Assembly: GCA_964503125.1 (NCBI GenBank)
Contig: CAZCZE010000010.1
Location: 10,682 to 74,681, forward strand
DNA length: 64,000 nucleotides
Reading direction: 5' to 3'
Source: an uncultured Gammaproteobacteria bacterium
GTDB lineage: Bacteria > Pseudomonadota > Gammaproteobacteria > Steroidobacterales > Rariloculaceae
The position numbers were made by a program, and so were the translations under genes. Under the pieces are notes generated by a model. The model worked only from the letters and a program-made list of their open reading frames with translations, made no database searches and was not told where the DNA came from. The stretch's first letter is position 1. Each line of letters opens with the position of its first letter. This document shows positions 1 through 64,000 of the stretch, in pieces.

Positions 1-274
1 GGGCCTTCGGCCCGAGCTCGAGTCGCTGCGTGGCACGCACGTCGCCTTTGACCGTGCCGTTCAACACCACGTGCGGCACGACGACCGAGCCCTCAACGCA
101 GCCGCGCTCGCTGATGCTGAGCACGGACTTGTCGTCCTTGGTCGACTTCACGTTGCCCTTGACGTAGCCGTCGACGTGAAAGCCGCCCGTAAATTCGATG
201 TCGCCGTGCACGCGCGTCTCGGCGCCGACCAGCGTCCCGATAGGTGCCTGACTGCGCGATTTCCTACGTAGCAT
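1..274 (-). CDS. Bactofilin (DUF583-type cytoskeletal protein); 5' end present, 3' end runs off the window
   Basis: Reverse-strand ATG at 274-272. My translation is MLRRKSRSQAPIGTLVGAETRVHGDIEFTGGFHVDGYVKGNVKSTKDDKSVLSISERGCVEGSVVVPHVVLNGTVKGDV..., which shows the repetitive G-x-V/I beta-helix pattern typical of bactofilins. It is absent from the ORF track because no stop lies inside the window. It starts 2 nt after the stop of the upstream gene. Confidence 0.75.
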   Translation of the reverse strand, partial: MLRRKSRSQAPIGTLVGAETRVHGDIEFTGGFHVDGYVKGNVKSTKDDKSVLSISERGCVEGSVVVPHVVLNGTVKGDVRATQRLELGPKA

Positions 275-276
275 GC

Positions 277-993
277 TCACTCCGGCGTTGATTCATCTGC
301 AGAGGAAGACCAATCGAACGCTTGGTTGATGCGTTGCGCCCGCGCCTCGTTCGGCCAGATCTCGACCGTCACGCGGTGCGGCTCGAAGCCGAAGGGCAAC
401 GTTAGGTCGGTCTCGAGCCCCTGAAAATAGCGAAACTCGTAGGCCATATCATAGGGCTCACCGGGCGCAACGAGCTCGGCGACGTCGAGTGTCGCCATTT
501 GACCGTCCTGGACGCCCTCCAGTTGCAGCTTCACGGTACCCGAGACGAGGCGACTGTGCACAATCGCCTGAACGAGCAGCAAGCGCAAGAGATAACGGCC
601 CTCGCCGTCGCTCGGCAGGACCTCGAGGCTCTGGATGCGCAGGCCCGCCACCCGGTCCTGCGGTGAGACGATGCCGCGATAGAAGACGAGCTCTTCTTCC
701 TGAGCCTGGATCTGGCCTTGCAGGTCGCTGAGCGTCGCTTTGACCTGCGAGTAAGTCTCGGCGTCGATCTCGCTCCCGGTCTCGACGATGGCGAGCTGAC
801 GGCGCAACTCCTCGCCCGCCGCTTGCTCCGCGGCGAGTCGTTCCGCTGACGCAGCCCGCTCGCGACGTTGATCGAGCATCGAATACCCGCTTTGGTAACG
901 GCCGAGCTCGAACGCGAGATACCAAGAACCGGCGGCCACGGCGGCCGCGAGCACCACGATTGCGATCGGTCTGCTGCGGCCCTGCGTCGTCAT
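277..993 (-). CDS. Membrane-anchored coiled-coil protein of unknown function; resembles the family I recall as DUF6776 (verify)
   Basis: 238-aa ORF with an N-terminal TM segment (IAIVVLAAAVAAGSWYLAF) followed by a Q/E/R-rich coiled-coil stretch. High GC3. Tightly packed between rppH (1-nt gap) and bactofilin (2-nt gap). Confidence 0.6.
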   Translation of the reverse strand: MTTQGRSRPIAIVVLAAAVAAGSWYLAFELGRYQSGYSMLDQRRERAASAERLAAEQAAGEELRRQLAIVETGSEIDAETYSQVKATLSDLQGQIQAQEEELVFYRGIVSPQDRVAGLRIQSLEVLPSDGEGRYLLRLLLVQAIVHSRLVSGTVKLQLEGVQDGQMATLDVAELVAPGEPYDMAYEFRYFQGLETDLTLPFGFEPHRVTVEIWPNEARAQRINQAFDWSSSADESTPE

Positions 994-994
994 G

Positions 995-1549
995 CTAGCT
1001 CGGGTTGCGCTCGTCCAGCGCGTGTTGCCAGCGACGCGGCCACCAGGTCGGCGGCGGCGGCGGGCCGTCGTGCGGAAATGCCAGAGGCCCGAGCTCGTGC
1101 AGCGCGCGTACGTAGACCGGTCGCTTGAAGTACACCACTTCTTTCACGGGCCGCCAGTAATCGACCCAGCGGCAGCGGTCGAACTCGGGCTCGGGGCCGA
1201 GATCGAAGCGCACTCGCTCGGCGCCGGTCCGAAGCTGCAACAGGAACCACCGTTGCTTCTGGCCTATACAGAGCGGCCTTTGCTCGCGCCGGATGTAGCG
1301 ATCGGGCAGCCGATACTTTAGCCAGCCCTCGGTAGAGCCGACGAGCTCGACATCGCTCGGCACGAGCCCCACCTCCTCGCGCAGCTCGCGGAACATCGCC
1401 GCCTCGGTGCCCTCCTCGGGCTGGATGCCGCCCTGCGGAAACTGCCAGCCGCCGCGGCCCCGCCGGCCGGCGATGAGCACGCGGCCGCTGCCATCGGTCA
1501 GGATGATGCCGACGTTGGCGCGAAACCCGTGTTCGTCGATGAAGTCCAT
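995..1549 (-). CDS. rppH: RNA pyrophosphohydrolase RppH (NUDIX)
   Basis: Starting at MDFIDEHGFRANVGIIL, the protein carries the Nudix box GGWQFPQGGIQPEEGTEAAMFRELREEVGL. It is collinear with E. coli RppH as I recall it (CIGQKQRWFLLQL, FKRPVY). The ORF-track start at 1639 is an upstream in-frame GTG and is unlikely to be used. Confidence 0.9.
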   Translation of the reverse strand: MDFIDEHGFRANVGIILTDGSGRVLIAGRRGRGGWQFPQGGIQPEEGTEAAMFRELREEVGLVPSDVELVGSTEGWLKYRLPDRYIRREQRPLCIGQKQRWFLLQLRTGAERVRFDLGPEPEFDRCRWVDYWRPVKEVVYFKRPVYVRALHELGPLAFPHDGPPPPPTWWPRRWQHALDERNPS

Positions 1550-1636
1550 GCTTCGCCCGATTCTTTCATATCGGGGGATGGGTGCCAAAACACGCGACGC
1601 GAAGCTGTGACTGACTTGGCTATTTACGGCCCGTCC

Positions 1637-1867
1637 CACGGCATTGCGCCCGCGCGCCTTGGCCTCGTATAAGGCGACGTCGGCCCGCGAAAGCAGCCGT
1701 TGCGCGGCGACCTCGAGATCCTCCTCGCCCTCGCCCCCGCGGTGCTCGCCCGATGGACACGGTCATCGGTAGCCGGCACCGTTGTCGGGCAGCTCGAAGG
1801 GCTCGGCCGTCAACGCGTCGGTATAGCCGCGGCGTAATTGCGTGAGCTCGTGGTCATCCCTTTCCAC
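1637..1867 (-). pseudogene. Decayed C-terminal remnant of a GGDEF (diguanylate cyclase) domain
   Basis: The reverse-strand translation gives ...AEPFELPDNGAGYR*PCPSGEHRGGEGEEDLEVAAQRLLSRADVALYEAKARGRNAV, with an in-frame TGA at 1765-1763. The expected TVSIG motif (LPMTVSIG) is present only in a shifted frame. No GG[D/E]EF motif or N-terminal part is present. Confidence 0.5.
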
Positions 1868-1893
1868 GGTACCTCCCTCAGACGATGAGGTCG

Positions 1894-2982
1894 TTAAGTG
1901 CGTTTCTCGAGATAGCGGCGTCCGGCCGCCATGAGCTCGACGAACCCCGCCTCGTCGCGGCTCTCGACGAGCCGTTCGATGCGCTCGGTCGCGGTGCGCA
2001 GCCCCTGCAGCGCGACGGTCCCATAGTCGTTGAGCGTCTGGATATCGAAATACAGGTGTGGATTGTCGCGCGCCACGAGGCTCGCCACGCGCAGCTGCGC
2101 GTCGAACGTCGTGCTCGACATGCGCTGTAGCCTCGGCACGAGCTCGCCGCTCTCGGCGAGGGCCGTGAAGAACGCCAGGTTCAACGCGTGCGACAAGCCG
2201 AGGACGTACGCCATGAGCCGATCGTGATCGTCGACGCTCATCTCCGTCTGCTCGGCCATCGTCGAGGCGAACAAGGCGCGGGCCTCTCGCGTCGCCTCCG
2301 GGACGCCGACGTCGCAGAACACGACGTGGCGGCCCGACAAGAGCCGCGTGTCGGGGCCGAACAACGGATGGATCGACGTCACCTTGCAGCCGGCCGCCGC
2401 GAGGCGCTCGAGCCCGCCGCGTAGCGGACTCTTGAGCGAGCCGATGTCGATCACGACGCCGCGCGGCCGCCGCGTTGCGAGCTCGGTGAGCACTTCACCC
2501 GCCACCTTCATCGGCGTCGCCACGATGATGAGGTCGTGGTCGAGCCGGTCGTCGCGCCAATCTGCGATGCGCGCGAACGGCGCCGGCGCCGGGCTCGGAT
2601 CCGAGATCTCGATGGCGAAGCCTTGCGAGCTCAAAAAATGCCCGAACCAAGCGCCCATCTTGCCGGCGCCGCCGATGATCAAGACGCGCTTGCCGGCGCC
2701 CTTCGTCTGTGCCGCGACGCGCGTCTGCTCTTGGTGAGTCAGCGACGCGCGAATCAGAATCTCCATGATCTCACCCGCGAGCTCGGGCTCGAGGCCAAGT
2801 GCCTGCGCTCGCTCGTGGGCGGCTTTCAACACTTCTCGCTCGCGCTCATAATCTCGCGTCGGCACGGAGTTCTGGATCTTGTGGCCGCCGATCTCGGCGA
2901 CGATTTTCTGCCTGGCAGCCACGAGACCGATGAGGTCGCGGTCGACTTCGGACAGACGTTTACGTAATTCTTCGAGTGCCAT
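1894..2982 (-). CDS. tyrA: Bifunctional chorismate mutase / prephenate dehydrogenase (T-protein)
   Basis: 362 aa. N-terminal CM_2 signature (LEELRKRLSEVDRDLIGLVAARQKIVAEIGGHK...PTRDYEREREVL), followed by a Rossmann motif (VLIIGGAGKMGAWF) and a prephenate dehydrogenase body. Confidence 0.85.
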   Translation of the reverse strand: MALEELRKRLSEVDRDLIGLVAARQKIVAEIGGHKIQNSVPTRDYEREREVLKAAHERAQALGLEPELAGEIMEILIRASLTHQEQTRVAAQTKGAGKRVLIIGGAGKMGAWFGHFLSSQGFAIEISDPSPAPAPFARIADWRDDRLDHDLIIVATPMKVAGEVLTELATRRPRGVVIDIGSLKSPLRGGLERLAAAGCKVTSIHPLFGPDTRLLSGRHVVFCDVGVPEATREARALFASTMAEQTEMSVDDHDRLMAYVLGLSHALNLAFFTALAESGELVPRLQRMSSTTFDAQLRVASLVARDNPHLYFDIQTLNDYGTVALQGLRTATERIERLVESRDEAGFVELMAAGRRYLEKRT

Positions 2983-3066
2983 GCTTACCTCGTGAGGGCG
3001 GGTTGTAACCTCGCGGGGGGTCGAGGCGCAAGATCGCTACGAGAGCCGCGACCAAAGGATCGAGCA

Positions 3067-3912
3067 ATGACCAAGCCTTCCGTCGACAAAGTCAGCGAGT
3101 CGCGCTGTTTCGAGGGCCGCCAGATCGTCTACAAGCACGTGTCCCAAGCTTGCGCTTGCACGATGCGTTTCGCGGTGTTCCTCCCGCCGCAGGCGGAGCT
3201 TGAAGCCGTGCCCGCCCTGTACTGGCTTTCCGGGCTCACGTGCACGGAGGAGAACTTCAGCGTCAAAGCCGGAGCGCAGCGCTATGCGGCCGAGCTCGGA
3301 ATGGCCTTGATCATCCCGGACACGAGCCCGCGCGGCGTCGACATCCCGGGCCAAGACGCACAAATGGACGTCGGTACGGGCGCCGGGTTCTACGTCAATG
3401 CGACTGAGGCCCCGTGGGCTGCGCACTATCGCATGTACGACTACATCCGCGACGAGCTGCCGGCCGTCGTCAACGCCAATCTGCCCGTCGATCCCGCGCG
3501 CAAGTCGATCAGCGGTCACTCGATGGGCGGGCACGGCGCGCTCATCATCGGCGTCGGTAACCCGGAGAGCTATCGTTCCGTGTCGGCGTTCGCGCCGATC
3601 GCCGCCGCGAGTCTATCCGGCTGGGGCCAGCACGCGCTGACCGCCTATCTCGGCCCCGACCGCGAGCGTTGGCTCGCTTACGACGCCGCCACCGTGATTC
3701 GTCGGCGTCCCAGCCGACACGAGCTGCTCGTCGATCAGGGCATGGCCGACCCCTACCTCGAGCAATTGCGTCCCGACGAGCTCGAGCAGGCGTGCCGCGA
3801 ATCGGGCCAGCGCCTCACGCACCGGAAGCGCGCCGGCTACGACCACGGCTATTACTTCGTGAGCACGTTCGTCGCCGAGCATCTGCGCTTCCACGCGGCG
3901 GCCCTGGGCTGA
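3067..3912 (+). CDS. fghA: S-formylglutathione hydrolase (esterase D family)
   Basis: Starts at ATG 3067 (MTKPSVDKVSESRCFEGRQIVYKH...). Has FAVFLPPQ, YWLSGLTCTEENF, the nucleophile motif GHSMGGHGAL, and a C-terminal YDHGYYF. Confidence 0.85.
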   Translation: MTKPSVDKVSESRCFEGRQIVYKHVSQACACTMRFAVFLPPQAELEAVPALYWLSGLTCTEENFSVKAGAQRYAAELGMALIIPDTSPRGVDIPGQDAQMDVGTGAGFYVNATEAPWAAHYRMYDYIRDELPAVVNANLPVDPARKSISGHSMGGHGALIIGVGNPESYRSVSAFAPIAAASLSGWGQHALTAYLGPDRERWLAYDAATVIRRRPSRHELLVDQGMADPYLEQLRPDELEQACRESGQRLTHRKRAGYDHGYYFVSTFVAEHLRFHAAALG

Positions 3913-3923
3913 GTCTTCCCTTC

Positions 3924-4574
3924 ATGCCGCCTTTGCTCACGCCGCCGCCCGACGATCCCGTGCTCACTGCGGCGGAGTGGCTCGCCGCAGCCGAAGCGCT
4001 CGGCCGGCGCAACGCCAATGCCGTCGCGCTCGCGACGACGGATGCCGCGGGCAAGCCGTCCGTGCGCATGGTGCTGCTCAAGGAGCTCGCGCCGGCGGGC
4101 TATGCCGTGTTCTATACGAACTACGGCTCGCGCAAGGCTGCCGAGCTCACGGCCACGCAGCGCGCGGCCGGCGTGCTCTACTGGCACGAGCTCGGCCGGC
4201 AGATCCGGTTCGAAGGCGTCGTCGTGCGCTCGCCAGCGGCCGAGAGCGACGCCTATTTCGCCACTCGGCCGTGGCGCAGTCAGCTCAACGCCTGGAGCAG
4301 CCAGCAGAGCCGGCCGCTCGACGATCCCGCCGAGCTCGAGCGGCGCGCCGCAAAAATCGCCGCCGAACGCGCGGCCGACACGGCACGTGCGGCGAAGACC
4401 CTGCCGCGGCCCGACTTCTGGGGCGGCTACCGCCTCTGGTTCGACGCCGTCGAGCTCTGGGTCGAAGGTCAGGACCGGTTTCACGAGCGGCTGCGCTACG
4501 AGCGCCGGCTTACGCGGCGCGAAGAGCACAGCTTCGCGGCCGGCCGCTGGCTCAGGCAGCGCCTGCAACCCTAG
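3924..4574 (+). CDS. pdxH: Pyridoxamine 5'-phosphate oxidase
   Basis: Starts at ATG 3924. Contains ATTDAAGKPSVRMVLLK, YTNYGSRKAAEL, LYWHELGRQIRFEG, YFATRPWRSQL, WGGYRL and a C-terminal ...RLQP, all typical of PdxH. Confidence 0.85.
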   Translation: MPPLLTPPPDDPVLTAAEWLAAAEALGRRNANAVALATTDAAGKPSVRMVLLKELAPAGYAVFYTNYGSRKAAELTATQRAAGVLYWHELGRQIRFEGVVVRSPAAESDAYFATRPWRSQLNAWSSQQSRPLDDPAELERRAAKIAAERAADTARAAKTLPRPDFWGGYRLWFDAVELWVEGQDRFHERLRYERRLTRREEHSFAAGRWLRQRLQP

Positions 4575-4592
4575 GCCGACGGTGGACGACGC

Positions 4593-4778
4593 TTGATTCA
4601 TCTCGCGACGATCACGTGCCCGTACTGTTGGGAAGCCATCGAGATCGCGCTCGACCTGTCGGTCGAGGCACAGCAGCAGGTCGAAGATTGTTCGGTGTGC
4701 TGCCGGCCGATCGTCTTCCGCTATCGGGCCGAGGACGGCGAGCTCGCCGAGCTCGACGTCGAGGCCGAGGGCCGCTGA
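4593..4778 (+). CDS. CPXCG motif-containing cysteine-rich small protein
   Basis: 61 aa with two Cys pairs (CPYC ... CSVCC). TTG start. Its TGA overlaps the ATG of the next gene (ATGA, 4776-4780). Confidence 0.6.
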   Translation: MIHLATITCPYCWEAIEIALDLSVEAQQQVEDCSVCCRPIVFRYRAEDGELAELDVEAEGR

Positions 4779-7351
4779 TGAGGCGCGCCGCCACGATCGC
4801 TTACGCGCTGACCGCCTTCGCCGCCGCCGGCGAGGAGCGTATCGCCGAAGTCCGGCAGGGCACGAACCTCGCCGTCGCGCTCTCGCCCGACGGCCGCACG
4901 CTCGTCGTCGACCTCATGGGCCAGCTCTGGACGCTGCCGGCGTCCGGCGGCGGCGCCGTGCCCGTCACGCCACCGGGCGAGCAAGCCCGGCAACCGCGTT
5001 TCAGCCCCGACGGCACGCACGTCGTTTATCAGCGCCTCGGCGACGGCCAATGGGACGTCTGGCTGCTCGACCTCGCGAGCGGCGAGCAGGAAGCGCTCGC
5101 GACGTCGCCATACGACGAGCGCGAACCGGAGTTCGCCGCCGACGGGCGCTCCGTGGTGTTCGCGGCGAACCGCTCCGGTCGCCATAGCCTCTGGTCGGTT
5201 GCGCTCGACGGCCGAGTCGAGACCGAGCTCACGCACGAGGCGGGCGCGGCCTCGTTCCCGACGATCTCCGAGCACGGGCTCTTGGCCTATGTCGTGGCGG
5301 ACGGCAACGCATGGTCGCTCAAGGTGCGCGCGAGCGACGGCGTGACGACGACGGTGCACACGAGCACGCGGCGGCTGTCGCCGCCGTCGTGGCGCCCCGG
5401 CGGCGGCGTGCTCGTGTTCGGCGAACAAGACTCGGTCGTATCGAGCCAGCTGCGCATGCTGTTGCTCGCCGAGCCGCGCGCGCTGAAAACGCTCAGCGCC
5501 GCCGAGGATCTGTTCGCGTCGCGACCCGCGTGGGTGTCCGGCGCCGAGCTCATCTACGCGGCCGACGGTCAGCTCTGGCGGCGCGGCATCGCGACACCGA
5601 CGCGCGAGCCGATTCACCTCTTCGCCGCCTCGGCCGTCGAGGTCACCGCAGCACCCACGGACCTCGTACCGTTCGACGATCGCGGCGAACGGCCTGCGCT
5701 CGGCGTCAACGCGCTCGCGCGCTCGCCCGATGGCAGGCGAGCCGTTTTCACGGCGCTCGGCGACGTCTGGCTCGTCGAGCGCGGCACGGCGCAGCGATTG
5801 ACCGATGACGCGTTCATCGAGCTCGACCCGGTTTTCTGGCCCGACGGCGAGTCGATCGTGTTCGCCGGCGAGCGCACGGGGCAGTTCGAGCTTTGGCGAC
5901 TCGCGTTGCGCGATCGCCGGCTCACGCAGCTCACGTTCGGCGCGTTGCGGCCGCACCGGCCCGCCGTGCGACCGGACGGCCAACGGCTCGCCTACCTTGC
6001 GACCGCGAGCCTCGAGCCGTGGGGCGGCGCGACGACGCTCGAGGTACTCGACCTGCAAAGCGGCAACCCGATCACGAGGGCCACGGGTGTCGTCGACGGC
6101 CGGGTCCTCACCTGGTCCGAGGACGGCCGCGCCCTTCGCCTGCGCGCGAGCGCGGCCGAGCTGCGTGGCGGCGACCCGAGCATCGAGCTCGACGCTACGG
6201 CCGCAAGCCCCGCCGCGGCCGACGGGACGCCGGGCGCTCCGCCGGCCCCCACCGTGCGCTGGGCTCCACCGGCCGCCCCGCCCGCCTACGTCGTCGAGAT
6301 CGGCCGGCTATTCGACGGCACGCGCGCGACCTATCGCCGGCACGTCGACCTGCACGTGCGCGACGGCCGCATCGCCGCGGTCGTGAGCCGCGGCGCGCTG
6401 CCGCCGCCAGGCCCCGTGATCGACGCGCGCGAGGCCACGGTGATCCCGGGGCTCATCGACGTGCACGCGCACTTGAGCTCGCTCGTCGGCGAACGGCTCG
6501 GGCGCGCGTTGCTCGCCTACGGCGTGACGACGGTCCGAGAGATCGCGCCGCGCCCCGGCGAGAGCCTCGAGCGGGCCGAGACGTGGGCCAGCGGCCGCGG
6601 CCCGGGACCGCGACTCGTCATCACGCCGACGCACGGCGATTCGGCAGGGTTGGCCGCGACGGCTTCACCGATCCGCCCGTACCGCGGCATCGCCAACGGC
6701 TTCGCCCACAGCTTGCGCAACCAAGCGCTGCGGGTCGGCGTGCCGCGGCTCGACGACTACCCCGCGCGCCTGAGTGTCGGTCTTTTGGACTCGAGCAACG
6801 AGCTCGAGCTGTCGCCTGGGCTCGCGGTGTACCAAGACGGCTTCAGTCGCTTCGTCGCTTCGGGCTCGACTTTCGTGACCGGCTTGGCCGCGTTGGCCGG
6901 GGTCGCGCGAAGCCCCCGCCCGGTTCAGGATGCCGCGTATCGGACACTGTTCACGAGCGTCGAGCGGGCAAGCTGGGAGCGGCCAGACGGGCTCGCGGCA
7001 ATGCTGCCGCCGCTCGGGGAGACGGTCGGCCGACTCGTCCGCGCCGGCGGCCGCGTGGCGATCGGCTCCGATGCGCCGGCCGTCCCCTACGGTCTCGGGG
7101 TGCATCTCGAGCTGGCCCTGCTGGCCGACGCCGGCATCGCCAACGACCAACTCCTGCGCCTGGCCACGATCGAGGGGGCTTTGGCGCTCGGCCTCGAGGC
7201 CGAGCTCGGCACGCTCGAGGAAGGCAAGGTCGCGGATTTCGTGGTGCTCGACGGCGACCCGCTGGCCAACATCGCAACCACGCTCGCGATCGCGGCCGTC
7301 GCGAAGGGCGGCGTCTGGTACGACCGCTCGACGCTGCTCGCGACACCCTGA
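4778..7351 (+). CDS. Secreted TolB-like beta-propeller / amidohydrolase fusion protein
   Basis: 857 aa from ATG 4778. Signal-like N-terminus (MRRAATIAYALTAFAAAG). Repeated PD40/WD40-like units (SPDG..VVY, FAADGRSVVF, WPDGESIVFAGERTG, RPDGQRLAY). The C-terminal metal-dependent hydrolase body has GLIDVHAH and IGSDAP motifs. The 1124-aa ORF from 3977 is an out-of-frame upstream extension over pdxH. Confidence 0.8.
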   Translation: MRRAATIAYALTAFAAAGEERIAEVRQGTNLAVALSPDGRTLVVDLMGQLWTLPASGGGAVPVTPPGEQARQPRFSPDGTHVVYQRLGDGQWDVWLLDLASGEQEALATSPYDEREPEFAADGRSVVFAANRSGRHSLWSVALDGRVETELTHEAGAASFPTISEHGLLAYVVADGNAWSLKVRASDGVTTTVHTSTRRLSPPSWRPGGGVLVFGEQDSVVSSQLRMLLLAEPRALKTLSAAEDLFASRPAWVSGAELIYAADGQLWRRGIATPTREPIHLFAASAVEVTAAPTDLVPFDDRGERPALGVNALARSPDGRRAVFTALGDVWLVERGTAQRLTDDAFIELDPVFWPDGESIVFAGERTGQFELWRLALRDRRLTQLTFGALRPHRPAVRPDGQRLAYLATASLEPWGGATTLEVLDLQSGNPITRATGVVDGRVLTWSEDGRALRLRASAAELRGGDPSIELDATAASPAAADGTPGAPPAPTVRWAPPAAPPAYVVEIGRLFDGTRATYRRHVDLHVRDGRIAAVVSRGALPPPGPVIDAREATVIPGLIDVHAHLSSLVGERLGRALLAYGVTTVREIAPRPGESLERAETWASGRGPGPRLVITPTHGDSAGLAATASPIRPYRGIANGFAHSLRNQALRVGVPRLDDYPARLSVGLLDSSNELELSPGLAVYQDGFSRFVASGSTFVTGLAALAGVARSPRPVQDAAYRTLFTSVERASWERPDGLAAMLPPLGETVGRLVRAGGRVAIGSDAPAVPYGLGVHLELALLADAGIANDQLLRLATIEGALALGLEAELGTLEEGKVADFVVLDGDPLANIATTLAIAAVAKGGVWYDRSTLLATP

Positions 7352-7470
7352 TGTCAGCCGCTTTTACGATGAGGGGCTGCGAGCGAACCGGCGGCCACAA
7401 AGGCACCGAAAAGTGCGCGCCCTTGAGAAACAGATGGTTAGCGGGCTTTACTCACCGTCAACACGAATAT

Positions 7471-7500
7471 CGCCGACTAACTAGACTGTCGGGCGGTTTT
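7471..7500 (+). terminator. Weak hairpin plus short T-run downstream of the amidohydrolase gene
   Basis: CGCCGAC-N10-GTCGGGCG followed by GTTTT. The stem is imperfect and the U-tract is short. Confidence 0.3.
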
Positions 7501-7577
7501 ACAGGGCTGCCCTCGTGTTTCACGTAACAGGCTAGCCCATTTCCTTAGCTGGCTGTTTTTGCTGTCCTTTCGCTCCG

Positions 7578-7593
7578 TGGCATGGGTCTTGCT
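7578..7593 (+). promoter_or_regulatory. Candidate sigma54 (RpoN) -24/-12 promoter
   Basis: TGGCATGGGTCTTGCT versus the consensus TGGCACGR-N3-TTGCW. Only one defined position differs (C to T). GG to GC spacing is correct. It is intergenic, about 250 nt upstream of a strong terminator. Predicted +1 is near 7604. Confidence 0.6.
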
Positions 7594-7603
7594 TCACTAG
7601 GGC

Positions 7604-7858
7604 GTCCCGACCCAGGGACTAGTGAGTGCGCAAACAGACAGAAAACGATGCGAATTCGCAAAGGGTTCTGTTAAATTTGAAAACTACACAGAAGAACAAG
7701 AAAGTAGAAGAACAAGAAAAGAAATTGGCTGGACAATAACAACAAGCCGCTCGGCGCTCCTTGCGAGCACAACGAGCAACAGCCAGGCCGCATACTTGAA
7801 ACCGTAAACTCCGATAACAAAAAAATCTGACCCGGCGTTCCCACCGCCGGGTTTTTTC
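7604..7858 (+). ncRNA. Candidate sigma54-dependent A-rich small RNA (CrcZ/CrcY-like architecture)
   Basis: Bounded by the -24/-12 element and the intrinsic terminator. GC is far below the flanks. It holds several A-rich ARN/AAnAAnAA-like tracts: 7631-7646; the 14-nt direct repeat AGAAGAACAAGAAA at 7690-7703 and 7706-7719; ACAATAACAACAAG at 7733-7746; 7768-7782; and GATAACAAAAAAA at 7813-7825. No experimental or homology confirmation was possible here. Confidence 0.4.
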
Positions 7859-7863
7859 TTTTT
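7830..7863 (+). terminator. Rho-independent terminator
   Basis: ACCCGGCG-TTCCCAC-CGCCGGGT, an 8-bp GC-rich stem with a 7-nt loop, followed directly by TTTTTCTTTTT. Confidence 0.8.
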
Positions 7864-7953
7864 GGGGCCCAAAAACCGACGATTCGTGACCGAGGCCCGC
7901 GTGAGCAGAGACGCGCCGTGATCCACTAGCGGCTCCGACGGAAGACGCCTGTA

Positions 7954-8736
7954 GTGTTCAAACGGCTCCGCATCGCCTTCTTGCTCTACCTCCTGCTGTT
8001 CGTGGCGGCCGCGCAGTTCTTCGTCGATCAGCGTACGAAGGATTGGGACGAGCCGCTGTGGGTCGACGTCTACGCGGTCGCCGGCGACAGCGACGAGACC
8101 ACGCGCCGCTACCTCGACAACCTCGACCCCACGGAGTTCAAGGACGTCGAGCCGTTCCTGGCGCGCGAGGCTCAGCGTTATGGCCTCGCGCTCGAGCAAC
8201 CATTCCGCTTGCGACTCGTCGGCGAGCATCGCGCGCCGCTGCCTACCTTAAGCCGAGACGCCGGCGTCCTCGGCATCCTCGGGTGGAGCCTGCGCATGCG
8301 CTGGCTGGCGACGCGTCTTCGCTGGCAGGCCGACGGGCCGGCCGGCGACGTGCTCGTGTTCGCCGTTTTCCACGCACCATCGGCGGGCGTGGCGCTCGAT
8401 AGCTCGACGGCGCTCGAGAAAGGGCTCATCGCCGTGGCCAACGTGTTCGCCGCGCGCGACGCCCGCGCCACGAACCAGATCGTGCTGGCGCACGAGCTCT
8501 TGCATACGCTGGGCGCGACGGACAAGTACGCGCTTGCGACGAACGCCCCGATTTTCCCCTTGGGTTACGCCGCGCCCGACGCTCGGCCGCTGCTGCCGCA
8601 GACGAAGGCCGAGCTCATGGCGGGCAGGATACCCATCGACGAGCGGCGCGCCGAGATTCCCCGCAGCCTCCGCGACGTCGTCATCGGCCCGTCTACCGCT
8701 CTCGAGATCGGTTGGTACAACGCCGGCAAGCCGTGA
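7954..8736 (+). CDS. Membrane-anchored hypothetical protein with an HExxH (HELLH) zinc-metallopeptidase-like motif
   Basis: 260 aa with a GTG start. N-terminal TM segment (IAFLLYLLLFVAAAQFF). The motif LAHELLHTLGATDKY is present. High GC3. No family name recognised. Confidence 0.65.
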   Translation: MFKRLRIAFLLYLLLFVAAAQFFVDQRTKDWDEPLWVDVYAVAGDSDETTRRYLDNLDPTEFKDVEPFLAREAQRYGLALEQPFRLRLVGEHRAPLPTLSRDAGVLGILGWSLRMRWLATRLRWQADGPAGDVLVFAVFHAPSAGVALDSSTALEKGLIAVANVFAARDARATNQIVLAHELLHTLGATDKYALATNAPIFPLGYAAPDARPLLPQTKAELMAGRIPIDERRAEIPRSLRDVVIGPSTALEIGWYNAGKP

Positions 8737-8785
8737 CACCATAAGCCGATCGGCCGAACCGATTCAGCGCAGGGACCGAGCGGCT

Positions 8786-9337
8786 ATGGGGCACCGGCTC
8801 AGCAAAATCTACACGCGCACCGGCGACGACGGCACGACGGGTCTCGCGAACGGGGAGCGCGTGGACAAGTGCGACGACCGCGTCGAGGCCTTCGGCACGG
8901 TCGACGAGACGAACAGCGCGCTCGGCCTGTTGCTCGCAGAGCCTGACCTTCCCGCCGCGATTCGCGCGCCGCTCGCGCGCATTCAGCACGAGCTCTTCGA
9001 GCTCGGCGCCGAGCTGTCATTGCCGGGCTACCGGCAGATCTCGGCCGAGTACGTGGGCCGCCTCGAGCGCGAGCTCGACGCGCTCAACGAGGATTTGCCG
9101 CCGCTCAAGGAGTTCGTGCTGCCAGGCGGCAACCGCGCCGCCGCGATCTGCCACGTCGCCCGCACGATTTGCCGCCGCGCCGAGCGCCGCGCCTTCGCCG
9201 TCGCGAAGATCGCGAGCGTCAATCCAGAGCTCTTGCGCTATTTGAACCGTCTCTCGGACCTGCTGTTCGTGATGGCGCGTTGCCTCGCGCGCCTGGACGG
9301 CGGCGCAGAGGCTCTCTGGCAGCGCGAACCTAAGTAG
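8786..9337 (+). CDS. ATP:cob(I)alamin adenosyltransferase, PduO type
   Basis: Starts at ATG 8786. The N-terminus KIYTRTGDDGTTGL is the hallmark of this type. Also DDRVEAFGTVDE, LQHELFELGAEL and LSDLLFV. Confidence 0.85.
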   Translation: MGHRLSKIYTRTGDDGTTGLANGERVDKCDDRVEAFGTVDETNSALGLLLAEPDLPAAIRAPLARIQHELFELGAELSLPGYRQISAEYVGRLERELDALNEDLPPLKEFVLPGGNRAAAICHVARTICRRAERRAFAVAKIASVNPELLRYLNRLSDLLFVMARCLARLDGGAEALWQREPK

Positions 9338-9893
9338 CCCGTGGATCCGCGAGCAGCTGCCCGAGCCTCTGCCAGTCGAAGGTGGGGCCGGGATCCGTTT
9401 TGCGCCCCGGCGCGATATCGCTGTGACCCACGACCGCGGCGCCGCGCAGCGAGGCGTAGGTGCGCCGCAGCGTGGCGACGAGCACCGCGAGCGCGAGGTA
9501 TTGCGCCGGCGCGTACGGCGACTCGTCCGTGCCTTCGAGCTCGATACCCACCGAGAAGTCGTTACAGCCCTCGCGCCCGCAATAGTTGGACTTGCCCGCG
9601 TGCCACGCACGCCGCGTGAACGGCACGTACTGGGTCAGCGCGCCGTCGCGGGCGATGAGCACGTGAGCCGACACCGCGAGGTGGGAGATCGTCGCGAAAT
9701 AAGGATCGGCCGCTACGTCCAAGTCGTTGCAGAAAAACCGATCGATCCAGCCGTTGCCGAACTGTCCGGGCGGCAGGCTGATGCCGTGCACGACGATGAG
9801 GCTGAGCTCGGTGCCCGGAGGGCGGTCGTCGCTGTTCGGCGAGACGACGCGGCGCACGCCGTCGAGCCATCCGGTCGCCGCATCGATGATCAC
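9330..9893 (-). CDS. ampD: 1,6-anhydro-N-acetylmuramyl-L-alanine amidase AmpD
   Basis: 187 aa. Contains SPNSDDRP, IVVHGISLPPGQFG, VSAHVLIARDG, RAWHAG, NDFSVGIELEG and VVGHSDIAPGRKTDPGP. Confidence 0.85.
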   Translation of the reverse strand: MIIDAATGWLDGVRRVVSPNSDDRPPGTELSLIVVHGISLPPGQFGNGWIDRFFCNDLDVAADPYFATISHLAVSAHVLIARDGALTQYVPFTRRAWHAGKSNYCGREGCNDFSVGIELEGTDESPYAPAQYLALAVLVATLRRTYASLRGAAVVGHSDIAPGRKTDPGPTFDWQRLGQLLADPRAT

Positions 9894-9985
9894 TTTGGTT
9901 CGAGCAATTGCTAAAGTGGGCCGCTATCCCAAGGCGCCACTATAACAGCCCCTCGCTCACCGCCTCGCAACGAGACTTAGGTTTC

Positions 9986-10729
9986 ATGGGACTCGCCAGC
10001 CATCGCCTGCCGCGGCTATTCGTCGAGCGCGAGCTCGACGGCGCGAGCGTGACGCTCGACGACCGCGAGTCGCACTATCTCGGCCACGTGCTGCGCCTTG
10101 CGCGCGGCGACGAGCTCGTGGCGTTCAACGGCCGCGGCACGGAGCGTAGCGCCACGATCGGCTCGTTGCAGCGCCGCGGCGCCGTGCTCGAGTTGCGCGC
10201 AGTGCTCGCTCCCCTGCCCGAGTCGCCGCTCGACCTCACGCTGCTCCAAGCATTGCCGAAGTCCGACGCCATGGACCTCGTGGTGCAGAAGGCCACGGAG
10301 CTCGGCGCGCGCACGCTCACGCCGGCGTTGACGGAATACAGCGTGGTGCGGCTCGATGCGGAGCGCAGTGAGCGGCGCAGCGAGCACTGGCGCAAGATCG
10401 CACGCAGCGCCTGCGAGCAATGCGGGCGGCACCGGCCGCCGACGATCGCGGCGCCGTTGCCGCTGGCCGAAGCGCTTGCGGCGTTGCCGCCCGCGGGCGC
10501 TCGCTTCGCGCTCGACCCTGCGGCCGATCGCCGGCTCGGCGAGCAGGCAGCGCCGACGACCGCGCTGGTCATCGCCGTCGGCCCCGAGGGCGGGTTCGGC
10601 GCCGCGGATTGGCGGCGCCTCGACGCCGCGCAGTTCGTGCGCGTCGCACTTGGGCGGCGAGTATTGCGCGCCGAGACCGCGGCGCTCGCCGCCTGCGCAG
10701 TCGCGCAGACGCTCTGGGGCGACGGCTAG
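9986..10729 (+). CDS. rsmE: 16S rRNA (uracil1498-N3)-methyltransferase RsmE
   Basis: Starts at ATG 9986 (MGLASHRLPRLFVE...). Contains HYLGHVLRLARGDELVAFNG, LLQALPKSDAMDLVVQKATELG, VGPEGGF and LGRRVLRAETAALAA. Confidence 0.85.
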   Translation: MGLASHRLPRLFVERELDGASVTLDDRESHYLGHVLRLARGDELVAFNGRGTERSATIGSLQRRGAVLELRAVLAPLPESPLDLTLLQALPKSDAMDLVVQKATELGARTLTPALTEYSVVRLDAERSERRSEHWRKIARSACEQCGRHRPPTIAAPLPLAEALAALPPAGARFALDPAADRRLGEQAAPTTALVIAVGPEGGFGAADWRRLDAAQFVRVALGRRVLRAETAALAACAVAQTLWGDG

Positions 10730-10730
10730 C

Positions 10731-11207
10731 CTAAGCAGCCGTCGGCAGATCCGCGATCATGCGTTCGAGACGCTCGACGTCGGGGATCAACGGGTACTCG
10801 TGGATCATGCGCGCGCGGCACAGCGCGGGCATGCCTTCGGGCAACGGCTGTTCCGTCTCGAGCCCGAGCACGTCGGGGTTCACGCGCACGAGCTGCGGGA
10901 AACCCTGCGTCAGAATCCCGTAATACCCGCCTTTCAAGTCCTGAGTGACCGCATGAAACACCACGACGCGCGTGCGGTTGCGCCTTGTGCGACGGTCGTC
11001 GGCCGCGGCGCCGTCGAACGACACCACGGGCACGCGGCGGTTGTTCCACTCGATCGTCCCCAAGTACCACTCGGGCACGGCATCGTCGCGGCTGCGCGCC
11101 GCATCGGCGAAGGCGATGACCTCCGCCACGCACATGCGCGGCACGAGCAGGCGCTCGTTGCGCAACGGGATCAGCAAGCTATAGAGCTCTTTATGACTTG
11201 CGTCCAT
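10731..11207 (-). CDS. chpC: CheW-like coupling protein at the end of the Chp cluster
   Basis: 158 aa single CheW-like domain (LLIPLRNERLLVPRMCVAEV ... WNNRRVPVVSFD). It lies immediately downstream of chpA with a 3-nt gap. Confidence 0.75.
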   Translation of the reverse strand: MDASHKELYSLLIPLRNERLLVPRMCVAEVIAFADAARSRDDAVPEWYLGTIEWNNRRVPVVSFDGAAADDRRTRRNRTRVVVFHAVTQDLKGGYYGILTQGFPQLVRVNPDVLGLETEQPLPEGMPALCRARMIHEYPLIPDVERLERMIADLPTAA

Positions 11208-11210
11208 ACG

Positions 11211-14200
11211 TCACAGCCCTCTGCCGACGAGCGCTTCGATCGCGGCGATGAGCTGACTCTCCTGGTAAGGCTTGCTCAAGTAGTCGTTGACGCCGATCTC
11301 GATGGCCTTCGCGCGATGCTTCTCGCCCGAGCGCGACGTGATCATGATGATCGGCAGCTCTTTGAACCGCGCGTCGTTGCGCACGTGGCTCGCGAGCTGG
11401 TAGCCGTCCATGCGCGGCATTTCGATGTCGAGCAGGATGATGTCCACCGGGTGCTCCTGTAGCACCGTGATCGCGTCGAGCCCGTCGCGTGCCGTGTAGA
11501 CCTTGACGTCGCGCCGCTCGAGCAACCGCTGCGTCACGCGCCGCATCGTGATCGAATCGTCGACGACGAGCGCCGCAAGAGGCGCCTTCGCGGCCGGTTG
11601 CGGCGCAGGCTGCGCGCCCTCGGCCGACCGATGCGCGCGCACGAGCGTGCCGGGGTCGAGGATCATGATGACGCGGCCGTCGCCCAAGATCGTCGCGCCC
11701 GTGACGCCGGGGACGCTCGCGATGTGCGGCCCGAGCGTCTTGACGACGATCTCGCGGCTGCCCTCGAGCGAGTCCATGAGCAGCGCCGTCGACCTGTCGC
11801 CGGCGCGAATCAGCACGAGGGAGACGGCGTTTTCCTCCTCGGGCAGCGCCGAGGGCGCCGCACCGACGAGGCTGCCCAAGTGCTGGATGCGATAGACGAT
11901 TCCGCCGTAATCGAGCTTGGGCTCGTCCTCGGTCAGGTGCTTCAGGATCTTGTCGCGCGACAGGCGCGTGATGCCTTCGACGGTCGGCAACGGCAACGCG
12001 AAAGTTTCGTCGCCGACGTTGACGATGAGCGCGTGCGTGATCGCGAGCGTATACGGGAGCCGGAGCACGAAACGCGTGCCTTGCCCCGTCGTCGTCTCGA
12101 TGCGAATCGAGCCGCCGAGCTTCTTGACCTCGTTGTCGACGACGTCCATGCCGACGCCGCGACCGGCCGTCTGCGTGAGCTCGCTCGCCGTGCTGAAGCC
12201 GGGTTGCAGAATGAGCTCGACGGCCTGCTCGTCGGTGATGTTCTGATTCCCCGCGAGCAAACCCTTCTCGTAGGCTTTGCGGCGAATCGCCGCGAGATCG
12301 AGACCGCCGCCGTCATCGCTGAGCTCGACGATGACCTCGGACCCTTCGCGGCGGATCGCTAGCAACACCTTGCCGGTCTCGGGCTTGCCGCGTTGCCCGC
12401 GCACGGCGGCCTTCTCGATGCCGTGGGCGACGGCGTTACGCAGCAGGTGCTCGAACGGCGGCAGCATGGTCTCCAGGACCTGCCGGTCGATCTCGTTGTG
12501 CTCGCCCTCGACGACGAGCTCCGCGAGCTTGCCCGAATCCGCACAGGCCTGCCGGACGATGCGCTGGAGCCGCGCCACGTGGCGCTGGAACGGCACCATG
12601 CGCGTCCGCATGAGCCCGTTCTGCAAGTCGGCCGTGACGCGCGCTTGCTGTGTGAGCAGCGTATCGGCCTCGTTCGTCAGGCCGTTGAGTAGCTCGTTGA
12701 TGCTTGCCACGTCGTTCGCCGACTCGGCGAGCGCGCGCGACAGCTGTTGAATCGTGGAGTAGCGGTCGAGCTCGAGCGGATCGAAGCTGCCTTGCACCTC
12801 GGCATCATCCTGGTGGCGATGCAGGATCTGCGCCTCGGTCTCGGCCTCGAGCTTGCGCAGCTGGTCGCGCAGCCGCGACACCGTGCCGCCGAGCTCTCCC
12901 AAGTGAAACTCGATCGAATGGAGCTGCTGGGTCAGCCGCGACTGGAAGATGTTGATCTCGCCGGCGCCGTTGAGCAGCGCATCGAGTAGCCCCGCGTCGA
13001 CGCGTGCCGTTTCCGCCCGCTCGGCTGCGCGCTGCTCGACGGGCGTGGCCGCGGGCTGCGGCGCCGCCTCGGCTAAGCGCGGCGGCTCGACGACGCGCGC
13101 CGCCTCGGCCAGCTGCGGCGCCGTCGTGAGCGCCTCCGGCGGCTCGACGATCGTCGCTTCCGCGGCGACGGGCTCCTCTTCGACGACGAGCGGTTCCTCG
13201 ATCGTGGGCTCGTCGATGAGCTCGGCCGCGGCCCGAGCGTCGACGGGCGGCACGTCGGGCGCAGCGAGCTCGATCGATTCGAGCTCGCGCAAATCGGCAC
13301 CCATGAGGTCGTCGATCTCGCCGGCGGCGCCGACTGCGGCCGGGGGCGGCGCTTCGGCCGCTGCGGGTGCGGCGGGGCCGAGGGGCGCGGCGGGCGCTGC
13401 CGGCGTGGCGGCCGCAGGCTCCGCAAAGCCTTCCAGCTCCGCGACGAGGCCGCTCGCCGCGCTCGCGAGTCGACCCGCGTCGATCGCGTCGCGCATGTGT
13501 TGCAGCTCGTCGAGGCCGCGCTGCACGAGATCGAGCGCGGCCGGTGTCGGCCGGCTGCGGCCGTCGGCGACGCCCGCGAGCAGCGTTTCGAGCGCGTGGC
13601 TCAGGTCGCCCATCGCGAGCACACCTGCCATGCGCGCCCCGCCCTTGAGCGTGTGCAGGTAGCGCTGCAGCACGACGACGGATGCCTGATCTTGGCGTTG
13701 CCGCACGTCCTGCAGCGCGCTTTCGGAGTGGTCGAGAATCTCGGCGGCTTCTTCCGCGAAGATCGCCGCGATCTCGGGGTCGAAGCTCGCGGGCGGCGCC
13801 GCGGGCGTGGGCGCCGCAGGGGGTGCCGGCGCGACGCGCGAGACCGCCGCCGGAGGTGCAGCTGCGGCGGGCGCGGCGCGCGCAGCCAAGGCGTCGAGCG
13901 AGGCGAGCGCGGCGGGATCGAGCCGCGCTTCGCGGCCGCCGGACAGTGCGTCGGCCAGCAACCCGATCTCCCGAGCCGCGGACTGCAGCGCGGCGAGCCC
14001 CGCGGCGGTCAACCCCGTGCGGCCTTCGAAGTGGCGGCGCAGGTGCTCCGCGAGGGGCGCCGCGAGCGCCGTCGCGGGCTCGAACCCCGCCATGCGGCCG
14101 CTGCCGAGCAGTGTGTGGCAAGCGCGATAGAGCGGCTCCCCGACGGCGTAGGGCGGGGGCCGGTTGGCCGCGGCAGCCAAGAACTCCTGAATGACGGCCA

Positions 14201-16508
14201 GATGCCCGCGCATCTCTTTGACGAAGATGTCCGCGAGCACGGGATCCATGCCGGGCTCGGCCGCCGGCGCGGCGACGGGCGCCACCACGCGCAGCGATTG
14301 CCCGGTGAGGTTCGCCGCCTCGGGATCGCCCTCGGCGAACGCTTCGGCCTGCTTCATGAGCAGGTGCACGTCGACCCTAGGCGGCAGGCCGACCTCGAGC
14401 TGCTCGAGCAGCTGCGGCAACGCGCTGCTCGCTTCGGTCACGAACGCGATCATCGCGGCCGTCGGCTCGAGCGTCTGGTTGATGACACGGTTGAGCAGGT
14501 TCTCGATGCTCCACGCGAACTCGGCAATGAGCTGAGCACCCACCATGCGGCCGCTGCCCTTGAGCGTGTGGAACGAGCGGCGCGTGGCGATCAGCGCCTC
14601 GGAGTTGTTGCGATCGGCGACCCACAGCGGCAGCGTGCGCTGGATGTTCGCGGTCTCTTCCTTCGCCTCCTCGATGAAGACCTCGACGATCTCGGGATCC
14701 GAGCGGTCTTCCTCGACTTCCATGACGCTCGGCGCGCGCTGCGCGGCTTTAAGCGCCGGCGGGGGCGGAGCCGCGACGGCCGCGGGCTTCGCCACGGGCA
14801 ATGTCTCGAGCAGATCGAGGCAGCGCTCCGCGTTCTCGAGCATGTACCAAGGGTCCGTCCGGCCCGCGCTCAGGGTCTCCAAGTAGTACTCGACGCTGAC
14901 GATCGTGTCGGCGAGCCGCTCGAGATACTCGGGCCGCAGCTTCGTGCCCACGCCGAGCCGCGTCCCGATGACGTTGCCGACGCGCTCCACGACGCTCACG
15001 GCCTTGGTCTTGTCGAGCATCGTGAGACCGGCCACGATGCCGCGCAGCTGCGGCCTGGCGCGCTCGAGTGGCCGCAGATCCGCGGGTTGGTCGACGAGCT
15101 GGATGACGGCTTCTTTGACCTTGGTGAGATTGACGGTGCACTCGCGCATGACGGCTTGCGTGACTTGCAGCGGCTGAGCCTCGCCCTCGGGCGCAGCGTC
15201 CGCGAGCTCCGCGTCGTCGTGGGGCACCACGGCGCGCACGAGCTCACGATCGAGCGTGTCCTCGACGTCGAGCAGCGTCGCGGCAATCTTCTCGAGCGCG
15301 CTCTGATCGATGACCTTGCCGTTGACCACGATCGCGGAGAGCCCTTGGCTCTCGCGCTGGATCTTCGCACGCGCGTTGTCGAGACCGAGAACGCCCAGCG
15401 TGTCGCCGATCTTCTTGAGCATGTCGAGCTGCGGCGCGAGCTTGTCGACGGCCTGCATGCCCGTGCGCACGAAGATGTCGAGCGCGTCCTTGACCGTGCC
15501 GAGATCCTCCTTGATCGCTTCGGCGACGGTGCGCATGAGCTTGACGCTCGGACCCGACAGGCCTTCGCGCGCCTGCTCCACTTGGAGCTCGCCGGGCAGC
15601 ACTTCGCCCAAGTTGTACTGTTTGCGTAGCGCCTCGAGGCGCGGATCGGCCGAGCTCGCGCGCGCGACGTAATAGAGGAGGCTATTGATGAGCTCGACGG
15701 GCGGCGCGCTCACGAGCGCCGACTCGCCACCGTCCGCGAGCCGTTTGAGCTGCCGGTCGGCCTGGCCGATGAGCCGTTTCAGCGTGACGCTCGCCTCGAG
15801 GCCGCCGCCGCGAATCGCGGTGAGCACGCCCGTCATGACCGTCCAGAGCTGCCTGACCTGCTCGCTCACCGCGGCGCGCTCGAGGTTGGCGGCGACACGC
15901 AGCAGCTCGTCGAGGTGACGCCCGGACTCCGCGCCCTTGATCCAACCGAGCAGCGCGGCCTGGAACGGCGGCCGTAGCCGGTGAGCGAGCTTCTCGAGGC
16001 CGTGCGCGACGGGGGCGCCCGCAGGCGCCGCGGCTCGCGGCACCGCGTGGCGCTCGAACGGGCCCGAGTTGAGCAGGACGAGCGTCCCTTCCGAGAGCGC
16101 GGGCTTGTCGCGCGCGTGGCGCAGATCGTTGAGTAGCGGCAACAGGGCGAGCGCGATGTCCTTGCCACCGCCGACGAGGCGCTCGAGGTAGGCCGGCAGC
16201 TGCACCATCGCGCGGGTCAGCGCCTCGATCCCTTTCTCGGCCTTGTGCGGGTCGGGCGACTCGGCGAGCCGGCGGCACGTCTGCTCCATCTCTTCCGCGA
16301 GCAGCGCTGCGCCGTGAATCTCGACGATCTTGAGCGCACCGCGTGCCGCGTGCAGGTGGTCGGCTGTGCGCAGCAGCGCATCGGCGGTCGCGCGACCGTC
16401 GACGTACTCCTCGAGCTGCGAGCGCGCCGCCTCGAGCGTCGTTGCGAGCTCGCGGTTCACGAGCTCGAAGGCATGCGTGGCGAGATCGTCCATCGCTCGA
16501 GTGGCCAT
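11211..16508 (-). CDS. chpA: Hybrid multi-Hpt CheA-type histidine kinase of the type IV pilus Chp system (ChpA/PilL)
   Basis: 1765 aa. At least four Hpt-type motifs are visible (LHAARGALK, FHTLKGSGRMVGA, CHTLLGSGRMAG, LHTLKGGARMAG). Long Ala/Pro-rich linkers. HATPase region (LLRNAVAHGIE, DDGGGLD, GRGVGMDVV). A CheW-like domain. A C-terminal receiver (LVVDDSITMRR...DIEMPRMDGY...SKP). Confidence 0.9.
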   Translation of the reverse strand: MATRAMDDLATHAFELVNRELATTLEAARSQLEEYVDGRATADALLRTADHLHAARGALKIVEIHGAALLAEEMEQTCRRLAESPDPHKAEKGIEALTRAMVQLPAYLERLVGGGKDIALALLPLLNDLRHARDKPALSEGTLVLLNSGPFERHAVPRAAAPAGAPVAHGLEKLAHRLRPPFQAALLGWIKGAESGRHLDELLRVAANLERAAVSEQVRQLWTVMTGVLTAIRGGGLEASVTLKRLIGQADRQLKRLADGGESALVSAPPVELINSLLYYVARASSADPRLEALRKQYNLGEVLPGELQVEQAREGLSGPSVKLMRTVAEAIKEDLGTVKDALDIFVRTGMQAVDKLAPQLDMLKKIGDTLGVLGLDNARAKIQRESQGLSAIVVNGKVIDQSALEKIAATLLDVEDTLDRELVRAVVPHDDAELADAAPEGEAQPLQVTQAVMRECTVNLTKVKEAVIQLVDQPADLRPLERARPQLRGIVAGLTMLDKTKAVSVVERVGNVIGTRLGVGTKLRPEYLERLADTIVSVEYYLETLSAGRTDPWYMLENAERCLDLLETLPVAKPAAVAAPPPPALKAAQRAPSVMEVEEDRSDPEIVEVFIEEAKEETANIQRTLPLWVADRNNSEALIATRRSFHTLKGSGRMVGAQLIAEFAWSIENLLNRVINQTLEPTAAMIAFVTEASSALPQLLEQLEVGLPPRVDVHLLMKQAEAFAEGDPEAANLTGQSLRVVAPVAAPAAEPGMDPVLADIFVKEMRGHLAVIQEFLAAAANRPPPYAVGEPLYRACHTLLGSGRMAGFEPATALAAPLAEHLRRHFEGRTGLTAAGLAALQSAAREIGLLADALSGGREARLDPAALASLDALAARAAPAAAAPPAAVSRVAPAPPAAPTPAAPPASFDPEIAAIFAEEAAEILDHSESALQDVRQRQDQASVVVLQRYLHTLKGGARMAGVLAMGDLSHALETLLAGVADGRSRPTPAALDLVQRGLDELQHMRDAIDAGRLASAASGLVAELEGFAEPAAATPAAPAAPLGPAAPAAAEAPPPAAVGAAGEIDDLMGADLRELESIELAAPDVPPVDARAAAELIDEPTIEEPLVVEEEPVAAEATIVEPPEALTTAPQLAEAARVVEPPRLAEAAPQPAATPVEQRAAERAETARVDAGLLDALLNGAGEINIFQSRLTQQLHSIEFHLGELGGTVSRLRDQLRKLEAETEAQILHRHQDDAEVQGSFDPLELDRYSTIQQLSRALAESANDVASINELLNGLTNEADTLLTQQARVTADLQNGLMRTRMVPFQRHVARLQRIVRQACADSGKLAELVVEGEHNEIDRQVLETMLPPFEHLLRNAVAHGIEKAAVRGQRGKPETGKVLLAIRREGSEVIVELSDDGGGLDLAAIRRKAYEKGLLAGNQNITDEQAVELILQPGFSTASELTQTAGRGVGMDVVDNEVKKLGGSIRIETTTGQGTRFVLRLPYTLAITHALIVNVGDETFALPLPTVEGITRLSRDKILKHLTEDEPKLDYGGIVYRIQHLGSLVGAAPSALPEEENAVSLVLIRAGDRSTALLMDSLEGSREIVVKTLGPHIASVPGVTGATILGDGRVIMILDPGTLVRAHRSAEGAQPAPQPAAKAPLAALVVDDSITMRRVTQRLLERRDVKVYTARDGLDAITVLQEHPVDIILLDIEMPRMDGYQLASHVRNDARFKELPIIMITSRSGEKHRAKAIEIGVNDYLSKPYQESQLIAAIEALVGRGL

Positions 16509-16518
16509 TACTTCGAGC

Positions 16519-18621
16519 TCAGCCGGACTGGCGCCGCCGCGCGACGCCCTGCTCGACCGCGGGCTCGCTCGCGGGCGCGGCCGTCTTCACGGCGTGCTCG
16601 AGGCTTGCCGCCACGCGCTCGGCGCTGAGCACGCCCGTGCTACCGCCCTGGTCGGGCAACGTGAAGCCCGCCACGCTGCGCCGCAGCTGCGACGCGAGCT
16701 CCGAAAGCTTGCTGATCGCGGTCGAGGTCGCCGCGGTCGACTCCGTCGTCTTCGAGCTGATCTCGCGCAAGACGTGCATGTTCTTCGTGATCGCACCCGC
16801 GACGCTGGTCTGCTCCTTCGACGAGCTCGAGATGTTCTGCACGAGACTCGCGATCTGATGCGACACCTGCTCGATCTCGTCGAGCGCGGCGCCGGCGTTC
16901 TCGGCGAGCAACGCGCCGCCCACGACGTCGGTGGTGCTGCGCTCCATCGACGTCACGGCTTCGTTGGTATCGGATTGAATCGTGCTGACGAGCACCTCGA
17001 TCTTTTTGGTGGCGGCGGCGGACCGCTCCGCGAGCTTCTGCACCTCGTCGGCGACCACGGCGAAGCCGCGGCTCGCCTCGCCGGCGCGCGACGCCTCGAT
17101 CGACGCGTTCAAGGCGAGAATGTTGGTTTGCTCCGCAATCTCCTCGATGAGCTCGACGATGTTGCCGATCTCCTGCGAGCTCTCGCCGAGCCGTTTGATG
17201 CGCTTGCTCGTGTCCTGAATGGTCTCGCGAATCGTGTTCATGCCGGCGATGGTGCGGCGCACGGCCTCGCCGCCCTTGTGGGCGACCTCCACGGAATGGC
17301 GCGCCACGTCGGAGCAACGCTCGGCGTTGCCCGACACTTCCTCGATCGAAATGGCCATGCGCGCCGTCGATTCCGAGGCGGCCGCCGCCTGCTTGGTTTG
17401 CGCTTCCGCGGCGCGCAGGAGATGGCGCGCCGTGCCCTCGGTCTGCTTTGCCGCCGCATCGACGAGGATCGACGAGTCATTGATCGTGGTCACGAGCTCG
17501 CGCAGCGCGTCGATCGCGTAGTTGATCGAGTCGGCGATCGCGCCCGTGATGTCTTCGGTCACGGTCGCCTGCACGGTGAGATTGCCGTCGGCGAGGCTCG
17601 ACAGCTCGTCGAGCAAGCGCAGGATCGCTTGCTGGTTGCGCTCGTTCTGCTCGGCCTGGAGCTCTGCGGCGCGGCGGAAGTCGCGCGCCCGGTAGTAGAC
17701 GAACATCATGAGCGCCGTGATGACCAAGGCCGCGACCACGAGCAGCAGCGGCAGCCGCTCGGCGATGTCGCCGCTCACTGCCGCGGTGCCGAACTCCGTG
17801 CCGCGGTAGCGCGTGAGCAGCTCGGCGGCCGCGGCGTCGAACTCGTCGGCCGCAGCGTTTGCCGCGGTCAGGGGCTCGGCGGCCGTGCCTACGGTGGCGA
17901 TGGCGCGGCGCGTGCGCTCGAGGAGCTGGTCGACGGCGCGCAAATCTCCGGGCGCGGCCCGGCCGCCCGCGGCGACGACGCCGAGGGTGTCGTCCTCGCC
18001 GCGTAGGCCGCGAATGAACTGGCCGAGATATTGCTCGGCATCACGGATGCGCCGCACGGCGTCGTCGACGGCGACGTCGGGACCGAACGCGCGCAACTGC
18101 TGCTGCAACGTTTCGACGGTGAGCTCGAAACGCCCGAGATAGGGCTGGTTGACCGCGAGCTCGTCGGCTGACAGCACGCTCGAGACATTGCCGGCGGCAA
18201 CGAGCAACTCCGGTGCGAGCCCGAGCAGCTCCGCGCGCGCCGTATCGAGCTCGGCCAGGCGATCGCGGGACGCGAGCAGGCTATCGAGATTGCCCTCGAT
18301 ACGCTGCCAGAGCTCCGCGTCGGCGCCGAGCCGGCGCGCCGCCGCGCTCGCGCCTTCGTTGCCGGCGAGCGCGCCGCGCGCGCTCGCGATGGCCGCGCGG
18401 CTCGCGGCCAAGGCGTCGAAGGCTTGGGGCCGGCCCGACAGGGCGGCATCGGCCTCGCTACGCGCGGCCTGCACGATGGCCACGAGCTCGCCGAGCCCCC
18501 CGTCACCGGCCGACGAGCTCGAGCCGTTCCACCACACGGCGCCGGCAGCCGCCATCAAGGCGAGCGCCAAGAGGATGCCGAGCGGCGGCAGCAGTTTCGG
18601 CCAAGTGCTCGAGTTGCTCAT
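16519..18621 (-). CDS. pilJ: Methyl-accepting chemotaxis protein PilJ
   Basis: 700 aa from ATG 18621 ([25 protein letters not shown]). Has a periplasmic PilJ-type region, a second TM segment, and a conserved MCP signalling domain ([42 protein letters not shown]). The longer ORF-track start is out of context. Confidence 0.9.
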
Positions 18622-18625
18622 GGCT

Positions 18626-19189
18626 TCACGCCCGCACGGCTTCGCCCGCCGTGAGGAATTGCGGATCTTCGAGCAGCTTGAGCAGGCTGAAACGCGGCCA
18701 GGCTTCCGTGCCGCGCCGGTAGCTGCCCTCCAAGTAATGCTCGCAACGAATGAGGCTTGGGCTGGCTTCGGCCCGATAGTCGGAGGAGCCGAAGCGCCGG
18801 AAGCCGACGACTTCGTCGACGATGAGCCCGGTCGGCACATCGCGGCTCGCGACGACGAGCACGCGTGCTTGTCGGTCCGACGTTGGCGCGCCGGCACCGA
18901 GGAACGACTTCAAGTCGACGACGGTCAAGAGCTGGCCGCGAAGATTGGCGATGCCCCGCAACCAGGGCTTCGCGCCCGGCACGCGTGTCACGTGCTCGGG
19001 CAGGGGTAGCACCTCGCGCACGTCCGCACGGCTCGTCACGAATCGCTCCGCGCCGAGCCGAAAACCGATCCCCACCCACTCGTCGGCTGACGCCGGCGCG
19101 CCCTCGCGCGCCGCGATCGCCGCGCGCGCACGACGCTCGAGCTCGAGCAGAAGCTCGAACGGTTGCTGTGCGAGCGCCTGGAGGTTCAA
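18626..19189 (-). CDS. pilI: CheW-like protein PilI
   Basis: CheW-like domain ([24 protein letters not shown]...[14 protein letters not shown]...VDEVVGF). No in-frame ATG is available. The best start is the TTG at 19189, which overlaps the pilH stop (TTGA). The start is therefore uncertain. Confidence 0.7.
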
Positions 19190-19563
19190 ACGTTCGCCCC
19201 TCGCCCGAGCACTTCCTGGGCTTTGGCGACGAGCACCGCTTCGCTGACCGGTTTGACGAGATAGTCGACGGCGCCCTGGCGCATGCCCCAGATGCGGTCG
19301 GTCTCCTGATCCTTGGTCGTGATCATGACGACGGGGATCGACTTGGTCTTGGGATCGCGCGTGAGCGTGCGCGTCGCCTGATAGCCGTTGACCCTGGGCA
19401 TGACGACGTCCATGAAGATGAGATCGGGCCGCACCTCGCGAGCGAGGCTCAGGCATTCCGAGCCGTCGGAGGCCGAGACGGTGTCGAAGCCGTGCTTCTC
19501 GAGCGCAGTCTTCAAGACGTGCAGCTCGGTGGGCGAGTCGTCGACGATCATGATGAGAGCCAT
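19186..19563 (-). CDS. pilH: Single-domain response regulator PilH
   Basis: Starts at ATG 19563 (MALIMIVDDSPTE...). The receiver domain has DD, the phospho-acceptor context FMDVVMP, T(K)D and KP. Confidence 0.9.
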   Translation of the reverse strand: MALIMIVDDSPTELHVLKTALEKHGFDTVSASDGSECLSLAREVRPDLIFMDVVMPRVNGYQATRTLTRDPKTKSIPVVMITTKDQETDRIWGMRQGAVDYLVKPVSEAVLVAKAQEVLGRGANV

Positions 19564-19582
19564 ACGCGGTCCCCTGGGATCC

Positions 19583-19990
19583 TTACTTGGCCACGTGGCT
19601 GTGGATGGCGCCAAGGAGCTCGTCCTTGGTGAACGGTTTGGTCAGATACTGCTCCGAGCCGACGAGGCGGCCCCGAGCGCGATCGAACAACCCGTCCTTG
19701 CTCGACAGCATGATGACGGGCGTGTCCTTGAAGACCTTGTTGTGCTTGATCAAGGAGCAGGTCTGATAGCCGTCCAAGCGCGGCATCATGATGTCGACGA
19801 AGATGATGTCGGGGCGGTGGTCGGCGATCTTCGACAGGGCGTCGAAGCCGTCAACGGCAGTGAAGACTTCGCAGCCTTCCTTGCCCAGCAAGGTCTCCGC
19901 GGTCCTGCGGATCGTCTTGCTATCGTCGATGACTAGAATTTTGAGTCCCTGCAAGTCGTTTTTCGGGTTTACTGCACTGCTGCCAGTCAC
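19583..19990 (-). CDS. pilG: Single-domain response regulator PilG
   Basis: 135 aa. GTG start preceded by AGGAGG. Near-identical blocks to P. aeruginosa PilG as I recall it (VIDDSKTIRRTAETLL, FVDIMMPRLDGYQTC, VIMLSSKDGLFD, YLTKPF). Confidence 0.9.
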   Translation of the reverse strand: MTGSSAVNPKNDLQGLKILVIDDSKTIRRTAETLLGKEGCEVFTAVDGFDALSKIADHRPDIIFVDIMMPRLDGYQTCSLIKHNKVFKDTPVIMLSSKDGLFDRARGRLVGSEQYLTKPFTKDELLGAIHSHVAK

Positions 19991-20233
19991 TTAGTTTCCC
20001 CTCCTGCAGGCCGTTCAGCGTTCCCCGACTTCGAGCCCCCGTAACTCTCGGACTCAACGCGCCTTTTAACATATTGGCGGCAGGCCTTCCATCGACGGAC
20101 CCGCATGTTTCGCCGCGCGCTCCACGACCGCGCGTCGGGGCGCGCCACGAGACGTGCGAGCGAATCGGGGTATGGTAGCGTTGCGCATTTTTGTAAAACT
20201 GCGAACCCGCACGCAAAAAGCGAGGAATGCGTG

Positions 20234-21217
20234 ATGAGTCAGTCCCGTCGGTCGCTCGGGGTCGTCATGGACCCGATCGAGACGATCAAACCAAAGAAGG
20301 ATTCGACGCTGGCGATGCTGCTCGCGGCACAGCGCCACGGCTGGGATCTCGTCTACTTCCGCCAGCAGGATCTCGAGGTCCGCGACGGTGCGCCGCGGGG
20401 GCTTGGGGCTAGGCTCAAAGTGCGCGACGACACCGAACGCTGGTTCGAGATCGGCTCGGCGTGGAGCGGCGGGCTCGAGGAGCTCGACGCCCTGTTGATG
20501 CGCAAGGATCCGCCGTTCGACATGGAGTACATCTACACGACGTACATCCTCGAGCTCGCTGAGGTACGCGGCCTGCTCGTCGTCAACAAGCCCGCAAGTT
20601 TGCGCGACATCAACGAGAAGGCGTACACGGCGTGGTTTCCGCACTGCACGCCGCCGAGCCTCGTGACGCGCTCGCGCAGCGCGCTGCTCGATTTCCTCAA
20701 GGAGCACGGCAAAGTCGTGCTCAAGCCTTTCGACGGCATGGGCGGCCGATCGGTCTTCGTGGTGGCGGCCGGCGATCTCAACACCAACGTCATCATCGAG
20801 ACGCTGACCGACGACGGTAAGCGCTTCACGCTCGCGCAGCGCTACATCCCCGAGATCGCGGAAGGCGACAAGCGCGTGCTGCTCATCGACGGCGAGCCGA
20901 TCGAATACGCGTTGGCGCGCATTCCGGCTCCCGGCGAGAGCCGCGGCAATCTCGTGATGGGCGCGACGGGTGAGGGCCGCCCGCTGACGGCGCGCGATCG
21001 CTGGCTCTGCGAGCAGGTGGGCCCGACATTGGCGGCAAAGGGCGTGCTATTCGCGGGCCTCGACGTCATCGGCGACTACCTCACCGAGATCAACGTGACG
21101 AGCCCCACGGGAATTCGTGAACTCGATCGTCGGTTCGACATCGACATCGCTGCTAAGCTCATCGCCGCCATCGACCGCAAGCTAGCGAGCCGGGACCGCA
21201 AAACGCATCGGCTATAA
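20234..21217 (+). CDS. gshB: Glutathione synthetase
   Basis: Starts at ATG 20234. Contains MDPIETIKPKKDSTLAMLLAAQRHGW, RKDPPFDMEYIYTTYILE, NKPASLRDINEK, VLKPFDGMGG, GDKRVLLIDGEP, RGNL and LTEINVTSPTG. Divergent from pilG, as in Pseudomonas. Confidence 0.9.
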   Translation: MSQSRRSLGVVMDPIETIKPKKDSTLAMLLAAQRHGWDLVYFRQQDLEVRDGAPRGLGARLKVRDDTERWFEIGSAWSGGLEELDALLMRKDPPFDMEYIYTTYILELAEVRGLLVVNKPASLRDINEKAYTAWFPHCTPPSLVTRSRSALLDFLKEHGKVVLKPFDGMGGRSVFVVAAGDLNTNVIIETLTDDGKRFTLAQRYIPEIAEGDKRVLLIDGEPIEYALARIPAPGESRGNLVMGATGEGRPLTARDRWLCEQVGPTLAAKGVLFAGLDVIGDYLTEINVTSPTGIRELDRRFDIDIAAKLIAAIDRKLASRDRKTHRL

Positions 21218-21226
21218 TTCCGCGCA

Positions 21227-22087
21227 ATGAGCGACGAACGCCTCGGCTCGACGCTATTCCTCGCCGCACTGCTGCATGGCGTCGTGATTCTCGGCGTGAC
21301 GTTCACGGCCGGGTCGCTCGGCGACGGCAGCACCGTGCCGTCGTTGAACGTCACGCTCGTCGTCGACACCGGCAAGGAGGAGCTCGCGGCGGACACCGCC
21401 GAGCTTCTCGCCAATCGCAATCAGCGCGGGATCGGCCAGGCCGCAGACGGTCTGCGCCCGACGAGCACGTTGGCGGCCGACGACCCCGCGAGCCAGGTCG
21501 GCGACCCGCAGGGCGCCGACCCGACCGACGGCACGCCGCGCGACGAGACGGCCAGCGCCGAGCAGCTCGTGAGCCGCGAGAGCGGCGGCGAGCCGGTGCC
21601 GGCGCTGCCGCAACCCACCGACGAACCGGCGACCACCCGGCAACGCGCCGCGACCCTCGTGCAGCAACCGGGGCCGCAGACCACGGCCATGGAGCTCGGC
21701 CTGCGCGCGGAGCTTCCCGGCGGAAACGACGACGCGCGCACGCTGCTCGCAACGCCGGACACGCGCGCTTCGGGCCTCGCCGAGTATCTCGACGGCTGGC
21801 GGCGGCGAGTCGAGCGCATCGGCACGGCCAATTACCCCACGGAGCTGCTCGGCAACATCGGCGCCGGCCGGCCGACGCTCGAGGTCGTCATCGCCGCCGA
21901 CGGCCGCCTGGACGACATCGTCGTGCGTCGCTCGTCGGGCGACAAAGCGCTCGACCAAGCGGCGCTCAGGATCCTGCGCCTGGCCGCGCCGTTCGCGCCG
22001 TTGCCCGACGACATACGCGCCGACTACGACGTGCTGCGCTTCGCTTACGAATGGGACTTCTCGCCCGAGGCCCACGACGGGCGCTGA
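21227..22087 (+). CDS. TonB C-terminal-domain protein (position equivalent to Pseudomonas tonB3)
   Basis: 286 aa. N-terminal TM segment (LFLAALLHGVVILGV), a Pro/Ala-rich spacer, and a C-terminal TonB-like fold (YLDGWRRRVERIGTANYP...LEVVIAADGRLDDIVVRRSSGDKALDQAALRILRLAAPFAPLP). Confidence 0.7.
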   Translation: MSDERLGSTLFLAALLHGVVILGVTFTAGSLGDGSTVPSLNVTLVVDTGKEELAADTAELLANRNQRGIGQAADGLRPTSTLAADDPASQVGDPQGADPTDGTPRDETASAEQLVSRESGGEPVPALPQPTDEPATTRQRAATLVQQPGPQTTAMELGLRAELPGGNDDARTLLATPDTRASGLAEYLDGWRRRVERIGTANYPTELLGNIGAGRPTLEVVIAADGRLDDIVVRRSSGDKALDQAALRILRLAAPFAPLPDDIRADYDVLRFAYEWDFSPEAHDGR

Positions 22088-22137
22088 ACGGCTGCTCGGT
22101 GCTACGATAGCGGCTCACTCATGAAGAGCGAGTGAGT

Positions 22138-22689
22138 ATGCGATCGTTGCAAGATCACTTCTTGATCGCGATGCCGGCGATGGCCGACCCCAACTTCTCG
22201 CAGACCGTCACGTACATCTGCAAGCACGACGACGAAGGTGCCTTCGGCGTCGTGATCAATCGCCCGAGCGACCTCTCTCTCGGCGAGATGCTCAGTCAGC
22301 TCGCCATCGAGCTCAAGGATCGCGCACTCGCGGAGCGCCCCGTGATGCACGGCGGCCCGGTCGAGCCCGAGCGCGGGTTCGTGCTGCATCGCTCGGAGCA
22401 ACCGTTCGAGGGCACGCTCGCCGTCGGCGACTTGAAGCTCACCTCCTCTCCCGACATCCTCGCCGCGCTCGGCCGCGGCGCCGGCCCCGAGCCCGTGCTC
22501 GTAGCGCTCGGCTATGCGGGCTGGGGTCGTGGGCAGCTCGAGGTCGAGCTGTCGAGCAACACATGGCTCACGGTGCCGGCGAACCCGTCGATCATCTTCG
22601 ACACGCCATTCGAGCAACGCTGGACGGCGGCTCTCGGCCTGCCGGGCGTCGACATCCAGCGCATCACGGAATATGCCGGTCACGCTTGA
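22138..22689 (+). CDS. YqgE/AlgH family protein
   Basis: MRSLQDHFLIAMPAMADPNFSQTVTYICKHDDEGAFGVVINRP matches the YqgE N-terminus. ATG 22138 is preferred over GTG 22132. Confidence 0.85.
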   Translation: MRSLQDHFLIAMPAMADPNFSQTVTYICKHDDEGAFGVVINRPSDLSLGEMLSQLAIELKDRALAERPVMHGGPVEPERGFVLHRSEQPFEGTLAVGDLKLTSSPDILAALGRGAGPEPVLVALGYAGWGRGQLEVELSSNTWLTVPANPSIIFDTPFEQRWTAALGLPGVDIQRITEYAGHA

Positions 22690-22706
22690 GCGATGGAGGC
22701 TCGGGA

Positions 22707-23141
22707 GTGGCGCGGCCTAGCAACCGCGACATTCTGCTCGCGTTCGATTTCGGTCTGCGCCGCATTGGCATCGCCACTGCGAATCGCGAGACACACACGG
22801 CTTCGCCGCTGACGACGCTCGAAGTCGATCGCGACCTGCGGTGGACCGACCTCGACCGCATCCTCGACGATTGGCAGCCCGCGCAGCTCGTGGTCGGCGT
22901 CCCGGAAGGCGACGGCGCCGCCGCCATTGCGCGCCGCGCGCGCGAGTTCGCGGCGGCGCTCGCCGAGCGCTACTCCTTGCCGGTGGCGACCGTCGATGAA
23001 ACCTTGACCTCCGCGGCCGCGCGAACCGAGCTCGCCGAAGGACGTAAGCTTGGGGTTTTTCGCCGCCGCAGCGCGCGTGGCCGCATCGACCGGCTCGCGG
23101 CGTGCCTCATAGCGGAGCAATGGATGAGCGAGCAGCAGTGA
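22707..23141 (+). CDS. ruvX: Putative pre-16S rRNA nuclease / Holliday junction resolvase-like protein RuvX (YqgF)
   Basis: LAFDFGLRRIGIATAN ... QLVVGVPEGDG ... VDETLTS. GTG 22707 lies 6 nt after a GGAGG; TTG 22686 is the alternative start. Confidence 0.85.
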   Translation: MARPSNRDILLAFDFGLRRIGIATANRETHTASPLTTLEVDRDLRWTDLDRILDDWQPAQLVVGVPEGDGAAAIARRAREFAAALAERYSLPVATVDETLTSAAARTELAEGRKLGVFRRRSARGRIDRLAACLIAEQWMSEQQ

Positions 23142-24022
23142 GCTACGAACCGAATCGCGGCAGCGTGTTCCTCGAGGACGCCCGCGTGCTCGCGCAGCAG
23201 GCGCACGCCGGCAATCAATTCGTGCTGCGCGTGCACGCGCCGCGCGCCGCACGGCGCGCCCAGCCTGGCAGTTTCGCCCATCTCACCTGCGACGCTTCAG
23301 TGCCGATGCGCCGGCCGCTGTCGATCATGCGGGCGGGCCCCGACGAAGGCTGGCTCGAGTTTCTCTACAAGCCGCGCGGACCCGGGCTCGACCTGCTCGC
23401 GACGCGCCGCCCGGGCGAGAGCGTGAGCGTGCTCGCGCCGATCGGCCATGGCTTCGTCGTCGATCGCGCGCGGCCGCGGCTGCTCGCGCTCGGCGGCGGC
23501 GTCGGGATTCCGCCGATGATCTTCCTCGCCGAGCAGTTGCGCGCGCACGATGCGCCGGTACCGCTCGTGCTCATGGGTTCCGAGGTGCCGTTCCCGTTCG
23601 AGCTCGTCGAGTCGCAGCTCGAGGTACCGGGCGTCGGCAAACCCGCCACCCACGCGGTCGCTCTACTCGAGCGCTGGGGCGTGCCATCGCGGCTCGCGAG
23701 CAATGCCGGGATCGCCGGCGCGCATCGCGGCTTCATCACCGACTTGGCACGCGCCTGGCTCGCCACTCTCGCGGCGAAGAAGCTTCGCGAGACTCAGGTC
23801 TTCGCGTGCGGCCCGACGCCGATGCTCAAGGCCGTCGCCAAGCTGGCGCGCGACTTCGATCTGCCCTGTCAGGTCGCCCTCGAGGAGTACATGGCCTGCG
23901 GCATCGGCGGCTGCGCCGGCTGCACGGTGCTTTTGCAAACGCCCGACGGCCCGGCGATGAAGCGCGTCTGCGTCGACGGCCCCGTCTTCGACGCGCAGCA
24001 AGTCTCCTACCTCGCCGGCTAG
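23120..24022 (+). CDS. PyrK-like FAD/NAD(P)-binding oxidoreductase with a C-terminal [2Fe-2S] motif
   Basis: Has a ferredoxin-reductase-type fold (RRPLSIM, LLALGGGVGIPPM, VFACGPTPM). The C-terminal cluster motif is MACGIGGCAGC...RVCVDGPVF. The start is ambiguous between ATG 23120 and GTG 23138, which overlaps the ruvX stop. Confidence 0.75.
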   Translation: MDERAAVSYEPNRGSVFLEDARVLAQQAHAGNQFVLRVHAPRAARRAQPGSFAHLTCDASVPMRRPLSIMRAGPDEGWLEFLYKPRGPGLDLLATRRPGESVSVLAPIGHGFVVDRARPRLLALGGGVGIPPMIFLAEQLRAHDAPVPLVLMGSEVPFPFELVESQLEVPGVGKPATHAVALLERWGVPSRLASNAGIAGAHRGFITDLARAWLATLAAKKLRETQVFACGPTPMLKAVAKLARDFDLPCQVALEEYMACGIGGCAGCTVLLQTPDGPAMKRVCVDGPVFDAQQVSYLAG

Positions 24023-24083
24023 CCGGCGTCGTCGTCACGTCGGACGGCGTGGTACGTCTGGATAAGCGTCACCGCATTGCGAC

Positions 24084-24236
24084 GTGCTCGCGGATGGCCC
24101 TCTCGAGACCGTCGGCGCACAGGGGCAGCAATACGATCCTGCTATTGCTGCACGCCGCCATCCATGGCGGCGACGTGCGCCGACGAGCCCCAGGGACGGT
24201 CTTCCGGCGTGTCTCGAGAGGGCCATCCGCGAGCAC
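24084..24236. repeat. REP-like nested palindromic element, copy A
   Basis: 26-bp perfect outer inverted repeat (24084-24109 / 24211-24236). GAGAC...GTCTC boundary. Inner stem CGTCGGCGCAC / GTGCGCCGACG (24110-24120 / 24175-24185). 25-nt asymmetric segment AGCCCCAGGGACGGTCTTCCGGCGT (24186-24210). Two extra hairpins sit in the apical loop (24125-24151 and 24154-24171). It lies between convergent genes. Confidence 0.85.
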
Positions 24237-24264
24237 GGCGCAGCAAAAACTCCGACAACCCCCC

Positions 24265-25320
24265 TCAGCCGAAGTTGATCTTGGCCTCGAGGTTCGCGCG
24301 CGAGTCGGCGTTCGACAGGGCCTCTTCCATGCTGATCCCGCCCTTGCGGTAGAGCTCGAACAGCGCCTGGTCGAAGCTCTGCATGCCGGGCTCTTTCGTG
24401 TCCTTGAAGGCTTCCTTCACGTTGCTGATGTCGCCCTTCAGGATGAGCTCGGAGATGTGCGGCGTGTTGAGCATGACCTCGACGGCCGCGACGCGCCGCC
24501 CTTCCTTCGAGCGCACGAGCCGCTGCGAGACGATGACGCGCACGTACTGCGCCAAGTCCATGAGCACCTGTTTGTGCTGATCGTTGGGATACATGTTGAT
24601 GATGCGATCGAGCGTCTCGGGCGAGTTGTTGGCGTGCAACGTCGCGATCGCAAGGTGGCCCGTACCCGCAAGGTCGATGGCCGCCTGCATCGTCTCGCGG
24701 TCGCGAACCTCGCCGATGAGGATGACGTCGGGCGCCTCGCGCATCGCGCTGCGCAGCGCGCGGTGATAAGACAAAGTGTCGAGGCCGACCTCGCGCTGAT
24801 TGACGATCGACTTCTGATTGCTGTGCAGGAACTCGATCGGGTCCTCGATCGTCACGATGTGTGACGCCGAATTCTTGTTACGGTGGTCGATCATCGCGGC
24901 GAGCGTCGTCGACTTGCCCGAGCCGCTGGCGCCGACCATGAGGATCAAGCCGCGCCGCAGCATGATCATGTCCTTCAAGATCTCGGGCATGCCGAGCGCG
25001 TCGAGCTGCGGTAGCTCGGGTGAGATGAAACGCAGCACCATCGCGACGTTGCCGCGCTGATGGAAGACGTTGACGCGGAACCGGCCGAGGCCAGCCTCGG
25101 AGATCGCGAAGTCGATCTCGAGGTCGCGCGTGAACTGCTCGAGCTGCGTCTCGTTCATGAGCTCGAGGGCCGCCTGCCGAACCATCTTCGGCGAGAGCTC
25201 GACCTGATTGACGGGCATGATCTTGCCGTCGATCTTGATCATCACGGGCGAGTACGTGGTGAAGAAAAGGTCCGACGCCCTTTTGTCCACCATGAGCTTG
25301 AAGAGAGGCTTGACGTTCAT
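24265..25320 (-). CDS. Third PilT-family (PilU-like) type IV pilus retraction-type ATPase
   Basis: 351 aa. Walker A GASGSGKST, Asp box IVTIEDPIEF, Walker B DVILIGEVRD, His box TGHLAIATLHAN. It lacks the PilT AIRNLIRE motif and has HISELILKGD instead. Confidence 0.85.
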   Translation of the reverse strand: MNVKPLFKLMVDKRASDLFFTTYSPVMIKIDGKIMPVNQVELSPKMVRQAALELMNETQLEQFTRDLEIDFAISEAGLGRFRVNVFHQRGNVAMVLRFISPELPQLDALGMPEILKDMIMLRRGLILMVGASGSGKSTTLAAMIDHRNKNSASHIVTIEDPIEFLHSNQKSIVNQREVGLDTLSYHRALRSAMREAPDVILIGEVRDRETMQAAIDLAGTGHLAIATLHANNSPETLDRIINMYPNDQHKQVLMDLAQYVRVIVSQRLVRSKEGRRVAAVEVMLNTPHISELILKGDISNVKEAFKDTKEPGMQSFDQALFELYRKGGISMEEALSNADSRANLEAKINFG

Positions 25321-25347
25321 AGGAGCGACCGGCCGCGGCCGAAGCCG

Positions 25348-26505
25348 TTAAAAATGACGGACCTTCTCTTCCTCCGCCAGTTGTAGGCTCTCGCCCTGTT
25401 CCGCCACGGCCGCCCCTTCGCGCTTGCTCTGCAGCTTGATCCGAAGGCGCAGCTCGTTCTTCGAATCGGCGTTGCGGATCGCCTCCTCGTACGAGATGAC
25501 GCCGTCTTCGTAGAGCTGGAACAACGCTTGGTCGAACGTCTGCATGCCGAGCCGCGTCGACTTCGCCATGATGTCTTTGATCATGGCTACCTCGCCGCGG
25601 AAGATGAGGTCGCTGATGAGCGGCGACGCGAGCATGATCTCCATCGCCGCAACGCGGCCCAGCTTGTTCTCGCGCGGCAGGAGCCGCTGCGAGATCATGG
25701 CCGTGATGTTGAGCGACAAGTCCATGAGGAGCTGGTGCCGGCGCTCCTCGGGGAAGAAGTTGATGATGCGGTCGAGCGCCTGGTTGGCGCTGTTCGCGTG
25801 CAGCGTAGCGACGCAGAGGTGGCCCGTCTCCGCGAACTGGATCGCGTACATCATCGTCTCTTGATCGCGGATCTCGCCGATCATGATGACGTCGGGTGCT
25901 TGGCGCAGCGTGTTCTTGAGCGCGTTGTGCCAATTGTCGGTGTCGACACCGACTTCGCGGTGCGTGACGACGCAGCCGCGGTGCGGATGAACGTACTCGA
26001 CGGGATCCTCGATCGTGATGATGTGGCCACGGCTGTTCTCGTTGCGGTGGCCGATCATCGCGGCGAGCGTCGTGGACTTACCCGAGCCCGTGCCACCGAC
26101 GACGAGGCAGAGGCCGCGCTTCGTGAGCGCGACTTCCTTGAGCTGCCCGGGCAGATCGAGATCCTCGAACGACGGAATCTTCGTGACGATCGTGCGGATG
26201 ACGGCGCCGACGTGCCCTTGCGCGACGAAGGCGCTGACGCGGAACCGGCCGATGCCTTGCGGCGCGATCGCAAAGTTGCACTCTTTCGTCGCGTCGAACT
26301 CCTTGGCCTGCTTGTCGTTCATGATCGAACGCACGATCAGCGAGCTCTGCGCATACGTCAGCGGCCGATCGGCGAACGGCCGGATCGTGCCGTCGATCTT
26401 GATTGCCGGGGGGAAGTCGGCCGTGATGAAGAGGTCGGAACCGTTGTTCTCGACCATCTTCTTGAGCAGGTTCTGCGTCAGTCGTACTGCTTGATCGCGT
26501 TCCAT
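25348..26505 (-). CDS. pilU: Type IV pilus ATPase PilU
   Basis: 385 aa. Contains GGTGSGKST, IITIEDPVEY, DVIMIGEIRD, TGHLCVATLHAN and LISDLIFRGE, plus the longer C-terminal tail typical of PilU. It sits directly downstream of pilT. Confidence 0.85.
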   Translation of the reverse strand: MERDQAVRLTQNLLKKMVENNGSDLFITADFPPAIKIDGTIRPFADRPLTYAQSSLIVRSIMNDKQAKEFDATKECNFAIAPQGIGRFRVSAFVAQGHVGAVIRTIVTKIPSFEDLDLPGQLKEVALTKRGLCLVVGGTGSGKSTTLAAMIGHRNENSRGHIITIEDPVEYVHPHRGCVVTHREVGVDTDNWHNALKNTLRQAPDVIMIGEIRDQETMMYAIQFAETGHLCVATLHANSANQALDRIINFFPEERRHQLLMDLSLNITAMISQRLLPRENKLGRVAAMEIMLASPLISDLIFRGEVAMIKDIMAKSTRLGMQTFDQALFQLYEDGVISYEEAIRNADSKNELRLRIKLQSKREGAAVAEQGESLQLAEEEKVRHF

Positions 26506-26552
26506 TCCGACGCGCTCCTCTTAACCACGAGCGGAGAGCCGCTGCGGCGCTC

Positions 26553-27596
26553 CTAGAAGCTCTCTTTGTTGACGGCCTTGAAGCGGGCTTCCTCTTTCGT
26601 GATGAGCCCCTTCATCATGAGTTCCTGCAGATTCTGGTCGAGCGTTTGCATGCCCTGCGCCTGGCCGGTCTGGATGGCCGAGTACATCTGCGCGATCTTG
26701 CCTTCGCGAATCAGGTTACGAATCGCGGGCGTGCCGATCATGATCTCGTGGGCCGCGATGCGGCCGCCGCCGACGCGCTTGAGCAGCGTCTGCGAGATGA
26801 CGGCGCGCAGCGACTCCGACAGCATGCTCCGGACCATCTCCTTCTCGGCGGCCGGGAACACGTCGACGATGCGGTCAATGGTCTTGGCGGCCGAGCTCGT
26901 GTGCAACGTCCCGAACACGAGGTGGCCGGTCTCGGCGGCCGTGAGCGCCAGCCGAATGGTCTCGAGGTCGCGCATCTCGCCGACGAGAATGACGTCGGGG
27001 TCTTCGCGCAACGCGGAGCGCAACGCTTCGCTAAAGCCATGCGTGTCGCGATGCACTTCGCGTTGGTTGATCAGCGAGCGCTTGCTCTCGTGGACGAACT
27101 CGATCGGATCCTCGATCGTGATGATGTGATCGGGCTTGTTGTCGTTCACATAGTCGACCATCGCCGCAAGCGTCGTCGACTTGCCCGAGCCAGTCGGGCC
27201 CGTGACTAGCGCCAAACCGCGCGGGTGCATCGAGATGTCTTTGAAGATTCGCGGCGCGCCGAGATCGTCGAGGCTCAAGATCACCGAGGGAATCGTGCGG
27301 AACACCGCGGCGCAGCCGCGATTCTGGTTGAACGCGTTGACGCGGAAGCGCGCGAGCTTCGGAATCTCGAACGAGAAATCAGTCTCCAAGAACTCTTCGA
27401 AGTCCTTGCGCTGCTTGTCGTTCATGATGTCGTAAACCATACTGTGCACTTCTTTGTGCTTCAGTGCTGGCATGTTGATGCGCTTGACGTCGCCGTCGAC
27501 GCGAATGATCGGCGGTACGCCCGAGGACAAGTGCAGGTCCGAAGCGTTGTTCTTGACGGCGAACGCAAGCAGTTGCGCTATATCTACCGCGGCCAT
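26553..27596 (-). CDS. pilT: Type IV pilus twitching motility ATPase PilT
   Basis: 347 aa. Contains GPTGSGKST, IITIEDPIEF, DVILVGEMRD, TGHLVFGTLHT and the PilT-specific AIRNLIREGK motif. Confidence 0.92.
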   Translation of the reverse strand: MAAVDIAQLLAFAVKNNASDLHLSSGVPPIIRVDGDVKRINMPALKHKEVHSMVYDIMNDKQRKDFEEFLETDFSFEIPKLARFRVNAFNQNRGCAAVFRTIPSVILSLDDLGAPRIFKDISMHPRGLALVTGPTGSGKSTTLAAMVDYVNDNKPDHIITIEDPIEFVHESKRSLINQREVHRDTHGFSEALRSALREDPDVILVGEMRDLETIRLALTAAETGHLVFGTLHTSSAAKTIDRIVDVFPAAEKEMVRSMLSESLRAVISQTLLKRVGGGRIAAHEIMIGTPAIRNLIREGKIAQMYSAIQTGQAQGMQTLDQNLQELMMKGLITKEEARFKAVNKESF

Positions 27597-27681
27597 AGCA
27601 CTCCTTTAGCGGGCGGCCCTAGCCCTCGCGTGTAGGGCTACATAAGAAGTTGACAGTATAGCCAAGGCCTTTCAGCAAAGC

Positions 27682-28359
27682 GTGACTGATATCACGGAGC
27701 GTTTGGCAGAAATCGTCGAGCGTGTCGCCCGCGCAGCGACGCGCGCCGGCCGCGACGCGAACGACGTGACGATCGTCGCCGTGAGCAAACAACAAACCGC
27801 CCCCGCGATCGCTGCAGCCTATGCCGCGGGCGTGCGTCACTTCGGCGAAAACTATGTGCAAGAGACCTTGCCCAAGATGGCGCTCCTCGCGGAGCTGCCG
27901 ATCACTTGGCATTTCATCGGCAAGCTACAGGCGAACAAGACCCGGCTCGTTGCGGAACGTTTCGCCTGGGTGCACACCGTCGATCGCGCGCGCATCGCGG
28001 AACGCTTGAGCGAGCAACGGCCGCAAAATGGCGCGCCGCTCAACGTCCTGATCCAAGTCAACCAAGGCGCCGACGCGTCGAGGGGCGGCGCGGCGCCCGA
28101 CGACGTCGCGGCGCTCGCGAAAATCATCGTCGCGCTGCCGCGCTTGCGTCTGCGCGGACTCATGACGTTGCCGCCGCAGCACGATGCGCCCGAGCGTTGG
28201 TTCGCGGAGCTCGCGGACCTGGGTGCGCGGCTGCGCGCGCAAGGCATCGTGCTCGATGCGCTCTCGATGGGCATGTCCTCCGACTTCGAGGCCGCGATCG
28301 CCGCAGGCTCGAGCCTCGTCCGGATCGGTACGGCCATCTTCGGTCACCGCGGCAGCTAG
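27682..28359 (+). CDS. yggS: PLP homeostasis protein YggS
   Basis: 225 aa with a GTG start. Contains VAVSKQQ (PLP lysine context), HFGENYVQE, WHFIGKLQANK, LSMGMSSDFEAAI and VRIGTAIFG. Divergent from pilT, as in Pseudomonas. Confidence 0.85.
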   Translation: MTDITERLAEIVERVARAATRAGRDANDVTIVAVSKQQTAPAIAAAYAAGVRHFGENYVQETLPKMALLAELPITWHFIGKLQANKTRLVAERFAWVHTVDRARIAERLSEQRPQNGAPLNVLIQVNQGADASRGGAAPDDVAALAKIIVALPRLRLRGLMTLPPQHDAPERWFAELADLGARLRAQGIVLDALSMGMSSDFEAAIAAGSSLVRIGTAIFGHRGS

Positions 28360-28413
28360 CCCCGCACCCGGCCCCCTCATGTTATCTTCGCGGCATCGAT
28401 CGAGCGGTTACCG

Positions 28414-28962
28414 ATGCTGAGCGCACTGATCTTCCTGGTAGCGACGCTGGCGGACCTTTTCATGCTGACGTTCTTGCTGCGTTTCATCATGCAGTGGGTG
28501 CGAGCGAGCTACTACAACCCCCTATCACAGTTCGTGTTCAAGGTTACGAACCCGCTCGTCGTGCCCGCGCGACGCTTGTTGCCGAGCGTGAGGGGTTTCG
28601 ATACTCCGACGCTCGTCGTCCTGTTCGTCCTCGAAGTCGCAGCCACCTTCGTCGTGCTGACGCTCGCCGGTTGGTCGTTCAACATTTCCGAGCTGCTGCT
28701 CTACTCGTTGCTGCGGCTCGTCTCGCTAACCTTGATGTTCTACATCGGCGCGCTCTTGATCTACGTGCTGCTGAGCTGGTTCGGCGATCGCAGCCGTAAC
28801 CCGATGGCGATGCTGCTGGGCGAGCTCGTCGAGCCGCTGCTCCGCCCGGTCCGGCGCGTAATACCGCCGATCGGCGGCCTCGATTTGGCACCGCTCATCG
28901 TGACACTGCTGCTCTATGCAATCAGGATCGCGCTACCGTTCCCCGTCAGTTACCTTCGCTAG
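28414..28962 (+). CDS. yggT: YggT family membrane protein
   Basis: 182 aa with four predicted TM segments and the duplicated YGGT-type pattern (NPLSQFVFKVTNPLVVPARRLLP / LGELVEPLLRPVRRVIPPIGGLDLAP). Confidence 0.8.
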   Translation: MLSALIFLVATLADLFMLTFLLRFIMQWVRASYYNPLSQFVFKVTNPLVVPARRLLPSVRGFDTPTLVVLFVLEVAATFVVLTLAGWSFNISELLLYSLLRLVSLTLMFYIGALLIYVLLSWFGDRSRNPMAMLLGELVEPLLRPVRRVIPPIGGLDLAPLIVTLLLYAIRIALPFPVSYLR

Positions 28963-29035
28963 ACAGTGCGCCTGCACGCGCGTAATGTCGGTCAAGCGCC
29001 GACAAGAACACCGCGCGACGACTCGGGAGGGGAGC

Positions 29036-29533
29036 ATGACCAAACGGACCGGAACGCTTGCTTGCCTCATGGTGGCGGTGGGACTCGCGGCGTGCCAGCC
29101 GGCCAACCAGACCGACGTCACGAACACTCAGGACGATGTCCTCCCCGCGACCGAGAGCTCGAAGGATTTCGGCGAGTACGTCGTCTACTTCAACGCGCTC
29201 AGCACGGATCAGCTCACGCCCGACATCGCGCGCGAGTACGGCATCGTGCGCAGCAAGAGCCGCGCGATGCTCAACGTCAGCATCCACCGCAAGCTGCCGA
29301 GCGGGCTCACGGAAGCGGTGACGGGCACCGTCTCTGCTTCGGCCACCAATCTCAACGCCCAGCTCGAGACGATGACGCTGCGCGAGATCCGCGAGGACAC
29401 GGCCGTCTACTACATCGGCGAGCTCGGCGTGACGGACGGCGAGGTCCTCATCTACACGATCAACGCGACGCCGACGGGCAACCCGGGCACCTTTACGGTG
29501 CGATTCAAGAAGCAGTTCTTCGTCGCGGGGTGA
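29036..29533 (+). CDS. Lipoprotein; resembles the DUF4426 family (verify)
   Basis: Starts at ATG 29036 after GGGAGGGGA. Lipobox-like LACLMVAVGLAAC. The body (YVVYFNALSTDQLTPDIAREYGIVRSKSRAMLNVSI ... TFTVRFKKQF) resembles the DUF4426 gene found near yggT in Pseudomonas. Confidence 0.7.
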   Translation: MTKRTGTLACLMVAVGLAACQPANQTDVTNTQDDVLPATESSKDFGEYVVYFNALSTDQLTPDIAREYGIVRSKSRAMLNVSIHRKLPSGLTEAVTGTVSASATNLNAQLETMTLREIREDTAVYYIGELGVTDGEVLIYTINATPTGNPGTFTVRFKKQFFVAG

Positions 29534-29553
29534 TCTTCGACGCACTGTCGGTC

Positions 29554-29580
29554 CGCGCCGTTGCGGCGCGCCCTTTTCTC
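29554..29580 (+). terminator. Possible intrinsic terminator after the lipoprotein gene
   Basis: CGCGCCG-TTG-CGGCGCG, a 7-bp stem, followed by CCCTTTTCTC. The T-run is short and interrupted. Confidence 0.4.
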
Positions 29581-30226
29581 ACGGCGCGCCGAAGTCGACG
29601 CCGAACACGGTCGTCACAGCTGCGGTGACCGCGGGCAACCGGCCATGAAAAAAATGTCCGCCGCCCTCGACGAGCACGACGCGCGGCGGCGCGGCGAGCG
29701 TGGCGCACCAGGCGAGCACGGGCTGCACAGGCACGACGTCGTCGGCCGTGCCGTGCACGAGCACCCACCGGCACGTCGGCGCGACGAAGTCCTCGGGTAG
29801 CCGCTCGACCGGCGGCGCCACGGTGATGAGCCCGCGCGGCGCGGCGCGCGCCGCGATCGCGAGCGCAACCGCCGCGCCAAACGAGAAGCCGCCGAGATAG
29901 AGCCGCTGCGACGGCCAGCGCGCACGGCAGAAAGCGACCACCGCGAGCGCGTCGTCGCGCTCGCCGATACCATCGGCGTAGCGGCCCGCCGACGCGCCGA
30001 CACCGCGAAAATTGAAGCGCACGGCGACCGCGCCGAGTTGCACGAACGCACGCGCGAGCGTCGTGACGACTTTGTTGTGCATCGCGCCTTGCTCGAGCGG
30101 GTGCGGATGACAGATCACGGCGACGGCCGTGGCCGCACCCAAATCGCCGTCAATCGCGCCTTCGAGCGCGCCGGCAGGTCCCGCTATCTCGACGGACGTG
30201 GCGGGGCGTGACGCAGCGTTCGCCAC
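29579..30226 (-). CDS. Alpha/beta hydrolase (COG2945-like)
   Basis: 215 aa. Contains ICHPHPLEQGAMHNKVV, the nucleophile elbow GFSFGA, and a C-terminal HGTADDVV...GGGHFFHG. GTG start 1 nt after the htpG stop. Confidence 0.7.
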   Translation of the reverse strand: MANAASRPATSVEIAGPAGALEGAIDGDLGAATAVAVICHPHPLEQGAMHNKVVTTLARAFVQLGAVAVRFNFRGVGASAGRYADGIGERDDALAVVAFCRARWPSQRLYLGGFSFGAAVALAIAARAAPRGLITVAPPVERLPEDFVAPTCRWVLVHGTADDVVPVQPVLAWCATLAAPPRVVLVEGGGHFFHGRLPAVTAAVTTVFGVDFGAP

Positions 30227-30227
30227 G

Positions 30228-32090
30228 CTACGCGGCGGGGCCGAGCTCGCCGAGGAGCTCGTTGAGCCGCGCGATGAACGCCGCGGGATCCTCGAGCTGG
30301 CGCCCTTCCGCGAGCACGGCCTGCTCGAACAGCAACAGCGCGAGCCGCTCGAAACGCTTGGGATCGGTCTCGTGATCGAGGCGCTTCACGAGCGCGTGCT
30401 CGGGGTTGAGCTCGAGGCTCGGGACCGCCGCGGGTGCCTGGTGACCGGCGGCCGCGAGCAGCTCGCGCATCTGATGACCGAGATCGTGCTCGCTCAAGAC
30501 GAGGCACGCCGCCGACTGCCGCAGGCGCCCGCCGACGCGAATCTCCGCAACACGCTCCCGCAAAACTTGCTTGACGCGCTTCTGCAGCTGGCGGCGCTCG
30601 CGGTCGTCGGCCTCGACCTTCCCCTCCGTGGCGGCGCCGGGCAGCTCGAGCGCGCCGCGGCGCACGTCTTTGCACGGCTTGCCCTCGTGCTGCGAGAGAT
30701 GCTGCATCACCCACTCGTCGAGCCGATCGGTCAAGAGCAGCACTTCGATGCCGCGCTCGCGGAACGCTTCGAGGTGGGGGCTGCTGCGCGCGGCCGTCGG
30801 CGATTCCGCTACGAGAAAGTAGATCGCGTCCTGGTCGGGCTTGGCGTCGCCCAAGTAGCTCTTGAGGCTGCGCGCCTCCTCGTCGCCTTGCGTGCGCGTC
30901 GTCTTGAAACGCAGCAGCTTCGCCAAGCGCTCGCGGTTGCCTAAGTCCTCGATGATGCCTTCCTTGACGAGCGCTCCGAACTCCCTCCAGAACTTGGCGT
31001 AGGAACTTAAGTCCTCGGCGAGCTTCTCGAGCATGTCGACGACGCGGCGCGTGAGCGCCGTGCGCATCGCTGCAATCGTCTCGTCCTGCTGCAACAGCTC
31101 GCGCGACACGTTCAACGCAAGCTCGCCCGAATCCACTATGCCGCGAATGAAACGCAAGTAGAGCGGCAGGAATTGTGTCGCTTGGTCCGTGATGAACACG
31201 CGCTGCACGTAGAGCTTGACGCCGCGCGGCGACTCGCGGTTCCAGAGATCGAACGGGGCCACGGCCGGCACGTAGAGCAGGCTCGTGTACTCGCGTTTGC
31301 CTTCGACGCGGTTGTGACTCCAGATCAGAGGATCTTCGGTGTCGTGCGCGATGTGCTTGTAGAACTCGACGTACTCGGCGTCAGCGATCTCGGCGCGCGG
31401 CCGCGTCCAAAGGGCCTTGGCGCGGTTGACGGTCTCCTCGGCTTGGCCCGCGCTTGAGAGGCGCACCGGGAACGCGATATGGTCGGAGTACTTGCGGATC
31501 AGCGCTTTGAGGCGCGCAGGCTGCAAGAACTCGTCGGCGTTCGCTTTGAGCTTGAGCTCGACCGTCGTGCCGCGTAAGGGGCGCTCGATCGGCGTCACTC
31601 GGTACTCGCCTTGACCGTCGGACACCCACGCGACGCCCTGGCTTACGTCCGCGTCGGCGCGCCGCGTGAGGACCGTCACCTCGTCGGCCACGATGAACGC
31701 CGAGTAGAAGCCGACGCCGAAGCGGCCGATGAGCTCGGCATCCTTGCGCTGATCGCCCGTGAGGCGCGCGAGGAACTGACCGGTGCCCGAGCGCGCGATC
31801 GTGCCGAGGTTGTCGATGACTTCCTCGCGGCTCATGCCGATGCCGTTGTCCGCGATGCAGAGCAGGCGCGCTTCGGTGTCGACGGTCACGCGTATGACGA
31901 GCTCGGGTTCGTCCCTGAGCAGCGTAGGTACCTTAAGGCTTTCGAAACGCAGCCGGTCGTTGGCGTCGGACGCGTTCGAGACGAGCTCCCGCAGGAAGAT
32001 TTCTCGATCGCTATACAGGGAGTGCACCATGAGGTGCAGGAGCTGCTTGATCTCCGCTTGAAACGTGAAGGTATTGGGACCGCCCCCCAT
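30228..32090 (-). CDS. htpG: Molecular chaperone HtpG (Hsp90)
   Basis: 620 aa. Contains FQAEIKQLLHLMVHSLYSDREIFLRELVSNASDA, DNGIGMSREEV, GRFGVGFYSAF and the rest of the Hsp90 body. Confidence 0.92.
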   Translation of the reverse strand: MGGGPNTFTFQAEIKQLLHLMVHSLYSDREIFLRELVSNASDANDRLRFESLKVPTLLRDEPELVIRVTVDTEARLLCIADNGIGMSREEVIDNLGTIARSGTGQFLARLTGDQRKDAELIGRFGVGFYSAFIVADEVTVLTRRADADVSQGVAWVSDGQGEYRVTPIERPLRGTTVELKLKANADEFLQPARLKALIRKYSDHIAFPVRLSSAGQAEETVNRAKALWTRPRAEIADAEYVEFYKHIAHDTEDPLIWSHNRVEGKREYTSLLYVPAVAPFDLWNRESPRGVKLYVQRVFITDQATQFLPLYLRFIRGIVDSGELALNVSRELLQQDETIAAMRTALTRRVVDMLEKLAEDLSSYAKFWREFGALVKEGIIEDLGNRERLAKLLRFKTTRTQGDEEARSLKSYLGDAKPDQDAIYFLVAESPTAARSSPHLEAFRERGIEVLLLTDRLDEWVMQHLSQHEGKPCKDVRRGALELPGAATEGKVEADDRERRQLQKRVKQVLRERVAEIRVGGRLRQSAACLVLSEHDLGHQMRELLAAAGHQAPAAVPSLELNPEHALVKRLDHETDPKRFERLALLLFEQAVLAEGRQLEDPAAFIARLNELLGELGPAA

Positions 32091-32135
32091 CTTAAGCCCC
32101 GTCGCACGCTTGAGGTTGGGGCGCTAGGTTAGAGG

Positions 32136-32417
32136 CTAATCGCGTTTTTTCAAGCCGCGGTAAGCGAGCTGCGGGTCTCGCGAGAGTAGTCGAATGCGGG
32201 CCGCGGCGCCCGCGAGCCACGCGCTCACGGTCAGAGCCGCGACGCCGCAGAGCAGCGGCGCCCATTGCGTAGCCACGGCGGCGACCTCGGTCGCCGCAAG
32301 CCCCAGCGCCGCCGCGAGACCTACCTGAAGCAGGGCCCGGCGCAGCCGCTCCCAGACCAGCGCCACGGAGAACAGCAGGTCATCGAGGTCGTCGAGCCAC
32401 AGCAATACGATCTCCAT
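32136..32417 (-). CDS. Hypothetical small membrane protein
   Basis: 93 aa from ATG 32417 (MEIVLLWLDDLDDLLFSVALVW...) with two hydrophobic segments. GC3 is about 80 percent, which supports coding. No family recognised. Confidence 0.45.
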   Translation of the reverse strand: MEIVLLWLDDLDDLLFSVALVWERLRRALLQVGLAAALGLAATEVAAVATQWAPLLCGVAALTVSAWLAGAAARIRLLSRDPQLAYRGLKKRD

Positions 32418-32433
32418 GGCGGGCTCTCGGCGG

Positions 32434-32606
32434 CTACCGGCCGGGATCGAGGCGAACGGGGACGAGGGTGCGACGGGGGGCCGTCGGCGGGGTACGTTGC
32501 TCGTCTTCCTTGTGGCGGCGCGCCGCGTCGATCGCCCAGGCAATCCATTCCAGGCGGCAGATGCCGTTCGTATCCGTTGCGTGCTCGCCGTGATCTCTTG
32601 CGTCCA
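32434..32606 (-). CDS. Hypothetical small protein (speculative)
   Basis: 57 aa from ATG 32606 (MDARDHGEHATDTNGICRLEWIAWAIDAARRHKEDEQ...). High GC3. No obvious RBS and no family recognised. Confidence 0.25.
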
Positions 32607-32770
32607 TTGCTCGAAGATCCGCGCTTACGACGAGAGGACTATATCGCCCACGGCTCGCGACGGCTGTGAGAGTCTTCTCAAGAAGTCGAGGTAGGGGAGA
32701 CAAAGTCTTTTACTTATTGTAATTTGTATGTGACGCGGTTCGGACGAGCCGCTCGTAAAGAGCAAAGAAC

Positions 32771-33544
32771 ATGCAAAAAATCATCGTCCTCAACCCGAAG
32801 GGCGGCTCCGGGAAAACCACGATCGCGACGAACCTCGCCGCGTGCTACGCCAGGAGCGGCCAGCGCACCGCGCTCATCGACCTCGACCCGCAAGGGTCGA
32901 GCATGCGCTGGCTGCGCAAGCGTCCCGAGGACGCGCCGCCGATCCACGGCATCGCCGGCTTCGAGCGCTCGACGGCCGTCACGCGCAGTTGGCAGATGCG
33001 GGTCCCTGGCGACTGCCGGTTCGTGATCTCGGATACGCCCGCGGCCATCGACGCGCACGTTCTGGCGGAACTCACGCGCGGCGCCGATGCGATAGTGATT
33101 CCCGTCATGCCGTCGGAAATCGACATTCACGCCACGGCCAGGTGCATCGCGGATCTGTTGCTCGTCGCGAAGATCCGCCGCTCCGAGAACCGCATCGGCA
33201 TCATCGCCAACCGCGTGCGCAGCAACACGCGCGTGTCGCATTCATTGACGCGGTTTCTGGCGAGCCTCGACATTCCGTTGATCGCGACTCTGCGCGACAC
33301 CCAGAGCTATGTGCGCTCGGCCGAGACGGGCCTAAGCGTCTACGAGATGCCGCCTTGGCAGGTGCAGCCTGACTTGAGTCACTGGCGGCAAGTGCTGGCT
33401 TGGCTTGCTCAGAAGCGCCGCCATCGCGCGGAGCGTGGGGCGATGTCGACGAATCTGGTTTCGATCGAGCGCGCGAGCGCCGAGCTCGAACGGTCTTTGA
33501 TCCAGGCGCGCGGCGGTCGCGCCTCGGCCGTCGGACACGACTGA
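32771..33544 (+). CDS. Orphan ParA/MinD-superfamily ATPase with a C-terminal extension
   Basis: 257 aa. Deviant Walker A NPKGGSGKTT, then IDLDPQGS, VISDTP (Walker B context) and IIANRV. A tail of about 45 aa follows the ATPase core. No parB-like gene is adjacent. Confidence 0.8.
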   Translation: MQKIIVLNPKGGSGKTTIATNLAACYARSGQRTALIDLDPQGSSMRWLRKRPEDAPPIHGIAGFERSTAVTRSWQMRVPGDCRFVISDTPAAIDAHVLAELTRGADAIVIPVMPSEIDIHATARCIADLLLVAKIRRSENRIGIIANRVRSNTRVSHSLTRFLASLDIPLIATLRDTQSYVRSAETGLSVYEMPPWQVQPDLSHWRQVLAWLAQKRRHRAERGAMSTNLVSIERASAELERSLIQARGGRASAVGHD

Positions 33545-33553
33545 CGCTTGGCG

Positions 33554-33793
33554 TCAGCCCTCTTTCCAGTTTTGCCGGATCTTATCGGCCCAGGTGTGGT
33601 AGCCGCGCCAGCTGTAGATCGAATGATCGAGCGGGGCACGCTCGCCGATGGGCTTGGTGCTGACGCGCGATAGCCACTTGCGGTACGCGTCCCAGCCGTT
33701 CTGCTCGTTGCCGGCCGCGGGTGATTCCTCGGCGACCGTGCTTTCCTTTGCGTACAAGGCCGGCCGGAACTGGTGCGGTTTGTGCTCGCTCAT
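33554..33793 (-). CDS. Hypothetical small soluble protein
   Basis: 79 aa (…GWDAYRKWLSRV…SIYSWRGYHTWADKIRQNWKEG). GC3 is about 85 percent, which supports coding. Convergent with the ParA-like gene. No family name recalled. Confidence 0.6.
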   Translation of the reverse strand: MSEHKPHQFRPALYAKESTVAEESPAAGNEQNGWDAYRKWLSRVSTKPIGERAPLDHSIYSWRGYHTWADKIRQNWKEG

Positions 33794-33935
33794 GGTCGGA
33801 AGACAATCCCTGTCCCAGATGAGCGAAGGCTACGCCGCGCGACGGCTTATGCCGAGGAACCAAGTCACAACGATGTCCGGCTAAGAAGCGCGTCCGCCGT
33901 AGCGTTTGACGATAATGATCAGCGCGCGAGGTTCG

Positions 33936-35294
33936 TCAGGCGACGATGCGATAACACGGCACGTAAGCGCTGGGATCCGACAATCGCATCCGTCGCTGGG
34001 CGACGAAATCCTCGAGCAGCTTGCCGAGCTCGCCGATGATGTGCCGGTCACCGCGCAGCTCGAACGGTCCGTATTTCTCGACGCGCGCGATGCCGGCCTC
34101 GCGCACGTTGCCGGCCACTACTCCTGAGAACGCGCGCCGTAGATTGAACGCCAAGCTGTGCGCCGGCTGGTCGCGGTTCAGAGCGAGCGAGCGCATCGAC
34201 TCGTGAGTGGCCTCGAACGGTCGCTGGAACTCGAGGCCGATGTCGAGAGCCCAGTTGAAGAAATAGGCATTGTCCTCGGCCGCGCGCCGATCGCGCACGC
34301 GCTTCAGGCCCGCCGTGACCTCCGCCGCCACGCCCGCGGGATCCGCGAGAATCACCTTGTAACGTTTCTGGGCAACCGACCCGAGCGTCGCGCCGATGAA
34401 CTCATGGAGCCGCTCGAAGTACTTGCCGCTCGAAACCGGGCCCGTGAACACGAGCGGCAGGCCCTCGTGCTCGTTCTGCGGGCTCAGGAGGATGCCGAGC
34501 AGATAGAGGATCTCCTCGGCCGTGCCCACGCCGCCGGGGAACAGGACGATCGCGTGCGCCATCCTGACGAACGCCTCGAGCCGCTTCTCCATGTCGGGCA
34601 GGATCACGAGCTCGTTGCAGATCGGGTTCGGCGATTCGGCCGCGATGATCGTGGGCTCCGTTAGCCCTAAGTAGCGGCCCGTGCGAATGCGTTGTTTCGC
34701 GTGCGCGACGGTCGCCCCTTTCATCGGCCCCTTCATCGCCCCCGCGCCGCAGCCCGTGCAAATGTCGAGCCCCTCGAGCCCCAAGGCATAGCCGACGACC
34801 TTCGTGTAGTCGTACTCCTCGCGCTCGATGGCGTGCCCGCCCCAGCAAACGACCAGGCGCGGCTCGTCGTGCGCCCGCAGCACGCGAGCGTTGCGCAGGA
34901 TGTGGAAGACGGCATCCGTGATCCCCGCAGAGGTCTTGAGGTCGAACCGCGGATTGTTGAGCACGTCGTCGTGGGCGTAGAGCAAGTCTCTGAGCACGGC
35001 GAACAGATGCTCGCGGATGCCGCGGATCATCTGCCGACCGACGAACGCGACGTCGGGTGCGTTTTTGAGCTCGATCGCGATGCCGCCTTCGTACTCCACG
35101 ACGGCGATGCGGAAAGCCTCGTGGCGGCTCAAGATCTTGCGGACGTCGTCGTCGGAGGCGCCGGAGTTGAGCACGGCCAGCGAGCATTGGCGCCACAGCT
35201 CGTAGAGACCGCCTCCGCCCGCGTCGCGCAGTTGATTGGTTTCGTGACGCGACAGAATTTCGAGGCTGCCCTCGGGGGCGATCAAGGCGTCCAT
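33936..35294 (-). CDS. ppnN: Pyrimidine/purine nucleotide 5'-monophosphate nucleosidase PpnN (LOG family, YgdH-like)
   Basis: 452 aa, similar in length to E. coli PpnN. LOG-type motifs are present (VVCWGGH, CTGCGAGAMKGPMKGA, LFPGGVGTAEE). Confidence 0.85.
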   Translation of the reverse strand: MDALIAPEGSLEILSRHETNQLRDAGGGGLYELWRQCSLAVLNSGASDDDVRKILSRHEAFRIAVVEYEGGIAIELKNAPDVAFVGRQMIRGIREHLFAVLRDLLYAHDDVLNNPRFDLKTSAGITDAVFHILRNARVLRAHDEPRLVVCWGGHAIEREEYDYTKVVGYALGLEGLDICTGCGAGAMKGPMKGATVAHAKQRIRTGRYLGLTEPTIIAAESPNPICNELVILPDMEKRLEAFVRMAHAIVLFPGGVGTAEEILYLLGILLSPQNEHEGLPLVFTGPVSSGKYFERLHEFIGATLGSVAQKRYKVILADPAGVAAEVTAGLKRVRDRRAAEDNAYFFNWALDIGLEFQRPFEATHESMRSLALNRDQPAHSLAFNLRRAFSGVVAGNVREAGIARVEKYGPFELRGDRHIIGELGKLLEDFVAQRRMRLSDPSAYVPCYRIVA

Positions 35295-35319
35295 TGCGTG
35301 ATCTCTTCCGCTCCGCCCG

Positions 35320-35838
35320 TTAGGGGCGAATCTCGATCGGCGTCGACTCGCGCGTCATGAGCCAAATGTCGACCATGTCCGAATTGCTGACGGCGATGCA
35401 GCCGTCCGTCCAGTCGGTGTCGAGGTAGCGGCGCCAGTCGTGTTTCAGCTCGTTGGGCAGGCCGTGGATCATGATCTGGCCGCCGGGGTCGACGCCCTGT
35501 GCCCGGGCGCGCGCGCGATCGGACTCGTCTGGATAGGACACGCGGATCGAGAGGAAGAAGTCACTGTCGGCGTTGCGCGTATCGAGGACGTATTTGCCTT
35601 CGGGCGTCCTGAAGTCGCCCTCGCGCTGCTTCGGCCCCGTGGGTACCAGGCCGAGCGAGACGTCGACTTCGCGCAGCACGCGCCCGGACTTGAACAGATA
35701 GAGCTTGCGGTCGGATTTGTCGACGAGCACGTAGTCGGCGTGATCGGGCACCGTACGGGGATCCTCGGCCCGCGCCCCAGCGCCGCCGAGCATGAGAAGC
35801 ACGCCGAGCACTGCGGCAATTTCGCGCGATACGACCAT
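35320..35838 (-). CDS. L,D-transpeptidase family (YkuD domain) protein
   Basis: Starts at ATG 35838 with a signal peptide (VLGVLLMLGGAGARA). The catalytic region has MIHGLP ... WTDGCIAVSN (His and Cys motif). Confidence 0.8.
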   Translation of the reverse strand: MVVSREIAAVLGVLLMLGGAGARAEDPRTVPDHADYVLVDKSDRKLYLFKSGRVLREVDVSLGLVPTGPKQREGDFRTPEGKYVLDTRNADSDFFLSIRVSYPDESDRARARAQGVDPGGQIMIHGLPNELKHDWRRYLDTDWTDGCIAVSNSDMVDIWLMTRESTPIEIRP

Positions 35839-35987
35839 TTGCCGTGACTCTAGAACAACCGCGCGAAAAAACGCAACGAACGGCGTCGCACCCAGCACCG
35901 TCGGTGCGACGGCACAGGACTCGAGCCGGAGCCCTGCGTCGAGCTGTTAAGATCAGCCTTGGGCTTGGCCGCAACCCGCCCGGCACG

Positions 35988-36920
35988 ATGTCCTCGGAAA
36001 ACTTCTGGAACACCAAGTTCGCGACGCTACGCTACCTCGTCGGCTGGCTGGGTTACGCGTGGATGCGGCTCGTCGTGCGGCTGCCGCTCCGCGTCCAGAT
36101 GGCGCTCGGGCGCGCCCTGGGTAAAGCCGCCCATGCGCTGCTGGGCTCGCGCCGCCGAGTCGCCGCGCGCAACATTGCGGCGTGCTTGCCGGAGCTCACG
36201 CCTGCCGCCCGGGCGGAGCTCCTTGAACGGCATTTCGAGTCACTCGGCCTGTCGCTCATCGAGATGGCGATGGGCTGGTTCGGCTCCCCCGAAGCCGTGC
36301 GCGCACGCGTGCATGTCGAGGGAGCGGAACGGCTCGCCGCCGCGCTCGCCAGGCGTCGCGGCGTCATTTTGTTCTCCGCGCACTTCACCACGTTCGAGTT
36401 CTTCTGGCCCGCCCTGAAACCGCTGTGCACGCAGTTGTGTGGCATGTACAAGGGGCAGCGCAATCCCGTCATGAACAAGATGATGAGCCGCGGTCGCCTG
36501 CGCCACTACGATCGACTGTTCGCCAAGGACAACGTGCGCGAGATGCTGCGTTGCTTGCGCGACAACGCCGTCGTCTGGTATGCCTCGGACCAGAGCTACA
36601 GCGGCAAGGGCAGCGTGCTGCTGCCGTTCTTCGGCGAGCCCGCGATGACGAATACGGCCATCGGGCGCATCGCCAACGCCAGCGGCGCCGTGGTGTTGCC
36701 TTACTTCTGCCGGCGGCTCGAAGACGGGCGTTATCTCATGAGCATCGGCGCGCCGCTCGCAGGCCTGCCGAGCGGCGACGAAGTCGCTGACACGCTGCGC
36801 CTCACGAAGCTGCTCGAAGACTACATACGGCTCTGCCCCGAGCAGTACTGGTGGATTCATCAGCGTTTCAAGGGCCGGCCCGCGCCGCTGCCCGATCTCT
36901 ATGCCACGCCCACCGTCTGA
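35988..36920 (+). CDS. lpxL: Lipid A biosynthesis lauroyl/late acyltransferase (LpxL/HtrB family), copy 1
   Basis: Starts at ATG 35988. Contains RRVAARNIAACLPEL, GVILFSAHFTTFE (HX4E-type acyltransferase motif context), YASDQSY, FFGEPAMTNTA and CPEQYWWIHQRFK. Confidence 0.8.
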   Translation: MSSENFWNTKFATLRYLVGWLGYAWMRLVVRLPLRVQMALGRALGKAAHALLGSRRRVAARNIAACLPELTPAARAELLERHFESLGLSLIEMAMGWFGSPEAVRARVHVEGAERLAAALARRRGVILFSAHFTTFEFFWPALKPLCTQLCGMYKGQRNPVMNKMMSRGRLRHYDRLFAKDNVREMLRCLRDNAVVWYASDQSYSGKGSVLLPFFGEPAMTNTAIGRIANASGAVVLPYFCRRLEDGRYLMSIGAPLAGLPSGDEVADTLRLTKLLEDYIRLCPEQYWWIHQRFKGRPAPLPDLYATPTV

Positions 36921-37878
36921 CGACGCGGAGCGCAGCGGAGCGGGGCGAAGCGCGGAGCTCACGGGCGAGCTCTCGCTCGCGCGCTTCGTGGGGCCGCGCT
37001 ACTGGCCCACCTGGCTACTGCTCGGCCTCATGTATGTCGCCGCGCGGCTCCCGCCGAGCGGGCAGCGGTACCTCGGCCGCGCCCTCGGCGGCCTGGTGCG
37101 CCGCGTCAAACGTCGCGAACGCCGCGTCGCCGCGCGCAACCTCGAGCTCTGCTTCAAGCATCTCGGCGCGGCCGAGCGCCAGGCCTTGCTCGTGCGTCAC
37201 TTCGAAGCCGTCGGCATGTCGTTCGTCGAGATGGGCATCGGCTGGTTCACGCCGATCGAACGCTTGCTCGAGCGCGTGACGATCGCCGGCCGGGAGCATC
37301 TCGACGCGGCGCTCGCACGCGGCAAAGGTGTGCTGCTGTTCACCGCGCATTTCACGACGCTCGAGGTGGGCGTCGCGGTGCTCGAGGCGTTCGCGCCGCG
37401 CGCGAGCTGCATGTACCGGCCGCAGCGCAACGCCATGATGGACGTGATGATCCGCCGCGGTCGCCACCGCTTCGCGCACGAGCAGATTCCGCGCGACAAC
37501 GTCCGCGCCCTGCTGCGCAACCTGCGCGCCAACTACGCCGTGGTCTACCTTCCCGATCAGATCTCCCTCGGCAAGCAAAGCGAGCTCCTACCGTTTTTCG
37601 GCGAGCCGGCCGTCACGAACACGGCCACGAGCAAGCTCGCGTCGATCAGCGGCGCCACGGTCTTGCCATACTTCTTCCGCCGGCTGCCGAACGGCGGGTA
37701 TCGCGTGGACATCGGCCCTCCGCTCGAGGGACTGCCGAGCGACTCCGCGACACGCGATACCGAGCGCCTATTCGCGCGACTCGAAGACTACATTCGGCTC
37801 GCGCCCGAGCAATACCTCTGGCTCTACAAGAAATTCAAGGGCAGGCCGCCGCCGCACGCCGACGTCTACGCGCGCTGA
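36901..37878 (+). CDS. Lipid A late acyltransferase (LpxL/LpxM family), copy 2
   Basis: 325 aa paralog of the preceding gene ([56 protein letters not shown]). It overlaps copy 1 by 20 nt if ATG 36901 is used. Confidence 0.8.
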
Positions 37879-37976
37879 AGCGTCGCGCTGCGTTCCTCGC
37901 GATCCTTGCGGAGGTACACTACGACGAGCGCGGCCCGTCGACACGCCGGCACAACAACGAGAACCGGAGGAAATCC

Positions 37977-38405
37977 ATGCTAAAAGAATTCAAAGAGTTC
38001 GCGATGCGCGGCAACGTCATGGACATGGCCGTCGGCATCGTCATCGGCGCCGCGTTCGGCAAGATCATCACGTCGCTCGTCAACGACGTCGTCATGCCGC
38101 CGATCGGGTTGCTCATGGGCAACGTGGATTTCAGCAACCTGTTCGTGAACCTCACGATGGGCCAGACCTTCGCGAGCGTCGCCGCAGCCGAGACCGCCGG
38201 CGCGCCGATCATCAAGTACGGCATGTTCGTCAACACGGTGCTCGACTTCGTGATCGTCGCCATCGCGATCTTCGTGGTCATCCGCGCGCTCAACAAGCTC
38301 AAGAGGAAGCAGGAAGCTGCGCCGCCGCCCGCGCCGCCGGCTCCGTCCGCCGAGGAGAAGCTGCTCGTGGAGATCCGCGACCTGCTCAAGGCGCAGAGCC
38401 GCTGA
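37977..38405 (+). CDS. mscL: Large-conductance mechanosensitive channel
   Basis: 142 aa. [44 protein letters not shown] is the canonical MscL N-terminus. Confidence 0.92.
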
Positions 38406-39111
38406 GGCCGTAGCCCGCCGCGAGCTCGCGCCAAGCCGCGGCATCGAACTCGGTGCCGGTCTCGAGCGCGACCTTGCGCAGCGAGCGATTGAAACGCTCG
38501 AGCCCGAGGTGTTGCCACGCTCCCGGCGGCTTCACGCGCGCGTTGTCGAAGTCGACGAGGAACGCGTTGCCCGTGGCGTCGAGCAGCACGTTGTGCGCCG
38601 TGAGATCGGGATGGTCGACGCCGTGGTCGTGCACGGCCCGGATCATCGCGCCGACGCGCCGCCAGCACTCTGCGGGCAGCCGGCCCTGCGCGATGTACGC
38701 CGACAGCTTCTGGGTATCCTGCAAGTACGACGTGATGATGTCGGCCGTGTAGATGGCGCCCGTGCGATGGACGTGCGCAGCCACGGGATTCGGCACGGGC
38801 AGGCCGGCGGAGCGCAGCTCGCGCAGCAGCCGCCACTCGCGAAACGCGCGTGTGCGCTCCGCGCCGAGCCAAAGGTAATGATCGTCGACGATCCTCGCCA
38901 CGAGCCCGCCGCGGCGATAGTGGCGCAGCACCCACGTGTCGCCGCCATGCGGCACGATGAGAACTTGGCCGCGGCCCGAGGTCTCGATCGCGACGGCGCC
39001 GCCGCGCCGCCACGCCTCCGCGTCGAACCACTGGCCCTCGGGCGTCTCGCGGAGCTCCGCTCCCGCGAGCATGACGTGCCTGCCGTCGACGACGACGCGC
39101 ACGTCGCTCAT
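38386..39111 (-). CDS. kdkA: 3-deoxy-D-manno-octulosonic acid (Kdo) kinase
   Basis: Starts at ATG 39111. Contains [48 protein letters not shown] and FLVDFDNA. The start overlaps the waaF stop (ATGA). The 3' end overlaps mscL convergently by 20 nt. Confidence 0.8.
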
Positions 39112-40220
39112 GGCGCCCCGTCCGCGCCGACGCGTCGCCCCGCCCACAGCGCATCGAGCGCCACGAGCACGGTCTTGGGCGTAAGCTCCTTGAGACAGCG
39201 CAGGTGCCCGAGCGGACACTCGCGCGCGAAGCACGGGCTGCACGACAGCTCGAGCGTCAGGATCGCCGCGCGCTCCGTGAGCGGCGGCGTGAACTTCGGC
39301 GACGACGAGCCGTAGATCGCGACGACCGGCGTGCCGGCCGCGGCCGCGAGGTGCAGCAGGCCCGAGTCGTTGCTGACGGCGGCCTCGGCGGCGGCCGCGA
39401 GATCGATGACGTCGACGAGCGTGGTCGCGCCGCAGAGATTGTGCACGCGCGCATCGCGCGCCGCGGCGACGACGTCGTCGCCGAGCGCGCGTTCCTTCGC
39501 GGAGCCGAGCACGACGACCTCGACGCCGCGGCGCGCGAGCTCCGCCGCGAGCGCGCCGTAATGCGCCGCCGGCCAGCGCTTCGCGGGCCCATACTCGGCG
39601 CCCGGCATCACGGCCACGAGCGGCGCCGCGGCCGGCAAGCCGTGCTCGGCCTTGAGGCGCGCGAGGTTGTCGGCATTCGCGACGAGGCGTGGCCGCAGGT
39701 GCGCAGGCAGCGACTTAGGGTAAGGCTCGTCGCGCTCCTGCCCGAGCGCGACGAAACGCTTGACGGTCTGATCGAGCCGCTCGTCGAGCCGGCGCACGTC
39801 GTTGAGCACGCCGTAGCGCCACTCGCCGCGGAACCCCGTGCGCCGCGGGATGCGCGCGAGCCACGGGACGAGCGCTGCCTTGAGCGAGCGCGGCAGCACG
39901 ATGGCGCGCGCATAGCCCTCGCCGCGCAGCGCGCGCGCCAGCGCCCGGCGCCGGCCGAGCGCGAGCTCGCCATGCCCCACGGCGAGCTCGATGCCGCGCG
40001 CGACCTCGGGCATGCGCGCAAGCACCGGCAGCGACCAGCTCGGCGCGACAACGTGGATCTCGGCCGCGGGATTGCGCTGCCGCAGGAGCCTATAGAGCGC
40101 TTGCGCCATCACCATGTCGCCCACCCACGAGGGGCCGACGACGAGGACTTTGTCCCCTTCGGGGACTGCGTCCCGTGCGAGGACTGTGTCCCGTGCGAGG
40201 ACCTCGTCCGATCCCGTCAC
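39108..40220 (-). CDS. waaF: ADP-heptose:LPS heptosyltransferase II
   Basis: VLVVGPSWVGDMVMAQALYRLL...APSWSLPVLARMPEV...LPRSLKAALVPWLARIPRRTGFRGEWRYGLNDV is collinear with E. coli WaaF as I recall it. The GTG start at 40220 overlaps the hldD stop (GTGA). Confidence 0.85.
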   Translation of the reverse strand: MTGSDEVLARDTVLARDAVPEGDKVLVVGPSWVGDMVMAQALYRLLRQRNPAAEIHVVAPSWSLPVLARMPEVARGIELAVGHGELALGRRRALARALRGEGYARAIVLPRSLKAALVPWLARIPRRTGFRGEWRYGVLNDVRRLDERLDQTVKRFVALGQERDEPYPKSLPAHLRPRLVANADNLARLKAEHGLPAAAPLVAVMPGAEYGPAKRWPAAHYGALAAELARRGVEVVVLGSAKERALGDDVVAAARDARVHNLCGATTLVDVIDLAAAAEAAVSNDSGLLHLAAAAGTPVVAIYGSSSPKFTPPLTERAAILTLELSCSPCFARECPLGHLRCLKELTPKTVLVALDALWAGRRVGADGAP

Positions 40221-40226
40221 GACGCT
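40173..40226. repeat. 18-bp tandem duplication inside the 5' end of waaF
   Basis: GGACTGCGTCCCGTGCGA at 40173-40190 and GGACTGTGTCCCGTGCGA at 40191-40208, plus a degenerate third unit at 40209-26. This encodes VLARDT/VLARDA in the WaaF N-terminus. Confidence 0.8.
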
Positions 40227-41188
40227 TGGCCGAGCGCGTCGAGGTAGTCCTTGATGCCCGTGCCCACGTCGCGAAAGGCCTTTTGATAACCCGCGGCGCG
40301 CAGCGCGGTCACGTCGGCTTCGGTGAAGCTCTGGTAGCGCGACCTCAAATCGTCGGGGAACGGGATGTAACGAATCGCGCCGCGCTCGTGCCACGCGATG
40401 ACCGCGCGCGCGACGTCGTTGAACGTGGCGCTCGCGCCCGTGCCGACGTTGAACACGCCCGACACGCGCCGGTGCTCGAGGAACCACAAGTTCACGTCGA
40501 CGACGTCGGCCACGTAGATGAAATCGCGGCGCTGCTCGCCGGGGCCATACCCGCCGCTACCCTCGAACAACTTCGCGGAGCCCGTCGCAGCGACCTGGCC
40601 GTGCAGGTGGAACGCGACGCTCGCCATCGCGCCCTTGCGGGCCTCGCCCGGGCCGTACACGTTGAAATAGCGCAGCCCGGCAACGGGCGCGCCGCGACGT
40701 TTGGCACGCCGCTTGTACCGCTCGACGAGACGGCGGCGCACGTAGTCGTCGAAGAGGAGCTTCGAGTAGCCGTAGACGTTGAGCGGCCGCTCGGCCGAAC
40801 GGTCGTTCTCCTTGAACACCGTGCTCGCGCCGTACACGGCCGCCGACGACGCGTAGACGAACGGCACGCCTTCGGCGAGACAGTGCTCGAGCAGTTGGAC
40901 GGAGTAGCGGTAGTTCGTCTCCATCATGTGGCGGCCGTTCCACTCCGTGGTCACGGCGCAGGCGCCCTGATGAAAGATCGCATCGATCTTGCCGAGATCG
41001 CCGTCCTCGAGCCGAGCGAGGAACTCCGTCTTGTCGAAGTAGTCGGCGACGTTGGCGCCGACCAAGTTGACGAATTTGCGGCCGTCCGTGAGGTCGTCGA
41101 CGACGACAACGCGGTCGTAGCCGCGACGGCCGAGCTCGCGGACGAGATTGCTGCCGATGAACCCGGCGCCGCCGGTGACGACGATCAT
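40217..41188 (-). CDS. hldD: ADP-L-glycero-D-manno-heptose 6-epimerase
   Basis: 323 aa. Contains MIVVTGGAGFIGSNLV, FHQGACAVTTEW, YASSAAVYG, NVYGYSK and RYFNVYGPGE. Confidence 0.92.
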   Translation of the reverse strand: MIVVTGGAGFIGSNLVRELGRRGYDRVVVVDDLTDGRKFVNLVGANVADYFDKTEFLARLEDGDLGKIDAIFHQGACAVTTEWNGRHMMETNYRYSVQLLEHCLAEGVPFVYASSAAVYGASTVFKENDRSAERPLNVYGYSKLLFDDYVRRRLVERYKRRAKRRGAPVAGLRYFNVYGPGEARKGAMASVAFHLHGQVAATGSAKLFEGSGGYGPGEQRRDFIYVADVVDVNLWFLEHRRVSGVFNVGTGASATFNDVARAVIAWHERGAIRYIPFPDDLRSRYQSFTEADVTALRAAGYQKAFRDVGTGIKDYLDALGQAS

Positions 41189-41198
41189 GGCGGTAGCC

Positions 41199-41420
41199 CT
41201 ACCGCCGCTCGTCCCCGACCAGGCGGTACATCGAGCTGCAGTAGGGGCATATCGCCTCGCCCGTCGCCTCGATGGGCAGATAGACCTTGGGGTGAGAATT
41301 CCACAGGTACATGCTTGGGCTGGGGCAGTGCAGCGGGAGGTCGGCCTTCGTCACCTTGTAGACGCGCTCCGCGTTCGCCGCGCTCAAATTCTCCTGCACC
41401 CTGCCGTGACGCTCGCGCAC
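41199..41420 (-). CDS. Small zinc-finger domain protein (zf-CHCC-like)
   Basis: 73 aa with LHCPSP ... CPYCSSMY cysteine/histidine pairs. High GC3. It sits between glnE and hldD in the same orientation. Confidence 0.6.
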   Translation of the reverse strand: MRERHGRVQENLSAANAERVYKVTKADLPLHCPSPSMYLWNSHPKVYLPIEATGEAICPYCSSMYRLVGDERR

Positions 41421-41469
41421 TGAATCGCTCTCCAGCCGAACCGCGGCGGATTATACCTGTCGCGCGCGC

Positions 41470-44304
41470 CTAGTCGCCTTCGACGTCCGCGAACACCTCG
41501 CGCCACACGCCGCTCACGAGCGCACGGACGGCGACGAACTCGTCGGCGCCGACGACTCGCCCGGCCTCGTCGAGCGCGAGCTCGTGCACGCGTTGCCGCA
41601 GCGCGAGATAGGCCCCCTTGATCGCGGCGCAACGTTCGGCGGCCACGAGCTCCGCGCGCTCGAGCGCCTCGAGCTGGCGGATGTTGTCGGGGAATTCCAC
41701 GAGCTCGGGGTGCTCGGCCGAGTGCGCGAGCACCCAGTAGTCGACGAGGAACTCCACGTCGGCGATGCCGCCCGTGTCCTGCTTGACGTCGAAGAAACCG
41801 GGCTTCGCGAGTGTGAGCTCGGTGCGCATGCGACGGCGCATCTTCGCGACCTCGGCCTTGAGCTCGGTCCGGTCGACGTGCCCGACGAGCACCTCGCGGC
41901 GAATTCGCTCGAAGCCCCCGCAGACCGCGGCCGAGCCCGCGAGCGCGCGGCTGCGCAGCAGCGCTTGATGCTCCCACACCCACGCTTCGGTCGTTTGGTA
42001 GCGGAAAAAACCCTCGAGGCTCGTCACGAGCAGGCCCGACTTGCCGCTCGGCCGAAGACGCGTGTCGACCTCGTAGAGCCTGCCCGAGCTCGTTTGAATC
42101 GTGAGGAAATGGATGAGCCGCTGCACGAGCCGGCCGAAGAAACGCTCGTTGTCGACGGGCGGATTGCCGTCGGTCTCCTGCTGCGGACCCGCGGAGTCGT
42201 GGAGGAACACGAGATCGAGATCGGAGCCGTAGCCGAGCTCGAGTCCCGCGAGCTTGCCGTAGCCGATGACGGCAAACCCGGCCTCGCGCGGCGGCGGCCC
42301 GCAGCGCGGCGTGCCGTACTTGACTACGAGCTCGCGCTCGGCCGCGCGCAGCGCTAACCTGAGCACGAGCTCGGCCGTGTCCGTGAGCCGGTCGCTGACC
42401 TTCATGAGCGGCAGCGAGCCCAAGCGATCGGCGATCGCGATACGGAAAATCGCCGTACGTTGAAAGACGCGAATCGCTTCGAGCAAACCTTCGACGTCGC
42501 CCGCCGCGACGTCGTGCGTCGTGCGCTCGAGCAGCGCTTCGAGCTCGGCGCGCGACGGCGGCGTATCGAACACGCGATTGTCGAGCAGCTCGTCGAGCAG
42601 CAGCGGCTGCTCGGACATTTGCCGCGCGAGCCACGAGCTGCCGACGACGAGCGTAAGCAGGCGCTCGAGCGCGGCCGGGTTCTCGTTGAGCAGCGCGAGA
42701 TAGGCGCTGCGGCGGCAGATGGCCCGATAGACGGGCAGCGCACGCTCGAGGTACTTCCGTGCGTCGGCCCGGCCCTCGAGCGCATCGAGGGTCCGGGCGA
42801 TGACCGCCGACAAGCGCTGCCGGCCGACCTCGTCCATGCGCTGATAGAGGCCGCCGTGACGCAGGTCGGTGAGCAGGTCGACGGCGCGCGCGTCGTCCGC
42901 GAGCGGCGTGCCGGCCAACACGGCCGCGACGTCGCCCGCCTCCCACGCCGAGGCTGCGGGCGCGGCCCTAGGGTCGGCGGCGCCTTCCGCCTCCCAGGCC
43001 ACGCGCTCGAACTCGGCCTCGACGAGCGCCCGCTGCGCCGCGAGCTGCGCCGAGAAAGCGTGGAAGCTCGGCGCGCCGTGCGCGAAGGCGAGCCGTGCGC
43101 GCTCCTCGACGCCGCTCGGCAGCTCGTGCGTCTGCGCGTCGTCGAGCGCCTGGATGCGGTTCTCCACGGTGCGCAGCAGGCGATACGCGGCCGCAAGCGC
43201 CGCGACGGTCGTCACCGGCAGTTGACGGTCGCCCGCGAGCAGCGGCAGCACGCGCAGCAGCGAGCGTTCGCGGAGCTCCGGCTGCCGGCCGCCGCGCACG
43301 ATCTGAAACGCCTGGGCGATGAACTCGATCTCGCGAATGCCGCCCGGGCCGAGCTTGATGTTCTCGGCCATGTCCTTGCGCGCGACTTCTTGCGCGATGA
43401 GGCGCTTCATCTGCCGCAGCGCAGTGAACACGCCGTAGTCGAGATAGCGGCGGTAGACGAACGGTGTGAGGACGAGCTCGAACACATCGCGCGCGAAACC
43501 ATGGCCCGTGAGCAGCCGCGCTTTGACGTAGGCGTAGCGCTCCCAGTCGCGGCCGTGCTCGGCGAGATACGTCTCGAACGCCGTGAGACTCATCGCGAGC
43601 GGGCCGCTCGCGCCGAACGGCCGCAGACGCGTGTCGACGCGGTAAACGAACCCGTCCTCGGTCCGCTGATCGAGCAGACGGATCAGAAGCTGGCTGACCC
43701 GTTGGTAGTAGGTCTCGGGCTCGACCGTCGTAGTGTCGGAAGCCACGCCGTCGGGATACAGGAAAACGAGGTCGACGTCGGACGAGAAGTTGAGCTCGTA
43801 GCCACCGAGCTTGCCCATGCCGAGCACGAGCAGCGGCAGCTCCCGGCCTGCGGCGTCGCGCGGCCGGCCGAAGCGCGGCTCGAGGCTCGCCGCGGCGTAC
43901 ACGAGTGCGGCGCGAATCAGGCACTCGGCGAGCAACGAGACGTCGGCGAGCGTCGCATCGAGGTCGGCTAGGCCTGCGAGGTCGCGCCAGGCGATACGCG
44001 CCATCTCGACCTGCCGCGCACGGCGCAGGGCCGTCATCGCCTGTGCTTCGGGAAGCCCCTCTAGCCTAAGCCGCCGCTCGATATCGGCCGCAGCGAGCGG
44101 CGAGTCGTCTGCGAGCCGCTCGATGAGCTCGTGCGGGTAGCGCTGCAAGACCCGCAGCACGAAGTCGCTGACGAGCACGACCTTGGCCGCGCTCGCGGCG
44201 AGCGGCGCAGGCAACACAAGATCGAGCTCCACGAGGTGCGCCGCGACGCGCTCGTAACGTTGCTCGAGCGCGCTCGGCAGGTCGGGCGGGCGGTCGAGTC
44301 GCAC
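41470..44304 (-). CDS. glnE: Bifunctional glutamine synthetase adenylyltransferase / adenylyl-removing enzyme
   Basis: 944 aa with two nucleotidyltransferase repeats (GMGKLGGYELNFSSDVDLVFLY and GYGKLAGLELGYGSDLDLVFLH), each followed by YRVDTRLRP / YEVDTRLRP. Confidence 0.92.
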   Translation of the reverse strand: MRLDRPPDLPSALEQRYERVAAHLVELDLVLPAPLAASAAKVVLVSDFVLRVLQRYPHELIERLADDSPLAAADIERRLRLEGLPEAQAMTALRRARQVEMARIAWRDLAGLADLDATLADVSLLAECLIRAALVYAAASLEPRFGRPRDAAGRELPLLVLGMGKLGGYELNFSSDVDLVFLYPDGVASDTTTVEPETYYQRVSQLLIRLLDQRTEDGFVYRVDTRLRPFGASGPLAMSLTAFETYLAEHGRDWERYAYVKARLLTGHGFARDVFELVLTPFVYRRYLDYGVFTALRQMKRLIAQEVARKDMAENIKLGPGGIREIEFIAQAFQIVRGGRQPELRERSLLRVLPLLAGDRQLPVTTVAALAAAYRLLRTVENRIQALDDAQTHELPSGVEERARLAFAHGAPSFHAFSAQLAAQRALVEAEFERVAWEAEGAADPRAAPAASAWEAGDVAAVLAGTPLADDARAVDLLTDLRHGGLYQRMDEVGRQRLSAVIARTLDALEGRADARKYLERALPVYRAICRRSAYLALLNENPAALERLLTLVVGSSWLARQMSEQPLLLDELLDNRVFDTPPSRAELEALLERTTHDVAAGDVEGLLEAIRVFQRTAIFRIAIADRLGSLPLMKVSDRLTDTAELVLRLALRAAERELVVKYGTPRCGPPPREAGFAVIGYGKLAGLELGYGSDLDLVFLHDSAGPQQETDGNPPVDNERFFGRLVQRLIHFLTIQTSSGRLYEVDTRLRPSGKSGLLVTSLEGFFRYQTTEAWVWEHQALLRSRALAGSAAVCGGFERIRREVLVGHVDRTELKAEVAKMRRRMRTELTLAKPGFFDVKQDTGGIADVEFLVDYWVLAHSAEHPELVEFPDNIRQLEALERAELVAAERCAAIKGAYLALRQRVHELALDEAGRVVGADEFVAVRALVSGVWREVFADVEGD

Positions 44305-44315
44305 TGCGCTCTGAG

Positions 44316-44798
44316 TCAGCGCGCCGGCGGCGGCGGCAGATCGGGGGGCGGCGTCATGTCGAAGCGCTGCCGGCCCGACCCGGGCTCGCCGGTGTTGGTC
44401 GGATCGGGATCATTCGGCAGCGGTCGGCTCGAGCCCGTGAACTGCAGCGGCCGGCAGTAGCGCAGCAGATCGGGGTCGGCATCGGCCATTCGCGCGGCAC
44501 GCAGCGCCGCGACCTCGGGTTTGAGCGGCGGCGGATTGCGGCGCCACTCGTCGGGCAGCGGCGCGCCGTGCCCCCACCAACCGCTCCAGTCGGACAGCGG
44601 GGCGGGAGCGTTCGCGGCCACCGCGACCGTTGGCGGCTGAGCCGTCACCAGCGCTCCCACGATGCCCGCAGCCGTGAGCCCGACGAGCAGTCCGGCTCGA
44701 GAAGCGGGACTAGTCTGATCATCGTCCCGGCGCCGCTGGCGGCGGTAACGAGCCGTCGACGCGAGCCAGCACGTTCGGCGAGCCGTTCTCGAACGCAT
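44316..44798 (-). CDS. Hypothetical protein with an Arg-rich N-terminus, one TM segment and a Pro-rich tail (boundaries uncertain)
   Basis: The ORF ends 12 nt upstream of glnE. The only in-frame ATG that keeps the TM segment (AGLLVGLTAAGIVGALV) is at 44798, which overlaps the upstream ORF by 80 nt. A frameshift cannot be excluded. Confidence 0.3.
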   Translation of the reverse strand: MRSRTARRTCWLASTARYRRQRRRDDDQTSPASRAGLLVGLTAAGIVGALVTAQPPTVAVAANAPAPLSDWSGWWGHGAPLPDEWRRNPPPLKPEVAALRAARMADADPDLLRYCRPLQFTGSSRPLPNDPDPTNTGEPGSGRQRFDMTPPPDLPPPPAR

Positions 44799-45009
44799 TG
44801 AGATCGAAGCCGTTCTGCGCCGCGGCATTCGGCACGTACACCCAAATGAGGATGTGCGGGTTCGTCCACTCGAGCTGTGCCACCGTACCTTTGACCGTGA
44901 ATGTTCGAGAGCCGTCGAACATGGCATAGGAATGGTGACCCGCGGCCGTCGCGGCGGCCGCGAGACCGAGCGCCCCCATGAGCGCGCGGGCTCCGGAGCA
45001 CAACGTCAT
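44719..45009 (-). CDS. Small secreted protein; resembles the family I recall as DUF6152 (verify)
   Basis: Starts at ATG 45009. Signal peptide (ALMGALGLAAAATAAG), then HHSYAMFD...TVKGTVAQLEWTNPHILIWV. The C-terminus looks shorter than I would expect for the family. Confidence 0.5.
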   Translation of the reverse strand: MTLCSGARALMGALGLAAAATAAGHHSYAMFDGSRTFTVKGTVAQLEWTNPHILIWVYVPNAAAQNGFDLNAFENGSPNVLARVDGSLPPPAAPGR

Positions 45010-45093
45010 CGAGCTCTCCTTGTCGCCCCGCGAGAACTTACGCCTTTTCGCGCCGTGCCGAAACAGCACGCGGCGGCCGCCGTCGACGCCGCC

Positions 45094-45120
45094 AAAAAGA
45101 AAACCCCGCGACATGCGGGG
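45094..45120 (-). terminator. Rho-independent terminator of groESL
   Basis: On the minus strand, CCCCGC-ATGTC-GCGGGG is followed by TTTTCTTTTT, about 30 nt after the groEL stop. Confidence 0.7.
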
Positions 45121-45151
45121 CTTCCAGTTCGAGCGTCCGTGCCCGAAAGAC

Positions 45152-46813
<1,662 letters not shown>

Positions 46814-46831
46814 CTAGCGGGGGGAATTCGG

Positions 46832-47122
46832 TTATTTCTCGATCACGGCCATGACGTCGTCTTCGCGCATGACCAGCAGGTCTTCGCCGTCGACCTTGAC
46901 CTCGGTGCCCGTGTATTTGCCGAACAGCACTTTGTCGCCCTTCTTGAGATCGAGCGGGCGGACTTCGCCGTTCTCGAGGATCTTGCCTTTGCCGACCGCG
47001 AGCACTTCGCCCCTGATCGGTTTCTCGGTGGCGGTGTCGGGAATCACGATACCGCCCGGGGACTTACGCTCTTCTTCCATGCGCCGGATCACGACGCGGT
47101 CGTGCAGAGGACGAAGTTTCAT
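46832..47122 (-). CDS. groS: Co-chaperonin GroES
   Basis: 96 aa. [46 protein letters not shown]... Confidence 0.97.
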
Positions 47123-47185
47123 GAATGCTCTCCCTTTAGTTAAGCATTTGATTTTAGACTGGATTTACTGACCGGGCCGGTTCTG

Positions 47186-47212
47186 TTAGCACTCGGTCGC
47201 AGTGAGTGCCAA
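47186..47212 (-). promoter_or_regulatory. CIRCE operator (HrcA binding site) upstream of groES
   Basis: The plus strand reads TTAGCACTC-GGTCGCAGT-GAGTGCCAA. Against the consensus TTAGCACTC-N9-GAGTGCTAA there is one mismatch. It lies about 65-90 nt upstream of the groES ATG. Confidence 0.85.
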
Positions 47213-47240
47213 TCATATGGATCGAAACGCGGATTGCAAG
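47213..47240 (-). promoter_or_regulatory. Candidate sigma32-type promoter of groESL
   Basis: The minus strand reads CTTGCAA-N13-CCATATGA, compared with CTTGAAA-N13/14-CCCCATNT. It lies immediately upstream of CIRCE. Confidence 0.5.
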
Positions 47241-47320
47241 CCCGCGAGAGGCCTGTCATGACATCGCTCATAACCGGCCGGTATGCTGGCGGCCGTCCAA
47301 CGAGCCAGTGGTACTCCGCA

Positions 47321-47653
47321 ATGCCCGAAGAGACGATGGTCGTCTTGACGACTTGCGGTAATGACGAGGACGCCGGCGCCCTGGCGCGGCTGCTCGTCGA
47401 GCGGCGCCTCGCGGCCTGCGTCAACGCCGTGAGCCAAGTAGCGTCGACCTACCGCTGGAAGGGCGAGGTTCAGCAGGATCGGGAGACTCTGTTGATCATC
47501 AAGACGACGGCCCCGCGGCTCGCCGCGCTGGAGCAGGCGATCCGCGAGCACTCGAAGTACGAGTTGCCCGAGGTCATCGCATTGCCCGTCACGGCGGGTA
47601 CCGCGGACTATCTCGCGTGGGTCGGGGAATCCGTCGCCGAGTTCAAGGACTAA
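47321..47653 (+). CDS. cutA: Divalent-cation tolerance protein CutA
   Basis: Starts at ATG 47321. VVLTTCGNDEDAGALARLLVERRLAACVN...STYRWKGEVQQDRETLLIIKT...HSYELPEVIALPV. Confidence 0.85.
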   Translation: MPEETMVVLTTCGNDEDAGALARLLVERRLAACVNAVSQVASTYRWKGEVQQDRETLLIIKTTAPRLAALEQAIREHSKYELPEVIALPVTAGTADYLAWVGESVAEFKD

Positions 47654-47660
47654 CGCTGTC

Positions 47661-49868
47661 ATGACGCGTTTCGCACCGAGACTGTGGATTGCCTGCCTGG
47701 CGCTCGGCGCCGGCTGCACGTCGCGCGCGCAGCAAGACCCGCCGCCCCCGCCGGAAGAGGTCTTCATTTATACGGTGCGGGCCGACGCGGAGCGCGTCTA
47801 TCTCGACTTCGACGTGCGCGAAGGCTACTACCTGTATAGGTCGCGCTTCGGCTTCGACAGCGCCACGAGCGGCGTCGCGCTCGGCGCCGCGAGGTTCCCG
47901 CGCGGCGAGACCCACACCGACGAGTTCTTCGGCGAGCAGGAAATCTATCGCGGCGAGTTCGCGGTCGCGATTCCCTATCGCCGCTCGGCGCCCGTCGAGC
48001 AACTCGACCTCAAGCTCGAGCTCCAGGGCTGTGCCGACTTCGGGCTCTGCTATTTGCCGCAGGACTGGGACGCGACCGTCGCCTTGCCGCCGGCATCGCT
48101 GTTCGACTTCACGCCGGGAGCGTCGACGGTCGACGGCGACCAGTTGCCCGTCGACGACGCGTTCACGATGAACGCCCGCTTCGACAAGGCGAACGAGCTC
48201 ACGGTCGCCTGGCAGATTGCGCCGGGTTACTACCTGTACCGCGACAAGCTCACGTTCGCCGTCGACGGCGCCATCGGCCTCGGGACGGCGAAGCTGCCCG
48301 AGGGCGTCGCGCACCGCGATGACAACTTCGGCGACGTCGAAGTGTTCTACGACTACGTCGAAGTCAAGGTGCCGTTCTCGCGCGCGAGCCCGGCTGCGCT
48401 CGACGTCACGCTGACGGCCGGATTTCAGGGTTGTAAAGAAGCCAGCATCTGCTATCCGCCCGGCGAGCAGACGATGGCTCTCGTCTTGCCGGCGACGAGC
48501 GAGTTTCCGGCCGCCACGGCACCCGGGGACGGCGAGGAGCTCGTCTCGGAGCAGGACCGGTGGTTCGACCGCGCAGTTGGCGGTTCGTGGTGGCTGTTGC
48601 TCGGTTGGTTCTACATCGGCGGACTCGGGGTCTCGATGACGGGCTGCGTGCTACCGATGGTGCCGATCCTTTCGAGCATCATCGTGGGTCACGGACCGAC
48701 GACGTCGATGCGCAGCTTCCTGCTGTCGCTGAGCTACGTGCTCGGCATGGCCGTGACCTACACGATAGCCGGCGCGATCGCGGCGCTCGTTGGGGGGCAG
48801 GTCCAGGCGATCTTCCAAGAGCCCTGGATCATCAGCTTGTTCGCCGCACTGTTCGTCGGCCTCGCGCTCGGAATGTTCGGCGTATACGACCTGCAGATGC
48901 CGTCGGCGATCCAAACGCGGGTCTCGATGCTCGCAAACCGACAGCGGGGCGGCACGTATGTCGGCACGGCGTTCATCGGCGCGTTGACGTCATTGATCGT
49001 CACCGCGTGCGTCGCTCCCGTGCTTTTCGCCGCGCTCACGGTGATCAGCCAAACCGGCGACGTTGCGCGCGGCGCCGGAGCGCTGTTCGCTCTGAGCATC
49101 GGCATGGGCACGCCGCTCTTGATCGTCGGCGCGTCGGCCGGGTACTTGCTCCCGAGAGTCGGCCCGTGGATGAACACCGTGAAGGCGGCGTTCGGCGTCG
49201 TGATGCTGGGCGTGGCGATCTGGCTGCTCGAAAGGATCCTGCCGGACGCCGTGGGATTGACGCTCTGGGCCTTGCTCGTCTTCTTGACGGGCGTGTTCCT
49301 CGGGGCCTTCGAGGCGTTGCCGGCCGCACCGACTCCGATGCGACGCCTCGCGAAGGGGATCGGCGTGCTGGCCTGCCTCTACGGCGCACTGCTGCTCATC
49401 GGCGCGACCTTGGGCGGCGACGATCCGTTACGCCCATTTCCGCAAGGCGCGACGGGCCGCGTCTCGGCCGGCGGCGAGCTCGCGGCGCGGAGGCAAGACG
49501 GCCTCGAGTTTCGCGATATCGAGACCGTCGCCGAGCTCGACGCAGCGCTCGGCGAAGCCCAGGCCGCGAATCGGCCCGTGATGCTAGACTTCACGGCTGA
49601 GTGGTGTGTCGCCTGCCGCGAGATGGAGGAGTACACGTTCCCCGACGCAGGGGTGATGGGCGCGCTGCAACCGTTTATGTTGTTGCGCGCCGACGTGACG
49701 GATAACAATGACGATGACCAAGCGCTGCTCCAACGTTTCCGCAGCTTCGGGCCGCCGACGATCGCTTTCTTCGACTCCACGGGCGCCGAGCGCGAGAACT
49801 ACAAGCTCGTGGGCTTCGTGCCCGCAGACGAGTTCCGCGACCACGTCCTGCGTCTCGCCGCTCTCTGA
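47661..49868 (+). CDS. dsbD: Thiol:disulfide interchange protein DsbD
   Basis: 735 aa. N-terminal DsbD-alpha-like domain(s) with a QGC...C motif, a multi-TM central domain (CVLPMVP, ACVAPV), and a C-terminal thioredoxin fold (DFTAEWCVACREME). Confidence 0.9.
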   Translation: MTRFAPRLWIACLALGAGCTSRAQQDPPPPPEEVFIYTVRADAERVYLDFDVREGYYLYRSRFGFDSATSGVALGAARFPRGETHTDEFFGEQEIYRGEFAVAIPYRRSAPVEQLDLKLELQGCADFGLCYLPQDWDATVALPPASLFDFTPGASTVDGDQLPVDDAFTMNARFDKANELTVAWQIAPGYYLYRDKLTFAVDGAIGLGTAKLPEGVAHRDDNFGDVEVFYDYVEVKVPFSRASPAALDVTLTAGFQGCKEASICYPPGEQTMALVLPATSEFPAATAPGDGEELVSEQDRWFDRAVGGSWWLLLGWFYIGGLGVSMTGCVLPMVPILSSIIVGHGPTTSMRSFLLSLSYVLGMAVTYTIAGAIAALVGGQVQAIFQEPWIISLFAALFVGLALGMFGVYDLQMPSAIQTRVSMLANRQRGGTYVGTAFIGALTSLIVTACVAPVLFAALTVISQTGDVARGAGALFALSIGMGTPLLIVGASAGYLLPRVGPWMNTVKAAFGVVMLGVAIWLLERILPDAVGLTLWALLVFLTGVFLGAFEALPAAPTPMRRLAKGIGVLACLYGALLLIGATLGGDDPLRPFPQGATGRVSAGGELAARRQDGLEFRDIETVAELDAALGEAQAANRPVMLDFTAEWCVACREMEEYTFPDAGVMGALQPFMLLRADVTDNNDDDQALLQRFRSFGPPTIAFFDSTGAERENYKLVGFVPADEFRDHVLRLAAL

Positions 49869-49951
49869 CGCGGGCATGGACGCGGGCAGGGATGCCCGCG
49901 GTAGAGCAACGCAGGAGCAGTTGCCGGGAGCGGTTGCCGAGGGCGTAAGCC

Positions 49952-50578
49952 GTGGCTAGGTCGCGGCCGACGCTCGTCACGGCCGCGCTCAGCGGCGCGG
50001 CCATTTTGGGGTACCTGACCTACCGCGGCCTGCAACCGGAACCGCCGCTGGCGACCACGGCCGCCGAGTCGGAGACGCCCGCCGCCGCGAGCTCCGGCCC
50101 AAACATGGCCGCCACGTTGCCCGAGTTCTCGCTCGGCAACCTGGCCGGCGAGCCCCAGTCGATCCGCAGTTGGCCGGGCAAACCCTTGCTCATCAATTTC
50201 TGGGCCACGTGGTGCGGGCCTTGCTTGCGCGAGATCCCGATGCTCAAGGAGCTCCAGACCGGCAGGCCCGATCTTAAGGTCGTCGGCATCGCCATCGACA
50301 GGCGCGACGCCGTCGTCGAGTTTGCGGCCAAGATGGATTTCAACTACGCCATCCTCATCGGCCAAAGCGAGGCCTGGGAAGCCGCGGCGGCGCTCGGCGT
50401 CAACATCTACGCCCTGCCGTTCACGGTCTTCGCGGCCGCCGACGGCACGCTGCTGGGCGCCCATATGGGGGAGCTCCACGCCGAGCACCTGGATCGCTTC
50501 CGGGCGGTCGTCGACGACCTCGCCGCCGGCCGAATCACGGTCGAGGCCGCCAAAGAGCGCATCTCTGGGCCGATCTAG
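49952..50578 (+). CDS. TlpA/ResA-like membrane-anchored thiol-disulfide oxidoreductase
   Basis: 208 aa with a GTG start, an N-terminal TM anchor, and the redoxin motif INFWATWCGPCLREIP. Confidence 0.8.
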   Translation: MARSRPTLVTAALSGAAILGYLTYRGLQPEPPLATTAAESETPAAASSGPNMAATLPEFSLGNLAGEPQSIRSWPGKPLLINFWATWCGPCLREIPMLKELQTGRPDLKVVGIAIDRRDAVVEFAAKMDFNYAILIGQSEAWEAAAALGVNIYALPFTVFAAADGTLLGAHMGELHAEHLDRFRAVVDDLAAGRITVEAAKERISGPI

Positions 50579-50660
50579 CGCGATTGTTGCGGCATAGTGC
50601 CGCTAATTGCGGCGAAAAAGGGTAAACTCGGCGGCATCGGCCCCGTTAGGGTATTGCCCA

Positions 50661-51110
50661 ATGGCCCGTCTTCTGCTGCTAAATGGCCCGAACCTCGGCC
50701 AACTGGGCCGCCGTGAGCCCGGCGTCTACGGCACCGCCTCCCTGGCAGACATCGAAACGACCCTGCGCGCCCAGGCCACCGCAGCCGGCCACGACCTCGT
50801 CACGTTCCAGAGCGACTCCGAGGCCGATCTCATCGGGCGCATCCACGCGGCCCGGGACGAGCAGGTCGCCGTCATTCTGTTCAATCCGGCAGCCTTCACG
50901 CATACCAGCATCGCGCTGCGCGACGCCCTGCTCGCTGCGCAGGTTCCGTTCATCGAGCTGCATCTGTCGAACGTCGCGGCCCGCGAGGCGTTCCGGCACC
51001 AGTCCTATTTCGCCGACATCGCACTCGGCACGATCGCGGGCTTCGGCGTCACGAGCTACGAGCTCGCGTTGACCGCCGCGATCCGCCACTTGAGCAAACG
51101 GGGTAAGTGA
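50661..51110 (+). CDS. aroQ: Type II 3-dehydroquinate dehydratase
   Basis: [24 protein letters not shown]..., [30 protein letters not shown] and [16 protein letters not shown]. Confidence 0.9.
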
Positions 51111-51556
51111 TGGACATACGAAAAGTAAAAAAACTCATCGAGCTGCTCGAGGAATCGGGGGTCTCGGAGATCGAGATCTCGGAAGGCGAAGAGTCCGTCA
51201 GGATCAGCCGCTACCCCAAGACCGGCGCGATCACCGTCGCCCCGGCAGCGCAGACCGCGGCGCCGGCGCCGCCGGCCGCCCCGGCAGCGCCCGCCACGGC
51301 GGCGGCTAGCCCCGTGCGCGGCCAGCAGGTCACGGCGCCCATGGTCGGCACGTTCTACAGCGGTCCGGCACCCGGCGCGAAACCGTTCGTGGAGATCGGC
51401 ACCGAGGTCAAGCCCGGCGACACGCTCTGCGTCATCGAAGCCATGAAGATGATGAACCAGATCGAGTCGGAGTTCGCCGGCCGCATCGTCAGCATCCTCA
51501 TCGAGAACGGCAGCCCGGTCGAGTTCGGCCAGACGCTGTTCGTCATCGAAGAATAG
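51110..51556 (+). CDS. accB: Biotin carboxyl carrier protein of acetyl-CoA carboxylase
   Basis: [34 protein letters not shown] is nearly identical to the E. coli AccB N-terminus. The biotinylation motif EAMKMMN is present. The ATG overlaps the aroQ TGA. Confidence 0.92.
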
Positions 51557-51578
51557 CGGGCGCACGAGCCCCCATAAC

Positions 51579-52922
51579 ATGCTCGACAAAGTTCTGATCG
51601 CCAACCGCGGCGAGATCGCACTTCGCATCTTCCGGGCCTGTCGCGAGCTCGGCATCAAGACCGTGGCCGTCCATTCGACGGCGGACACGACGCTCAAGCA
51701 CGTGTTGCTCGCCGACGAAACCGTCTGCATCGGCCCTCCCCGCTCGCAGCAGAGCTATCTCAACATGCCCGCGATCATCGCGGCCGCCGAAGTGACGGAC
51801 GCGGTCGCGATCCATCCTGGCTACGGCTTCCTATCCGAGAACGCCGACTTCGCCGAGCGCGTCGAGGAGAGCGGCTTCATCTTCATCGGCCCCAAGCCCG
51901 AAACGATTCGCCTCATGGGCGACAAGGTGTCGGCCATCAAGACGATGAGCGAGGCCGGCGTATCCTGCGTGCCGGGCTCGGACGGCCCGCTCGGCGACGA
52001 TCCGGAGGTGAACGCGCGGCTCGCGCGCGAGATCGGTTACCCCGTGATCATCAAGGCCGCGGCCGGCGGCGGCGGCCGCGGTATGCGCGTCGTCCACAGC
52101 GACGCCGCACTGTTCAACGCTGTCGCCATCACGCGCGCCGAGGCCCTGTCCGCGTTCGCTAACGATCAGGTCTACATGGAGAAGTTCCTCGATCACCCGC
52201 GCCACATCGAGTTTCAGGTGCTCGCCGACAGCCACGGCAACGCCGTGCACCTGGGCGAGCGCGACTGCTCGATGCAACGGCGTCACCAGAAAGTCGTCGA
52301 GGAATCGCCGGCCCCTGGTCTCGCCGAGGAGGAGCGACGGACCATGGGCCAACGTTGCGTCGAGGCCTGCCTCAAGATCGGCTATCGCGGCGCGGGCACG
52401 TTCGAGTTCCTCTACCAGGACGGCCAGTTCTTCTTCATCGAGATGAATACGCGCGTCCAGGTGGAGCACCCCGTCACGGAGCTCGTCACGGGCATCGACA
52501 TCGTCAAGATGCAGCTCGCGATCGCGGCCGGCGAGCGCCTAGCGTTCACGCAGGACGATGTCCGCTTGCGGGGCCATGCCATCGAGTGCCGCATCAATGC
52601 CGAGGATCCGAAGACGTTCGTGCCCTCACCGGGCACCGTGAGCCTCTGGCATCCGCCGGGCGGACCGGGCATTCGTGTCGATAGCCACATGTACAGCGGT
52701 TATTCCGTGCCACCCTACTACGACTCGCTGATCGCGAAGGTCATCGCACACGGCGAGCATCGGCGTGCCGCCGTCGCGCGCATGACGACGGCGCTCCAGG
52801 AAATCGTCGTCGATGGCATCAACACGAACATCCCGCTGCACCAGGAGATCTTTCAGCACGGGGCGTTCAAAGCCGGCGGCACCGACATTCACTACCTCGA
52901 GCGCCGCCTCGGCTTGAAGTAG
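51579..52922 (+). CDS. accC: Biotin carboxylase
   Basis: 447 aa. [36 protein letters not shown]... plus the ATP-grasp body. Confidence 0.95.
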
Positions 52923-52935
52923 GCCGCGACTCGCC

Positions 52936-53808
52936 GTGAGTTTTCTTGTGCTGACGTTGCGAGCCTCCGCGATTGTGGTGCCGCGCGCCGAGGCGCTGCT
53001 CGAGCTCGCGGGCGCAGAATCGGTCTCGCTGCACGACGCGGCCGACGACCCCGTGCTCGAGCCCGAGCCCAACACGGCGCCGCTGTGGCCGAACGTCGAG
53101 CTGCGAGCGTTGTTCCCCGCCGGCGCCGATCTCGGCGCGCTGCGGGCGCTGCTCGCCGGCTCGTGCGCCGCGGTAGGAATCGCGGTCAGCGTGCTCGACG
53201 ACGAGGACTGGCGCGCCGGGATCGAACAGCGCTTCGCGGCGCGGCCGATCGGCCGCCGGCTGTGGCTCGCGCCCGCTGCGGACGCAGCCGTACCCCAAGG
53301 CCGGGCCGCGGTGCGGCTACACATGGGTTTCGCGTTCGGCACGGGCGAGCACCCGACGACGGCGCTCTGTCTCGATTGGCTCGACGCCCACACGACCCCC
53401 GGCGCGACGGTCTTGGACTACGGCTGTGGCTCGGGCATCCTCGCGCTCGCGGCGCTCGCGCTCGGCGCAGGGGCGGCCTGGGCAACCGACAACGACCCAC
53501 AGGCGCTGCTCGCGGCGCGCCGCAACGCCGTGCTGAACGGCGCCGCGGAACGGCTCCACGTCTGCGCACCGGAGGACCTGCACGCGCCCGCCGTCGACGT
53601 GCTCGTCGCCAACATCCTCGCGCGTCCGCTGATCGAGCTCGCGCCTACGCTCGCGCCGCGCGTGCGGCCCGGCGGCCGGCTCGTGCTGGCCGGCATTCTC
53701 GCGAGGCAAGCCGATGACGTGGCCACCGCCTACGCCCCCCACTTCGTCGGCTTCGAGCAAGCCGCGCACGACGGCTGGGTACGGCTCGCGGCCGTCCGGA
53801 CGAGTTAA
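52936..53808 (+). CDS. prmA: Ribosomal protein L11 methyltransferase
   Basis: 290 aa with a GTG start. Contains FGTGEHPTTALCLDWL, the SAM motif VLDYGCGSGILA, and ANILA. Confidence 0.85.
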   Translation: MSFLVLTLRASAIVVPRAEALLELAGAESVSLHDAADDPVLEPEPNTAPLWPNVELRALFPAGADLGALRALLAGSCAAVGIAVSVLDDEDWRAGIEQRFAARPIGRRLWLAPAADAAVPQGRAAVRLHMGFAFGTGEHPTTALCLDWLDAHTTPGATVLDYGCGSGILALAALALGAGAAWATDNDPQALLAARRNAVLNGAAERLHVCAPEDLHAPAVDVLVANILARPLIELAPTLAPRVRPGGRLVLAGILARQADDVATAYAPHFVGFEQAAHDGWVRLAAVRTS

Positions 53809-53859
53809 CGGCGCGGAGAACCGCTAGAATCGGCGCGTTAAAGAGCCTAAGCGGCCGCC

Positions 53860-54867
53860 ATGTTGCTCACGCGCTGCCCCGACTGCGACACGACCTTTCG
53901 CGTCACCGACGAAACCCTGAAAAAGGCCAACGGCCAGGTTCGGTGCGGACGGTGCGCGAGTGTGTTCAACGCGTACGCCGAGCTGCAAGACCCCGGCTCG
54001 AAGTCGTTCGATGCGCCGCCGCCGAGCGTGCCCACGACGCCGCGGCGCGCCGAGCCGGCCGCGGCCGCCCCCATCGAGCTGCCGGCCGACGAGACACCGG
54101 CTGCCGCACCGGAGACGGCCGCCGAGAGCATCGCAACGCGCACGATCGCCGCAGTCGTCGCCGAAGCGGCGATCGCGGAGACCGAGGAGCGCGACGCGGA
54201 AAGCGAATCGAGTACCGCGGGCCAAGACCTCGATCCCATCAGCGCGCTGCAAGTCGACGAGGTGCTCACGGTGACCGTGAGCGCGGCGCCCGCGGACGGC
54301 CCGCAACCGTGGCCCGCTTTCGGCACGGAGCGCGAACGCAAGCCTGCGAGCCGCTGGTGGAGCGCGGCGGCCGTGTTCGCGCTGCTCGCGCTCGGCGCAC
54401 AGGCCGTGCACCACTTTCGTGCCGACCTCGCGGGCCATGCGACGTTCGGTCCGCCGATTCGGAACGCTTACGCGCTGGTCGGCACCGAGATCGAGCCGCG
54501 CTGGGACGTGCGGCAATACGAGATCCTCGATTGGGTCGCGACCGCCGAGCCGAACGCGCGCGGGCTCGGCAGTTTGAAGATCACGGCACGGATCCAGAAC
54601 CGCGGGCTGCTTCGGCAACCGTATCCGGCCGTGCAGCTGCGCCTCAAGGATCGTTGGGACAAAGCCGTGAGCAGCCGCATGTTCACGCCCGCGGAATACT
54701 TGCCGCGCGAGTCGCCGCGCGAGCGGTTGATGGCGCCGGGCGAGACGACGCGCGCCGAGATGGAAGTCGTCGATCCCGGTCCCGACGCGTACGGATTCGA
54801 GCTCGATGTTTGCATCGAAGTCGAAGCTTCACTAGTAACCTGCGGTACCGACGAAGTATTTCTGTGA
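53860..54867 (+). CDS. Zinc-ribbon plus DUF3426-type membrane protein
   Basis: N-terminal MLLTRCPDCDTTFRVTDETLKKANGQVRCGRCASVFNA (MJ0042-type zinc ribbon), a low-complexity linker, one TM segment, and a C-terminal beta-rich domain. It occupies the same position after prmA as in Pseudomonas. Confidence 0.75.
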   Translation: MLLTRCPDCDTTFRVTDETLKKANGQVRCGRCASVFNAYAELQDPGSKSFDAPPPSVPTTPRRAEPAAAAPIELPADETPAAAPETAAESIATRTIAAVVAEAAIAETEERDAESESSTAGQDLDPISALQVDEVLTVTVSAAPADGPQPWPAFGTERERKPASRWWSAAAVFALLALGAQAVHHFRADLAGHATFGPPIRNAYALVGTEIEPRWDVRQYEILDWVATAEPNARGLGSLKITARIQNRGLLRQPYPAVQLRLKDRWDKAVSSRMFTPAEYLPRESPRERLMAPGETTRAEMEVVDPGPDAYGFELDVCIEVEASLVTCGTDEVFL

Positions 54868-55083
54868 CGCGTCGTCGCACGCGAAACCGCGAGCAATTTT
54901 TCGCTGCTGCCGTGCTATGATCGCGCCACCCTGAGTCGGTACTTCTACTGCAAGAAACGGGGTTAGCGTCAAACGATCGGCCACCTGGCATACGCCGGGG
55001 CAAGACTGCTTTCGCATTGCGGTCCGATCGCGAACGCTACAGTGGATGTCGACTCAGCGGCGTGGACGTTCTAGGGGGAGAAC

Positions 55084-55404
55084 GTGATGAGGGCCATGAC
55101 GAGCAACAAAAAAACTTCGCGCAAGAAAACGAAGCGCACGACGACGCATGCCGTGCACGTGACAGGGCGCAGCAGACCCTTAAGTAGCCTCGCCGACGAG
55201 TGCCTGGTCAGCTACTTCGAGAGCTTGAACGGCCACAAGCCCGGCGACCTCTACCAGCTCGTCATCGGCGAGGTCGAAAAACCCTTGTTCCGCGCCGTTT
55301 TGGGCTATACCAAGGGCAACCAAAGCGAGGCTGCCGAGATCCTCGGCATCAACCGCGGGACGCTGCGCAAGAAGCTCAAAGACTACAAGCTTCAGGGTCG
55401 ATGA
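55084..55404 (+). CDS. fis: DNA-binding protein Fis
   Basis: C-terminal [29 protein letters not shown], preceded by [18 protein letters not shown]. The exact start is uncertain (GTG 55084, ATG 55087 or ATG 55096). Confidence 0.85.
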
Positions 55405-57032
55405 GCGCCCGCCGCAGGACGCCGCGCAAGACCGCTCCCACACCCTCGGCCGGCGCCCAGCGCCGCAGAGAGGCCACGCCTCGCCGCGCGCTCCTGAGCG
55501 TTGCAGACAAGCAAGGCCTCGTGCCGTTCGCTACGGCGCTCGCGCGGCTCGGCTTCGAAATCGTCTCGACGGGCGGCACGGCGAAGGCGTTGCGCGCCTC
55601 CGGTGTCCCCGTCACGGACGTCGCCGCGATCACGGGATTCCCCGAGATCATGGACGGCCGCGTGAAGACCCTGCACCCGCACGTTCACGGCGGCCTGTTG
55701 GCCCGCCGCGGCGTCGACGACGCCGCGCTCGCAACGCACGGCATCGGCGTCATCGACGTGCTGGTCGTCAACCTCTACCCGTTCGAAGCGACGACGGCGC
55801 GGCCCGATTGCACGGATGCCGAGGCCATCGAGAACATCGACGTCGGCGGCCCCGCGATGCTGCGCGCCGCAGCGAAGAATCACGAGCACGTCACGGTCGT
55901 CGTGGACCACAGGGACTACGAGCCCGTGCTCGCGGCGCTCGCCGACGGCCCCATCCCCGCGGCGCTGCGCCGGCAGCTCGCGATCAAAGCCTTCGGCCAC
56001 ACGGCGCGCTACGACGCCGCGATCAGCCACTATCTGCGAGCGCACAGCACCGCGCCCGACGACTGGGCGAATCCGCTGCTGCTCGGCTTCGAGCTCGGGC
56101 AACCGTTGCGCTACGGCGAGAATCCGCATCAACGCGCAGCGCTCTACCGCACGCCCGAGCAGCTGCCGGGCTCGGTCGCCCACGCGGCGCAGCTCCAGGG
56201 CAAGGAGCTGTCGTTCAACAACCTCGTCGACGCCGACGCCGCCGCTCAGGCCGTCAGGGCGTTCGACGCGGCGGCCTGCGTCATCGTCAAGCATGCAAAC
56301 CCGTGCGGCGTGGCCACGGCGGCCACACCCGTCAAGGCCTATGAGCTCGCCTACCGCACCGATCCGACATCGGCGTTCGGCGGCGTGATCGCCTTCAATC
56401 GGCCCCTCGACGAGGCGACCGCCGAGGCGATCGTCGGCCGGCAGTTCGCCGAGGTCGTCGTCGCCCCCGAGGTCCTCGAGGCGGCGCGCACCGCGCTGGC
56501 CAAGAAGCCGGCCATCCGCGTGCTCGCAACGGGTTGGCCGCGCGCGTCGACGACGGGCCGAGGGCCGAGCCTCGAGCTCAAGACCATCGAAGGCGGCCTG
56601 CTCGCGCAGGACGCGGACTTGGGCCGCGTCGATCTCGCGGCGGCAAAGGTCGTCACGAAGCGCGCGCCGACCGCGGCCGAGCTCCGCGACCTCAAATTCG
56701 CGTGGACCGTCGTCAAATACGTCAAATCGAATGCGATCGTGCTCGCGCGCGACGGCGCCACGGTCGGCATCGGCGCCGGCCAGCCGAGCCGCGTCATGAG
56801 CGCGCGCATCGCCGCGCTCAAAGCCGAGGAGGCCAAGCTCGAGGTGCCGGGCGCAGTGCTCGCGTCGGACGCGTTCTTTCCGTTTCGCGACGGCGTCGAT
56901 GCGGCCGCCGAGCGCGGCGTGCGCGCCATCGTCCAGCCCGGCGGCTCGCTGCGCGACGACGAGGTCGTGCGCGCAGCCGACGAGCTCGGGCTAGCGATGG
57001 TCTTCACGGGCATGCGCCACTTTCGCCACTGA
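55401..57032 (+). CDS. purH: Bifunctional AICAR transformylase / IMP cyclohydrolase
   Basis: [60 protein letters not shown] and the C-terminal GMRHFRH. The ATG overlaps the fis TGA. It has an N-terminal extension of about 20 aa relative to E. coli. Confidence 0.93.
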
Positions 57033-57049
57033 CGCATCGGGGGAGCGCA

Positions 57050-58345
57050 GTGAGGGTCTTGGTCATCGGCAGCGGCGGACGCGAGCACGCGATCGCTTGG
57101 AAGCTCGCGCAGTCGCCGCGAGTCGGCGAAGTCATCGTCGCCCCGGGCAACGCGGGCACGGCCACCGAGCGCAAGACGCGCAACGTCGCCGTCGGCGTCG
57201 CGGACCACGGCAAGCTCATCGAGGTCGCGCGCGCCGAGCAAGTGGCGCTCACGGTCGTGGGGCCCGAGATCCCGCTCGTGGCCGGCATCGTCGACCGCTT
57301 CGAGGCCGCCGGCCTCAAGTGCTTCGGGCCGAAGGCCGCGGGCGCGCAGCTCGAAGGCTCGAAGGCGTTCACGAAGGAGTTTCTCGTTCGGCACCGCATT
57401 CCGACGGCGGCCTATCGCACGTTCACGGATTTCGCCGCGGCGCGCGACTACGCGCGCACGCGCACACTCCCGATCGTCATCAAAGCCGACGGGCTCGCGG
57501 CCGGCAAAGGCGTCATCATCGCGCCGGCCTTGGCCGAGGCCGAGCAAACGCTCGACCGCGTGCTGCGCCAGCGGCAGTTCGGCGATGCGGGCGCCAAGGT
57601 CGTCATCGAGGATTTTCTCGCGGGCGAGGAAGCGAGCTTCATCGCGCTCGTCGACGGCCCACGCCTCGTGCCGCTCGCGAGCTCGCAGGACCACAAGACG
57701 CGCGACGACGGCGACCGCGGGCCCAACACGGGCGGCATGGGCGCCTATTCGCCGGCGCCGGTCGTGACCGACGCCGTGCACGAGCGTGTCATGCGCGAGA
57801 TCATGCTGCCGACCGTCCGCGGGCTCGCGGCCGATGGCATTGACTATCGCGGCTTCCTCTACGCGGGCCTCATGATCGACGGCGCGGGACAACCGCGCGT
57901 CATCGAGTTCAACTGCCGCCTCGGCGATCCCGAGACGCAGCCGATCCTGTTCCGTCTGCGCTCGGACCTGCTCGAGATCTTGTCGTCTTGCTTCGACGGC
58001 ACTCTTGGCGAGAAGCCGCTCGACTGGGACTCGCGCGCGACGGTCGGCGTCGTCATGGCGAGCCGCGGCTATCCCGACGCCTACGACAAGGGCAAGCCGA
58101 TCCGCGGCCTCGACGCAGCCACGGGCGCCGACGTGAAGGTTTTTCATGCGGGCACGAAGCTCGAAGGCGGCAAGGTCGTCACAGACGGCGGCCGCGTGCT
58201 CTGCGTCGTCGGCGCGGGCACGACCGTGCGCGCAGCCTGCGACGCAGCCTACTCGGGCGTCCGCCAGGTTACTTGGGACGGCGCCTTCTACCGCTCCGAC
58301 ATCGGCCACCGCGCGATCCAGCGCGAAGAGGGTGCTACTTCGTAG
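57050..58345 (+). CDS. purD: Phosphoribosylamine-glycine ligase
   Basis: GTG start. Contains VRVLVIGSGGREHAIAWKL, GPEIPLVAGIVD, IKADGLAAGKGV, NTGGMGAYSP and EFNCRLGDPETQ. Confidence 0.93.
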   Translation: MRVLVIGSGGREHAIAWKLAQSPRVGEVIVAPGNAGTATERKTRNVAVGVADHGKLIEVARAEQVALTVVGPEIPLVAGIVDRFEAAGLKCFGPKAAGAQLEGSKAFTKEFLVRHRIPTAAYRTFTDFAAARDYARTRTLPIVIKADGLAAGKGVIIAPALAEAEQTLDRVLRQRQFGDAGAKVVIEDFLAGEEASFIALVDGPRLVPLASSQDHKTRDDGDRGPNTGGMGAYSPAPVVTDAVHERVMREIMLPTVRGLAADGIDYRGFLYAGLMIDGAGQPRVIEFNCRLGDPETQPILFRLRSDLLEILSSCFDGTLGEKPLDWDSRATVGVVMASRGYPDAYDKGKPIRGLDAATGADVKVFHAGTKLEGGKVVTDGGRVLCVVGAGTTVRAACDAAYSGVRQVTWDGAFYRSDIGHRAIQREEGATS

Positions 58346-58363
58346 ACCGCGGGCGCGCGCTGC

Positions 58364-58460
58364 CGCGTGGAGGCTGTCCCGAGACACGCCGGAAGACCAT
58401 CCCTGGGGCTCGTCTGCGCACATCCCTGTGCGCAGACGGTCTCGGGACAGCCTCCACGCG
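58364..58460. repeat. REP-like nested palindromic element, copy B (inverted orientation relative to A and C)
   Basis: 22-bp perfect outer inverted repeat (58364-58385 / 58439-58460). GAGAC...GTCTC boundary. The asymmetric 25-nt segment is on the left side (58386-58410). Inner stem CGTCTGCGCAC / GTGCGCAGACG (58411-58421 / 58428-58438) with a 6-nt loop. Confidence 0.85.
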
Positions 58461-58586
58461 TCAGCACCCGCCCGCTACGGAGTCGGGTGATTTGGGGACG
58501 AGCACAGCGCGCACATCCGCACGGTGACGCGGAAGCGGCCGTGACGTCGAAAGAACTCTCTTTTCCCTGAGTGAGGCGCCTACGCA

Positions 58587-58729
58587 GCGTTACGGCGGCG
58601 GCGGGAGGACTTCGAGGGTCCTTCGCGAGACCGTCGGCGCACAGGGATGTGCGCCGACGAGCCCCAGGGACGGTCTTCGGGCGTGTCTCGCGACGGACCC
58701 TCGAAGGCCTCCCGTCGACGCCGTAACGC
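58587..58729. repeat. REP-like nested palindromic element, copy C
   Basis: 45-bp outer inverted repeat with 4 mismatches (58587-58631 / 58685-58729). Inner stem CGTCGGCGCAC / GTGCGCCGACG (58632-58642 / 58649-58659). Loop AGGGAT. Asymmetric segment AGCCCCAGGGACGGTCTTCGGGCGT (58660-58684). Confidence 0.85.
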
Positions 58730-58749
58730 GGAAGTAGAACGACCGAGCG

Positions 58750-60006
58750 TTATCGCTTCATGGACTCGAAGAAGTCGGCGTTCGTCTTCGTGTCCTGCAG
58801 CTTCGACAGCAAGAACTCGACGGCTGCGAGCTCGTCCATCGGATGCAGCACTTTGCGCAGCACCCACATCTTCTGCAGCTCGTCGGCCTGCGTGAGGAGC
58901 TCCTCTTTGCGCGTGCCCGAGCGGTTGATGTTGATGGCCGGGAACACGCGCTTCTCCGCGATGCGGCGATCCAGGTGGATCTCCATGTTGCCCGTGCCCT
59001 TGAACTCCTCGTAGATGACGTCGTCCATCTTGGAGCCCGTGTCGATGAGGGCCGTGGCGATGATCGTGAGGCTGCCGCCCTCCTCGATGTTGCGCGCCGC
59101 GCCGAAGAAGCGCTTCGGCCGCTGCAGCGCGTTCGCGTCGACGCCGCCCGTGAGCACCTTGCCCGACGACGGGACGACGGTGTTGTAGGCGCGCGCGAGG
59201 CGCGTGATCGAGTCGAGCAGGATGACGACGTCTTGCTTGTGCTCGGTGAGTCGCTTCGCTTTCTCGATGACCATCTCGGCCACCTGCACGTGGCGCGTCG
59301 CGGGCTCGTCGAACGTGCTCGACACCACCTCGCCGCGCACGGTGCGCTCCATCTCGGTGACCTCTTCCGGCCGCTCGTCGATGAGTAGCACGATGAGCTT
59401 CACGTCGGGATGATTCGCGGCAATCGACGCCGCGATGTTCTGCAGCAGCATCGTCTTACCGGCCTTTGGCGGCGAGACGATGAGCCCGCGCTGGCCTTTG
59501 CCGATCGGCGCGACCATGTCGATGATGCGCGCCGTCAAGTCTTCCGTGCTGCCGTTGCCCTGCTCGAGCTTGAGGCGCTTCTTGGGAAAGAGCGGCGTCA
59601 AGTTCTCGAAGAGCACCTTGCTCTTCGCGTTCTCGGGCGCGTCGAGGTTGATCTCGCCGATCTTGAGCAGCGCAAAGTAGCGCTCGCCGTCCTTGGGCGG
59701 CCGGATGAGACCGGACACCGTATCGCCGGTGCGCAAGTTGAAGCGGCGGATCTGGCTCGGGCTCACGTAGATGTCGTCGGGGCCCGCGAGATACGAGCCG
59801 TCCGCGGAACGCAGGAAGCCGAAGCCGTCCTGCAGGATCTCGAGCACGCCTTCGCCGAAGATGCTCTCGCCGTTCTTGGCGTGGGCTTTGAGGATCGAGA
59901 AGATGATGTCTTGCTTGCGCGAGCGGGCCAGATTCTCGAGGCCCATCGACTCGGCGAGCTGGACGAGCGCGGCCGCGGGCCGCGTCTTGAGCTCGGCGAG
60001 ATTCAT
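58750..60006 (-). CDS. rho: Transcription termination factor Rho (canonical core; a possible N-terminal extension to 60081 or 60171 is discussed in the findings)
   Basis: From [42 protein letters not shown] the protein is collinear with, and highly similar to, E. coli Rho over 418 aa ([41 protein letters not shown]-terminal FFESMKR). The reading frame stays open upstream to 60207. Confidence 0.95.
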
Positions 60007-60088
60007 CGCGTTTTTCGTCGATTCGAGCTCCGCAGCCGGAATGACGTCGAACTCTTCGTCGTCGGGGAACTCCTCGCGCATCGGGCCG

Positions 60089-60111
60089 CCCCCACCCCCG
60101 CCCCCGCCCCC
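60089..60111 (-). other. Canonical G-quadruplex motif (G5-N1-G5-N1-G5-N1-G5) on the rho sense strand
   Basis: The plus strand reads CCCCC-A-CCCCC-G-CCCCC-G-CCCCC, so the minus strand reads GGGGGCGGGGGCGGGGGTGGGGG. It lies 83-105 nt upstream of the canonical rho ATG. If translated in the rho frame it encodes Gly9. Confidence 0.9.
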
Positions 60112-60231
60112 GCGATTGCGCCGGTTGCGTTTGCCGTTGCCGTCGCCCCCTTGATGCGGGCCGTCTTTCATGCGCGCGCGCGCCGAATTGCCTAGGTATC
60201 CCCTCACGACTGCATCCCGAAGTGTGTTGAG

Positions 60232-60588
60232 TTAGGTGCGTATGGCATTTAGCTGTTTCTCGGCATTTAGATGTTTCTCGAGGAACGATTCGAGCTGTGC
60301 TTTGGAAACTGCGCCGACTTGTTGCGCGGCGACGGTGCCGTTGCGGAATAGGAGCAGAGTTGGAATACCGCGGATGTTGAACTTGGGCGGCGTCTTGGGG
60401 TTCTCGTCGATGTTGAGCTTGACGACGCGGAGCTTGTCTTTGTACTCGGTGGCGATGGTGTCGAGAATCGGCGCAATCATTTTGCAGGGGCCGCACCATT
60501 CGGCCCAGAAATCGAGCAGCACGGGCTCTTTGGATTTCACGACGTCCTGCTCAAAAGCCGCGTCTGTCGTATGTACGATCTCACTCAC
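60232..60588 (-). CDS. trxA: Thioredoxin 1
   Basis: GTG start at 60588 after GAGG. (M)[42 protein letters not shown]... contains the WCGPC active site. 118 aa with a short C-terminal extension. Confidence 0.9.
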
Positions 60589-60790
60589 AAGGCTTGAATC
60601 CTCTGATTTCCTACCCCCTCCAAGGCCCTCTGAGGCGGGTAGGCGAAAGTCGATAACACCCAGTTGAGCTAAGCCGAAAGTGACGCCGCCTGGCGGGTCA
60701 GGCACAATCTGCGGCAGGTGCTTCCTTCGAGGCTCGCAGGAATACAGTGGGTATCTAGGAGGGCGTGCCGGTATTTTTAACTGCCGAGAC

Positions 60791-62131
60791 GTGAATTTGC
60801 AAGTATCGAGGTCCGATATAGACACCGCTCCCCCTTCGAGCCACCACCTCACCGAGCTGCGCTTTACCGACCTTCCGTTATCGGAAGGAGTACAGCGTGG
60901 CATCGCCGACGCAGGGTTCGTTCACTGCACGCCCATTCAGAGCAAGACTCTGCCGATGGCGCTCGAGGGCCAAGACGTCGCAGGCCAGGCGCAAACGGGC
61001 ACGGGCAAGACGGCTGCGTTTCTGCTGGCGATGTTCCATCGCCTCGAGAACACCCCGCGGCCTCCAATCGACGACGGACCGCCGGCGCCGCGGGCGTTGA
61101 TCATGGCCCCCACACGCGAGCTCGCGGTACAAGTTCACACCGATGCGACGCAGCTCGGCAAGCACTTACCGTTCACGCTCGGTCTCGCGTTCGGCGGCAC
61201 AGATTACGACAAACAGCGCGAGATTCTCGCCGCGGGTGTCGACGTGCTCATCGGCACACCGGGGCGCCTCATCGATTTCTACAAACAGCGCGTGTTCGGT
61301 CTGCGCGGCATTCAAGTGCTGATCCTCGACGAGGCCGATCGCATGTTCGATCTCGGCTTCATCAAGGACATCCGCTACGTCTTGCGGCGGCTGCCCGAGC
61401 ACCAGCACCGCTTGAACATGCTGTTCTCGGCCACGCTCTCGCATCGCGTGCTCGAGCTCGCCTACGAGCACATGAACGATCCCGAGCTCGTGCGCATCGA
61501 GCCCGACAAGATGACGGTTGATCGCGTGACGCAGTGCATCTATTTTCCGGCGATGGAGGAGAAGCTGCCGCTGCTCCTCACACTGCTCCGCGATCGCGAC
61601 GCGAGCCGCACGATGGTGTTCGTCAACACGCGCCGCGAAGCGGATCGGCTACGCGACGCGCTCCAGCACAACGGCATCAACGCCGAAGCGCTGTCGGGCG
61701 ACGTGCCGCAGCGCAAGCGCTTGCGCATGCTCAAGGACTTTCAGGCCGGCGAGCTCGCCGTGCTCATCGGCACCGACGTCGCCTCGCGCGGCCTACACGT
61801 GCCGGGCGTGAGCCACGTGTTCAACTACGACTTGCCCCAGGATCCCGAGGACTACGTTCATCGCATCGGCCGCACCGCACGCGCGGGCGCCGCGGGCGAC
61901 GCCATCAGCTTCGGCTGCGAGACTTATGCGATCTCGCTGCCCGACATCGAAGCGTTCCTCGGCCGCAAGATCCCCGTCGCGACGTTCGACCACAACGCAC
62001 TCGTGACGACGTTGCCCAATGCGCCGCGCACCCATCGGCCGCACTTTGGCCCCGGCAACGGCGGCCGCCGCCCCGGCGGGCCGCCGGGCGGGCGCCGGCC
62101 GCGGCGCGCGCACTCGGGCCGGCGCCCGTAG
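60791..62131 (+). CDS. rhlB: ATP-dependent RNA helicase RhlB (DEAD-box)
   Basis: Q-motif context (FTDLPL...GFVHCTPIQ), [31 protein letters not shown], and an Arg/Gly/Pro-rich C-terminal tail. It sits next to trxA-rho, as in E. coli. The start is uncertain (GTG 60791 chosen; no in-frame ATG nearby). Confidence 0.85.
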
Positions 62132-62138
62132 CGCGGCC

Positions 62139-62807
62139 CTAGACGAGCTCGAACACCCCGTCTACGCCCACGAAGTCGGCGATCGTGCGCGGCGGCTCGC
62201 GCGAGTCCGGGCGGCGAATCGCGATCGTGTGCCGCACACCGTGGGCGCGCGCGGCCGCAAGCACTGCGACGCTGTCCTCGACGAGCAGCGTGCGCACGCC
62301 GTCGAACGGCGCGTGCCGCTCGAGCGCGAGCCAAAATGCTGCACTCTCTTTCGGCGCCGCGAAGTCGTGCGAGCAGACGACGCCGTCGACGAGCTTGTCG
62401 ATGCCTGTATGCTCCGCTTTGACGGCGAACGTGTCGCGGTGCGCGTTCGTGACTACGAGCACGCGTTTGCCGCGCGCGCGCACGGCGGCAAGAAACGCTT
62501 GCGCGCCGGGCAGAAAGCGGATGTGCTCGCGATGCTCGCGCTTCAGAGTCTTGAGATCCATGCCGAGATCGCGCGTCCAGTGATCGAGGCAATACCAGTC
62601 GAGCGTTCCGACCTTGGAGGCGAAGCGCGGCGCGAGCGCCATCTCCGCCGCATTCACGCTCATGCCGTTCCGCTCCGCGTAGCACCGCGGCACGAGCTCG
62701 CGCCAGAAGAAATTGTCGAACGCGAGATCGAGCAGCGTGCCGTCCATGTCGACGAGCACGGTGTCGATCGCCTCCCAATCGACGACGGCGTTGGCTGCGT
62801 GTGCCAT
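62139..62807 (-). CDS. yrfG: HAD-family GMP/IMP nucleotidase YrfG-like
   Basis: WEAIDTVLVDMDGTLLDLAFDNFFWRELVP...LDWYCLDHWTRDLGMDL is closely parallel to E. coli YrfG as I recall it. ATG 62807 is preferred over 62822. Confidence 0.8.
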   Translation of the reverse strand: MAHAANAVVDWEAIDTVLVDMDGTLLDLAFDNFFWRELVPRCYAERNGMSVNAAEMALAPRFASKVGTLDWYCLDHWTRDLGMDLKTLKREHREHIRFLPGAQAFLAAVRARGKRVLVVTNAHRDTFAVKAEHTGIDKLVDGVVCSHDFAAPKESAAFWLALERHAPFDGVRTLLVEDSVAVLAAARAHGVRHTIAIRRPDSREPPRTIADFVGVDGVFELV

Positions 62808-62827
62808 GCCGCTATGATACAAGAGCC

Positions 62828-63664
62828 ATGTTGAGCGACCCTGCCGAGCAACGACGACGACTCGACGCCGTGTGCGCCATCGCGCGCGCCGCGGGTCATG
62901 CCATTCTCGAGGTCTACGGAAGCGAGTTCGCGGTGTCGCGGAAAAGCGACGATTCGCCGCTCACCGAAGCCGACCGTGTGGCGCACACGATCATTTCGCG
63001 CGATGTCACGGCGCTCGACGACGCGATCCCATTGCTTTCCGAGGAATCGGCGCCGTTGGATCACGCGACGCGCCGCGGCTGGTCGCGCTATTGGCTCGTG
63101 GATCCCCTCGACGGCACGAAGGAGTTCGTGAAGCGCAACGGCGAGTTCACGGTCAACATTGCGCTCGTCGTCGACGGGCGTGCCGTGCTCGGCGCCGTGT
63201 GCGCGCCCGTGCTCGACCGCATGTACTTCGGCGCGCTCGCGCTCGGCGCGTGGCGGGCCGACGGCGGAGCCGCGCCGCAGGCCATCGCCGTCCGCAAGAC
63301 CGCGGCCTCGCCGCTGCGCGTCGTCGGCAGCCGCAGCCACCCGAGTCCCGAGCTCGCCGGCTACCTCGCGCGCTTAGGTCCTTACGAAATCACCGCTATG
63401 GGCAGCTCGCTCAAAATATGTCTCATTGCCGAGGGCGCGGCCGACGTTTACCCGCGGCTCGGACCGACGTCGGAATGGGACACGGCCGCCGCGCAGGCTA
63501 TCCTCGAAAGCGCCGGCGGGCGTATGATCGACCTAGCCGGCCGGCCGCTGCGGTACAACTCCAAAGACGACTTGTTGAATCCACACTTCCTGGCCTTTGG
63601 CGACCAGCAGCGGGACTGGTTGGCACCGATCCAAACAACGCGTGGACGAGAAAGTCGACACTGA
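62828..63664 (+). CDS. cysQ: 3'(2'),5'-bisphosphate nucleotidase CysQ
   Basis: Starts at ATG 62828. Contains SPLTEADRVAH, LSEES, WLVDPLDGTKEF, MGSSLKICLIAEG and EWDTAAAQAIL. Confidence 0.88.
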   Translation: MLSDPAEQRRRLDAVCAIARAAGHAILEVYGSEFAVSRKSDDSPLTEADRVAHTIISRDVTALDDAIPLLSEESAPLDHATRRGWSRYWLVDPLDGTKEFVKRNGEFTVNIALVVDGRAVLGAVCAPVLDRMYFGALALGAWRADGGAAPQAIAVRKTAASPLRVVGSRSHPSPELAGYLARLGPYEITAMGSSLKICLIAEGAADVYPRLGPTSEWDTAAAQAILESAGGRMIDLAGRPLRYNSKDDLLNPHFLAFGDQQRDWLAPIQTTRGRESRH

Positions 63665-63857
63665 GACCTTCAGGAACGTGGAGCGGCTCAAGCAATTGCG
63701 CGTCGAGCACCGGGACCTCGATCAGGTCATCGCCCGGCTGGTCAACGATCCGAACGTGGATCAGCTCATGTTGAAGCGTTTGAAGAAGCGCAAGCTGATG
63801 CTCAAAGACATGATCACTCAGCTCGAAAGCGCCAGGATCCCGGACTTGAACGCCTGA
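63642..63857 (+). CDS. YdcH/DUF465 family small protein
   Basis: LKQLRVEHRDLDQVIARL....MLKRLKKRKLMLKDMITQLESARIPD is the characteristic DUF465 pattern. A GTG start at 63642 is assumed, overlapping the cysQ 3' end by 23 nt. The ORF-track start at 63597 is less likely. Confidence 0.7.
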   Translation: MDEKVDTETFRNVERLKQLRVEHRDLDQVIARLVNDPNVDQLMLKRLKKRKLMLKDMITQLESARIPDLNA

Positions 63858-63867
63858 GGGTACGCTT

Positions 63868-64000
63868 TTGGACCTGATTGCCGACATCGGCGCAACCAAC
63901 ACGCGCTGCGCCCTCCTCGACGACAAAGGAAAGGAAGTCGCCACCGAGGTGTTCGAGAACGGCGACTTCAACGGTGTCGCCGGCGTGCTGGGCGTCTACT
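63868..64000 (+). CDS. glk: Probable glucokinase, N-terminal fragment (runs off the window end)
   Basis: TTG start. LDLIADIGATNTRCALLDDKGKEV... matches the ROK/Glk N-terminal ATP-binding motif (DIGGTNxRxAL). Only about 44 codons are visible. Confidence 0.55.
   Translation, partial: MDLIADIGATNTRCALLDDKGKEVATEVFENGDFNGVAGVLGVY

Follow-up and report, generated by a model that had tools for sequence, protein, structure and literature searches.

The window analysed here is a 64-kb stretch of DNA in which a gene for a PD40 and amidohydrolase protein is separated from a downstream gene for a 260-aa HExxH protein by a gap at 7352–7953. The earlier note had called this gap AT-rich, which is borne out by its GC content of ~0.49–0.53 against ~0.70 in the flanks. 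Positions 7604–7863 on the plus strand are almost certainly a stand-alone noncoding RNA gene, with an RNA of ~258 nt. The features of the gap are as follows:

7353–7369 (+): distal conserved upstream element TGTCAGCCGCTTTTACG (TGTCAG-N5-TTTACG), beginning 2 nt past the amidohydrolase stop
7427–7441 (+): conserved box GAAACAGATGGTTAG (GAAACAG-N4-TTAG), between the distal and proximal elements
7487–7503 (+): proximal upstream activator site TGTCGGGCGGTTTTACA (core GTCGR-N5-TTTACAA; putative), centred ~105–110 nt before the predicted +1
7546–7558 (+): IHF-like box TAGCTGGCTGTTT (family motif YAA-N4-YTGWWW, one mismatch), between activator site and promoter
7578–7593 (+): sigma54 −24/−12 promoter TGGCATGGGTCTTGCT, with the predicted +1 at ~7604
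7604–7863 (+): sRNA of ~258 nt, the 5′ end predicted from the promoter and the 3′ end within the U-run 7852–7863
7604–7619 (+): 5′ hairpin GUCCC-GACCCA-GGGAC, all 4 pairs with compensatory changes, e.g., GCCUC/GAGGC and GACCC/GGGUC
7622–7807 (+): 61-aa open reading frame (ORF) with GTG start, not a gene
7637–7672 (+): stem-loop 2, ACAGAAA..(UGCG-loop-CGCA)..UUCUGU (conserved helices 3 and 4), followed by invariant UUAAAUU
7690–7725 (+): main A-rich tract with a tandem 16-nt unit, predicted unpaired
7727–7784 (+): domain closed by a GGCUG/CAGCC helix and holding the unpaired tract AAUAACAACAAG (7733–7746)
7785–7826 (+): invariant block AGGCCGCAUACUUGAAACCGUAAACUCCGAUAACAAAAAAAU of ~40–42 nt, within which lies the third A-rich tract (7813–7825); the centroid structure predicts it to be unpaired
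7829–7863 (+): intrinsic terminator, stem ACCCGGCG/CGCCGGGU, loop UUCCCAC, then UUUUUUCUUUUU

The proposal of an independent sRNA gene is upheld by conservation at the nucleotide level, by a covariance model and by an ORF that is broken in homologues. Covariance model R2 detects the sRNA at 7604–7863 with 299 bits (E 3e-92) as the sole copy in the window and finds one copy per locus, and the clade B model R1 matches 7640–7861 at 32.7 bits. The fold z-score is −3.85, and 23 of 50 base pairs show compensatory changes, with observed values that none of 500 shuffles reaches. A tRNA/tmRNA scan detected nothing, and contig ends (L096, L088) were uninformative as a clue to the transcription start. 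Nearly the entire gap aligns to 15 related genomes (E 1e-104 to 1e-20), among them one (L046) whose flanking protein is 51% identical. Across more than 100 genome and metagenome contigs the RNA gene is nearly invariant, with flanking proteins there just 50–75% identical, and a 22-mer from block 7785–7826, used as metagenome query, has exact matches in at least 120 contigs. Judged by this conservation, the RNA gene is under very strong selection. Aligned across relatives, the syntenic gap keeps the promoter, the A-rich tracts and the terminator while the 61-aa ORF is not conserved, as the earlier note had envisaged.

The RNA is carried by ~50 species-level genomes, from Woeseiales-like lineages and from further uncultured Gammaproteobacteria; complete carrier genomes include OZ245000.1 and OZ245053.1. 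Among labelled relatives, the closest belong to uncultured Gammaproteobacteria, Candidatus Rariloculaceae and Woeseiaceae, which agrees with the suggested location outside Pseudomonas. Woeseiaceae carry a shorter, clade B version of the same design, with an expected RNA of ~205 nt, in which the AAN tracts are kept and the invariant 3′ block is missing. Rfam searches returned no match for the whole window at gathering score, no CrcZ/CrcY/CrcX match for 7300–8000 at E ≤ 10 and none of these three in ten related loci including clades B and C; the matches obtained were terminator-driven and due to chance (e.g., anti-hemB, 19.8 bits against a cut-off of 49.5). The models of GlmY, Qrr, NrsZ and Pxr, which we assume Rfam to include, likewise gave no match, and our literature search found no description of an equivalent RNA in Woeseia or other Gammaproteobacteria. 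On these comparisons the RNA is the founding member of a family not described before, which is common among uncultured Gammaproteobacteria of soil and sediment.

Along the RNA body, covariation-supported hairpins alternate with unpaired tracts. The domain at 7727–7784 also has an internal hairpin (7747–7779), and every pair of its helices 6 and 7 covaries; clade B RNAs have a long-range helix around the A-rich domain, likewise with compensatory changes. Crossing helices proposed for the 5′ end did not hold up: they draw on bases 5′ of the predicted +1 and lack conservation. What is conserved at the 5′ end is the hairpin at 7604–7619.

The near-consensus sigma54 element TGGCATGGGTCTTGCT was found at 7578–7593 as described. 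Its form TGGCAY-N4-CTTGCT is invariant in the homologues bearing the promoter, and 126 of 128 TGGCAY-N5-TTGCW sites in 1.24 Mb of related DNA directly precede the RNA gene. The earlier estimate that so good a match should be rare by chance was overstated: the window holds three matches to TGGCACG-N4-TTGCW with at most one mismatch (0.46 expected), the two others in GC-rich coding sequence, and the core TGGCA-N6-TTGC, present once (0.22 expected), occurs at least once in 21 of 100 shuffles. The significance of the promoter therefore derives from conservation of the element in homologues rather than from its rarity in the window. The sigma54-like matches at 23745 and 40702 lie in GC-rich, coding-like sequence with no upstream activator site and were therefore treated as chance. 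In clade C, ~10 of the 59 full-length homologues retain the RNA but have no recognisable −24/−12 element, so sigma54 control is not universal in the family. For the RNA gene of the window, sigma54 dependence is highly probable.

Sigma54 promoters require an enhancer-binding activator, and the sequence upstream has the corresponding layout: a GG-N10-GC core, a site ~100 bp upstream and an IHF-like box between them. The conserved proximal site reads in its fuller form (TGTAAS-N7-)GTCGR-N5-TTTACAA; the window form is TGTCGG-N5-TTTACA, and it is the sole exact match within the window. Clades A and B both preserve the proximal core, and the TTTAC-to-TGGCA spacing is fixed at 79–82 nt in 104 of 106 promoters. 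Of 115 distinct promoters, 57 have the IHF-like motif at a fixed −32 to −34 relative to TGGCA, compared with 0.5% of shuffles. Further upstream, every clade A locus examined has the distal element, a candidate distal activator-binding site, at −226 to −229 relative to the promoter. Between the two elements, alignment A2 shows blockwise conservation of the box at 7427–7441, accompanied by a conserved GTGCGC at 7413–7418; we liken this box to the IHF site WATCAR-N4-TTR, a reading of our own. The earlier view of a sigma54 promoter with enhancer-type upstream sites thus stands, with an invariant core and an upstream site at fixed spacing, and we infer that transcription in vivo would depend on sigma54 and an activator.

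The identity of the sites differs from that first proposed. Two palindromes (7403–7416 and 7516–7529) had been put forward as enhancer-binding-protein sites; both exist and neither is conserved. The GlrR site, TGTC-N10-GACA, is not matched by the upstream site of the RNA. A CbrB site was also considered and rejected, the conserved site being unlike the published CbrB consensus TGTTAC-N12–14-GTAACA-N15–19-GTAACA (PMC8871633). The hexamer GTAACA occurs once in the window (7524–7529) and is not conserved. No further promoter pairing the activator site with a sigma54 core was present in the window or in 1.24 Mb of related DNA, and no activator gene with GAFTGA and Walker motifs was found anywhere in the window, which also contains neither hfq nor crc.

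Hfq is known to recognise AAN/ARN tracts through its distal face and a 3′ U-tail through its proximal face. In the predicted fold, unpaired AAN tracts lie at 7690–7725, 7733–7746 and 7813–7825. All A-rich strings listed in the earlier note occur at their positions, including the 14-nt direct repeat AGAAGAACAAGAAA at 7690–7703 and 7706–7719, but those at 7631–7646 and 7768–7782 fall partly within conserved helices. The main tract includes AAGAACAAGAAA, with four AAN triplets, and AAGAACAAGAAAAGAAAU, with exactly six ARN triplets, equivalent to one full Hfq distal face. A column profile over 63 homologues shows ~100% A at triplet positions 1 and 2 and a variable position 3, and this 3-nt periodicity remains strict although the tract sequences diverge. 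The window RNA has seven AAnAAnAA motifs against 1.2 in shuffles, and RNAs of all three clades have 5–13 each against ~1 in dinucleotide shuffles. Over both strands of the whole 64-kb window, 15 such motifs occur (3.15 expected), 7 of them on the plus strand of the RNA.

The intrinsic terminator claimed for the locus is confirmed, with a stem of 8–9 bp (7829/30–7852/53) ahead of TTTTTTCTTTTT and conservation in homologues; a Rho-independent terminator with a long 3′ U-run is itself a trait of Hfq-bound sRNAs. Fold prediction, motif counts and triplet periodicity together support the earlier picture of several unpaired AAN/ARN tracts in front of such a terminator. From these features we infer Hfq binding, and the AAN tracts are its likely route. 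(AAN)n motifs in translation-initiation regions would mark candidate Hfq-repressed mRNAs; no AAnAAnAA motif lies at the translation start of another gene in the window, a search of low power given just 64 kb. Six motifs outside the RNA are not at gene starts, and the two inspected fall within coding sequence.

The 3′ portion has a conservation of its own. Block 7785–7826 is invariant in alignments A3 and A6, also outside the 22-mer, and may represent a seed or a protein-binding platform. Stem and loop of the terminator are invariant in clade A, and clade C differs at the first loop base only (CUCCCAC). The invariance of block and terminator loop, neither of which is needed for simple Hfq titration, points to an additional or different function, and suggests an extra base-pairing or protein-binding role for the unpaired 3′ block.

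The earlier note had likened the RNA to CrcZ. The architecture agrees with that comparison, whereas homology to CrcZ/CrcY/CrcX received no support from Rfam even at the permissive threshold. CrcZ is 407 nt long, contains six A-rich stretches, binds the distal face of Hfq and titrates it (PMC4063720), and the crcZ and crcY promoters combine an upstream site, IHF and sigma54 in that order (PMC6296734). Like CrcZ/CrcY/CrcX of Pseudomonas and Azotobacter, the RNA combines a sigma54 promoter with an upstream activator site and an IHF (here IHF-like) site, carries several unpaired AAnAAnAA tracts, ends in a Rho-independent terminator, lacks coding capacity and occupies a fixed place directly 3′ of one particular gene; occupation of the Hfq distal face, described for CrcZ (PMC4063720, PMC6296734), is predicted here. 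There are also differences: the RNA has no detectable sequence or structure homology to CrcZ, is shorter (~258 against 407 nt), has the site GTCGR-N5-TTTACAA (TGTAAS upstream) in place of the CrcZ site TGTTAC-N12–14-GTAACA-N15–19-GTAACA, and possesses an extra invariant 42-nt unpaired block. Its upstream gene encodes the PD40-amidohydrolase and not CbrB, in line with the statement that no cbrB is adjacent, and CbrAB is reported to be restricted to Pseudomonadaceae (PMC8871633). Because the activator site is not a CbrB site and no cbrB is nearby, the RNA is not a CrcZ homologue; on this comparison it is most likely an analogue. Another resemblance outside Pseudomonas is sRNA99 of Acinetobacter baumannii, noted for three AAN motifs and for behaving like CrcZ towards Hfq in RIL-seq (PMC12802169); the organism differs, and the passage on this sRNA mentions no sigma54 promoter.

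In the explanation we prefer, a sigma54-controlled RNA withdraws Hfq from A-rich mRNA sites as a CrcZ analogue; taken as a whole, we give it an even chance. A sigma54 activator, presumably switched on by a nutrient-limitation signal, would most likely bind GTCGR-N5-TTTACAA ~105 nt upstream, in clade A also at a second site ~135 bp further up, and bending at the IHF-like box would probably assist activation. Transcription from the promoter at 7578–7593 would end at the invariant terminator at 7829–7863, and the RNA would accumulate. It could then occupy Hfq through several distal-face sites, and withdrawal of Hfq from A-rich mRNA sites would de-repress translation. Such a titration mechanism has been shown for CrcZ in Pseudomonas (PMC4063720). 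That titration is the main activity of the RNA is a possibility we rate at slightly under even.

A rather unlikely alternative is that the RNA is a class II Hfq-dependent base-pairing sRNA, with ARN tracts and U-tail merely as anchors and block 7785–7826 as the seed. Class II sRNAs, ChiX and MgrR among them, are defined by ARN motifs together with a U-tail, and the RNA shares with ChiX, MgrR and CyaR of enterobacteria the ARN motif(s), the U-tail and a conserved single-stranded segment, here the 42-nt block that is invariant and predicted to be single-stranded. The block, which includes an anti-Shine-Dalgarno-like ACUCC, would pair with ribosome-binding sites of specific mRNAs, and sigma54 would place the RNA in a nutrient-stress regulon, like NrsZ, NfiS and the Qrr RNAs. 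Class II sRNAs, however, have sigma70 promoters, measure ~80–100 nt and usually contain one ARN block, compared with a sigma54 promoter, ~258 nt and at least three blocks here. The 3–5 separate AAN tracts, with ~20 triplets and one full 18-nt site, exceed what an anchor needs and resemble CrcZ (PMC4063720), which counts against an anchor-only role. Block complementarity of 10 nt or more within the window is no greater than shuffled blocks give: the single non-self match of 10 nt involves the poly-A tail of the block and lies inside coding sequence (55105–55114), the other complement being the RNA's own antisense strand. The Woeseiaceae version, moreover, lacks the block and yet retains the AAN tracts. 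Pairing and sponge roles are nonetheless compatible.

A decoy role aimed not at Hfq but at a different RNA-binding protein is improbable. Candidates would be a RapZ-like adaptor (with GlmY as precedent), ProQ, ribosomal protein S1 or another protein, which would recognise the 3′ block and terminator hairpin and leave the A-rich tracts as linkers. Terminator stem, loop and adjoining block are (nearly) invariant across lineages whose proteins are ~50% identical, and we know of no ordinary terminators that show such invariance. GlmY supplies a model, being a sigma54-driven RNA with an enhancer site upstream that sequesters a protein (PMC7073468), as the RNA here may do. GlmY is activated by GlrR/QseF with IHF and, unlike this RNA, mimics GlmZ to trap RapZ without AAN tracts. 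The strict A-A-N periodicity of otherwise diverging tracts specifically marks the Hfq distal face and does not fit linkers; GGA-loop repeats, which CsrA would bind, are absent, and Rfam gave no match to GlmY/GlmZ or other decoy RNAs.

Neighbouring genes bear on a further reading, in which the RNA does not act in trans: it would work in cis on the 260-aa HExxH gene, as its leader or attenuator, or be processed from the 3′ UTR of the amidohydrolase gene. Both neighbours invariably share its strand, the PD40-amidohydrolase gene immediately precedes it in 72 of the 77 contigs that extend far enough upstream, and some of the CrcZ in Pseudomonas likewise comes from a processed cbrB read-through transcript (PMC5113210). 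Against this, the RNA has its own conserved sigma54 promoter and strong terminator, no conserved alternative anti-terminator pairing was found, and the downstream gene varies among loci (the HExxH gene, a methyltransferase or an amidase), the HExxH gene being missing from 25 of 106 contigs; we consider this reading very improbable. The idea that the ORF at 7622–7807 encodes a small protein, for which the GTG-started frame in the window speaks, is effectively refuted, since neither length nor frame is conserved (10–79 aa, with frameshifts and premature stops, in 50 homologues), a Pfam search gave no match, and what is conserved is the nucleotide sequence, in which paired bases change in a compensatory manner.

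CrcZ-type regulation, whereby a sigma54-induced RNA sequesters Hfq and so frees catabolic genes from translational repression, is considered peculiar to Pseudomonas and Azotobacter (PMC8871633, PMC6296734). Returning to the Hfq-withdrawing RNA, we tentatively suggest that it and its Woeseiaceae counterpart form the first Hfq-titrating catabolite-control RNA family beyond Pseudomonadaceae, under another sigma54 activator. If so, CrcZ-type control either evolved separately in these lineages or is distributed much more widely than has been assumed; a nutrient signal would produce a sigma54-dependent decoy RNA and thereby release Hfq-repressed mRNAs, and through its invariant 3′ block the decoy would also pair with other RNAs or recruit a protein. 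An unrelated RNA of CrcZ-like design under strong selection suggests a more general strategy. In soils and marine sediments, few Gammaproteobacteria are more abundant than the carrier lineages, and the RNA offers an entry point to post-transcriptional nutrient control in these dominant organisms, for which almost no genetics exists. Its defined promoter, with activator site, IHF-like box and sigma54 core, provides a handle on activator and signal, and the family alignment is ready for conversion to an Rfam model.

The gap at 7352–7953 has a GC content of 0.49–0.53, against ~70% for the window, in line with the low GC reported in the earlier note, and its + strand is markedly enriched in A. Every string quoted in that note was recovered at its position, and both the –24/–12 match and the terminator were confirmed. 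Together with A-rich tracts, these elements delimit a predicted ~258-nt non-coding RNA (sRNA; 7604–7863, +).

Features of the sRNA locus (window positions)
3977–7351, +: upstream gene, PD40 beta-propeller repeats and C-terminal amidohydrolase domain (Pfam)
7578–7593, +: –24/–12 (sigma54) consensus match, TGGCATGGGTCTTGCT
7604–7619, +: 5' hairpin, all 4 pairs covary
7637–7672, +: second stem-loop
7690–7725, +: A-rich tract 1, tandem 16-nt unit with AAGAACAAGAAA and AAGAACAAGAAAAGAAAU, predicted unpaired
7727–7731 with 7780–7784, +: GGCUG/CAGCC helix enclosing an internal hairpin, every pair of which covaries
7733–7746, +: A-rich tract 2, AAUAACAACAAG, predicted unpaired
7813–7825, +: A-rich tract 3, predicted unpaired
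7829–7863, +: terminator, 8–9 bp GC stem, 7-nt loop and UUUUUUCUUUUU
7954–8736, +: downstream gene, 260-aa protein with HExxH motif, no Pfam family

With the 260-aa protein as query, species-representative genomes yielded 80 syntenic loci, all from uncultured Gammaproteobacteria and, where labeled, from Woeseiaceae, Candidatus Rariloculaceae and similar groups. Searches with the gap sequence (nhmmer) found nearly the whole gap kept in 15 loci (E 1e-104 to 1e-20); at locus L046 it matches at 1e-87 despite a flanking-protein identity of only 51%. Alignment of the gap in the close homologues (clade A, including the window copy) disclosed short conserved blocks separated by free sequence upstream of 7578, a pattern expected of protein-binding DNA, and almost continuous conservation across ~7604–7863, as would be expected of a functional RNA. 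The –24/–12 element, AAN tracts and terminator are conserved; a 61-aa ORF is not, its equivalents ranging from 10 to 79 aa with frameshifts, and was rejected as a conserved gene. At least 120 metagenome contigs contain a perfect match to a 22-mer of the RNA, and a covariance model built from the close homologues detects one copy per locus, with exactly one in the window (7603–7861, 299 bits).

The amidohydrolase gene lies directly 5' of the RNA on the same strand in 72/77 contigs with sufficient upstream sequence, a tighter linkage than that of the HExxH gene, which follows the RNA in 81 of 106 contigs and is elsewhere replaced by a methyltransferase or amidase gene. This variation argues against the RNA being a leader of the downstream gene. 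Read-through or processing of the sRNA from the amidohydrolase mRNA is conceivable.

On window statistics alone, the sigma54 promoter is only suggestive: three –24/–12 sites with at most one mismatch occur against 0.46 expected, and the core TGGCA-N6-TTGC occurs once against 0.22 expected and is present in 21/100 shuffles, so that the earlier estimate of well under one chance match was too favorable. The remaining two –24/–12 matches fall within GC-rich DNA of coding-like character. Across clade A, TGGCAY-N4-CTTGCT is invariant, and in 1.24 Mb of related DNA 126 of 128 TGGCAY-N5-TTGCW sites stand directly 5' of the RNA. An upstream core, GTCGR-N5-TTTACAA (window 7487–7503), accompanies 104/106 promoters at a fixed distance of 79–82 nt from the –24 element; clade A adds TTATGTAAS to its left and a second copy, TGTCAG-N5-TTTACG, ~135 bp further upstream (window 7353–7369). 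The two palindromes previously put forward as activator sites are unconserved among homologues. Of 115 distinct promoters, 57 carry an IHF-like box, YAA-N4-YTGWWW, at a constant offset of –32 to –34 relative to the –24 element, compared with 0.5% of shuffles; the window copy (7546–7558) carries one mismatch. The crcZ and crcY promoters are described as having this same arrangement, in which an activator site and then an IHF site precede the sigma54 core (PMC6296734). As a site for CbrB, the activator of crcZ, the upstream core was rejected, since it differs from the published consensus TGTTAC-N12-14-GTAACA-N15-19-GTAACA (PMC8871633). No activator gene was found within the window.

Folding prediction gives a z-score of –3.85, and RNAalifold together with pair counting over 101 distinct homologues supports the helices, including the second stem-loop and terminator. 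Changes on both sides were observed in 23/50 pairs, and none of 500 shuffles reached the observed value on any measure; the pair-count alignment was fitted to the covariance model, which favors structure, and the same compensatory changes are visible on inspection of independent MAFFT alignments. AAnAAnAA motifs number 7 in the RNA, out of 15 in the whole window and compared with 1.2 in dinucleotide shuffles, and 5–13 in every homologue tested. One of the few others lies in a Lys/Thr-rich N-terminal coding segment (55085–55180, +). Across 63 homologues the tract columns repeat strictly every three bases, with ~100% A at two positions and a variable third, while the tract sequences themselves diverge, indicating that selection maintains the AAN period and not any one sequence. 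Such a period is the code by which the Hfq distal face is known to recognize RNA. In tract 1, AAGAACAAGAAAAGAAAU forms six consecutive A-R-N triplets, exactly the number accommodated by the distal face of one Hfq hexamer (PMC4063720).

A shorter version, clade B, comprises ~36 Woeseiaceae-type loci with a TGGCACAGGTCTTGCT promoter just 3' of the PD40-amidohydrolase gene, the upstream core and its distance to the promoter being as in clade A. Its ~205-nt RNA has a different sequence and the same plan: a long-range helix with compensatory changes around AAN-rich loops (e.g., AGAAGAACAAUAACUACAAAAACAAGAAG, AAUAAUAAUAAU), then an A-loop hairpin and the terminator. Within the window, the clade B covariance model hits the sRNA alone (32.7 bits, E 3e-4); because synteny and promoter are also shared, we regard the clade A and B RNAs as diverged orthologues. 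Clade C keeps the 3' half of the RNA, AAN tracts and terminator, has no recognizable –24/–12 (TGGCA-N6-TTGC) element, and carries an AT-rich segment, e.g., TAATAGGTAAT, in its place, pointing to an exchange of promoters among family members.

Clade C copies
L009: 1105–1384
L011: 2610–2893
L013: 2619–2893
L070: 2618–2891
also L101, L115 and L116

Among Woeseiaceae-type copies, L072 (1344–1467) has cleanly lost the entire internal A-rich domain, leaving 124 nt in place of ~206, and retains promoter, 5' part, A-loop hairpin and terminator; either a natural loss of function or an assembly artefact could account for it. Right after the clade B RNA, a terminator hairpin unit, GCCCCGCC...GC-TTTTTATTT, recurs in tandem two to three times in L034 (~1930–2050) and once more in L043 (~1150–1250).

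The proposal of a CrcZ-like sRNA was largely right in architecture: the RNA resembles CrcZ in every feature readable from sequence, and its linkage to the amidohydrolase gene recalls that of cbrB and crcZ. Homology did not hold, as Rfam 15 returned no family at gathering score in the window and, at E ≤ 10, nothing but terminator look-alikes for clade A and relatives alike, with no match to CrcZ/CrcY/CrcX. Enhancer site, neighboring gene and lineage all differ from CrcZ, and the other sigma54-dependent sRNAs GlmY, Qrr, NrsZ and Pxr are unrelated by Rfam. Literature searches turned up no account of a comparable RNA from these lineages; a remark on AAN motifs (PMC12802169) makes A. baumannii sRNA99 the nearest published parallel outside Pseudomonas. 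We classify the RNA as a putative sigma54-driven, AAN-rich Hfq-type RNA, independently evolved or unrecognizably diverged, that founds a new family.

The evidence best fits an Hfq-binding sRNA whose expression depends on sigma54 and an activator, where we infer binding, titration and an inducing signal. Several distal-face (AAN)n sites and a proximal-face U-tail would engage Hfq, and the RNA would, by mass action, draw Hfq away from A-rich mRNA sites, the mechanism shown for the 407-nt CrcZ, whose six A-rich stretches bind the distal face (PMC4063720). Titration does not explain the predicted-unpaired block AGGCCGCAUACUUGAAACCGUAAACUCCGAUAAC (7785–7818), invariant in clades A and C, or the terminator after it, invariant there except for the first loop base. 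This block suggests a base-pairing seed or a site for a specific protein partner, making a class II Hfq-dependent base-pairing sRNA the main rival; pairing and titration may coexist. The block contains an anti-Shine-Dalgarno-like ACUCC; complementary sites above the shuffled-block level were not found within the window, nor were AAN motifs at translation starts of its other genes, both searches having little power on 64 kb. The family has unusually strong comparative support, is abundant in environmentally important, genetically unexplored bacteria, and makes it testable whether CrcZ-type Hfq titration exists outside pseudomonads.

The 260-aa protein, with an invariant AHELLHTLxAxDKY (HExxH) motif, an N-terminal hydrophobic segment and > 1,400 homologues at E ≤ 1e-10, probably represents an uncharacterized metallopeptidase-like family. 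Between the terminator and its gene, TCGTGAYC (7884–7891) and GTGATYCACTA (7918–7929) are conserved in clade A and may constitute its promoter or operator. A cobalamin adenosyltransferase gene (8534–9337) follows; an Rfam search detected no cobalamin riboswitch in the window and located such riboswitches in loci from Woeseiaceae, ~2.5 kb 3' of the HExxH gene.

Cobalamin riboswitches in Woeseiaceae loci
L036: 5514–5765
L028: 5478–5750
L060: 5500–5771
L053: 5489–5766

Further downstream, a Pil-Chp type chemosensory cluster is suggested by a 1765-aa ChpA/PilL-like protein (11211–16508, –) that combines Hpt, histidine-kinase, CheW and receiver domains; an rsmE-like RNA methyltransferase gene (9908–10729) adjoins its gene.

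Follow-up and report, generated by a model that had tools for sequence, protein, structure and literature searches.

Four G5 tracts ahead of the canonical Rho start in an uncultured gammaproteobacterium, probably glycine codons of an N-terminal extension predicted to be disordered

Four consecutive runs of five guanines lie on the sense strand of rho, ahead of the position at which the E. coli-type protein begins, in a 64,000-nucleotide stretch of DNA (hereafter, the window) from an uncultured gammaproteobacterium. The question that this locus raises is whether these tracts belong to an untranslated rho leader, in which they could form a G-quadruplex (G4), or whether they encode glycines in an N-terminal extension of Rho, these being the two readings offered by an initial annotation of the same DNA. 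In E. coli, a long leader with attenuation lies between trxA and rho. We therefore pursued the identity of the gene and its surroundings, the evolution of the region in related bacteria, the most likely start of translation, and the fate of the G-tracts among relatives.

The rho gene and its neighbourhood

The protein encoded in the window scored 713.7 bits against TIGR00767, the rho equivalog model, over residues 69-484 (cutoff 509.45), and 707.8 bits against NF006886. Pfam searches placed Rho_N at residues 72-114, Rho_RNA_bind at 119-192, and ATP-synt_ab at 227-430. Its membership in the Rho family is thus given by a score above the curated cutoff in combination with Rho_N, the RNA-binding domain, and a RecA-type ATPase domain. 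Residues 1-67 matched no Pfam or NCBIfam family. The gene order, in which a divergently oriented rhlB-like DEAD-box helicase is followed by trxA and rho, was kept, and the neighbouring genes of the relatives matched the Pfam Thioredoxin family. The principal genes and positions are:

58750-60207, minus strand: rho coding sequence, 485 codons plus stop, start GTG 60207 (open reading frame list, TIGR00767, and Pfam)
60232-60588, minus strand: trxA (thioredoxin), probable GTG start at 60588, TAA stop at 60234-60232, with a WCGPC motif in the reading frame
60007-60207, minus strand: 67-codon N-terminal "initial region" of Rho (homologous in 33 relatives; substitution pattern; AlphaFold)
60004-60006, minus strand: ATG of Met68, the E. 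coli-type Rho start position, without a Shine-Dalgarno match; CTC (Leu) in the relatives L011 and L016

The initial annotation had put the canonical MNLAELK start at ATG 60006 and had described the rho frame as open upstream toward the trxA stop. Both observations held, the frame being open up to the TAA at 60234-60232. It had overlooked GTG 60207, at which the mechanical open reading frame begins in the program-made list. The spacer between trxA and rho is only 24 nt in the window and so leaves no room for a leader. Moreover, the 3′ end of trxA has been remodelled in the sub-lineage to which the window belongs, including an 18-nt tandem duplication at 60244-60280, and an overlap of trxA and rho is replaced there by a spacer of 14-39 nt.

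Additional searches addressed regulatory elements and competing reading frames. A permissive Rfam search of positions 57000-64000 did not match the region to any leader or cis-regulatory family and gave only spurious hits elsewhere. In scans of 58400-61000, we found no sigma-70-like promoter, and two terminator-like matches, which is no more than expected by chance. Two plus-strand open reading frames that lie over the region (59410-60195 and 59771-60154) were judged to be high-GC shadow frames.

Coding evidence from relatives and the start of translation

A scan of one genome per species retrieved 80 rho loci, and in 16 of these the frame upstream of MNL(T/A)ELK was open and homologous to that of the window. 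The 16 loci came from Steroidobacteraceae, Woeseia, and gammaproteobacterial MAGs. A comparable extension was absent, among the same 80 loci, from Pseudomonas, Enterobacterales, Alteromonas, Thiohalocapsa, and the other genomes retrieved. Three closer relatives were recovered from metagenome contigs, and fifteen further relatives by contig look-ups together with a degenerate DNA pattern scan. The relatives that carried the extension numbered 33, with extension lengths of 56-89 aa. Sixteen close relatives had 82-89% nucleotide identity to the window, and a database protein (P0002) that was 98% identical to the window Rho had the same run of nine glycines (Gly9).

The pattern of change in this region was that of coding DNA. 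Specifically, when the window and one relative (L081) were aligned as nucleotides without regard to frame, substitutions at codon positions 1, 2, and 3 numbered 3, 1, and 23, respectively, and the indels were of 3 and 9 nt, while directly upstream of GTG 60207 similarity collapsed (24 of 60 positions identical, 36 mismatched). Across 20 aligned loci, R2, G3, L5, G6, N7, I56, and L61 were invariant and were encoded by two to five synonymous codons each (three each for I56 and L61), with invariant Leu switching between CTN and TTR. At these residues, the variation at third positions, the nature of which the initial annotation had proposed to check, is therefore synonymous. GC content at codon positions 1, 2, and 3 was 0.73, 0.54, and 0.79 in the extension and 0.70, 0.48, and 0.86 in the 37 long open reading frames of the window, close to the earlier estimates for the extension of about 80% at third and about 51% at second positions, which had been called coding-like. 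These comparisons indicate that selection on the extension acts at the level of the protein, not of the RNA.

Translation of Rho most likely starts at GTG 60207, and not at ATG 60171, which would give a 485-aa Rho with a 67-aa extension. Two elements lie at this start:

60187-60207, minus strand: GTG start and conserved (M)RGYLGN motif (codon comparison in 20 aligned loci)
60215-60218, minus strand: weak Shine-Dalgarno-like GGGA, 8-11 nt ahead of GTG 60207, conserved in close relatives

The start codon alternated between GTG and ATG among relatives, and 17 of the 20 aligned loci had no other in-frame start upstream, with an in-frame stop one codon upstream of the start in L002, L007, L013, and L083. 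In 14 of the 17 loci in which trxA was visible, its TGA overlapped the rho start by 4 nt as (G/A)TGA, the classic arrangement for translational coupling, which would explain the missing Shine-Dalgarno sequence. The codon of Arg2 was always the rare AGR across relatives; in most of them the overlapping TGA forces this choice, and AGR was retained even in the sub-lineage without the trxA overlap. Within that sub-lineage, to which the window belongs, GGGA or AGGA at -11 to -8 was the only conserved upstream element, and GGGA(T/A)GCAGTC or AGGATGCAGTC was the sole conserved stretch upstream of the start in L081, L084, and L085. Furthermore, L011 and L016 encode Leu where the canonical Met would stand, and the Rho of these two relatives must therefore start upstream of the E. 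coli position. Gene callers and the NCBI pipeline already begin many of the relatives at MRGYLGN.

The coding reading of the initial annotation thus stood in its main part, an extension composed of a basic block, a glycine run, and an acidic block, and has to be amended in its start codon, since it had begun the extension at ATG 60171 instead of at GTG 60207 (MRGYLGN...). The ATG codons at 60171 and 60081 are present as it described them, and neither ATG 60171 nor ATG 60006 was found to have a Shine-Dalgarno match, as it had also observed. A start at ATG 60171 (MKDGP...), with a 55-aa extension, is nevertheless very improbable. Although ATG is preferable to GTG as a start codon, and some automatic gene calls (P0002 and P0005) chose it, Met13 is restricted, as is Met43 (ATG 60081), to the closest sub-lineage, the Shine-Dalgarno sequence is missing, and no part of the extension is better conserved than the 12 codons that precede Met13, which vary only synonymously. 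The retention of Met68 in 18 of 20 relatives could point to two isoforms, a long one from GTG 60207 and an E. coli-like short one from the internal ATG 60006, and one may speculate that ribosomes stalling at a folded G4 or at poly-Gly would favour internal initiation. We regard this arrangement as quite unlikely, given that ATG 60006 lacks a preceding Shine-Dalgarno match in the window, as does its counterpart in most relatives, that Met68 was lost in L011 and L016, and that a structural role of this residue where Rho_N begins can also explain its retention.

The other reading of the initial annotation takes the region for an untranslated rho leader, with Rho beginning at ATG 60006 and the G4 acting as a cis-element of Rho autoregulation; we rejected it as exceedingly improbable. 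The 24-nt spacer, the overlap of the rho start with the trxA stop in 14 of 17 relatives, the coding-type substitutions, and indels in multiples of three all speak against it, as do the two relatives in which Met68 is missing, the lack of any Rfam match in the region, and a G4 that is not conserved (see below). In its favour are the long attenuated leader between trxA and rho of E. coli, known from general background, and the alignment of Met68 with the E. coli start.

The extension and the G-tracts within it

Under the preferred start at GTG 60207, the extension comprises four parts shared among relatives: the MRGYLGN tip, a variable basic block, an acidic block, and a helix that leads into Rho_N. 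Within it, the following features are distinguished:

60076-60186, minus strand: basic, Gly/Asn/Arg-rich low-complexity block, residues 8-44 (residues 1-44 have a net charge of +8)
60007-60075, minus strand: acidic block, residues 45-67, net charge -8, ending in the semi-conserved (D/E)(V/I)I(S/P)xxEL
60085-60111, minus strand: Gly9 run, Gly33-Gly41, codons 33-41 (GGG GGC GGG GGC GGG GGT GGG GGC GGC)
60089-60111, minus strand: G4 motif composed of four G5 tracts and 1-nt loops, present in the mRNA as in the sense (non-template) strand of the DNA

The tip was the most uniform of these parts, with R2, G3, Y4, L5, and G6 invariant in 55 database proteins, and Y4 present in 19 of the 20 aligned loci. 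The basic block varied in length and sequence, and its net charge was +7 to +12 in 20 of 20 aligned relatives. The acidic block had a net charge of -4 to -9 in the same 20, all of which had the basic-then-acidic layout, and the overall charge of the extension was near zero in most relatives. The (D/E)(V/I)I(S/P)xxEL segment directly precedes the canonical Met. An AlphaFold model of residues 1-200, based on a 55-sequence alignment and with a mean pLDDT of 55, was used only for the contrast between disordered and ordered parts; pLDDT was below 50 for residues 1-56, and a short helix was predicted at residues 58-65, before a confident Rho_N bundle.

The initial annotation had termed the basic segment "RGG-like". 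It is basic and rich in Gly and Arg, as this implies, although the term itself is loose, for the window peptide has a single RGG, with zero to three in the relatives. An RGG/RG box, which comprises at least two closely spaced RGG, was accordingly rejected for the window peptide. Glycine content of the extension did not correlate with local GC content across 34 sequences including the window (Spearman 0.14, p = 0.43).

The G4 motif itself, GGGGGCGGGGGCGGGGGTGGGGG, was read directly from the minus strand of the window at 60111-60089, where the initial annotation had reported it. With four G5 tracts and 1-nt loops, it falls within the canonical G4 definition (at least four tracts of at least three G, loops of 1-7 nt). 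Among G4 motifs with tracts of at least four G, it is the only one on either strand of the 64-kb window (67.3% GC), and no such motif arose in any of 100 dinucleotide-preserving shuffles. Tandem Repeats Finder identified a period-6 repeat of 4.7 copies at 60086-60113. When G-quadruplex energies were included, ViennaRNA placed a five-layer G4 within the minimum-free-energy fold of the mRNA, with a gain of ~58 kcal/mol over the most stable G4-free fold, a value that is an extrapolation of the model. GGG accounts for 14% of the glycine codons in the window, and under independent codon choice at this usage the probability of four G5 tracts in a Gly9 run is ~0.002. Because this probability is so low, the arrangement of the GGG codons needs a special cause, be it hexamer slippage, selection, or sequencing error.

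We then turned to the relatives, in which the initial annotation had proposed to ask whether the tracts are conserved as nucleotides or as glycines. A glycine run of 6, 7, 8, 9, 10, or 11 residues was present at the same position in 16 of 16 close relatives, with length differences of whole codons, and was encoded almost only by GGC and GGT, GGG occurring no more than twice per run. A G4 motif at the glycine run was lacking in every one of the 33 extension-bearing relatives, the 16 close ones among them. In L098, which has an identical 67-aa extension, the run reads GGC GGC GGC GGT GGT GGC GGC GGC GGA and is without G-tracts. Distant relatives had glycine runs of up to 13 residues without a GGG codon, or no glycine run. 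The only other G4-type match among the relatives was a weaker G3-tract motif elsewhere in the extension of L008. Conservation of the tracts at orthologous positions, by which a functional G4 would be recognized, was thus found in 0 of 33 relatives.

The answer provided by these alignments is that the G-tracts are kept as glycines and not as nucleotides, Gly6-11 being common to the 16 close relatives and the quadruplex motif private to the window sequence. The feature under selection appears to be a flexible, Gly-rich basic segment. The G4 motif is real as a sequence if the assembly is right, but probably incidental. It would be a lineage-specific by-product of the period-6 repeat, or possibly a GGT-to-GGG sequencing artefact. 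Most simply, a GGGGGC unit of a hexanucleotide microsatellite would have undergone slippage or homogenisation.

Two other explanations of the tracts were considered alongside such a by-product. That the G5 tracts are partly or wholly an artefact of sequencing or assembly, the true run being of the (GGT GGC)n type with GGT miscalled as GGG, strikes us as somewhat unlikely. The window does differ from the GGT GGC GGT GGC... of L094, L092, and L089 by T-to-G changes at alternate third positions, and GGT-to-GGG, especially after GGC motifs, is the strongest systematic Illumina error known (PMC3295828). However, errors of this type are specific to one strand and as a rule are outvoted when a consensus is built, the runs of L084, L085, and L086 do contain a genuine GGG codon or two, and the GGT at codon 38 was left unconverted. 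The region could also be coding and yet carry, about 100 nt into the reading frame, a very stable G5x4 RNA or non-template DNA quadruplex that throttles rho translation or transcription as a species-specific control of dosage. In favour of this proposal, which we consider unlikely, are a motif of maximum G4 strength that is unique in the window, the ~58 kcal/mol predicted to be gained on folding, and the rarity of the motif under independent codon choice, and it has a precedent in RNA G4s of M. tuberculosis PE/PPE genes, which inhibit translation when stabilised (PMC10801317). Yet the motif is absent at the glycine run of 33 relatives, including one with an identical peptide, and GGG appears to be avoided in the runs of the relatives. 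Moreover, the period-6 repeat offers a neutral origin, the folding energy is extrapolated by the model, and ribosomes and helicases may hold the tract unfolded.

Proposed function and comparison with known systems

In light of the above, we consider it likely that the rho coding sequence begins with 60007-60207, read from GTG 60207, that this stretch encodes a disordered initial region of the Type 2a kind (see below), and that the G4 is incidental. Translation from GTG 60207, 24 nt past the trxA stop, would produce the 485-aa Rho, and its first 67 residues would form a lineage-specific, intrinsically disordered initial region. The four G5 tracts would be the codons of Gly9, as (GGG GGY)x4 followed by GGC, in a period-6 microsatellite that has probably drifted in length by 3-nt steps among relatives. 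The G4 would then be a by-product of the GGG choice made in this genome, and not a conserved regulatory element.

In the Rho hexamer, the N-termini lie at the crown, where the primary RNA-binding sites are also found. By analogy with actinobacterial and Bacteroides Rho, six basic tails might surround this crown and confer additional RNA affinity or avidity, or promote condensation, with the adjacent acidic block balancing or gating the basic charge. Our best guess, held at roughly even odds, is that the six basic tails would add RNA affinity or avidity in a genome of 67% GC and that the acidic block would temper them. A more elaborate possibility is that the Steroidobacterales-type extension is a distinct regulatory module. 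The acidic block might mask the basic block or the primary RNA site, giving auto-inhibition or a condensate switch, synthesis of the module would be tied to that of thioredoxin through the (G/A)TGA overlap, and, in the species represented by the window, the G5x4 RNA quadruplex would serve as a K+- or helicase-dependent throttle on Rho dosage. We think that this combination, too, is unlikely to be correct.

For annotation, these results suggest that Rho should be given here as 485 aa from GTG 60207, not from ATG 60171 or ATG 60006, and without a leader of the E. coli kind. The lineage would add a compact and clearly delimited example to the growing number of disordered N-terminal regions of Rho, of 56-89 aa, with an invariant seven-residue tip and a basic/acidic diblock. 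Because the Rho core of the gammaproteobacteria that carry it is ~80% identical to that of E. coli, they may offer a convenient system in which to study what such tails add. Furthermore, a "maximal" G4 motif in a high-GC reading frame may consist of mere glycine codons, and relatives separate the two readings cleanly.

Several known systems resemble parts of this locus. The trxA-rhoL-rho region of E. coli has the same gene order as the window, with a divergent rhlB-like helicase, trxA, and rho, but has a leader, whereas the window has neither a leader nor a rhoL-like reading frame and only the 24-nt spacer. With respect to the G-tracts, the nearest parallel is found in the Gly-rich PE/PPE (PE_PGRS) genes of M. 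tuberculosis, in which stabilised RNA G4s depress translation (PMC10801317). Both cases involve sense-strand G-tracts that arise from GGN glycine codons within a reading frame of a high-GC bacterium. The PE_PGRS G4s are numerous and recurrent, and their folding was shown experimentally, in contrast to the G4 of the window, which would form from a single tract that is absent in relatives.

Disordered segments with proposed or established roles are known from the Rho of other bacteria. In M. tuberculosis, the Arg/Gly-rich NID of Rho is disordered and is needed to capture structured, GC-rich Rut sites (PMC13650167), and in Bacteroides a disordered region of Rho drives the formation of condensates (reviewed in PMC12360218). 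The window segment is similar to the NID in being Arg/Gly(/Asn/Asp)-rich, poorly conserved, and predicted to be disordered, in its position on the RNA-binding face of Rho, and in coming from a high-GC organism, and the NID suggests a plausible mechanism by which the window segment might capture additional RNA (PMC13650167). The two differ in placement: the NID (~150-240 aa) is an insertion that separates the Rho_N helix bundle from the OB fold, and the window segment is located at the extreme N-terminus. An NID of the actinobacterial type was rejected for the window Rho, in which Rho_N (72-114) and Rho_RNA_bind (119-192) are contiguous.

The closest match is to the Rho types described by Moreira et al. 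2024 (NAR), who applied the term "initial region" to a stretch of more than 25 aa that precedes Rho_N and reported such regions in 18.7% of Rho sequences, with RxR motifs and predicted disorder (PMC11347177). Their Type 2a has an initial region only, and its proteobacterial example is Xanthomonas, with an additional 214 aa (PMC11347177). In the window, Rho_N begins at residue 72 of the 485-aa reading frame, the translation of which is supported comparatively. Moreover, no insertion of more than 25 aa, by which Types 2b and 2c are set apart, separates the contiguous Rho_N and RNA-binding domains, and residues 1-56 are predicted to be disordered (AlphaFold pLDDT below 50). On the strength of these sequence features, the window Rho is assigned to Type 2a. 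Matched by description, it resembles the Type 2a Rho of Xanthomonas campestris and X. oryzae in having more than 25 aa before Rho_N and no insertion after it, in a composition biased toward R, N, and G, in RxR-type motifs and predicted disorder, and in belonging to a minority of Pseudomonadota. The text of Moreira et al., as consulted, mentions neither an MRGYLGN motif, nor a basic-then-acidic layout, nor Steroidobacter (PMC11347177). The extension is thus a real member of a known Rho class, already annotated in relatives but undescribed. It is considerably shorter than its counterpart in X. oryzae, at 56-89 aa as compared with +214 aa, and, unlike the Type 2a regions as they have been described, combines a strictly conserved MRGYLGN tip with a basic block followed by an acidic one.

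Junction of trxA and rho

The start of rho overlaps the end of the thioredoxin gene in most of the relatives in which the trxA/rho junctions were compared.

Window 60204-60207: trxA/rho junction, the site of the overlap in relatives

In 14 of 17 relatives (rho loci L001-L010, L012, L015, L016, and L021), the TGA stop of trxA shares bases with the start codon of rho in the sequence GTGA or ATGA, and, because of this overlap, the gene arrangement implies that thioredoxin and Rho would be translationally coupled in these genomes. The overlap has been lost in the sub-lineage of the window, being replaced by a spacer of 14-39 nt. In the window itself, the rho GTG lies in frame with the trxA TAA stop at a distance of 27 nt (60205-60234), such that one stop codon and eight sense codons are all that stand between TrxA and Rho; this shared frame is probably due to chance.

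The second codon of rho (Arg2; 60202-60204) was AGG or AGA in the window and in all 33 relatives carrying the extension. Across the genes of the window, AGG and AGA jointly account for just 4.6% of the codons used for Arg. In most relatives, this choice is forced by the overlapping trxA TGA; AGG or AGA is also retained in loci that have no overlap.

Interrupted and antisense reading frames

L084 601-951 and 970-1551: rho of L084, a locus of the window's sub-lineage, in pieces
Window 59410-60195 and 59771-60154, plus strand: two long ORFs antisense to rho

Several metagenome relatives (L084 and the Rho proteins P0002, P0029, and P0082) had a rho that was split or frameshifted soon after the N-terminal domain, most likely reflecting assembly errors of the source contigs. 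Opposite the Gly run of the Rho extension, one of the two antisense ORFs reads as a series of prolines; both were rejected as genes, being typical high-GC shadow ORFs.

Flanking repeats and gene order

Window 58587-58729: palindromic repeat element of ~140 nt just downstream of rho, 45-nt arms, 91% complementary
Window 58349-58475: second, related palindrome adjoining it
Window 24098-24222: third, partial copy, 34 kb away
Window 60244-60280, minus strand: 18-nt tandem duplication at the 3' end of trxA, 2.1 copies, 94% match
Window 60680-62131, plus strand: RhlB-like DEAD-box helicase, divergent from trxA

The palindromic element downstream of rho may be REP/MITE-like, or may act as a terminator; its Rfam match to MIR5534 was spurious. 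The trxA duplication codes for 12 residues within a lengthened C-terminal tail, whereas TrxA of relatives ends in FLDSNL. The helicase terminates in a tail rich in Arg, Gly, and Pro, and its position divergent from trxA means that the window keeps the gene order rhlB, trxA, rho in common with E. coli.
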